From Phoronis australis (taxonomy: Eukaryota > Animalia > Phoronida), in the NCBI GenBank assembly GCA_002633005.1, contig NMRA01000586.1, forward strand, positions 1-44,174: a DNA stretch of 44,174 nt, read 5' to 3'. The notes beneath the pieces are model-generated. The model did not search any database. It saw only the letters and a list, made by a program, of their open reading frames with translations, and had not been told where the DNA came from. Made by a program: the position numbers and the translations under genes. Positions 1 to 44,174 of this stretch are shown piece by piece (within the stretch, counting starts at the first letter, position 1; each line of letters opens with the position of its first letter).

Positions 1-1074
1 AACAGGAATCATAGACATCCCGCGCGCTCCGTCTATGGTTCTGACATTTCAAACTTTCAACACGATAGGTAGCCGCAGAAAGTTCGATGTTGACCTTATT
101 ATAACCTTCACTGCAGTCCACATTGTGGGGACGAAAACAATTCAAATCCGCTCCTCGAAGTAGGGCTTGCTTAGCTGGAATTCAGAACTGCGGTGATGAG
201 AGTGTTTTCACCTCCTGATTGCGAAGCGATCGAGTTAGCTGTGGTGTCTTCATCAGCGCGTGCTCTCAGCGGGAGGTCACCGCTTTATGCACTCTGAAAG
301 CGGTCGACAACAACTAAATTGACGAGAGTCTCAGAACTCCCACATGCAAATTTGATATGCAAATGAGGGAGTACTTGACTTCTGCGCCATCTATACATCG
401 ACGGAAAAGCTTAAATACCGGTGACTGCGTGTGAGAAATTGCGATTGCGTGCGCTGAAGTCGATATTTTCAAAATACAATTACACCACTGTTTAAGGTTG
501 AAAAGTGAGTTTTTTGATATCCTTCTATAGAAAAAGCTTTAATCTCTCTGATAAAATCATCTGTTTCATTTTAAACGAAACTTAAGTCCTGAAATTAGTC
601 CGGGGAAGGAGGCCAAAAACGGCGGTTTAGCTAGTTGTCCCTTCCTGATTATCTCTTCCTGGCTATATTCATATGATTGACTTCTATGACTATGACTCAG
701 CGGTGTTGGGAAGTTTTCTTTTAGTGCGGGAGAAAATGCGAGCCCCCTCCTCCAGCAGCCAATCACGTCATCATATAGTTACATCGCCCAGTTAAAAGGC
801 TCTCGGAACATGAGCTTCGGTTTAATTCTGGGTTGTGTTGCGTAGGCGCAACAAACTTGAAAAAAAAAACGAAACCATTGACACAAATCACGCGAGTGAA
901 AGGTGTGTGCTTTGCAGGAATTTGCGTAGCGTAGACACGAAATGGCGGACACGGAAGTGATTCGTTGGTGAGGTTGGAGTGTTGAATTATGGGGATGAAC
1001 TCACCGTTTCTGTACCGTGAGCAACGATTTCTCGCCGCTAGGGCTTCGCAAGTGCTCTGCGTCTACGAAACGCA

Positions 1075-2440
1075 ACCGTTCTTAAACCTTTTAGCACTGT
1101 GGAATAAAGTCAAGTTTTATGTTTGTATTCAACCAAGGGGGCTCATTCAATGTACTGTAAACTGTTACTGGAATAAAACATGTTATAAATTTCTTCCATT
1201 CCAAGGAAACATCAAGCCAAAATCTATTACATGTACCAGTAACAGTGTTGACATTGCTTCCAAAATTTAATCCCTCTTCCAGTTTTTATGTGACATGAAA
1301 TACATCCCAAAAATTATCAGTTCACGCTTGATCCACGACAATTTTAGGCTATGTACATAGGATTTAATATCTACCATATTTAAGCCTCCTTGTTCACAAC
1401 CACGTACAAGATTTTACTAACTCTAGGTTTTTTATTATTCTAAATAAAATTGAAGAAGTGTTTCTCTAGTTCATTTATGGTATTGCCATCTGGATTGGGC
1501 AATGAGAGTAACAAATGCGTAATTTTTGGTAGAGCTATTGTTTTGATTAATGTAATTTTCCCTGGTGTCAAGGCCCTACTATGCCAAGTTCCGAGCAACT
1601 TTTTGAATTTCTTAAATTTTTGGTTTAAGATAAATTGATGAGATATGAAGATCACTCTTTATTTAAATTCATAGATCCTTGAATTCAGTTATCCAGTCTA
1701 AATTGTTTTCTTTACAAAACCGTCTATCAGATTCTCTCATTGACCCTATCCACATAACTTTTGTTTTACGAAAACTAAATTTCAAACCGGACAGTTCGTA
1801 AAACCATTGCAAAGTTATCAGAGCACTTTTCAAAGAGCTTTCGGAACCATTCAAAAGTAATGTTGTGTCATTCGCATACTGTGAAATCGTAAAAACTTCC
1901 TGCCATATTTTAATACCTTCCACATTTTCGTTGTTCCTGATTGCTTGAGCTGAAATTTCAACACAAAAAGTATAAGGTGATATAGGGTCGCCCTGGCGAC
2001 AACCTCTGCATAGTTTGAATTTGTTTGATGAAGAGCTATTTTGAATAATGCATGAATCGTTTTGAAATAGCGAAACCCCACCTTTTAACTGATGGTCCGA
2101 AATGAAAAGCGTTTAACACTCTTCTAATAAATTTCCAAGAGAGTGTATGAAAGGCTTTTTCAAAATCAATTTTAGACAGCCGTGCCAGGTAACTTGTTTT
2201 TATGTTACATACATTTATATTATATATCAATCTGGTATTTTCACCCAGAAAGCGACCTGGTATTAAACCTTTTGGACACAATTAATTAAGGTGTTTAACA
2301 CCTTTTTAGTTCTCTCCACACGATGACATTAATTTATAAGAACAGTTTAATAAGGGTATTGATTTCCAACTTTTCAGAAAGAATAGCCCATTTTTGGAAT
2401 ACAAGTATTAAAGTCCTTCTCTCAAACTGCCCATGTGGTT
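1075..2440 (-). pseudogene. Decayed non-LTR retrotransposon (L1/Tx1-like) ORF2 reverse transcriptase fragment
   Basis: Frameshifted minus-strand pieces in correct RT order: WKSIPLLNCSYKL, GRFLGENTRLI, IDFEKAFHTLSW, GCRQGDPISPY, SQYANDT (YADD to YAND), GKITLIKTIALPKITH, GGLNMVDI..SLKLSWIKR. Boundaries approximate. Confidence 0.85.
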
Positions 2441-2844
2441 CCAGTATCCGAAAATGCTTTGAGATGCCAGCAGGGTAGTATTCTGCATGCAGCTTTGTTG
2501 ACCATTGTGGTCAGCGAGAATGTCCTACTCACATGTGTATGAATGCATAGTATGTGCACCTCATTCATGTACCACACCAGTATTGCCTGTTTGGTTTTGG
2601 AAATGTGTAAGCTGCTTGTGTTGTATGGGCATTGTTGAGCTTGAAATGCTAGTTTTACTCCTATAAAACTAGGGATGTATTTATTGCGACGTGTGTCCGT
2701 TATTGTTGTTACTAGTTTATTGCTTAACCAGTGTATCTATTTTGAATATTCTTCAAGCCTTGGATGANTGTGAGGTGTGCAATTTATTGCGGTTTTCAGT
2801 GACTGGTTCCACCAGGGATAGCAGTATTGTGCACCTACCGGTAC

Positions 2845-2865
2845 CATTACCAGCAATATTGAAAC
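2845..2865 (+). repeat. Left terminal inverted repeat of the RAG1-like transposon
   Basis: CATTACCAGCAATATTGAAAC versus CATTACCAGCAATACGTAAAC, the reverse complement of 12615-12635. Confidence 0.8.
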
Positions 2866-4106
2866 CGTGAACTGCGCATGCGCGAAAGTCACTCAGTTAG
2901 CCCCCTTCAGAATACATGGGATTCGCAGAAAACACAGCGTGATGGTCTTATTTATGAATCAATCACATTTGCCGATAGCACATAACATAGATAAGTACTT
3001 TATTAAAAACCTGGCCAAGTTTCAGCAAAATTGGAAAAAATTTTATGTTTAACATGGTATGGTCAAAGTTTTGGCTTATTTTGTCGCTTCGATCAGTGGA
3101 ATCGCCGCTAAAAAGCCGAAAGTGTATGTGAGAAAACGATAATTTTCGACCGAACCTTTCATTTGCGGTTAGTTGCCGATAGCACCAACAGAAGTCAGTA
3201 TAATCAAGATTGAAATGTAGGAGTTTGAAGAAAATTGGCAAAAAAAATGTAGTTAACATGGGGGTGGTGAAAATTGCCAATTTTTGTAATATCAATTCTA
3301 CTTGTTCACCGCACACCATCACCAGTGCGTCTAGTAAGCCTAAAACTTTTGCTTTAATCACTGATAATTTTCACACCAGCAAACTTGTGAATGCTTTTTC
3401 TATATATACCTTTTTGATTGCATGTTGAGCCAATAAATATCGCTTGAGATTTTAAAGAGCTGAAATGCAGGCGTTTTAAAGATTGGTTTATTTGTGAAAA
3501 AGTCAATGTAAGAAGAGAGTTATGAAAAGGAAATAGATATGATTATCTTCTGATCACTTAAGACTCAAAATATATTCTTGGCATTTGTTAATCAGACCTG
3601 ATATTGAGTGTGGCTGTGGTTTGGAATTTAAAGGAGTCATCACAAAATGAATTTATGAGATTTGCACTGTTCAAAAGACCAGTGGAGGTAGTACAAGACA
3701 ATGCAGCGGGTAAGAAGGACCGGAAAATAATGTCTGCAACAAAAAAATAACTTACAAATCTTTATTCTGACAGCTGAAATTTATTTCCAACACTGCAGAC
3801 TCGACCTGCCTGAGCATTTTGTTTCAATCCAGTCCAAGCAGGCAGGTTGCCCCCCCCCCCCTTAATGTTGTAGTTGTCTTGATGAAAAAATAGAATTTAT
3901 TTTTCACACTATTCCTGGATCAATAAATATTACTCAATTGATTGTTGGTAACAATGAACGTTAAATAAAATAATAAAAGAAGTTGACATACATGTATTCA
4001 AACATGTTTATTGCATATCAATGGGCAAGAAAACTGTGCATACAGTACAAAAATGCATGGCTTAATGACAGCTTGGCAACCATAAACAACAAATGAACAC
4101 AACACG

Positions 4107-6032
4107 AACAACGGGGAGCCTTAAAATGTGCCAAGGATGCTCCGCAAATGGGGTGCTTCTAGGGGTGTTAATTTCTATCATATAAATAGCCACTTGATGG
4201 CACGAAATACGTTGAAACCACTAGATAGTGCAAAATATATCGAATCTCGTACGTGCCATCAAAGCTGTTTACCAAATTTCATAAAAATAGATCAAGGAAT
4301 TTCTTAGAAACCAAGGAAAACCAAGAGGTGCCACAGTAGATGAAGTCGTTGGAAATTCATAGTCAGACTTCCTCTTCAGATTGGGAACATACATGCCAAT
4401 TTCCACAGTAATCCAAATCGTCTGAAAATCATTGTCAGCTGTCTTCTTTATAGTAAACACATACATGCCAATTTTCACAATCATCCTTTGAGTGGTTTGG
4501 TTGATAGAGGGGTGGACGCAAAAATACAGATTCGAAAACAGTAAAAATGGCCACTAGGTGGCGCAAACTATGTCGAATGCACCTGAAAACGGGAGGATAG
4601 CGTCATCTCACTAATAGGTGCCAACATACCAAATTTCATGAAAATCCGTTCAGGACTTTTGAAGATACAAAGGTAAGCGAAAAAAAATTGAAATTGCCAC
4701 TAGGGGGCACACCGGTAGTCAGATCCGTCCAAAAGTCGTCATCTTCCAATGTTAACATCATATAAATATACTTACACAATTTCGTAAAGATCCTGCGAAC
4801 GGTTTAGGAGATACAGCAATAGGCGCAAAAAAAAAAAAAANAACGGGACGATAGCATCACCTCACTAATAGGTGCCTACATACCAAATTTCATGAAAATC
4901 CGTTCAGGACTTTTGAAGATACAAAGGTAAGCGTAAAAAACTACAATTGCCACTACAGGGCACACCAGTAGTCGGATCCGTCCAAAGGTTCGCACATGCC
5001 GTCCCATTCATGAATGGAACATATGTGCCAAATTTCATGAATGTATGTCAAAGGGTTTTGGAGATAAAGCAGCGGACGCCGGACGGACGCCGCCCGGACG
5101 GACGGTCGGACGGAGATGACGGCATACTGCGTCCACATCTAAATAAGTGGGCGCATAAAAAATAATAAAACTGCCAGTAGGGGGCACACCGGTAGTCCGA
5201 TCCATCTGAAAGTAGTCGTTGTTTGTTGACAATAAATACAGCAGCTAAACTAAAGATCCTGCATAGGGTTTAGCTATGTGCATGAAAAAATGCCACTAGG
5301 AGAAGCCACAATTGTAGAGGTCGCTGGAAAATCATTGTCAGCCATCCTCTTCATATTAGGAACATACATGGCAACTTCCACAGATGTCAAAAACAGACTC
5401 GAAAAAAGAAAAAAAATGACTACTAGGTGAAGCAAAATACTTCGAATTCAACCGAAAACCAGAATTAGACAACCTCATCTCACTAATAAATGCCTATCTA
5501 CCAAATTTTAAGAAAATCTGTTCCAGGCCTTGGAAGATACAGAGGAAAATGCAAAAACCTTAAAACTGCGCACTGGTAGTCCGCTCCGTCTGAAAGTTGC
5601 CAACCTCTGTTGTCAACTAAATAAAAATACTTCACAGTAGTTGTCAACAAATCATCATCAGGCGCCCTCTTCACAGTAAGAACATAATTATATGCAAATT
5701 TTCAAAGTCATCCCTAGAGCAAAAAGAGACTCATAAACAGTAAAAATGGCCGCTAGGTGGCGCAAAGTACCTTGAATCCGTCCGAAAACAAGAGGATATC
5801 ATCACCTCACTAATAGATGCATAACTGTCAAATTTTATGAAAATTCGTTGAGAACTTCCGAAGATACAGAGGAAATCGTAAAAAAATAAAATTGCCACTA
5901 GGGGACACACCGATAGTCTACGAGGTCCGAAATTTGTCGTCATTCGTCGTCAGTTTCAAAGTAACACACCGGCCAAATGTCATCAAGTTCCCGAGAGGTT
6001 TGGGCGATACAGCTGCGGACAATGGACGCCAG
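4107..6032 (+). mobile_element. HINE/pearl-like non-autonomous element(s) with internal tandem subrepeats, nested in the transposon
   Basis: Repeated GCCACTAGG(T/G)GGC cores, a GGAC microsatellite (~5073-5113) and a 3' hairpin TGCGTCCAC..GTGGGCGCA-TAAAA (5128-5160). A second truncated array runs to ~6032. Homologous to 17983-19786, 34777-35480 and 39650-40839. Contains an N join at 4841. Confidence 0.7.
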
Positions 6033-6105
6033 ATGCTCATGCAGAAATGAAAGCAACATGCCACCACATTTTTATATACATGTGTGGTTGCATAATAACA
6101 TGGAA

Positions 6106-8613
6106 TCATTTATCTTGACAAAGCTTACTCAGGTGAATTTTCAGTAAGTTACGTAACTTTGGTTCACTACGCAACTTCGTCTTGATACCAAGTTCTTTTA
6201 ACCTTTCCTTAATATCAGAGACACTCATAGTATCTAGTGGTACAACTTCACCTGAAACGTTATTTTCTGTCTCAACAGTTTCAACGGACACTCTTTTTCG
6301 CTTTAGGTAAATTGTGTCCTCCCAATATTCTGCATTTCTCTTGACATACGAATTTGGTGTCCTTACTTTATCACTGAGGTGAGTTTGTCGCCAACATGTT
6401 TTCACAACATCAGCACATGCCTCTAGTTTATTAGAATGTTGTTTGTGAATGGATTTAACAACATCATTTAATCTCTCCATACCCTGACCACTAAACTGCC
6501 TTATACCACAGTGAAGCTTGGCAAGAGTGGGAAGGTGATATACCAAAATATGCATATACGGGGTAACTCTCTTTCTTTCGTAACCTTTTCGCTTACCTTC
6601 CAACGAGACAAAAAGGGACAACCATCTATGCCCCAAATTAAACAAGCTGGCCTGAGCCACTGCATCAGTGCTTTCGTAAGGGTGACTCAGTGCATCATAT
6701 AACACAGAAAACTGCCTCCAAAGCTCAATGGTTAAAGCTTCTGTATCTTGATGTAACAACTTTCTTTGACGCAACACTTCTGGAAGATTTTTCAGCAATT
6801 TCTTTTTTTCGTCACCCATAAGACTACTAAACTCTATAGCCCCTGTTCCTTTACCATTACAGTCAGTGCTTTCCCACACCTTAAAACTTACACCGCATGC
6901 CCTAATTGCCCTAACAATAGCATCTAAATGAGTCTGACTTCCTAATGATCTCCCAATAGCACCAACTTTTACTTTTGCATCAAGATCAGTTGCATCAGTG
7001 ATCAGATTTTCCAAGAGCCTATCGGTTATGCGCAACATTAAATGCAGCTCATCAATTACAATATGATTCAATGGTAAATCTACCAAGGGCGGATGCTTGC
7101 AACTGAAAGTTTTACTGTTTGAGCAGGTTCTTAAATCTTCTATATCTCGAATTAAGGACGGTTGCTCATAAAAGCATTCTGGCTTAGAAATATCACCCCT
7201 ATCACTCTTATGAATCTTGCAATATAAACATGCATGATTTGAGGTTGCACCTGACAAACCTAATATCATCAACAGAAACTTGTAGTCGGCAGCAAGAAAA
7301 ACTTTCAAGTCGTAGTCTACATTGTCCACACAAACAGAACCTCTCGAGTGTAGCAAGTTTATTGCATGCCATACGTTACAGAATGCCGACCTATACATAT
7401 CATAACTTTCATGGGCTTTAACAACCGCTACAGCATGGTGCTCATGCGAGATGATGCTACCCAGGGGACTTACTAGAGAAAAGCTCACCACACACATCCC
7501 ATGGTTTCTACTTATATTAGTGCCGTCACCACAGAATTTCACAGAAAAGGAGAGCTTTTCGTTGGTTTGAGTCAACTCCGGATGTCGAGCCAAGAATGAT
7601 TTTATACAAAATACAAGTTCCTGCTCAATGTCAATTTCTGCACCCTGTAATGGTCCCGGTGTTCTCTGTACATGACAAATGGTATTCATATCAGCACGTA
7701 ACTGCTTTATGAGATATGTTTTGGGCAGGCCATTACAGATGACTGATAATTCATGATAAAAGCTATCAGAAACGTAAAACCTATCCAAAAGGTAAAGAAT
7801 CTGTTTTAACGTATCTTCATCTGACTCAGCAACCTTACTTTTACCACTAACATCATGTTGAGCACCCAATGAGTCAAGCACAGACAGGTTATTCAGCTTC
7901 AGACCGTATGCATCTAAAAACCACAAAGCACACTCAGCCCTAGATCTAACTTCTTTAATGCATTTTAACTGATACGTTCTACTGCATTTAGAAAACTCCA
8001 CCTTGTTACTGCACACACTATCAATACGAACTCCACAAATACCCTCAATGTACTTGGACAACTGAACATTAGTCTGAAGTAAGTTGGCATTGTTTTCAGC
8101 CAACAATTTAATGGAATCATTTTGGGCATCTCGCACCTGCCTAAGCTCGTTTATTTCTGAATGAAGATTATTTATATCTGCCTTTAATGCAGATATGTCT
8201 GACCTTGCAGAGACAACATCACTGGACAGTTGCTCATTACTTTGCTTCAGCTCTGCAACAGAGGCTAGATCAGAACTAGTGATATTAAAAGTCAACGACT
8301 TTTTTAAAAGACCATATAGTGTGTTGCCTTTTGCCTTTTTCAACTTCCTAGCTACAAGTGGACATTCTCGTCGCAACCTTTCTCCAAGCCTACTAACATT
8401 GATATCGAGCGTGAGCTTATAATTTTGTTCTAAAAAGTGACTTAAGAGAGAGGAATATTTCAGTACAGATCCCCCTGAGCATGAATACCAGTCCTTACAT
8501 ACACTATATGGGACTTTGGTGGAAAACAAAATAGAGTCACCATTTAAAGACTGGTTATGTTTAAACCGTTCAGTTGGCTGAGACTGAATTAGAGGTTTAC
8601 TATGACCAGGCAT
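6106..8613 (-). CDS. Intact 835-aa DDE transposase of the RAG1/Transib/Chapaev clan
   Basis: Motifs VKFCGDG (D363), LAADYK..LGLSGATSNHACLYC (D443, C462/C465), IDELH (H524), SLMGDEKKKL and TPYMHILVYH..FSGQGMERLN (H688/H693, E713). These parallel RAG1 KESCDG, GYDEK..GLEASGSVYICTLC, IDALH, RMNGNFARKL and TNYFHKTLAH..ASEGNESGN. Confidence 0.88.
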   Translation of the reverse strand: MPGHSKPLIQSQPTERFKHNQSLNGDSILFSTKVPYSVCKDWYSCSGGSVLKYSSLLSHFLEQNYKLTLDINVSRLGERLRRECPLVARKLKKAKGNTLYGLLKKSLTFNITSSDLASVAELKQSNEQLSSDVVSARSDISALKADINNLHSEINELRQVRDAQNDSIKLLAENNANLLQTNVQLSKYIEGICGVRIDSVCSNKVEFSKCSRTYQLKCIKEVRSRAECALWFLDAYGLKLNNLSVLDSLGAQHDVSGKSKVAESDEDTLKQILYLLDRFYVSDSFYHELSVICNGLPKTYLIKQLRADMNTICHVQRTPGPLQGAEIDIEQELVFCIKSFLARHPELTQTNEKLSFSVKFCGDGTNISRNHGMCVVSFSLVSPLGSIISHEHHAVAVVKAHESYDMYRSAFCNVWHAINLLHSRGSVCVDNVDYDLKVFLAADYKFLLMILGLSGATSNHACLYCKIHKSDRGDISKPECFYEQPSLIRDIEDLRTCSNSKTFSCKHPPLVDLPLNHIVIDELHLMLRITDRLLENLITDATDLDAKVKVGAIGRSLGSQTHLDAIVRAIRACGVSFKVWESTDCNGKGTGAIEFSSLMGDEKKKLLKNLPEVLRQRKLLHQDTEALTIELWRQFSVLYDALSHPYESTDAVAQASLFNLGHRWLSLFVSLEGKRKGYERKRVTPYMHILVYHLPTLAKLHCGIRQFSGQGMERLNDVVKSIHKQHSNKLEACADVVKTCWRQTHLSDKVRTPNSYVKRNAEYWEDTIYLKRKRVSVETVETENNVSGEVVPLDTMSVSDIKERLKELGIKTKLRSEPKLRNLLKIHLSKLCQDK

Positions 8614-8773
8614 TTTGGATCTGTATTACTTTTACTCTATAAAAACAGAGCTCAGAATATCCCTCTCTCTTAACTCACCATTTAGAACAAAGAATGAACC
8701 ACTGGATCAATACTCAAAGCAATAGCATCATACAAGTCAGCTAAACAAAACCACATGACAACTTTAAAACATT

Positions 8774-9286
8774 TCACAACTTGAAAGCATCTGTGCACGC
8801 ACGAAGAAGAACCTTTTCTTGTGGGATTCGTGAAATTTCAACAATCTCACCATATTCATTGTGTTTAAAGTTTCTTGACGACCACTGAACAACAGGGCGG
8901 AGCAAAATCGGGAAAACAAGAGTTCTTCCAATGCCTTGGTAGTCGACCAAATAGTCCCAACCCTCCGGGAGACCAATATTGTCAAAATCTTCTTTGCAGT
9001 ATTGAAGGTACCCTTTCACAGCACCTGGTTTCTCCTCGATACCACCAAAAATATTGCGGAAAACATCTAAGTCAATGTTAGTGTCAAATACATTCGATTC
9101 CAAACCTGAAGATGACAAACGCTTTTGAAGAACAAGGTAAAGTGCTTCCAATCCTTGTTGACGGCGGAAATCCTCAACACTTGGACACTTGTAAGACTTC
9201 ACGAGATCACTGGTGAGATTTGTCTCGGGCTCCCATGACGAAGCACTCAGCGGCCAGTCCTTCCACAGAACCAAATACTCATAATG
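8774..9286 (-). CDS. Chromodomain protein, exon 2 (second half of the chromodomain plus an unknown C-terminal domain)
   Basis: Acceptor ctttccag precedes HYEYLVLWKDWPLSASSWEPETNL, in frame with ORF 8774..9274. Matches the chromodomain consensus EYLVKWKGY....TWEPEENL. Confidence 0.85.
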   Translation of the reverse strand, partial: HYEYLVLWKDWPLSASSWEPETNLTSDLVKSYKCPSVEDFRRQQGLEALYLVLQKRLSSSGLESNVFDTNIDLDVFRNIFGGIEEKPGAVKGYLQYCKEDFDNIGLPEGWDYLVDYQGIGRTLVFPILLRPVVQWSSRNFKHNEYGEIVEISRIPQEKVLLRACTDAFKL

Positions 9287-9810
9287 CTGGAAAGTATGAA
9301 TAGTTGTTTATGAAGTTAAATGTCAGGAATGAGAAACAACAGTTTATTGTCGGCCTTTCATTTGGACTCACCAAAAGTGAAAAATAGGAAAAAATAGGAA
9401 TTTCACAGAAAAGTAGGAGAAAGTAGGAGTCTCTCAAAAAAATATAAAGTACAAAAAATAGGAATCTTGGCGCCCTGATGATTAGAGGGACACTTCGGGA
9501 GGACTTCGATTTATTTAATTCCTTTTAAGTCAATAACGATATACTCCCTGTTTCAAACTTTTTCTTTGAGCAGTCCCAAGTTCAGTTCCAAAAATTGAAA
9601 ACACACTATTTTTAATTTTGTAATATTGCCTTGCGCATCATACAGTCTAAAAATGTCCCGCACGTCAAACCCTTGGTCTGACATAACGGAATCTCCAGGG
9701 TCACACACTTGAGGCAAGCTTCTTCTCTCTGTGATCTGCCTGTCACTAGTCGACCCAGCATAACTTTAACAATAAACTACATAGAGTATGGATTTGTATA
9801 ATGACAACAT

Positions 9811-10157
9811 TTAATCTTAGGCATTAGTACTTAAGCTATCTTAAGTATTCCTATTTAATTTCAACTATTATTAGGTATTAGTACTTAAGCTATCTTAAGT
9901 ATTCCTACTTAATCTTAACTAATCTTAGGTATTAGTACTTAAGCTATCTTAAGTATTCCTATTTAATCTTAACTAATCTGATGTATTAGTACTTAAGCTA
10001 TCTTAAGTATTCCTACTTAATCTTAATTAATCTTAGGTATTAGTACTTCAGCTATCTTAAGTATTCCTATTTAATCTTAACTAATATTAGGTATTAGTAC
10101 TTAAGCTATCTTAAGTATTCCTATTTAATCTTAACTGATATTAGGTATTAGTACTTA
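9811..10157. repeat. 54-bp minisatellite, ~6.4 copies, each with a palindromic core
   Basis: GTACTT anchor at 9827, 9881, 9935, 9989, 10043, 10097 and 10151; core TACTTAAG-CTAT-CTTAAGTA. Confidence 0.95.
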
Positions 10158-12375
10158 CTGTAAAGGTAAAATTTGTGTCCAGGTATTTGTAAGCTTACCA
10201 ATAACACCAACTTTAGCCCAGTTTTAGGGATGCTCACAAGGTGAGACCAATTGTACAACACTAAACCAAGTGTCAAGTCAATTTGTAGTTATTTTGTAGG
10301 TGAATCAATCACCAATAATTATTTTGCAAAGAATGCATATAGTGTTCAGTTTACAAAATCCTGGAGAGTTAGTGGCTTACCTAACTTAACTAAATCCTTA
10401 GTACTAAAAACATAAAGATCCTAATTATTTTTAGGAATTCTAACAAGCCATATCCAGATAGCAAGTTACCCTGGAGGAAATTGAAACATGAGACAATTCA
10501 ATCTTTTCTCAAAGAGCGCACATCTGAATGGTGTCAATGTGGGCAGATGTAAGTTGCATTGACCCCTTCTAGGTAAACTCATGTTGGGCAACTGCCATCT
10601 GGTTACAGCGTGATACTACCTGTTTTCTGACCAAACTAGCTGATATCTTCACTGTATATAGTACTATAGGGATGTTTATATCAACTCAGACCATCATGTC
10701 AATGCAAACAAAGTAAAATTCTATTGTCTGCAATCAACATAAGTGATGTGAGCATCATAATCAAGGGTATAAGACATCATGCTGTAAAATAGAAAATGAA
10801 AAATACTCTTTGAAATTAAAGGTTACTAATGAGCTTATTTCTTACAATGAATATTTTCAGTATCAGTATAAAATATGTTTTAATTTCCTACAAAACATCT
10901 CGTTACTAACAAAAGGCTGTTAGGAATTGTTTTCAAAATGTTGCATGTTTACCTAAGATGCCATGAAAAAATACAATGTCAATTTTATAAAGAAATACCT
11001 TTACATGGTGGATGAAACAACAACAGAAATTTTTTGTTTTTCATGATTTTATCATGGAATATTCAGTTGAAATGAATCTGGACATGCTGCTAATACGACT
11101 GTTTTGTTACAAGATTGTACACTTATAACTTTCATTTTTAAAATGTAGTTTACTAATACTAGCAAGGTCAAATGACCCCAAAAATCACAAATTCGTCTAT
11201 GATCTAAAAATGAGATTCTGTAAACCTTCAGAAAAAAATAAATCTAGACTTCTATTGATACTTACTGTAAACGTAGGTAGAGCAGGAACATACTGATAAT
11301 GTACAGAAAATAAGAAACAGAATCAACACACATAAATGCAATATATCTTTTGGACACCATGCACAAAGTTTTCCCTAAGATGGATCTGCAAACTCTAACT
11401 GTCAACTTAGGCATGGGACATTAGTATGGTAGTCACTCCTATTTATACAGACAAGTCAAAAGCTGTCCATAATCAATGAGTGCACAGCCAATGATACCAG
11501 ACATACTTCACAATTGATGGGCACTGTACAAGATTTTTTGAACCGTGCAACAAGTGTTCAACAGTATGACAGGTTTTGTTCAATTCCAGAGTTTAAGACG
11601 ACTGTTACTCATGGTTTACTTTTCACACGCTTGATAAAACAGGCAACTTCAGTGTCCTTATTTTATTCACCAGTTACTGTACAATGTCGAAGTAATCATC
11701 CTGTTGCGTCCTGAACACCGAGCGGATTGCACGACGCAAGTAGTTCTTCTGGTGGCTAAAGTAGATACTCCTACTATAAACTTGAATACCCATGAACTGA
11801 AAGTCTCAGGATTTTAGAAGGCAAATTTCCCAAAAATAAAATGGTGTTCCTTGCATGTTTCTCCTGTTAGTGGCTGCAAGTGTAGCATAGTATGTAAGAA
11901 TTAAGAAAAAACAATGTTTTTTATAAACAATTCGGTACTTGCATTTCTGGTGTCAAAAAGGTGTTTTTAGCCACTGAAGGCTGTCTTTGAAACAAGTCAC
12001 GTCACGCGAACACTGGCTGTTGACTTGCACAATCTCTAGTATGCATTTTTTTCTGAAATTTTTTTGATATTATAGGGCTTGCACATTGGGAGCCATGAGA
12101 TGTGGGCGTAAGCAGCCGTGGGCATATTATTCGTGCCGCCTACTGGTCTCTAACAAAACAGTTACTTCAATATTATGGTAAACAGAATAAAGACAAGCAT
12201 TCAAATTTTAATGTGTTCACGCTCCGCCTATTTATTTCACCCAGATATCACAAATATCTCACCAGCGTACTAAGTCGCAGACGTGTACTAGCAGTCATTA
12301 CCCGCCAAATCTTGAAATATTCCTAATCAGGCTGAACTAGGCCTACCACTATTGAAACTGTTATTTTTTACTTAC

Positions 12376-12534
12376 CCCTTTGACTTCCTTACGGGTGATG
12401 ACCCTTGCTATAGGCCAGAGATCTTCAGAGATGTTTTGTCTTTCCCTTTTAGATGAATATCTCTCAACTTTTGGTAGTTTCGGGCTACTAAGCGCCACAA
12501 AATCAATTCGGACCTTCCTGGTACTTCTCTCCAT
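12376..12534 (-). CDS. Chromodomain protein, exon 1 (53 codons)
   Basis: MERSTRKVRIDFVALSSPKLPKVERYSSKRERQNISEDLWPIARVITRKEVKG followed by a GTAAGT donor in phase 0. Splicing to 9286 completes a canonical chromodomain. Confidence 0.8.
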
Positions 12535-12614
12535 TAGATACGCGGAGTGTGAAGCGCTGATTGGTCAATGAGCGATGACCTAGATTACGTGCAGCGAACC
12601 TGGCGGATGACATA

Positions 12615-12635
12615 GTTTACGTATTGCTGGTAATG
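12615..12635 (-). repeat. Right terminal inverted repeat of the RAG1-like transposon
   Basis: GTTTACGTATTGCTGGTAATG, inverted relative to 2845-2865. Confidence 0.8.
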
Positions 12636-12778
12636 TTTGCTCAAACCCATGTTTCATATTATTATATTGATAACTTTTCCTCGTGAAGGTAGTGATCTCA
12701 GCAGTTATATCACTTATGGTGTTTTGTCAAGTAGTAGAACCTTGTACTGCTATGACACAAATTTTGAAGGTTCCTATG

Positions 12779-13024
12779 TTGTAGTTAAGTCCCACTTTAA
12801 ATATTTTGCTCACCATGTGAGTTATTCTTTACATGGAGGGATTCATACTTATGGATGATCTCATCAGGGATTGCATGTAACACTATTTGGGTGTGTATAT
12901 TTGTAGTTAAGTCCCACTTTAAATATTTTGCTCACCATGTGAGTTATTGTTTACATGGAGGGATTCATACTTATGGATGACCTCATCAGGGATTGCATGT
13001 AACACTGTTTGGGTGTGTATATTT
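12779..13024. repeat. 122-bp tandem duplication (2 near-identical copies)
   Basis: TTGTAGTTAAGTCCCACTTT... starts at 12779 and 12901 with only a few substitutions. Confidence 0.9.
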
Positions 13025-14545
13025 GTTACATGTTCATTGTATAAAGTGTATTGTTTATATTGCAGAGTTTATAATTGTTAGTTAAAAAGATTTCGGTAGG
13101 TTATCTCAACAGTGCTTAGTGCATGTTTTGCTCATCCTGTGAAATGCAATATTTATACTGAAGAGTTTATCATCGCTACTGCCTGTGTCCCTTATTGCTT
13201 TTCCCATAGTATGAACAACTAGTCATGTTAACGTTTGAAATTCTCATGTACAATATATATTACACTATTCCGAAATCTTACACTTATTTTCATTGCCCAA
13301 GCACTAATCTGAAGAGTGGCCTACTAGTTGTGGAATGCGCACAATGCATTGTTAAAGCGAGGTGATCGTATGCCGCTGGGTTTTTGTTTTCTTACTCTTT
13401 GTGAACGCAGTGCCTGTAATTCGCATTTATTCCTAAGTTTATGCAATCATTTTAAATTACAAAACATGAAACCCTGGGAACCGGTGGGGCAGTTAAATTT
13501 TGACATCGACAATATATACGTGTCATTTGAAGTAGTAGCCCGTTGTAGGGTGCCACGACCAAAAATATGGGTACACATCACATGTTTAACCACAAACAAC
13601 AAGTGAAAGAGTTACTTTTTCAGGTAAGCGACGCGTTGCGCGCTTTGGTTGTTTTTGTCCGTTTTAGGTGGCAAGTGGCGCTTTTTTCTTTGACGATTTC
13701 GCTGAGGTACGTTTCAGAAAATCGTACTGTAGGCCTAAGTCATTTTTTCTGTGCCAGTTCATTTAGGTACACAGCAACTGAAAAAATGGATAAATCACGT
13801 CATTTTAAATCTCCATATCGCTCCGTTATGGCCACTTCGACTTGGATGGATTTTGGCTCTTTCAAACACTCCTCCATGCTCTATTTTTTGAAGTTCGTTA
13901 ACGAAAACGCGTACCAGGATGTAAGGTTCGTGCCCTCCCCCTCGAGTTTTAGTTGGTAATTTTGACATGAAGATGATGGTGATATTTATGCGTTCCTTGA
14001 CGAGAATTCCAGCAAGTCAAGTTTTGCCTAATTCAGCTTTTCATTCATTTTTATACCGTGTATGGTCGCTGGCAAAATAAGATACCATCAAGATTTTAGT
14101 CTAGATGTTTCCTAACTCGGTTTTTGGCCATAACACTAGTTATAGGAATCTGATTATGAGCGCGCAAGAGAAGACGGAACATATTTGCGACGTTTCGTTT
14201 ACTCAAAGTTAATGAGCCTAAACGTCAGAAAATATTTGTTTTCTCTTTCTCGCTTATAATGATTTTCAAGGGTTTCCGTTATTCAATTTCGGCAAGGTCG
14301 TCGCTTTCTCGCAAAACTACCGATTGGATGATCAATTACGCACTTATTTACTCTCCGTTTTAACGTTGATCATCGTCAATACACCTCCAAAAATTGCACA
14401 TCGTCTTTGCGCAAACTACATTGAGATTTAAGTCTCCCGAAAAAAGTTGACGATCGGATAGTGTTTAAAAGTCTAATTCTAAATTTCTCCAGTTAGTGCA
14501 CAAATGAAGTAAAAGAAAGTAGTTCTGCTTGTCGCGTCAGCTGTT

Positions 14546-14788
14546 GGTATCATTATCTCGACTTATGACCCACAACGCGTGACAGGACAAAGCCTTTTCA
14601 ATTTAGCCGGTGGAGCGTGAGACCCCTGAGGTCCCAATCGAGTCCTCACGACAACTCCGCGTTATGNGGTATCATTATCTCGATTTATGACCCACAACGC
14701 GTGACTGGACAAAGCCTTTTCAATTTAGCCGGTGGAGCGTGAGATCCCTGAGGTCCCAATCGAGTCCTCACGACAACTTCGCGTTATG
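14546..14788. repeat. ~121-bp duplication flanking an N (probable assembly overlap)
   Basis: GGTATCATTATCTCGA... at 14546 and 14668 on either side of the N at 14667, with 4 substitutions. Confidence 0.8.
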
Positions 14789-15509
14789 TTAGCCGTACCT
14801 CTTGTACGTTGCCTCGAAGGCTCTCTGATCACCTTTAAACTCGGATTCTATTAATGTGGTACGCTAAAAGCTGTTAAGTTGTAGTTAATACGTATACACA
14901 TGTGTTGACTGCTAGTAAAGTTTTCTTGAGAACCACATTTCTTTTAATTTCATACCCTATATTCATCTATAATGCGTTTAAAAAACACTCCCACTTCCCC
15001 ACAAAATTTTGAGAAAACAAAATTTTCAACTTCGGCTGTCTTAGGAAATACGTCACACGAGGAAGATAACCCGATCAATGCCGAGTCTGTTCATAGTGTC
15101 CAGTGCCAAGAGGAGTACTTTCGTTTTTTCGAATTTAGACGGATTTTTAGATTAAGCTAGAGTAAACATTTGAATAATGCCCAGCCGTTGTGTAGTTGGA
15201 TGCTGTGACAATACGCCACGGCCTGGGATATCTTTAGTTTGCACAAGTTTCCCACTGATTCAAGACTGCTTTGCAAGTGGGAAGACTTTGTTAAGACCAC
15301 GAGTGGAGTGTTGCCGTATTTGGTAGCATGTAGCGAACATAGTTTTATGGAATGCTTCGAGGACGATAGCCTGCGATCCAAGTATAGTTGTCAATCAAGA
15401 TAGGTGAAATTTTAGAGAGTATTCAAAACGGTACATGCCGTCGCCTTGCGCAAGGTAGTAGGCCTTGGGCTAGTATTAAACCTAACATTCAAAATGGCGG
15501 AAAGCATCG

Positions 15510-16600
15510 CAACGCCAGAAATTTGTAACATTCTTGATCCGCTAGGTGACGCTTAGCGCCATGTCCCTAACCAATCATAACAACGCATAGTGAGGTTAAA
15601 GGTCATGAAGCTTGGCACTATTACCGGAGCCGAAGTCAGTATGCTCTGCAGAGCAATATTTATCAAGTTTACAATAACAGCATTTGGAATGTCTGGGTCT
15701 ACAGTATGACAGTGCTAGCTGGGTGATTGGGGTCACAGACACAGCTATCAACATAACCACAACAAATTTGAACTGAACGCCAGCCAGCCAGCCGCGTGTG
15801 CTTGCAATTGGCTTAAACGGCTGCCAAAGCGCTTTTTATTAATTTTCTGATGTTTTTCAATACATATTTGTGTCCGGAATCCACTCCAATGTAACAGTAC
15901 TGTGATCACAAAAAACGAAATAACATTTTGAAGATTACTAGTATATCAACTATATAGGCCTACTCACAGGCGAAACTTGCATAATGACTGTAAAAAATCC
16001 GACTTCGAAAGTATTTCTGAACTCATACCGGATGAGAAAATGAACAAATCAGTTTCTTACCGATTCTACGCTAATCTCTCATCTACAGAGTGCAAATTCC
16101 ATTGCAAAGAGTCGACAGCCAGGCGATCGGCGACATTTCATCTCACTGACAGCACTGTACGCCGATCCATTTTCTGAACACAAGAGACGTGAAAAAATTT
16201 TCGAGAAACAACATGAAATTTGGATCAGCAACCTCTGAGTACTCCTGGTAGTCACCTAGGCTATCGGCAAATCCGATGGCAACATGAATTCAGCCACAAA
16301 CTTGACTTCAAAATGAGCTATGTGCTCAAATAGTGGCTTCCGGACGATCGTTAACATAGGCCTGAACGGGGTAACCTTCAAACTTCAAGAGACGTGGAAA
16401 AATTTTCACCATTGGCGCTGATATTTGGCGGTAACATGTCTTAACATACACTCTATGTGACAGGCTATCGGCAAATTGTGTAGTTATCTCCCCTTGCTTA
16501 TAAATTCCTGATTTTGCCTGCTCTTGTGTATTTCATATGGAGGGCTGCTGGCAAGATTTAGCGCATGCGCAGTTGTGCATGTTACAAATTTCTGGCGTTG
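15510..16600 (+). mobile_element. Non-autonomous (MITE-like) relative of the RAG1-like transposon, in opposite orientation
   Basis: Perfect 22-bp TIR CAACGCCAGAAATTTGTAACAT (15510-15531 / 16579-16600). Both ends share subterminal motifs with 2845-12635. No convincing ORF. Confidence 0.8.
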
Positions 16601-17015
16601 GACGAACACTGTCGGACAGGATTAGTGCAAGTAGCCAGTGGATTGCTTTTCTTTTGAATAACGATTTTTGCAGCATAAACGCTTATAGATGGATGTGCTG
16701 AATAGCTTGATGCTTGTTACCTGTCGTTGCAATCCTAGTCGATCGCTAGCTGAACTGAATGAACAGTAAGAGTAGGGCGGTCTAACCAATTTTTCTTGAT
16801 TATCAAAAATATTTAAATATAACATAATTTATCCCACTCAATAAAAATTGAAAAATTATCAAAATCGGGTCAAGCAATGCAAAGTTATTGCAATTTTGAG
16901 GCGAAATTTGGGTCATTTGTTTGGATTGGGTCGGCCATCTTGGACGACAGCGGCATTGTTGTGAATGCGGTTTTCTTTCATTGTGTGGCGTCATGCCGTG
17001 CTGTCTGTGTTCGTC

Positions 17016-17017
<2 letters not shown>

Positions 17018-17070
<53 letters not shown>
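17018..17070. repeat. (TG)n microsatellite
   Basis: Uninterrupted TG dinucleotide run. Confidence 0.98.
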
Positions 17071-17071
<1 letters not shown>

Positions 17072-17982
17072 GTTTTCATGGTGAGCTTGAATATATTAAG
17101 TCACATGAGTCTGGGCTGGGCACGCTTTTGAATTCAGGCTGAGGTGTTGCACAGTCAAGTCGGACGGCTATAAGTCTGGTATGTCCATCTCCTGAACTAC
17201 CTGCTTGCAGGCCGCGTTTACTATAGTCTCGAGTTTAAAACCTTGTGTAAATTACTTTCACCAACAATTTACGATGACATTTAGTGAGAACTGTCTACAC
17301 CTACAATTCTGAGTGATTAAGCAGCTTTCACTAGATTTCAGCCACGCAGATTTAGTTATTGAGTGACAAAAATTCTAGCATTTCCCGTTGGACCACAATA
17401 AGCTATGTTGGATTGCGAAGCTTCCAGCCTCCAATCCTTGTTCATTCTAAGTTCTTATTTGTTAAATCATGCTTGTCGAATTCTAACGTAAGGAAGCACC
17501 TGGTCGCAATGGTAACAGTTAGGCATGTCCACTTTCATATCATGTAAACTTGTCGTGTTGTTGGATAACGTTAGTAAGGCTTAAATGTTCTAAGGTACTG
17601 TGCATTCTAAGTTAGTTATTTTGGTAAAAAATTGGATCATTTTGGCTTACATGTCAACTTTATTATACTGAGAGTATTTCAGTTTTGACCTATGTACCGT
17701 AGATGTAACCCTAAACTACCTTGAAAGCCTTCCACTGTAGAAATCAAATATATAATTCCGACAGAAAGTACTAGATTTAAATTTGAACTGGGGAGTACCG
17801 AAAATTTACATCATAATCGTCTTCTGATTTGTTCTTTCATTTCTATGACTCAGTGACCAAACCATGATAGAATTAACTTGGCGTTATGAAGGTCTGAAAT
17901 AATATGTTCATTGGCATCTTCGGGTAATATTTCTTGATGCCTTAGGTTTACCATTATTTCAATAGATTAACACATAAATTTT

Positions 17983-19786
17983 AACAAGAGGAAGAGAGCG
18001 TTGAAATGCGCCCACGAATGCATTGCAAATGGTGTGCTTTTAGGGTTATTTATTTGCAGGCGCAAAAAGTACAATCCATCCAAAATCGGGAACATGCCAT
18101 ATTTCATAAAAACTGTCAAGGAACTTCAGAGAAACAAAGGAAAACACAACAAAACGAAATTGCCACTTGTGGGCACAGCGTCCGTTCAATCCGCCTGAAA
18201 GTCGCCGTCTGTTATCTTCATATATATTCACTTACTAAATTTAATAATGATCCTGCAATGGGCTTTGTAGATACAGCTAAGGGTGAAAAATAAAACAAAA
18301 CTACCACTAGGAGGCACCACAGTATTCAGTCGCCATCATCAAACGTCCTCTTCACACTAAAAAAATATAGGCCAATTTTCAAAACCATCCCTAGAATGAT
18401 TTAGTTGATCTAGGGGTGGACACCAAAAACAAGATTTGAAAACATCAAAAATGGCCACTAGGTGGCGCAAAATACCTCTCTTACATCCAAAAACAGGGTG
18501 ATAGTATCGTCTTAACAATAGATGCCTATATTCAAAGTTTTTAAAAATTTGTTGAGGACCTTTGAAGATACAGACTGGTAAACGTAAAAAAACTAAAATT
18601 GTCCCTAGGGAGCATACCAGTAGTCAGATCCATGCGAAAGTCGTCGTCCCTTTTCAACATCATATAAATACACTTGATGGATTAACTGAAGATCCTGCAA
18701 ACAGTTAAGGAGATACAGCCATGAGCACAAAAAAGCAAAACTGCCACTAGGAGGCGCCACAGTAGTCGAACTCGTCGGAAAATCATCGTCAGCCGTCCAC
18801 TTCATAGTAAAAACATAAGTGTCAATTTTCACAATTATCCTGAAAACGGTTAGGTTGACAAGTTGATGCCAAAAAACTGACCCGAAAACAGTAAAATTGG
18901 CCACTAGGTAGCGCAAACTAGGTCGACTCTTTCTGAAAACAGAGAGATAGCGTCACCTCATTAACAGATTCCAGTATGCCAAATTTTATGAAAATGAATT
19001 GAGGACCTTTGAACATACAGAGGTAAATGAAAAAAAAAAATTGCCACTAGGTGGTACACCAGTAGTCAGATCCATCCAAAAACGGGAGGACAGCGTCATC
19101 TCACTAATAAGTGCCTATTAAAATATACCAAACTTTTTGAAAATCCGTTCACAACGTTTGAAGATACAGAGGTAAATGTAAAAAACTAAAGCTGCCTCTA
19201 GAAGGCACACCAGTAGTCGGATCCGTCCTAAAGTTGTTGTCATCGGTTGTCAACATCATATAAATACACTTACTAAATTTAGTAAAGATCCTTCGAACAG
19301 TTTAGGAGATACAGCCATAGGCGCAAAAAACTGCCATTAGGAGGTGCCACAGTAGTTGAAATCGTCGGAAAATCATGCTTTTAACGGTATGGTTCATAGA
19401 GGGATGAAGGCAAAAAACAGACTCGAAAACAGTAAAAATGGCCACTAGGTGGGGCAAACTACGTTGAATCCATCCGAAAACTGGAGAACAGCGTCATGCC
19501 ACTAATAGGTGCTTACATATCAAAGTTTATGAAAATCTGTTCAGGACTTTTGAAGATAATGAGGTAAACGAAAAAAACAACTCAAATTGCCACTAGGGGG
19601 CACACCGGTAGTTGGATCCGTCCCTAAGTTCGCTCATGCCGTCCCATTCATGAAAGGAAGGCATGTGCAAAATTTCATAAGCATACCTGAAGGCATTTTA
19701 GAGATAGAGGAGCGGACCCCGGACGGACGGACGGACGGAGATGACGGCATAATGCGTCCATATATAAATATGTGGGCTTTTAAAAA
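17983..19786 (+). mobile_element. HINE/pearl-like element, apparently full-length
   Basis: 5' AACAAGAG with subterminal ATGCGCCCAC, tandem GCCACTAGG subrepeats, (GGAC)n at ~19721-19738, and a 3' hairpin followed by an A-run. Confidence 0.75.
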
Positions 19787-20602
19787 TCAAGTTCAGAAGA
19801 CTTCCATTTCAATTTTTCTTGCAATTTTGTCATTGAGATTGCCACCTCCACTCACATGTTAATTTTGTGGCTCATTTAAAAGGTGACATCCTTCTTACTC
19901 ACTGCTGAAAATAAAGATTAGAAAATTTTAATATTTTGTATTAGGCTTCATCATCTTTGCCACACTGCTATTTACATTTCGTTGGCAAAAAACCCGAGTT
20001 ATGCCAACAAATGGAATTGAAAGGAATTATCATATGAAGTAAACAAAATAGCCAGTAAGTTCAGTGCAATAACACAGCTGTCTGCCTGGTCTGACATCAC
20101 GGTTATGTAACCGCATAAGCCTGGCGTGCGTTCACTAGACGCTAGGACCTACGCTAGGACCTAGCTAAAACCTAGTCAAAGTCACGTGTTCTCATTTAAA
20201 ATACACGGCAATATCTCACGCAATCTCGCGAAGTCTTGCTTTTTAGCGAGGTCCTAGCGTTACTGAACGGAAGACTGTTTTCAGAATTAACTTGGCTGAA
20301 GTCGGACAAGGTCATTACTGATAGGCTTTTCTAAGTAACCACGCTGTGCGTGCAAAACTGCCCCGTTTAACAGATTCACACAGTGCCATTCTATGTGTTG
20401 AAAAGCAGTTGCATTGGTGTCAAACTCTGTCTTAAAAAACCATTGGTCACATAGCTGCCACCGTTGCAAAATCACAGGCACTGAAATGGTTGACAACACA
20501 GAAATAAGATAATTCGAATCTGACCGTTTTCCTTAAGATCTTCGAGTCTGCGAGTACTTAAAACTAAGCATCACTTAATAAATTCCCAAGACACTGGTAA
20601 GA

Positions 20603-21047
20603 CCAGTGCCGGGTTACATGAAACAGTCCCAAATAGGGACTCAACTAAGTTCCCTAAATCTACCGCGTATTTATGGACTTGTGAAAACACTGATTGTCCT
20701 CTCTTATGCTGTTAGAGTATCATTACCAAGTCAACTTTTGATTTTGATACAAAGTGAGAGTGAACTCAACGTTGAATTCTCAATATTATCGAAAATGTTT
20801 AGGGATCTTTTCATTCAACGTTCCTAACTTAAGGACTAAGTCCCTAATTGTTTTGATTGAATTTTGGGCTCAGATTTTAGTTAGATTTATTAGAAAATGT
20901 CATTAGTCAAAGGGGAGATCACAGTAACAATGAAATGACAGAAAAAGATTACATCTGTGTGTAAACAAGGACGCAGATATAGAGCAAAAGATTTAGGGAA
21001 CTTAGTTGAGTCCCTATATGGGACTGTTTCACGCAACCTGGCACTGG
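20603..21047. mobile_element. ~445-bp MITE with ~58-bp TIRs (possibly PIF/Harbinger-like)
   Basis: CCAGTGCCGGGTTACATGAAACAGTCCCAAATAGGGACTCAACTAAGTTCCCTAAATCT and its near-perfect inverse at the right end; second copy at 36096-36534. Confidence 0.8.
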
Positions 21048-21663
21048 ATCCTAAAATTACTTTTATTTTAGTGTCGTCTGCGGTTCGGTAGGTGTCTCTG
21101 TAGTGTTGTCGTTTGGGTTTCAGAATGTGTTTTTGTGACTTAGCAACACAGTGTGTAATTTTTGTGTTGTTTATTCACTTATGTGTCCCTGGTGTGCTCT
21201 GTTGCCTTTCCTAACATTTTAGCCACTCCTTGGATGTCCGAGGGAGGCCGAAGTACAGAGTATTAATGGCTGTGATCGATTTAACAAGCTGTCTCCTGTT
21301 GGCGCTAGTTATGAGTGTTTGACATCTGCTCCAATTGAACAGCGTGACTAAGGGTTTTGCGCGGCATTACCAGAAGTTAATGCTCAAAAAAGTTTGACGT
21401 TTTATGAGACTCAAGGCTTATGCATGTCAGTCTGTACTAAATTACTTATGGTTTGAATTCGACACTCAGCTCACAACTAAGGCAAGTTTATACAAAAAAT
21501 ATAACGTTTAATGAGACTTGCTTAAAAAGTCTGTTACCAAAGTGCATTATAGTGTGACCATGCAAGTTAAACTGTCGAAACCAAAGCCTGTAGAGCTTTG
21601 CAGCAATTTTTGAAGCACTCGCTGATAATGTGAATGCACTACAATAAATTAAAAAACACCCAC

Positions 21664-21765
21664 CTTATGTTCTCCACCCAAGTTCAACTCATCTTGTTGT
21701 ATTTGTTTCTTAATCTGTTTGCTATCATCGTCTTTGATCAACTGAAGTAACTCGCCCATGTCATG
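21664..21765 (-). CDS. Ankyrin-repeat gene exon (102 nt, N-cap-like repeat)
   Basis: ttttacag|HDMGELLQLIKDDDSKQIKKQIQQDELNLGGEHK|gtgggt; resembles exon 35640-35735; phase 0. Confidence 0.7.
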
Positions 21766-23161
21766 CTGTAAAACACAAAACAAGTCTCTCCTAGAAATTC
21801 GGTTAAAGTACAAATGAGTCACTCAGCTCAGTTCACAAACAAAAGTTCCTCATCACCAAATCTACATCATACTTTCAACAAAATATGACAAACTACTCAC
21901 GAATATAGGATAAATGTACTCGTTTTCACTTAACGCTTATCGTGCTTACCTACACGATCTAAACAGAGATTTAGATACATGTTTTTTCAACAACATAAAA
22001 ACATTAAAGTAACATCCACGCTGGGAGGGTTTGGTGCATTGAAAGCCTAATTCTATTCGCCAGAAAATATACATGTAGAATTTCAAGCGTCTTATTAATG
22101 AAAAGAAAACGGGAAACGTTTAAAACCCATAATCCCGAGATTTTTGTTTAAGACGATTACTCTGTGTTTAAAAGAGTCCAAGATCAGGAATGCCTAAACA
22201 ACTCAAAGTAAGTTCAATGTCTGCGCACCATCTTAAGAAATTAATAAATTAACATAATTCTTTCAGTTATAATATCGCCAAGAAATTCTTGACACTGGGA
22301 TGCCTATTTCACGTTTTTTTGAATGACCTACGGTGAGAGATTACGGTTTTAGGAAAAACATTATCAAAAGTTAAAAAAGGAAATCGCAAAATCGACAATT
22401 TCAAGTGGTTCAATGTTTTTGAAAGTTGATTTCAATTTGAAGATCTAAATATGCCTTTCATCTCTCTAAGCACCTGAATATGCAATTAAAAATAAATAGC
22501 TCTTGAAAATTTATGCCCGTTTTCGTTATCGTGACTGGAATTTGTTTCTTTAACAAAAAGGAAATGGATTTGCGAAATCCATCAAAAGTGATCGAAAAGC
22601 TGCGAGTTTTTTGTTGATCAGAAGGCCACGGCTGAAGCTGACATTAGACAAGTCCGACTACTGTTTGGCCCCTAGAGGCGTTTTTTGTTTATTTGTGTCT
22701 GACGCCGAATCTCCTTAACCCTTTGAAAGAGCTTTGTGAAATTTGAAACATGTGTTCCTATGTAGCCGTCGACAAAAGGTAATGAGTGTCGAACTGATCC
22801 ATATAACATTGTGCCCCCTAGTGACAAAACGCTTTTTACGTTGCCTACATGTATGTATCTTAGGATTTCAGTAATGTATTGTCATGAAATTCGGCAAGTA
22901 GATTTTTATTAAAGACACGACAGCGGCTTTGCATTTTGATGTTTTCTGTGACATCTGGATGATCATGGCGAGTTCCTGATGGGATGGCGTTTTCAACAGG
23001 TTGCGTTTGGATGTTGTATTCACTGGATATATCTAATATTTACAATGAGTGTAGCCCTATCAGTTCACACTCTTTTCCGGGGGAGGGCCCTCACAACAGT
23101 TTTGTGGGGGGTATCTGTAAAGAATAATTGTTTTAAATGAACTTGCAATCGAGTGCCTTAC

Positions 23162-23221
23162 CTTCTTCTGAAACACCCCCTCCAAAAGTCTGCTCAGTGT
23201 GTTGGGATCATCTGTCTCATT
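23162..23221 (-). CDS. Putative linker exon (60 nt) of the ankyrin-repeat gene
   Basis: tcttag|NETDDPNTLSRLLEGVFQKK|gtaagg; phase 0, open, between two ankyrin exons. No homology support. Confidence 0.5.
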
Positions 23222-23830
23222 CTAAGACATAAAGTACAAGTCAAAATCAAAACTCTTCTCTTTTCTTCAAGTACAGTGTAATGGTTAAATTACTGCTTGC
23301 ACAATCATTGATATCAATTATATGAAATTTTATTGTTTTATGATTTCCATCCTATATTATGTCAAGTACTTAACCTTATTTAAAATACACTCAACACATT
23401 CAAGCACAAGGGAGTAAGCAGGTAACAGCTAAATGTTGAGCATTGTTGTTGGATAACAGATCTGTGTTGTAATGGCAGCGAGTTTACGGTGTAATAACAC
23501 TGTGTCTCAGCAATTCTATTTTTTCCATGGATTATTCATGGTAAAGCTCCATCTTAATAGTTTACACTATTTCGACTCGTGATTAGCTTGCAAGTACCTT
23601 AGTTTGAAGTCATCTCAGGCCATTGAAGCTACAACTCAAAATCGCCAAAAATCAGAATATGCTATTCCAATTTGAATTTTGCATGTAGAAAATGCAAAAG
23701 ACAACTTACTGGCAAGTACAAGTTATATTGGAATTCAAATGATAACGTGGTTGCGTGAAAGAAGAGGGAAATAATCGGGTTGCTTAAAGGAAAAGAATCC
23801 AACGTGCCGTTATAACACAAATTCACATAC

Positions 23831-23914
23831 CTTTTCATGAGTCATTTCTGTCAGATAATCTTCCACGTTTTGGTGGCCAGATGTTCTTGCGTAATTCAAC
23901 GGTGTTATACCCTT
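23831..23914 (-). CDS. Ankyrin-repeat gene exon (84 nt, C-cap repeat)
   Basis: tttacag|KGITPLNYARTSGHQNVEDYLTEMTHEK|gtatgt; paralogous to 39321-39404. Confidence 0.85.
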
Positions 23915-26739
23915 CTGTAAATGTGAATTATGAATATATAATATACTACCTTGTTCAACTGATAACTTTTCTAAAACTTAATCACCACTGATATTTCGAA
24001 AAACTGTCGCCATACGTATGGCATCATTTCGACATGTTGCACCCCGTGGGTTAATACGAATAATAATCAGGCCACATTTGAGTAGCGCGTTATAATACCA
24101 AACCCCTTGAACGTTTTACTGTAATTTCACCTAGAATGATTTAATTGAAGTTACAAGAAACACATTTCGCATAGTATCCAACCATGTAAGAGAGCGTGGT
24201 GGTAAAGGAATCTATGTTAATAGTTCTGATTATAGGATAAACTGTCTATTTTTTGCGGGTGGTCTCGTATTGTTGGAGACACTGTTAATGAACAGCAACA
24301 ACAAATTTTGTAGAAACTGTCATCTTGCAGTGAATCAAGAAAAAATTAACGTCACTGTTTATAAGTGAGGTGGAACTGTTTGTCGCAACTTTAACGGTAA
24401 ATTTCTTGAAGCCAAACCGTGTTACAGACACCTACGCGTAACACTTTCCTGTCGTCTCAACTGCAGTAAAGCCTGCATTATTCTTACAGTACAGGCACTA
24501 GATTTGATAAAGGCTTGTCTGTCTAAAGTACACAGTCCTTCACCGTCAGTTCTTTTCAGTTGTTTGAGAGTATGGTTCCACCAATTTAAAGCAATGGTAA
24601 AGAAATTAGGGATAGCTCAGTTTAATGTATAATTTTTATTAGAGTTCTGCAAGTATGCCATGTGAGTAAACAAAGGACGCCAAATGACATGGCTAGGGGC
24701 TAGTGAAGTTGTTATATGTCGTATATTTACTATATGTTTAAGCCTATTGTGTACCTGACAAGGCTCCTTCAACTGAAGCCAGATATCCTGTATTGAGTGC
24801 TCCAAATGTGTTACAGAAACAATATGAGGAGGCACAAATGGACACATCCACATGTGTACTGTAAAAATGTTACTGTACACCTACGGGTTTGGAGAGGTAT
24901 GGATACACAGAACGGGTGACGTTTATTTATTCCTTTCAGACTTTCGTCGGAAATTAATTGACTGTGGCGTATAGAATTGTTATTCTGTAATTAATAATTC
25001 GGCTCAATATCGATTCTATTATAGTATCAAAACGGAACTATCCGCACATTTTAGACCAATGCCTACTAAGGAAAATATTTACTCGTTTCAAGTGCTCAAT
25101 ACACAAGCTTCATATCGAAACAAGGGGGCACGCATGTCTAACAAAGTATGATGGATTGTTAAAGATACTATTTCCTTTATTTCCACCTGCTTAAGTCACA
25201 AAACGCGTCTGCCAGTCGAAAGACATCACTAAAATTAACACTTTTCGTCTGACGACGACGACGAGTGGTATCACTTTGTTGCCTCGGCTCAAACAGGTAT
25301 CCCAAGTGACCCGACATTTCACATTAAAATTTCTTTTTCCTACAATATGAAGAACGCCACTTGACTGCACGCTATAATGGGGCATCGATTTGAACCCCAT
25401 CAACTACGTCACGAGAAAGAGCGCTCCAATATAAGTTTACTTTTGGATGTTGAATTATTTGTGAAATTAATAAACCACCCATAGAAGACTATGCAAAACA
25501 TATTCAGAATAAAATACAGTTCCGTTTTAAAACAAGGCGCCCTTTCATGAATATCGTACATTAGTCCAGTCATTCTAGGGCTCCAGAGGGCCCAACCTAC
25601 AAAAAATTGCAACAGAAGGTTTTCTTGCATAAATGGCTTCTTCAAACATTCCTTGGTGTCACAAAAAAATCTACCGAAGTGGCGGAAGTCTGTTTTTCAA
25701 GATGGCGGAAAAAATGTTTACTGTTTTCTGGCATATTACTCTTATGTAACAACTAAACATAAAACAATTAAGTTTGTCATTGGTTATATACTTTTCATAA
25801 CAGGCATACCAATCAAAAGATGCCAATTTTCCGTAAAATAAAACCAATATGGCCGACAAAATTGCGGTCGAAATGGCAATTTGGTACATGTTGCAAGATT
25901 TCTTTTTATATTTTGCCCTGAAAATGGCAAAAGTTTTACTCTTTTGTAAGTTAGACAATTGAAAATATCTGGACCTTACAATTGGTCACTGGTTTACGAG
26001 AAAAAAATCAAGATGGCTGACAAAATGGCCGCCAAAATGGCTGCCAATTCACAAACCCAAATTTACCACATTTACGTTCTGCAAACTTTGTTTGTAACCT
26101 GATACGCATTTACACAAACAAATTTTACAATCTACAGTCAGGGTTAATGAGTTGATTGTTTCTATAATTTGTTTTCAAGGTTTAGCTACTAATTGTGGAA
26201 TTTAATCACATTTTAGATTATATAACATAAAAGTTGGTGTGCTTTTCAGAAAAGGTGTTAGTTAAATTTTCATAATAAATTTCACAAAATCAATTATTTT
26301 TCTGTAAAATATATTCATTTGCGGTATCAAAATTAATATTTGTTAGAAAAATATGTTATTCTGGTGGAGTTCTTGGCTTAATTATTACACAGACCCTTAA
26401 TAAAGTTGGGCAGGAAGTGGCTTTTTCTCTGCTATTGGAGATAGTATTAGTTGTTCCCAAGCATCAATTTCGTCTGCTGCTGGCATGTATTGAGAATTTG
26501 GCGGCTGATTTCACCTGAATTTGATGAAAAGCAAATAGGATTGTGTAACAAAAAGTTATTAATTAAATTTTAATAGTTAGGACCCCCAATTTGTTTAATA
26601 TGGATGCTTTTTATGAACATAGGTAACTGATTTTAGAGCAAATTAGTGCCTGCAAACAAAACGACAGTGATCTGCAGTCACTTTTTCTTAGCCAGGCTTG
26701 GAAGATTTCATACTGAGATGAGCTTTCTGGTATGTGTTT

Positions 26740-28800
26740 GATACGTAATGTCAGGCACAGGGCTTCAAGAAGTTCTTGAGACGGTGCATGCATCAAACAG
26801 TGTGATCCTTATGTTCAATGGAAAAAGTGTGAATAGAGCACTGAGGGGGCATATGTTGGTAGACTCAGCACTGAATGCTATCATAAAAGCCAGAACATTC
26901 AACATCCCACTTCCAAATATTGACAGATCAAGTAACGCCAACCCAAAACCTATGAAAAAAAAATTCAGGCTCTTCAGAAATTCCGGAATGTCACCAACAT
27001 AGAACACACAGATTCCATGCCAAGAGGTGGAGCAGTTCAATGCTTGAACACAAATTTTTGCTCGTCAGAATATGCAGACAGATTCTTCAGACATCCCAGA
27101 CATCCCAACTGATCACATAACCAGATGTATACTCTGGAGCATGCCATGTCCAGCCAGTGTCTTCCGATTCTGAACCTTGGATTACAGTGGAATGCCCTCA
27201 CGAGAGTTCACTTCTGGCTTCCCACCTACTGCCATTGGTATATTCAAACACGACTGAATCAGAATATAGGTCTTCAGAATTCGCAGTGACAGAGAATAGT
27301 TCGTCAGAAGAATCAATGGCCAATGATATTCTTCATGATGATTTGAGAGCTGGTCTGAGGCGGTATGATGATCTTATTGCTGGCATGACGTCTGTGTGCG
27401 ATGATGTATGTTCGTCGGAGTGTCTTGTGGGTATTAATGAGAAAAAATCGAAGCACATAAATCAGACTTGTCCCTGCAAAGTCGAATCATTAGTCTTTGG
27501 CTACAGTATATGAAGATGATTGACACCCTTCGACTTTTTAAAAACCAGAAATAACGTCAGATTGGGAGCTTCACTTAAAATTCGTTTCTCAAATGCTGAA
27601 TTATTTTGCAGCTGCTGGTCGCAACTCGTATACAAAATCTTCATACATATACTTGCAGCAGACGTAGCAACTCAAAGACACCCGTCAAAACGTTTACGGC
27701 CAACACACCATAAGACAAAGTGACAGATTCTGGGCAGGCTTGTCATAATGAGATATGATCATGTAATTGAACAAACACTCATGAAAAGTATTAAAACAAC
27801 AGGGGGTTTAACTAGAGGTTGCAAAATGGGAGATACACAGAGTGCACTGTGGCTGCTTTCCTTGGCGGCATGCTCAAGTATAAATGGTACCATGTAGACT
27901 GTGACAAACTTGAGTTTTGAAACAAGTCAGCAGCATAAAGAATGTACCCAGGCAAGACAGTCGCGTAACGACAAAGACATCCGCAGCCTTGTTGAATTCC
28001 TCCACAACAGTAACCCATTTTAAAGAGAAACATTACAGAACATCGCCACTGGTGTGACTGCAGGCATATGCGTCAGTGCCGAAAATGCCAGAGAACTGGG
28101 GAAGGCGGTTCACTTGTCTATGGAGGGGTCAAGTGTGAAAGACTTCACATTCAGAAAGAAAGACAAGNNNNNNNNNNNNNNNNNNNNNNNNNNNNNNNNN
28201 NNNNNNNNNNNNNNNNNNNNNNNNNNNNNNNNNNNNNNNNNNNNNNNNNNNNNNNNNNNNNNNNNNNNNNNNNNNNNNNNNNNNNNNNNNNNNNNNNNNN
28301 NNNNNNNNNNNNNNNNNNNNNNNNNNNNNNNNNNNNNNNNNNNNNNNNNNNNNNNNNNNNNNNNNNNNNCAGCTGAAGCAAGACATATTTGAAGCTGGTA
28401 AGAGTTGTATCTGTGCTTCATGGCGGTACTGGCTCTGGAAATTTGGATGACTTGCGATACAGGCAATTTGTGGATGAGGTGTCAGACTAGCTATAGTCCA
28501 AATGTAGTCATTATCACCAACTTTCTTCAGTAGCTAAATTCCATGCTGCCGGGACATATTATCAAGAGCAAGAGCAGTCAAGTTTTCGTGGCAGTGGCCT
28601 TTACTCGCTGTAATGGGGATGGATACTGGCAGGTGAAAAATTCATTCCCACGACGACGGACCATGCAGCAGCACCAGAGAACCTGCTGAAAGTTGTGAGA
28701 TGCTCGTGTAAAACCAACTGCAGTTCCAAGAGATGTACTTGCAAGAAGATTGCCGTACTCGGTTGCATGTGGAGAATACCGTGGTTTTAGCTGCAGAAAT
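26740..28800 (+). pseudogene. Academ-like transposase pseudogene with C-terminal Cys cluster
   Basis: Frameshifted fragments RALRGHMLVDSALN, YFAAAGRNSYTKSSYIYLQ, DRFWAGLS, IEQTLMKSIKTTGGLTRG, LQNIATGV, LDDLRYRQF and APENLLKVVRCSCKTNCSSKRCTCKK. Confidence 0.75.
28168..28369. other. Assembly gap (N run)
   Basis: About 200 consecutive N. Confidence 0.99.
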
Positions 28801-31644
28801 TCATTCTCAGTTGACAGAGAGTAGTTGTGTAAATACTGGTTGATTGTGTATAGATTCATTAGCATTTGCAACTGACTGGAAGTGACACAGTGTGGATAGT
28901 AGATCACTGAACTGATTGCAGACAGTTATTTTCAATACAGCACATTTTCAGGAGGAGTCTGATCCTGCAGTCCAGGCAAACATGATGCTTTTGACCCAAA
29001 GAATTTACTCGTTAAACCATCTTGAAAATGGTAGTCGTAATCATCACGAGCCAGGCAAAAATTGTAATGGACGTGCTGACCTAAAAAACTCAGGATATGG
29101 CGTGTCTCTGGAATCTGAAGTTCGTACACGAAGCAACGATGTGGTGGCCATCTTAGAAAATGGTGGAAGTAATCATTAGAGCCAAACGTAACGAGTCGAA
29201 ATGGATTAGTCGACCAAGAAAATCTATGAAACAGGACGCTCTTCTGTTTGTGCCAAGTTGTGCGCCTGATTCGAAATAGTTTTGGAGGCCATCTTGGAAA
29301 ATGGCGGACGGTGTCACCTCAGTCATGCAAAACCATTTCCAATGGATTTGATGACCCAAAAAACATACCTAAACCTTTTTGAAATTTTGCTCTATCACAT
29401 TCCACTCTTGAGTTATAGTGAGAAGCAGAAAATCTGGCGGCCATTTTGTCCGCCATATTGAAAAACCACCTTCCGCCACTCCGATTCCGGTAGACTTTTT
29501 TCCCACTAAGGGGTGTGAAAGGATGCGATTTATGCAATAAAACCTGTTGCATTTTTTCCGGGTTATCCGTAGAATGACTGGACTATGGGCAGGTGCCTTG
29601 AGGATCCAAAATCAGAAGCTGGTCAGAATATGAGCTACTCAATCAGGAATTAGATATATTGTAGAATACATGGGGAATTGCCCACAAGATTCGATAAAAA
29701 ATTACAAAAATTCAGCAAATCAAAGAAAAACTTGAACAGGACCATCGAACAGAAAATACGGGAGATATTATAGATTTACAAGCCGCAGCTCCGATTCAAC
29801 GAGGGAAGATAACCGGATGGTCAAATTGTAGGCAACTGGGGATGAAACGCGTGTCGATTAACTGGGTGGAACACATATAGCTTCACAATTCTTTATTCAA
29901 GCGAGAACACATATTAGGGAACAATTCAACTTCGGTATTTATTACGTACACTGCAAACACCACTTCAAATACTTCGATCTGCTTCATCATACCTTACAAC
30001 ACTAATGCAATTTTATCCCCGATAACCAGAAAACATGCCTGAGAAATGTTTGGCTCCTAGAGCAGAAAACTAAAAGCTCCCAGAGACCAAGAGATCATAT
30101 CATCAGAAATTAAAAATCTTTACAAGCAAACCCTAGAAATACCTGGTGAGCAGATTGCTTTCTGTTTCAGTGACACAGAACCACTTTCAATACTGCAATC
30201 TAGTCTGTTAATGGCATTCCAGGAAAATGGACGTCAAGAAGTCTGTGCCATTCAACAATAATTCCCAAAATGCTTTTTTTCCTCCATACAATTGGTAAAA
30301 ATAGACCAAAACATTATTTTACTATACAGAACCAAAAATACCCAAAAGCAGAATTTTGACTGTAGTTGACTGAAGATCAGGTGCTTATGTCTGGACGGTA
30401 CTGTCATCACAATAAATTGTTCAAAGGAAATAATGCGCATTTCAGCACTTTTTACAAATTATTAATTTTCGCTGTTGCCTTTTGCTGAAATCAACTGAAC
30501 TGATTCAAATCAGCTCAATACCCTTACAATACACTGCCGTTTATTTACCAATTCAAATTAACTGGCACAGCCCTATAGCTGCAGTGCCTGTTAATCTGAA
30601 TTGATATTTTTCAGCCATACCAGTGAATGAGATCGCAATAGGGTGGTTGCATTTATTTTCAGTGTTAGAATCGCTAGGGGCGTGGTTCCGGACGTCACGC
30701 TGCTCTTTATTTACTATCTACATGTACAAGTGATTATTTATTACGTTTTTTACCGGTTACAGTCATCACTATCTTAACGGCAGTTTTCAAAAGTTAGTGT
30801 AACTAATAAATAATGAGTTTAAAACCTTAGCCTCGCAAACGTTTCACAATATGTGATCTTTTAAGGACTCATTTGCAGTTGAAACGTGTTTTTGTGTACT
30901 ACCTGGTGCTTGAGAAGTTACTGGAATGTTACAAATCTAGATGAAACCTGAAGTCCAACCATTAACTTAAGCCCTTATCACGTGTATACAAAACGTTGAA
31001 ATATCAGAGAACTTACTTAACATTCGGTCTCACTAAATTTCGGTAATACTGCCACACAGTCGCTGGTCATGATATTGGGCAATTTTCATGAGGCTGTAGC
31101 GTTTGTATATGTACCTGCTTAGTTTTGTTAGAAGCATTGTATTAATTCTGCTTAAAAAATCGTAATATGCAATTCAGAGCCCGAGGGCTGGGTTGTGCGA
31201 TGGGAATTCTATTTGTACAGTTGCTTGCAACCTCAAGTCGCGGTTGAAAACTATTTCATGTTTGCGCCACTAAAATTCAATCGGACCATCACCGGCTGCT
31301 CCTGGCAACTCAGGAAAGCAAGGAACAAAATAACAGAGAAACGCCAACATCTTTGTGGGGAGCTGTACAATGCAGGAATTGTTCTGGTCGTGGTTTCACA
31401 GCAACTTCTTATGTCTAATTAAAAAGCTGATTGTACATTTTCGGAGAAGTCATCAGCATATTTTCTTGTCAAATCAATGAAATGATTGTACGTTTGTATG
31501 GCCAACAGAAACGTTAAATGCAAATGACATGTTGATTAAAAATGGGAGATATAGAGAATCTTACTTTAGTCTCAAGTTCATGAAATGGGAAAACCACTCG
31601 GAGATTTCGTCAAAATCCCGAGGCTTGTCCAGGTAGTACAAGTT

Positions 31645-32891
31645 AAACTAGAAAGATTATTGTCACGGCGTGACAATAACGGACTCTGCGCGTGCGTATT
31701 ACTGGAATTATTATGGAAAGTTACTGACAGCAACCAGTTTACCAATATGAAAAGGAATTCTTTAAAATTATAGGAGAAATTACATATTAATTTTTTGACG
31801 AACTCTCCACTAATTGACCTCTTCCGGTGCATTGAGCCCCGATGAGGGAGTAACTGTTAACTCAATTAAAAGTGTGGTTAATGCTAATAATCACAGATGT
31901 TTTACTTTAAGCACTTCAGAATACAAGATGAATGAATTGGTCAAACTTTCAGAAGAAAAATGCACCTAATGACCCCATGGGTGCACCAAATGACCTGAAA
32001 ATTTAGAATTCAAACTCAATCGCACTTGGTAAACAGATACGTAATTCTGAAGTCTCTAGCTCAAAATTTTAGTTTGCACCCAATGACCTTTGACCTATTT
32101 TTTCTGATTGGTTAGGCCTATTGCGAAGTAAAGTAGGGTATTCAATTGGCATGTTGACTTAAACCAGTGTGCTGAAATTGAAAAGAATTCCCTGAAAAAC
32201 GTAAGAGATATAACATTTTGAACGTTACACGACCTTTGCACTAATTGACCTTATCCGGTGCATTTTAAGCTTCTTTAGGAGAATTATTGCAAAGCCCATG
32301 GAAAATGTGTTTAACGATGAGAATCACAGTTGTCTAACGGTTGACACATCAGAATACTTGCTGATTGAAAAGGTCAAATTTTCAGAAGAAAAATGCACCT
32401 AATGACCCCATGTTTGCACTAAATGACCTGAAACCTTGGATTCCGATTTAATTTTCCTGTGGCAATCAGACCTGTTGATTTGAAGGGTCTAGCTCAAAAT
32501 TTTAGTTTGCACCTAATGACCTTTGACCCATTTCACCTGATTGGATGACCCGATTACTTAGAAAAGTAATTTTTTTAATTGTCATGTTGACTTATACCTG
32601 TGCTCCGACTTTGAAAAAGATAGCTTTAAAACTGAAGGAGGAGTAGCATTTTGAAAATTATACGACCTTTGCACCAAACGACCTCTTCCGGTGCAACATG
32701 GAATATGATTATATAACCAATCAAAATTTATATACTGTCAAAAGTCATATGCTGAATTTAAAAACCGTACCTGCACCCAATTTGGAGTTATTAAGCGTCA
32801 AACTTGGTCGGAAGAAGAATAAGAAGAATAAGAATAAAATTGAAGAAAACCCAGGAACAACAGTACTCTGCGCTTACACGCGCAGAGTAAT
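31645..32891 (+). mobile_element. Second HINE-like family element with two ~432-bp internal repeats
   Basis: 5' hairpin TTATTGTCACG-G-CGTGACAATAA (31657-31679) and subterminal inverted repeat ACTCTGCGCGTG (31683) / CACGCGCAGAGT (32877). Also TGACCT-rich repeats, an AAG/AAT microsatellite and a 3' hairpin at 32864-32889. Confidence 0.7.
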
Positions 32892-33416
32892 TACTACAAA
32901 AACTTTAAGGTAATAATTGAACTACAAATTGATTGTTTCAACGATTGTTTGTGAAATGCGCAAACTGGCAGAGGAAACATGCTGTATATCTGGTTATGGA
33001 TAATAAATACAGAGTGGGTGTTTTGTGATAGTGGAATTCTATCGAGGATGACTTTCACGTTTTGTTAGTTTGTCACGTTTCTATAAAATTAGAATGCAAT
33101 TTTGCAGTGAGAGCATGCGGAAAACCCCCTTCTCTGTATAACAGTTATGCCCCAGTAAAGCGGACATCTTGGTTGGGAAATACGTTTATTGTGCCTGTAA
33201 AAAGAAAAAGAAGAATACGATGCGTGTTGCTCACCTACATGTATGTGCTTAACACTGTCTTGTTTTAGGTTGTACTTTGGGCTGATGGCTGTGTGTACAA
33301 CTAGATCATTTCATCGTAAAACCAAGGGGCTTTTCTTGGTTTTGGGAAATTTTGTGATTGAACGCCAGTTATTTCAATCCCATTTTAAATGTCAAACCTG
33401 AAAATGTAGTACTTAC

Positions 33417-33512
33417 ATGGTCAGTAACAGAAACGTCGGCTCCTCGGTCAACAAGTAATTTAATCACTCGTAACGAACCATGTTTGGCTGCCAGATGGAG
33501 CGGCATCTTCCC
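33417..33512 (-). CDS. Ankyrin-repeat gene exon (96 nt, core repeat)
   Basis: ttaacag|GKMPLHLAAKHGSLRVIKLLVDRGADVSVTDH|gtaagt; canonical ankyrin consensus. Confidence 0.92.
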
Positions 33513-33536
33513 CTGTTAAATATAAAGCGAGTTTAA

Positions 33537-34458
33537 AGGAGCATGTCACCCAAAAAACAACCCAATTTGTATCATTTTAGATGGAGTAGTTCTACTCCAT
33601 AAGGGCACGTACGGTTGCGTTACCTGACACCTGACGGCAAACGGACGTATTGAAATTGTAAAATGACGTAATTGGTTTCACACGAAGTCTTTTCAGCAGT
33701 TCACAACACGGCCGGTAACGCAGTGATTTATTCATTGCTGGCTTATCGAATTATTTGCACTCACGAACACTCCAAAAGCATTACAAATTGCACCTAATGA
33801 GACAGACTTTGTATCAGTTTTACATTGGTATTGGTAAGGGTGAGAATAATTCCTTCTGAAACAGAACGCTCAATAATAAACGTCAATATGGCAACTCTCA
33901 ATCCCGACTTAGACGAGAGCTCATCCGATGGGACGAAGATTTCGCAGGTGGATCGTTAAGTTTCACAGGCTATCGGTTCGAACAGGAATACAGTGATGAA
34001 GAAATACTAGAGAGTTGCCGTGAACAAGCTCAGACAACGGAGCGTATAGATAGTTATTTGGTAAACCGGCATTCGTCAGTGAGGCACTGTCCCGCGACGA
34101 GTGCAGGCCACAGACACGAAGATGTTTCACGGCCTCATACTAACTATTTACAGCGTACTTTTTATTCTTCACTACTGCGAGCCACTTCCTAAGCATTTCG
34201 GACTCTCGAAGAAGTCGAAAAAACGATATACCCGCTTTCCTCGCAGCTGCATAGTTCGGACAAGCGGAAACGATGCAACGCAACATAGCGGCATTAACTC
34301 TGCAAATGAAGCACTGACGTCGCTGCGTCATTTCTCACCTTCCTCACACGTTAACGCGACACCTCTTGGCAAAGTAAGATCGACTGTATGCGAGGCCACG
34401 TGGATATAGACGGATTAAGACGGCAAGAAAGACTAATTAAATCGGTTGGCATTCTCCT
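33537..34458 (+). mobile_element. Kolobok-like non-autonomous element
   Basis: Imperfect TIRs TTAA|AGGAGCATGTCACC ... GGTTGGCATTCTCCT|TTAG with a TTAA-type target; internal remnant GYRFEQEYSDEEI. Confidence 0.5.
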
Positions 34459-34776
34459 TTAGTAAGAGTAATAACGTGAGAATAGCAGGCAAATGTGAGA
34501 ACATGACATGTCACAGATTTTTGACAGACCAGCTATTTGAACACCTGGTTGGAATGATTATAACCAAAAATTAATGCTTTTAGTGTGAAAAACTGACGCA
34601 TCCTATAAAATTAGCCCTTTGTCACTAAGGCGGTGAAGTTTAATCGGTGATAATGCCAATTTTAGCAAACTTTAGAGAACGTCAGCAAAATAAAAGAAGA
34701 AGAAAAGAGTGAACCTCCCCACTCAGTTGAAGTGCAATGTGTTACGGAGAATTGGTTGATAACACAGAGTTCGTAA

Positions 34777-35480
34777 TTTTTATGTGCTCGCATATTGCTA
34801 TTTGGGTGCATATTGCCGTCATCTCCGCCTGGGCGTCCGGGCTTCCGATTGTCAGGTACCTACAGCCGTATCTCCAAAACCACACCAGGTCTTGATGAGA
34901 AAGATGCGTTTCTGTGACGCTGACGACAGTTTACGACGGATTTCGTACGGATCCGACTACCAGTGTATCCCTAGTGGCAATTCTTTTTTTTACACTTACC
35001 TCTGTATCTTCAAAGGTCCTCAATGGATTTTCATGAAATTTGGCTTCTATTAGTAAGCCGACGTTATCTGTTGTTTTCGTATGGATTCGAGGTATTTCGC
35101 GCCTCCTAGTGGCCATTTTTACTGTTTTCGAGTCTATTTCTGAGGTGTCAACCAAACCACTCAAAGGATGATTGTGGAAATGGGCAAATGTTCTTAGTGT
35201 TAAGAAGGCTGTTGGTGATGATTTTCCGATGATTTTGTGTACTGTGGCGTCTCCTAGCGGCAGTTTAGTTTTTTGCGTCCATAGCTGTATCTTCTAAGCC
35301 CCTTGCAGGATCTTCGTGAGATTTGACACATGTTTCTATGATTCTGACGAACGACGTGAACAAATTTCGGACGGGTCCAAACACCGGTGTGCCTCCTATA
35401 TGTAATTTAATTCTTTTACGTTTACCCCTGTATATTCAAAGGTCCTCAACGGAATTTTATTCAACTTGCCATATAGGGCA
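34777..35480 (-). mobile_element. HINE/pearl-like element, partial, reverse orientation
   Basis: Reverse complement of the 3' end and CCTAGTGGC subrepeats of the 17983-19786 family. Confidence 0.7.
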
Positions 35481-35639
35481 GTTCATTATTTGTTATTGCG
35501 TTACTATCACAAATTAAATTGCTGCAGCCAAAGAGTGATGTATTTAGCACCGTGCAAAAGATTAACTGTCTTAACCAATTGGCCCACCCATGACGTGTTT
35601 ACAGAATAGTGATCGTTACGAAATCTAAAAATCACTTAC

Positions 35640-35735
35640 CCCACACATTTTTTGATCGAGCTCAAATTCTTTATTGTCCAACATTTGCTCGATGGTGTCA
35701 ACATCATCCTCTTTGAGAGCAGTTAATATTGGTCC
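35640..35735 (-). CDS. Ankyrin-repeat gene exon (96 nt, N-cap repeat)
   Basis: attgtag|GPILTALKEDDVDTIEQMLDNKEFELDQKMCG|gtaagt; phase 0. Confidence 0.8.
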
Positions 35736-36095
35736 CTACAATATAACGGTAACAACAACCACAATCCTACAAATAACCAAAATCACAAACAACAACAACA
35801 ATAACAAGACTCCGTATAAGAGATGTCTAAACCGAATATATTTCACAGTGAGCATATTTCTACTCTTCTCAGCACTTAGAAACAACCCGTTTTCTGTAAA
35901 AACTAACTTTTGATTGAGGACACACGGCACTGTTTCATGCCAGATGCGAATTTGAAGTCTTAAAAATTTTCACCAATTTTGACGATAGATAATGTTTCAA
36001 CACAAACCATGGAGGCTGAGAACGTCCGAAAAAGAAACGTTAGTACAGAAAGCACTGCATTTAACGGGACTGCAAACAATAAAAGCATTGGACTA

Positions 36096-36534
36096 CTGTG
36101 TCTGTTACATGAAACAGTCCCAAATAGGAACTCCGCCAACTTCTCTTAGTCTACAGTGTATGTGTGGGTTTGTGCAAACACCGATTGTCCTTTTTAAAGC
36201 TGTTTGAGTATTATTACTAGGCTATTTTTTTTGCTTTGACACCAATCGACAGAGAACTCTTCGTCGAATTCTCAGTATTATTGAAAATAAGTGGGGATCT
36301 TTTCATGCAACAACCCTAATTTAAGGTCTATGTCCCTAATTGTTTTGACTGAAATAAGGGCTCAGTTTTAAGTTATATTATTAGAAAATGTCATTAAACG
36401 AAGAGCAGTTCGTAACAAGGGTAAAACGATAGCAGAACATTACATATGAGAGTTATGAACGAGATAAATATGCAAAACATTTAGGGAACTCAGTTGAGTC
36501 CCCAATAGGGACTGTTTAATGCAACCGGCCACAG
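36096..36534. mobile_element. MITE, second copy of the 20603-21047 family
   Basis: GTTACATGAAACAGTCCCAAATAGG ... GGGACTGTTTAATGCAACC; internal sequence is collinear with the first copy. Confidence 0.8.
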
Positions 36535-36777
36535 AAGTTTTACCCCACTGCGTGAGTCTGATCGAAACGCATGAGGCGTCGAACCATAAGTATAGAAATT
36601 TCAGAAGACACATCATTAAAGCCCTCCATGAGGAACTGTATCCGCCTCTGCTACGTGTGATCTCGTATCGTCGTAAAACTGAATATTGAATATAGTCCAT
36701 TCTCGCGCTAAAACTGCATCGTAAATGCACACCGCGGCATCTTTCAGTTGCACTTATATCATGCAAGTCTGACATAT

Positions 36778-37036
36778 TTAACAGTTAAACCTGGGTCTGA
36801 CCAGGTCTAAGGATAAATCTGGTTTAAGATCTGTATTAAAATACAGGTCTAAGGAATATAGACCTCGTTGGTGAAATGAAAACTGACTGATCAGGTCTAA
36901 ACTGGAGTTAAACCAGGTTTTACTAGACCACTGGTCTAAAAGTTAAACCACCTTTATGAAATGCAGATTACTTTTAAACCTGGTCTAATTTCAGTTTAAA
37001 GCAGGTTTAACATTAAACCACCTTTATGAAATCGGC
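36778..37036. repeat. Array of AAACCWGGT-like near-palindromic motifs (probable MITE remnant)
   Basis: Repeated TTAAACC(A/T)GGT(C/T)T motifs and duplicated TTAAACCACCTTTATGAAAT. Confidence 0.5.
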
Positions 37037-38090
37037 TGTTGTTGTCTTATTGCAAAAACCTGATGGTGTCTAATGAATTGGCGAAACGTCGAATCAACAT
37101 GAACTTTTTCATTTGTGCGGCTATTGCCCGTTATGATCCTACTATGGCCAAAAACTAATGTAATTAAAAATTATTATTAAATTGCTCTAAGACCCCTTCG
37201 AACCCCCACACCCCATGACCTCCTTGACCCACAATCCCCACGACCTACAACCCCCTCAACCCAATACTTGAGACAATAGATGCAACTCTGCGCTTTTTAC
37301 ACATTTCATAATCATATAACGTCGCTGAATGACCTTTCCATATGACTTAGCTACATGCAAATCTGCTTTGCCTCAAGCCTGGTGGGGAGAAACACATAAT
37401 ATTGGCGTAAGATCGTGATCTGAAATAGCTAATTGTGAGCATGCTATCATTGTCATGTAAATAGTTTCACGTGCGGCTACCAATGAACCTGTTCTATTAA
37501 GAGAGAGTACGTTAACGTGAAATGGACATTATTTCACATGCTTATACTTTTCTGTTGTATACTCGTTTACAATATATTCCATGTAACGTTGAGATACTTT
37601 TTTAGTTAAGGCGTTGTTTTATCAAACTGTATTCACCGAGTAAATTATGTATTCGTCGGTTCCTCGCATTCTCAAAAAAGCTTGAATCCACCATTCACTG
37701 AAGAGCGGACGAAACGCTTAAACTTTGCCGGGAACGACACTTGTAACGATGGAAAGTCTTGGATTTTATTAGGTAGCTTTTTATTTTTGTTTGCTGCTCT
37801 CTAACTTGCCGAATCGACTCTTTTAATTGCAAAAAGGAAACAGAGGAAAACCAGCGGAGTACACGGCCCGACTCTCTGGTCTTCCAAGTCAACGCTTCTT
37901 CTATGTTCAGATCAAGTCGAGCTTGTGTAGACTGACCGGGGTCGAGGGGGTTGTGGACCGTGGGTCGAGGGGGTCGTGGGGTGTGGAAGTCGAGGGAATT
38001 TAGAACATTCCAGTGAAAATTGCTTGACATGGGTACGGATACAAAAAGGAAACAGAGAAAAACCATTAAATTTAGCGTTAATCAATGGGT

Positions 38091-38149
38091 ATGAACGTGA
38101 TACATGTACATCTTCTATCTGATAGAAGATGTACATGTATCACGTTCAT
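38091..38149. repeat. Perfect 59-bp palindrome (29-bp arms, 1-nt spacer)
   Basis: ATGAACGTGATACATGTACATCTTCTATC-T-GATAGAAGATGTACATGTATCACGTTCAT. Confidence 0.95.
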
Positions 38150-38793
38150 CTCAGCACTATTTGTGAATATATAATTCACTGTCAAAATCGGCAATCATTT
38201 AGAACTGCAATTGTTGCAGGTGTGATTTTGGAATAGTTTACCACCGGAACTTAGGAGCGTAAGTAGCCCAATCAATGACAAGTTAAAAAATTCGTTTTAA
38301 ATCAATTCCTTTAAGAAATGAAGCGTGATAGTATCACACCTCTTCCTACCACTAAATTATTTTGATTGCATGATAAAAAAATCTCAATAACCGATTGCGA
38401 GCTGGATTGTACCTCAACTCGCAGAAGTTCTATCATAACTTCGCCATTTTTTCTAAAAAATGTAAGTGTGGTACTCACTCCTTTCTCCCATTCCCCATCT
38501 ATAATGCTTAGCATGAACAACTCTTTCGCAAACTCCAATCCAACTATCATATCTGGTTACATTTTCTAACTCTTAGTAATAGGTATGTGTTATATTCTCT
38601 CAATTATAACCACGACTGTACTGCTTTATTACTTAGAAATCTTAGTGATTTCAATTTTAAATTTTATAACTGCTTTAATATATAAGCTAATCTTTTTTTT
38701 CTTGTTTTATGTATTTGTATAATGTTCTCTTTTTCATATGTTCTTTTATACCACAATATTAGCGTCAAATGGCAGATACAACATGTTCTCAGC

Positions 38794-38911
38794 CGTTATC
38801 CCCCTTATCTAGAGATCTCGTGGATTTTGGAGAATAATCACCCTCGGGGCTAACGCCCCTCGGGCGATCATTCTCCAAATCCACTCGGGTTCTAGATAAC
38901 GGGGGATAACG
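38794..38911. repeat. ~118-bp imperfect hairpin element
   Basis: CGTTATCCCCC..TCTAGA..GTGGATTTTGGAGAAT..GGGGC-TAAC-GCCCC..ATTCTCCAAATCCAC..TCTAGA..GGGGGATAACG. Confidence 0.85.
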
Positions 38912-39320
38912 ACTTCGCCATGTAATAATCTATATTTATTACCCTATGATTTGGTTCTTGTTTTTGTTTTCTTTACTGTTGGTGTTTTCCTCAATATTAT
39001 GTTCCTTACCAAGTCATTGTTTTACAGTTAAAAACATTGACATAGTGGCTCGCTTTCTGGGCTAAATATTTGTATTTAATATAGTGTCATTTAATTGTGT
39101 AGCAAAAATGAGGTGTAAATGAACTACGCCTTTACCATTTCAACCTAATATCATGATAATACACCAAATAATGAAGAATTCCCGTCGAAAACTTGCTTAT
39201 TTTCATGAATTTGAACAATTTGTGAGGACTGCATGGCAGTAAATAGAACAACTCCTCCTCTGTCGGGCGGTGTGCACACGTACCTTTCGTCATGACACAA
39301 CACACGCGCACGAAACTTAC

Positions 39321-39404
39321 AATTTTGCTATCAGCTTCTTTTAGATAGCGTTCTACATTCTTGTGACCGTTTTCTCTGGCATAATCCATCGGAGTTTTAC
39401 CGTC
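39321..39404 (-). CDS. Ankyrin-repeat gene exon (84 nt, C-cap repeat)
   Basis: ttgtgcag|DGKTPMDYARENGHKNVERYLKEADSKI|gtaagt. Confidence 0.88.
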
Positions 39405-39649
39405 CTGCACAAATGAAATGAAAACAAAATGAGCTTCAGATGCGGGGCTATTGGTTTCAAACAAGTCGTCATTATGTAGACTACATCGAAAATACTGGCA
39501 TTGTGTCAGGCCTCCAAACGCACAAACTTTCCACATGCTTCACGGATGTCTAAATGGTATTTGGCCTTTATAAATAAAACTGCTTAATCCAAGGTTCGTG
39601 CATGTAGTTACGAGAACAGGTTTCATGAATATTTGTGACTACGATATGC

Positions 39650-40839
39650 AACAAGAGCAACGCAGAGCGTTGAAATGCGCCCACGAATACACCGCTAACA
39701 TGCTTCTAGGGATGTTTATTTGGAACATAAAAATTTGCAATCAGATAGCACAAAATATGTCGAGTCCATCTGAGAACTTCTATGTGTCATCAAAGCTATT
39801 TACCAAATTTCATAAAAATCTGTCAAGGAACTTAAGAGAAAACAGAGGAAAATGAAATTGCCACTAAGAGGCTGTAAGCGCAAAAAAATAAGTGCCACAA
39901 AGGGGCACCAAAATAAATAAAGTCGTCGGAAAATCATCGTCAGACTTCCTCTTCCCATTAGGAACATAAATGCGAATTTCTACAACCATCCTTTGAGTGG
40001 TTTGGTTGACAGAAAGGCAGACGTCAAATAACAAAACTCGAAAACAATAAAAATGGCCACAAGGTAGCGCAAAATGCCTCAAATTTTACCGCAAACCGGA
40101 TGATAGCGTCAACTCACTAATAGATGCCTAACAGCCAAATTTTATGAAACTTCATTGACGATCCTTTAAGATACAGAGGTAAACGTAAAAAACTAAAATT
40201 GCCACTAGGGGGCACACCGGTAGCCTGATCCGTCCGAAAGTCGTCATCCTCTGTAGTCAACTTCATATAAATACCCCAGCAAAATTCAATAAAGATTCTG
40301 TAGAGCATTTAGAAGATACAATCATGGGCGCAAAAACAAACAAAACTGCCACTAAGAGGCGTCATAATATTTCAAACCATCGGAAAATCACCGTCAGCCG
40401 CCCTCTTCACAGTAAGAACATACATGCAACTCTCAAAATTATACCTAGAGTGGTTTGGTTGATAGAACGGCGGACGCCAAAAAAAAAGACTCGAAAACAG
40501 TACAAATGGCCACTAGGTGGCGCAAAATACCCAGAATCCGCCCGAAAATGGGAGGATGGCATCACTTCACTAATAGATATGTAACTGCCAAATTTTATGA
40601 AAATCCGAAATCTACAGAGGAAAGCATAAAAAACTAAAATTGCCACTAGGGGGCACACCGGTAGTTGGAGAGATCTGAAATTTGTCGTCGTTCCTTGTCA
40701 GCTTCATAGAAAGACATCTGCCAAATCTCATCAAGATTCTGTGATGGGTTTTGGAGATACAGCTGCGGACGCCGGACGCCAGGACAGACAGAGATGACGG
40801 CAATATGCGACTACATACAAATATGTGAGCACATAAAAA
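39650..40839 (+). mobile_element. HINE/pearl-like element
   Basis: AACAAGAG..AAATGCGCCCACGAAT 5' end as at 17983, GCCACTAGG subrepeats, and a 3' end ..GTGAGCACATAAAA. Confidence 0.75.
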
Positions 40840-42695
40840 TATGTTTTTTTTGGTTTACAAAATATGGACACGCGATACCAACTGGGAATTTCAAAAATGT
40901 AACAGTGTATCGATGATTTATTCAAGAACGTGTTTTAATATTATTTTCTATCTAAAGATCGGTAGCAATTGGAGCAACAAACCGTAAGTAGAGACATTAT
41001 TCAAGCAGCGGCATGATAGGGTGAGCTGCGATGCATTGATGCAGCTTTTGAATCCATCTGGTGGCAGATCTTTTAGTTATTTAAAAAAGACACGCGACAT
41101 CACCATCAGAATGATGTAAAAGAAATTCTAAACCCATGGCAAACCCTCATTTTGTCACTTGAACACTAGTTTGACTTTTTGACATTAACAGAATGGCCGA
41201 AAAATCGAGCTTCCTACCCTGTGTTGCATTTACACTCTCTGCTTGTATGCTCCACCTCCCGCAGTCACGTGTATTTTACTATGTATTTTGCTTCGAATAT
41301 GCTTATCCCACGTATTGCCTGATGATGAGACATGCAGTCTTGAAATATAGCTAGTAATGTTTTAATATGTTTCTTGGTTATGTCTTTCGGTGCTTTACTA
41401 CAGAGCTGCACACCTGAAGGAAGGAGATTATTCCGACACTAGTTTCGAACCAGTATCAAGCTTGCAAACAAAAAGTCTTGTCGTAGTTTCAACGAAGTTT
41501 CCACACTAAGTAAAATATGCCAAATTCACCGAAAATGTCATAAAAATGGTATCATTCCAAAGGCCAAATGCCTCTTATTGCACTTCACTGTCCAAACAGA
41601 ACACAAATATAGTTTCAGACGCTTGAGGTTGGGCATATTGGATACGTTTGACAAATTATACGTATCACCCCCCACTAGAACTCCTAGTGAAGCCCCGTTT
41701 CCGTCATAATGAGGTGATCTAAAAGGAAAGCAGGCATACCTACCCTCAGAATTGTTGCCTACGTGGACCTAAAAAGTTAACTTGTGCGTTTCATTCATAC
41801 GGTGAGAAATGTGTACAACAATACACGCGTGAATATTGAGTCAAAGCCACAATATTAGTAAATTATTTCTTTTGAGTAATAGTTTTCCAAAGTTGGTTTC
41901 CACACTAAAATGTAAATACTTTGATTGAAGGAAAAGCTGGTTGATCTAATTCGATTTAAAGCCTAACTTCAACGGAATTTTGTTATCTTAGATGTACATG
42001 TATTTGGCTAACCAGATAATCTCGGCAAAGCCGTAGTAAAATAAAAAACCGAGTTCAATCATGCAAATGCAAGCCCGTCAAACGATAAGTTAAGCTGCTT
42101 TTTTGTTGCGTCACTCCGAGATCCCAGCACAAACAACAAAAGGTTGTGTTGGATAGGGGTCTGAATAGAATACCATTGCGTGCAGGTGTTTTTCGCAGCT
42201 GTTTGAATTAAAAGGTGACGTAGACAAAAGCAAGCCAATGCGCCTAACAGCTCGTTACTTTTAGAAATTTATGGTACAAGTGTGCTCAGAGCGATGTTCT
42301 TAACATACTGTTGGAGCCAAATTTAAAGCTGCTAACTATAACCACACAGGTAGGTCGCTGCTACTTTGTAAACACATGTGAGCATAAGATGCATTATCAC
42401 CTGCTCTGCCTATAGCTTTTTGTCATTTCTGCATTTTGTCAGCCAAACTCTGGTTGCATTAAGACGGTGCAGTATGTCAATACTTCAACGTACACATACA
42501 TCATGAAGGTACAACTAGGCACTTCTACGTGTACACTAGCTTTCAAGAATATAAATCTGAGACGTTTGAGAGCCTACGATCAAAAGAAGAAAAATTTGAA
42601 CTTATTTACGTGTAAGAACAACGCGTATAGCAACCTATTTTTCATACAAGTCCGCATGTTGATAATATTGTCTCGATAAAAAACGCAATACTCAC

Positions 42696-42791
42696 ACCAC
42701 CAATAGCATGAATGTCAGCTCCTCGCTTCACAAGTGATTTGGCGACTGCGAGCGAACCATGCTCGGCTGCTATGTGAAGTGGCATCTTCTC
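42696..42791 (-). CDS. Ankyrin-repeat gene exon (96 nt, core repeat)
   Basis: gagcag|EKMPLHIAAEHGSLAVAKSLVKRGADIHAIGG|gtgagt; paralogous to 33417-33512. Confidence 0.92.
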
Positions 42792-43580
42792 CTGCTCAAA
42801 TGTAAGTTAATATAAAGCTTAGAGAAAACTAAACCTACGTGATACATTGTTACACATGTACACCCACATTGCACCGCAAATTGTATCATTCTTGAGGTGT
42901 ATCAGTTTCACATAATGTTTTAACGCAACAGGTAACTGCAACTATTGGAGAAATGTTAGCACTTCAACTTTAAAATTTAATATCAAATCAGAGCGTTAAT
43001 ATTAAAACAATCTTTAACATTTGAAAGAAAAAAATTAAACATGGAATTGCATCACTAGGCATCTAAAAATAAGCAGGTCTAGTTTCCTTCTTTTCGTGAG
43101 GTTGTGTAGAAAAGAGGACACATACTGACATAACATGCTCAACGTATGTTAAAATCAGTTGAAAAAGCGGTGGCTGCCATCTTCTCCAAAATGGAAGGGC
43201 CACTAGAGGTGCTAGCTTCCTCACCTAGACGTCACAATTTTGTGGATACTCGTCATTGGTTTATAATACCCTCCAGAAACGCTCTCCCTAAAAATGCTAA
43301 AACACTCCTTGTCAAGACCAGCATGACCATTGCGGGGTGCTACTTAGGCCGAATACGCTCAAAATTGATTTGTGACAGAGCATTGCCATTACATATCAGC
43401 ATTGTTGTAAAACCCCCTCGACCCACGACCTCCTCGACTCACAACCCCTCGAACCACGACCCCCGGCAATATTTCATAATCCGCTGAGTGACTTTCGCAT
43501 AAGACATACATACACGCGACTCTGCTCTTGCTCAAGTCGGGTGATCTAAAACGGAAAGTGGAGTGAGAAGGTGGTCTTAA

Positions 43581-44174
43581 AGGCGAAGGCAACCTTTTTC
43601 CATGTCATTTTGAGCTAAAATAAGGTGGGTTGGTTATTCTAGACATATTTTCCACTTAATTACAGCTCTTCGTAATTTTATTAATTACTCGTCAGCTACT
43701 CCGGAAGTGACGTTTTAGGAGGCAAGCGTTTCCCGCCACTTGGTTTTGCGTTGACTTTACCATGCGAATCTGTTCTATTCTACTTTTGTTTTGTGCTGTT
43801 TTTCAACAATTGTCGCCACCACTTTCCATCGGCGAGTATTCCGCGGCAAGATAGGTTATTAGAGAACTCAACTACGTTGGATTTAGGGATTGTTTAGTGT
43901 GTTGTAAGCTGAAAATGGCTGAAGTCGGTGATCCGTATCACAGTGACAGTAGTGTGAGTGACGGAGACCTTGTTCACAGCAGTGGTGACGAAGAATTTTT
44001 TCACGGACATTCAGTGGGCCCGAGTATAACGAGGCAGAGTACGCACAGGCACAGGCAGCTGTTGAGAGAAACAAGGCGGCTACTGAGGACAGACGTGGTG
44101 ACACATCTTGGTGCAAATGCACTGTGTGCGTTGTTATGCCTACCTCAATGGAATGCTTGTGCTGTTCAGAGTTC
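43581..44174 (+). mobile_element. Probable left end of a Kolobok-like element running off the window
   Basis: TTAA|AGGCGAAGGCAACC start followed ~330 bp later by a Cys-rich accessory-type gene. The other end is not visible. Confidence 0.45.
43915..44174 (+). pseudogene. KolX/Nanor/P2X7-ballast-like Cys-rich protein, 5' part, frameshifted
   Basis: The ATG frame gives acidic MAEVGDPYHSDSSVSDGD..SGDEEF. After a frameshift near 44010-44020 it reads PEYNEAE..DRRGDTSWCKCTVCVVMPTSMECLCCSEF. Confidence 0.65.

Follow-up and report, generated by a model that had tools for sequence, protein, structure and literature searches.

A candidate two-gene transposon without target-site duplication that pairs a predicted RAG1-fold transposase with a chromodomain protein

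The 44,174-nucleotide stretch of Phoronis australis DNA analysed here (the window) contains an intact-looking two-gene transposon that probably joins its target without stagger and without a target-site duplication (TSD), encodes a transposase with a predicted RAG1 fold and carries a separate chromodomain partner, whose histone-reading product would steer or license transposition. More tentatively, and at rather less than an even chance, it may represent an undescribed superfamily-level lineage of thousands of protein clusters, with an enzyme structurally closest to RAG1, no TSD, dependence on a chromodomain adaptor and both of the gene orders found in RAGL elements, which would make it a second, independent invention of RAG1 plus a histone reader. 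The features on which these proposals rest are collected in Table 1.

Table 1. Coordinates of the transposon, its genes and other features of the window
Feature	Positions	Strand	Remarks
Whole two-gene transposon with terminal inverted repeats (TIRs)	2845..12635	-	9791 bp, CA...TG ends, no TSD; empty-site joint
Left TIR	2845..2865	+	end distal to chromodomain gene
Left subterminal region	2845..3284	+	common to diverged, apparently multi-copy relatives
Nested dispersed host repeat, internally repetitive	4100..6070		outside conserved element
Transposase ORF	6106..8613	-	ATG 8613 to stop 6106, 835 aa, uninterrupted
Transposase parts (residues)	~1-118; 119-193; ~262-755; 797-817		N-terminal alpha/beta; coiled coil; predicted RAG1-fold core; SAP-like tail (score under Pfam cut-off)
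36-nt inverted repeat, arm one	8424..8459		in transposase coding sequence
36-nt inverted repeat, arm two	8656..8691		in 160-bp intergenic gap
Chromodomain gene, exon 2	8774..9286	-	second chromodomain half and conserved domain of ~130 aa
Predicted intron	9287..12375	-	3089 bp, phase 0, GT-AG, within chromodomain
Nested Harbinger/ISL2EU-type transposase relic, unrelated	9562..9765	-	in intron; Pfam DDE_Tnp_4
54-bp tandem array	9812..10157		6.4 copies, in intron
Chromodomain gene, exon 1	12376..12534	-	53 codons; basic motif at the N-terminus and first strand of the chromodomain
Right TIR	12615..12635	-
Separate 1091-bp element	15510..16600		ends of the same class; TIR of 22 bp, perfect

The transposase was modelled with a pLDDT of 88, which supersedes an earlier model from 9 sequences (pLDDT 60), and is predicted to fold like RAG1. 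RAG1 is the best VIA-align match of the model (Z 25.3, rmsd 3.3, 442 aligned), followed by BbRAG1L (Z 24.4), HzTransib (PDB 6PQN/6PQX; 14.7), the P element (12.5) and Hermes (9.1); because the Transib structure in this comparison is the unbound crystal form, the Z values do not rank kinship. Foldseek matches the model to Transib (E 2e-10), and the transposase family profile matches RAG1 (E 4e-7), with no match to HzTransib at E<=10. In a 127-row alignment, counting the rows with a residue, the DDE triad is nearly invariant (D363 in 110/111, D443 in 118/119, E713 in 96/97), as are the zinc ligands (C462 and C465 in 122/122, H688 in 99/102, H693 in 98/98). The 'intact RAG1/Transib-type transposase' of the initial annotation thus stands as regards its open frame, predicted fold and motifs, but the single protein found no RAG1 match in Pfam or, by phmmer, in the PDB. 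None of 60 relatives reached the Pfam RAG1 cut-off, one matching DUF1280 and another weakly RAG1. Pfam gave no DDE_Tnp_4 match in the transposase, and a viral structure library returned one weak match alone.

The chromodomain gene lies upstream on the same strand and ends exactly 160 bp before the transposase ATG, the distance that had been claimed for it. Its second exon matches Pfam Chromo (PF00385) well above the cut-off (E 6.2e-8; 32.9 bits against 25.1), and the predicted splice yields a product of 223 aa. The exon 1 ATG is situated 101 bp inside the right end, with like placement and N-terminus in the related loci L001, L003 and L005, and the intron equals that of L003 in codon position and phase. 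No splice junction of this intron appears among the RNA joints listed; RNA depth is below 5 over both genes, the few reads over exon 2 have the strand opposite to those over the transposase, and no RNA data are listed as matching 6100-9300. Canonical chromodomain cage aromatics are spaced by 21 and 3. The partner carries W40, W61 and W64 at this spacing, of which W40 hinges on the predicted splice, and its nearest solved chromodomains are Polycomb/HP1-type readers; the protein likely binds methylated histones. Its C-terminal domain has no match among PDB sequences, and all of its matches in the ESM Atlas are below 0.9. The proposal that this partner stands in place of RAG2 held up: none of the 74 window frames of at least 68 aa matches kelch, and the protein is, as judged from its sequence, unrelated to RAG2. 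DNA contigs span the tandem gene junction without differences, which makes an assembly artefact unlikely as the source of the tandem order, with the proviso that these runs may be the window's own source. A single fused protein was considered and rejected because neither exon 1, whichever of 14 AG sites within the gap it is joined to, nor the strong-looking donors in exon 2 give an in-frame fusion to the transposase; the homolog search found no longer or fused partner form, which is weak evidence. A search with exon 2 returned one homolog, P0043; its longest contig and those of the transposase fragments P0009 and P0017 are all 20322 in length, a hint of linkage.

The transposase family comprises 772 representatives at E<=1e-30 and 3689 at 1e-10, with no relatives found in viral contigs or prokaryote genomes. 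Among 58 metagenome transposase loci in 26 families, a partner gene adjoins the transposase in 15 families, the remainder being nine with contigs too short and two truncated relics. The window chromodomain protein alone matches 7 of the 58 loci at E<1e-3. A profile search places a convergent partner at 25 loci (14 of the 26 families) and a same-strand one, with a broken chromodomain exon, at a single locus; eight loci have no partner despite at least 800 bp of room and 24 have no room, these counts and that of 15 families being partly circular, since the loci themselves supplied the profiles and the second partner type was chosen as the ORF facing the transposase. Four of the roomy partnerless loci (L006, L009, L011 and L048) each have a partner-bearing relative, and the other four (L036-L038 and L042) are truncated. 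Conserved tandem linkage had been set beforehand as a check on the initial annotation: the linkage recurs in many relatives, but the tandem order is not conserved, given the 14 convergent families, and the window order probably arose from a convergent one when the transposase gene was inverted. The end motif expected around the linked genes, CA-nnn-CCAG-n-AAT, is indeed common to linked relatives, with T (11/13) or A (2/13) as third end base. Linkage spans two deep transposase clades. The association of the two genes is ancient and follows the descent of the transposase; gene order is labile. Three loci, L004, L005 and L013, are 99.9% identical, start at the TIR and have three distinct flanks, which points to recent mobility in this relative family.

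A second partner type bears on what the chromodomain protein does. It is chromo-barrel-like (best PDB match a MYST chromo barrel, E 0.002) and the transposase tree separates it from the window's type by a 100/100 branch, so that partner subtype tracks that tree in the loci compared. The two types share their C-terminal domain weakly (hhalign 25.5, E 0.0015, 0/244 block shuffles as high; on untrimmed alignments, Prob 2.7%, E 0.017). Chromodomains and chromo barrels read different marks. A swap of the reader module with retention of a C-terminal domain that follows the transposase suits an adaptor tied to that enzyme, and argues against an unlikely yet serious alternative, namely that the chromodomain protein serves as an anti-silencing or self-regulatory factor, which would bind repressive histone marks at copies of the element itself and ease or adjust their silencing, with no transposase contact or role in target choice. 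Such a factor would agree with the Polycomb/HP1-type affinities of the chromodomain, with a partner gene that always begins just inside one end and has its own promoter-like region, and with its freely changing orientation relative to the transposase; DNA transposons are also described, in the available text of PMC12730594, as capturing anti-silencing genes of TET/JBP type. A further point against this alternative is that searches with the partner detected no catalytic domain.

It is similarly doubtful that the element belongs to an already catalogued lineage, entered in Repbase/Dfam for instance under Transib, Chapaev, EnSpm, ESTA or Lanisha, or without a class, with only the annotation being new. 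The CMCT clade unites EnSpm/CACTA, Mirage, Chapaev, Transib, Plavaka, ESTA as well as Lanisha, and its hallmarks are the motifs C(2)C and H(3-4)H in the stretch from the second D to the E, together with CA..TG ends (PMC12730594, available text). The window transposase has these motifs (C462/C465 and H688/H693) and the element ends in 5'-CA..TG-3'. ESTA is RAG1-like by HHpred (same text), the TSD of Transib ranges from 2 to 5 bp according to the accessible part of 10.64898/2026.08.26.747230, the two relatives matching DUF1280 and RAG1 point the same way, and the family is so large that curators may have met members. Against this, CMCT lineages carry TSDs of 2-5 bp, TA in the case of ESTA (PMC12730594, available text), and Chapaev3 has CAC ends and a 3-bp TWA TSD (PMC3014272), none of which is found here. 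The available text of PMC12730594 does not describe a chromodomain partner gene in CMCT elements, and a full-text search confined to papers found no description of a two-gene element of this kind. The element agrees with the wider CMCT clan in all but its lack of a TSD, and the descriptions of ESTA and Chapaev3 set it apart from these two.

The element sits inside a multi-copy, transcribed host repeat, and an empty-site joint, 2844->12636, is present in reads and contigs of 8/8 runs (4/4 RNA, 4/4 DNA), with RNA support from 152, 161 and 248 reads in X5-X7 and one contig in X8. The joint skips 9791 nucleotides with CA..TG ends and has 0 letters fitting both sides; that zero letters lie between the sides is deduced from the RNA runs, where inserted letters are absent among the best-supported joints listed, the same joint being flagged 'between: not known' in the DNA runs. 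This joint defines the two ends and indicates that a TSD is absent, and no direct repeat of 1-10 bp is common to the flanks. The 21-nt terminal repeats are 86% complementary, and the inverted termini first proposed at 2845 and 12635 are thereby borne out. A GCATGCGC-type motif lies at ~+30 past the left TIR. The window holds four end motifs, arranged in two facing pairs, where 0.31 are expected (0/200 mononucleotide shuffles reached four). Over the left subterminal region, an X8 contig shows 29 differences and summed contig depth in the DNA runs far exceeds that of the transposase gene. Likewise, none of four double-ended elements (the window element, window 15510-16600, L005 148-5383 and L017 578-4931) has a TSD of 2-10 bp, the empty site being seen at the first only and the other three judged from their flanks, with the left end of L017 and the right end of L005 set by TIR similarity alone. 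The 1091-bp element, in which no genes were found and a TSD of at least 2 bp is absent, is a probable non-autonomous relative; the joint near it, 15470->16645, falls short of a clean empty site. These limits, one empty site, three flank-based cases and the flag in the DNA runs, leave some room for a family that makes short TSDs, lost here by later deletion or hidden by mis-set ends. Such a reading is distinctly improbable in view of the 0 letters fitting both joint sides in 8/8 runs and the agreement of 4/4 elements with unrelated flanks, one of them in the 99.9% identical young family.

The copy has also gathered nested repeats, which account for ~2 kb of its 3' region and for portions of the intron; these repeats and the lack of a TSD had escaped the initial annotation. 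The repeat at 4100-6070 has further copies near 18.1-19.8, 34.8-35.5 and 39.6-40.8 kb, with heavy RNA and DNA coverage, and the intronic relic matches DDE_Tnp_4 just under the cut-off (E 2.7e-5; 24.3 bits against 24.8). The 36-nt arms would form an RNA hairpin surrounding the transposase ATG (z -7.97, for a region picked for its repeat), and no Rfam families occur in the window. Such passengers (nested repeat, relic and tandem array), together with the eight roomy loci without a partner, might suggest that the element carries its chromodomain gene as passive cargo, a fragment captured from a host gene and without a role, yet this is highly improbable given open partner frames at 24-49% identity over nine aligned partners, a shared intron position, presence in both transposase clades and fixed placement at one end.

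Altogether, the TSD-less two-gene transposon with a chromodomain adaptor is the reading that we favour. Its transposase would act by cut-and-paste as in RAG/Transib, with TIR binding, cleavage and strand transfer, and both ends would be joined at one unstaggered target position, the strand-transfer sites lying 0 instead of 5 bases apart. The partner would be a two-module adaptor whose chromodomain contacts the histone tail and whose conserved C-terminal domain contacts the transposase or element DNA. A complex prediction for the transposase (8-778) and the exon 2 product gave 0.00 twice and, being made without alignments or exon 1, is uninformative either way. If the proposal is true, the element would offer a living comparison, with an intact gene pair, for the coupling of RAG1-type enzymes to chromatin readers. 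A zero-stagger RAG-fold transposase would reveal the portions of the fold that determine the 5-bp target geometry in RAG/Transib, and tool builders would take an interest in a scarless integrase whose reader module can be swapped. The entire family would escape annotation pipelines that rely on a TSD, which may explain its lack of a name.

Among known systems, RAGL/ProtoRAG elements resemble the window element in their RAG1-fold DDE core with a C2H2 zinc site and in having two genes between TIRs. ProtoRAG genes are convergent (PMC7204232), like those of most window relatives, and AanRAGL genes are tandem (PMC9435367), like those of the window element; RAG2 bears a PHD (PMC10462144) and the window partner a probable methyl-lysine reader. 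The RAGL partner is a kelch plus PHD RAG2L, whereas that of the window is a chromodomain protein, and RAGL elements end in CAC with a 5-bp TSD, whereas the window family ends in CA(T/A) with none. In the window transposase, the alpha/beta domain, the long coiled coil and the SAP-like tail replace the RAG1 N-terminal region, and identity to RAG1 in structural matches is just 12-14%, against an average of 26% among RAG1L plus Transib cores (PMC9435367); the lineage may lie beside the RAG clan rather than, as the initial annotation supposed, within it. Transib shares the fold class and short TIRs, but is a single-gene element with a CAC-type end and a TSD that is mostly 5 bp (range 2-5 bp). With no RAG2, no CAC end and no 5-bp TSD, the element fits the description of neither RAGL nor Transib. 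The missing TSD is shared with Spy, a TIR DDE element for which paralogous empty sites served as proof and whose TSD-less cut-and-paste was called unique among eukaryotes in 2014 (PMC4122938). Spy is part of the PIF/Harbinger-ISL2EU group, and its insertions lie between AAA and TTT, a target found in 0/4 flank pairs here; the window enzyme is predicted to be RAG1-like, with RAG1/Transib as best folds. Gypsy chromoviruses encode a chromodomain proposed, in the available text of PMC12477816, as an insertion guide; theirs is fused to a retroviral-type integrase, whereas in the window a DNA transposon encodes it in a gene of its own, with a predicted splice. The relation of this TSD-less two-gene element to the RAG1-type lineage holds at the level of predicted fold and motifs only.

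The element is real: it is a two-gene lineage of the RAG1/Transib/CMCT clan that lacks a target-site duplication (TSD). Its ends are fixed by a joint in the public runs, 2844->12636, which leaves out 9791 bases with CA..TG ends and shows 0 letters that fit both sides. This joint is present in 4/4 DNA runs, where the intervening letters are marked 'between: not known', and occurs free of that mark in the RNA runs, carried by 152, 161 and 248 reads (X5-X7) and one contig (X8). It is not among the RNA-run joints listed with extra letters, which exclude 312 more, though it has more support than those listed. Because the summed contig depth of the flanks far exceeds that of the transposase gene, the joint sequences are most likely uninterrupted copies of the host repeat that the element entered, and the same empty-copy reasoning is applied to Spy in PMC4122938. 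Direct repeats of 1-10 bp were looked for in the flanks and none was found. In the window, the end motif CA-nnn-CCAG-n-AAT is present 4 times against 0.31 expected, a count reached in 0/200 shuffles, and these four are the two ends of the element and the two ends of a neighbouring 1091-bp element. The host repeat that served as target (window ~2770-2844 and 12636-15100) is multi-copy and transcribed, and contains two 122-bp tandem duplications (12779-13026 and 14546-14788).

Features of the element and its surroundings (window coordinates)
Feature	Position	Strand	Remarks
Terminal inverted repeat (TIR), 21 nt	2845-2865 pairs with 12615-12635		ends of the main element
Chromodomain gene, exon 1	12534-12376	minus	predicted splice
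Chromodomain gene, intron, 3089 bp	between exons 1 and 2		GT-AG, predicted
Chromodomain gene, exon 2	9286-8774	minus	
Transposase open frame, 835 aa	8613 to 6106	minus	
DDE_Tnp_4 transposase relic	9562-9765		inside chromodomain-gene intron
54-bp tandem array	9812-10157		inside chromodomain-gene intron
1091-bp element	15510-16600		22-bp perfect TIRs, same class as main element's ends
Dispersed, internally repetitive, abundant repeat	4100-6070, 18.1-19.8 kb, 34.8-35.5 kb, 39.6-40.8 kb		
Reverse transcriptase, broken, LINE-type element	1672-2281	minus	

The 1091-bp element, in which no gene and no TSD of at least 2 bp were found, is apparently multi-copy and has short motifs in common with the left end of the main element. 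The dispersed repeat, one copy of which is nested in the main element, is strongly and one-sidedly represented in RNA.

As a single query, the transposase matches neither RAG1 in PDB nor any Pfam transposase family. A word-indexed search returned 8 homologs, whose profile recovers 8275 representatives at E 1e-3, 3689 at 1e-10 and 772 at 1e-30; coiled-coil noise may contribute to the first of these counts. Across the 127 rows of an alignment, D363, D443, E713, C462, C465, H688 and H693 are nearly invariant, and the family profile has RAG1 (E 4e-7) and BbRAG1L (2.3e-6) as its top PDB matches, in which the DDE and zinc motifs align with those of RAG1. The structure model built from this alignment (pLDDT 88, pTM 0.68) superposes on RAG1 with Z 25.3 (rmsd 3.3, 442 residues, 12% identity), ahead of BbRAG1L (24.4), HzTransib (14.7), the P element (12.5) and Hermes (9.1); Foldseek is concordant, and a protein language model ranks RAG1 as the next neighbour after unnamed proteins from cnidarians and fungi. 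Since RAG1L and Transib cores together have a mean identity of 26% (PMC9435367), the family, judged on sequence, falls outside both as sampled there. The transposase start lies within an RNA hairpin predicted from a 36-nt inverted repeat (8424-8459/8656-8691), in which two of the 4 mismatches pair as G-U on the coding strand; the repeat may act as a regulatory structure or be what an inversion left behind.

The predicted splice of the chromodomain gene yields 223 aa, ends 160 bp before the transposase ATG, and adds the first chromodomain strand and the third aromatic residue to exon 2, which matches Pfam Chromo above cut-off and chromodomains of Polycomb/HP1 type. In L003, a metagenome relative, the intron lies at the same codon position and in the same phase as the one predicted here. 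The RNA-run joints listed include no splice joint for this gene, depth is <5 over both genes, and exon 2 is covered by a few reads whose strand is opposite to that of the reads over the transposase. The last 130 aa of the partner are conserved as a domain, for which searches gave no match. No in-frame fusion of partner and transposase was found.

Relatives of the transposase are encoded at 58 metagenome loci in 26 nucleotide families. The window partner alone matches 7/58 (E<1e-3), all downstream and on the opposite strand; at more divergent loci, an ORF with a chromo-barrel-like start faces the transposase, and its C-terminal part aligns weakly, yet above shuffles, with the window-type partner. 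With both profiles, which derive from the same 58 loci and make the count partly circular, 25 loci have a convergent partner, 1 a same-strand partner, 8 room but none and 24 no room (by family, 14, 1, 2 and 9). The linkage proposed in the initial annotation is thus borne out, but not as a conserved tandem order: among the 58 loci L053 alone may be tandem, with a chromodomain exon (234-401) immediately upstream of a broken transposase. The two partner types lie on opposite sides of a 100/100 branch in a midpoint-rooted transposase tree of 27 rows picked from 89, with no outgroup and 18 rows without a known partner. The second clade, with the chromo-barrel-like start, comprises L015-L022, L028-L031, L043, L045 and L055; in L018 and L030 the partner is a single open frame, which offers a simpler gene pair for experiments. 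At L027, L032, L048 and L057 the transposase matches are fragmented and their gaps recur at much the same places in the profile; this points to a sub-lineage with introns.

Thirteen ends have in common C1, A2, C6, A8, A12 and T13. L004, L005 and L013 belong to a family that, to judge from its copies, moved recently, since these are 99.9% identical and begin at the TIR with differing flanks. No TSD was found at L005 and L017, where both ends are present. In L005 and L033 the GCATGCGC-type motif stands at the end on the transposase side, and in the window element it stands at the far end, which suggests a flip of the transposase gene in the window lineage; both gene orders are also known in RAGL elements (PMC9435367 and PMC7204232).

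The element most likely moves by cut-and-paste, in which the RAG-fold enzyme would attach both ends to one and the same target position. The partner would be a small adaptor, its chromodomain binding methylated histones and its conserved domain touching the transposase or element DNA; the main rival is that it acts as an anti-silencing factor.

A search of the full-text literature turned up neither a RAG1-like element that lacks a TSD nor one that carries a chromodomain gene; Repbase Reports, most subscription journals, bioRxiv supplements and those of RAGL papers fell outside its scope and may contain the family, which is apparently undescribed. Related work includes PMC10462144, PMC1131882, 10.1101/2021.09.26.461848 and PMC12477816. 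On the features tested, the element does not belong to Transib, ESTA, Spy or, by the excerpted description in PMC3014272, Chapaev3, nor to RAGL, which it nonetheless resembles in design. It has the motifs and termini of Kojima's CMCT clade, whose 2-5 bp TSD has no counterpart here (PMC12730594). TSD length is labile in Transib, according to 10.64898/2026.08.26.747230, so that the absence of a TSD has by itself no power to set the rank of the element.
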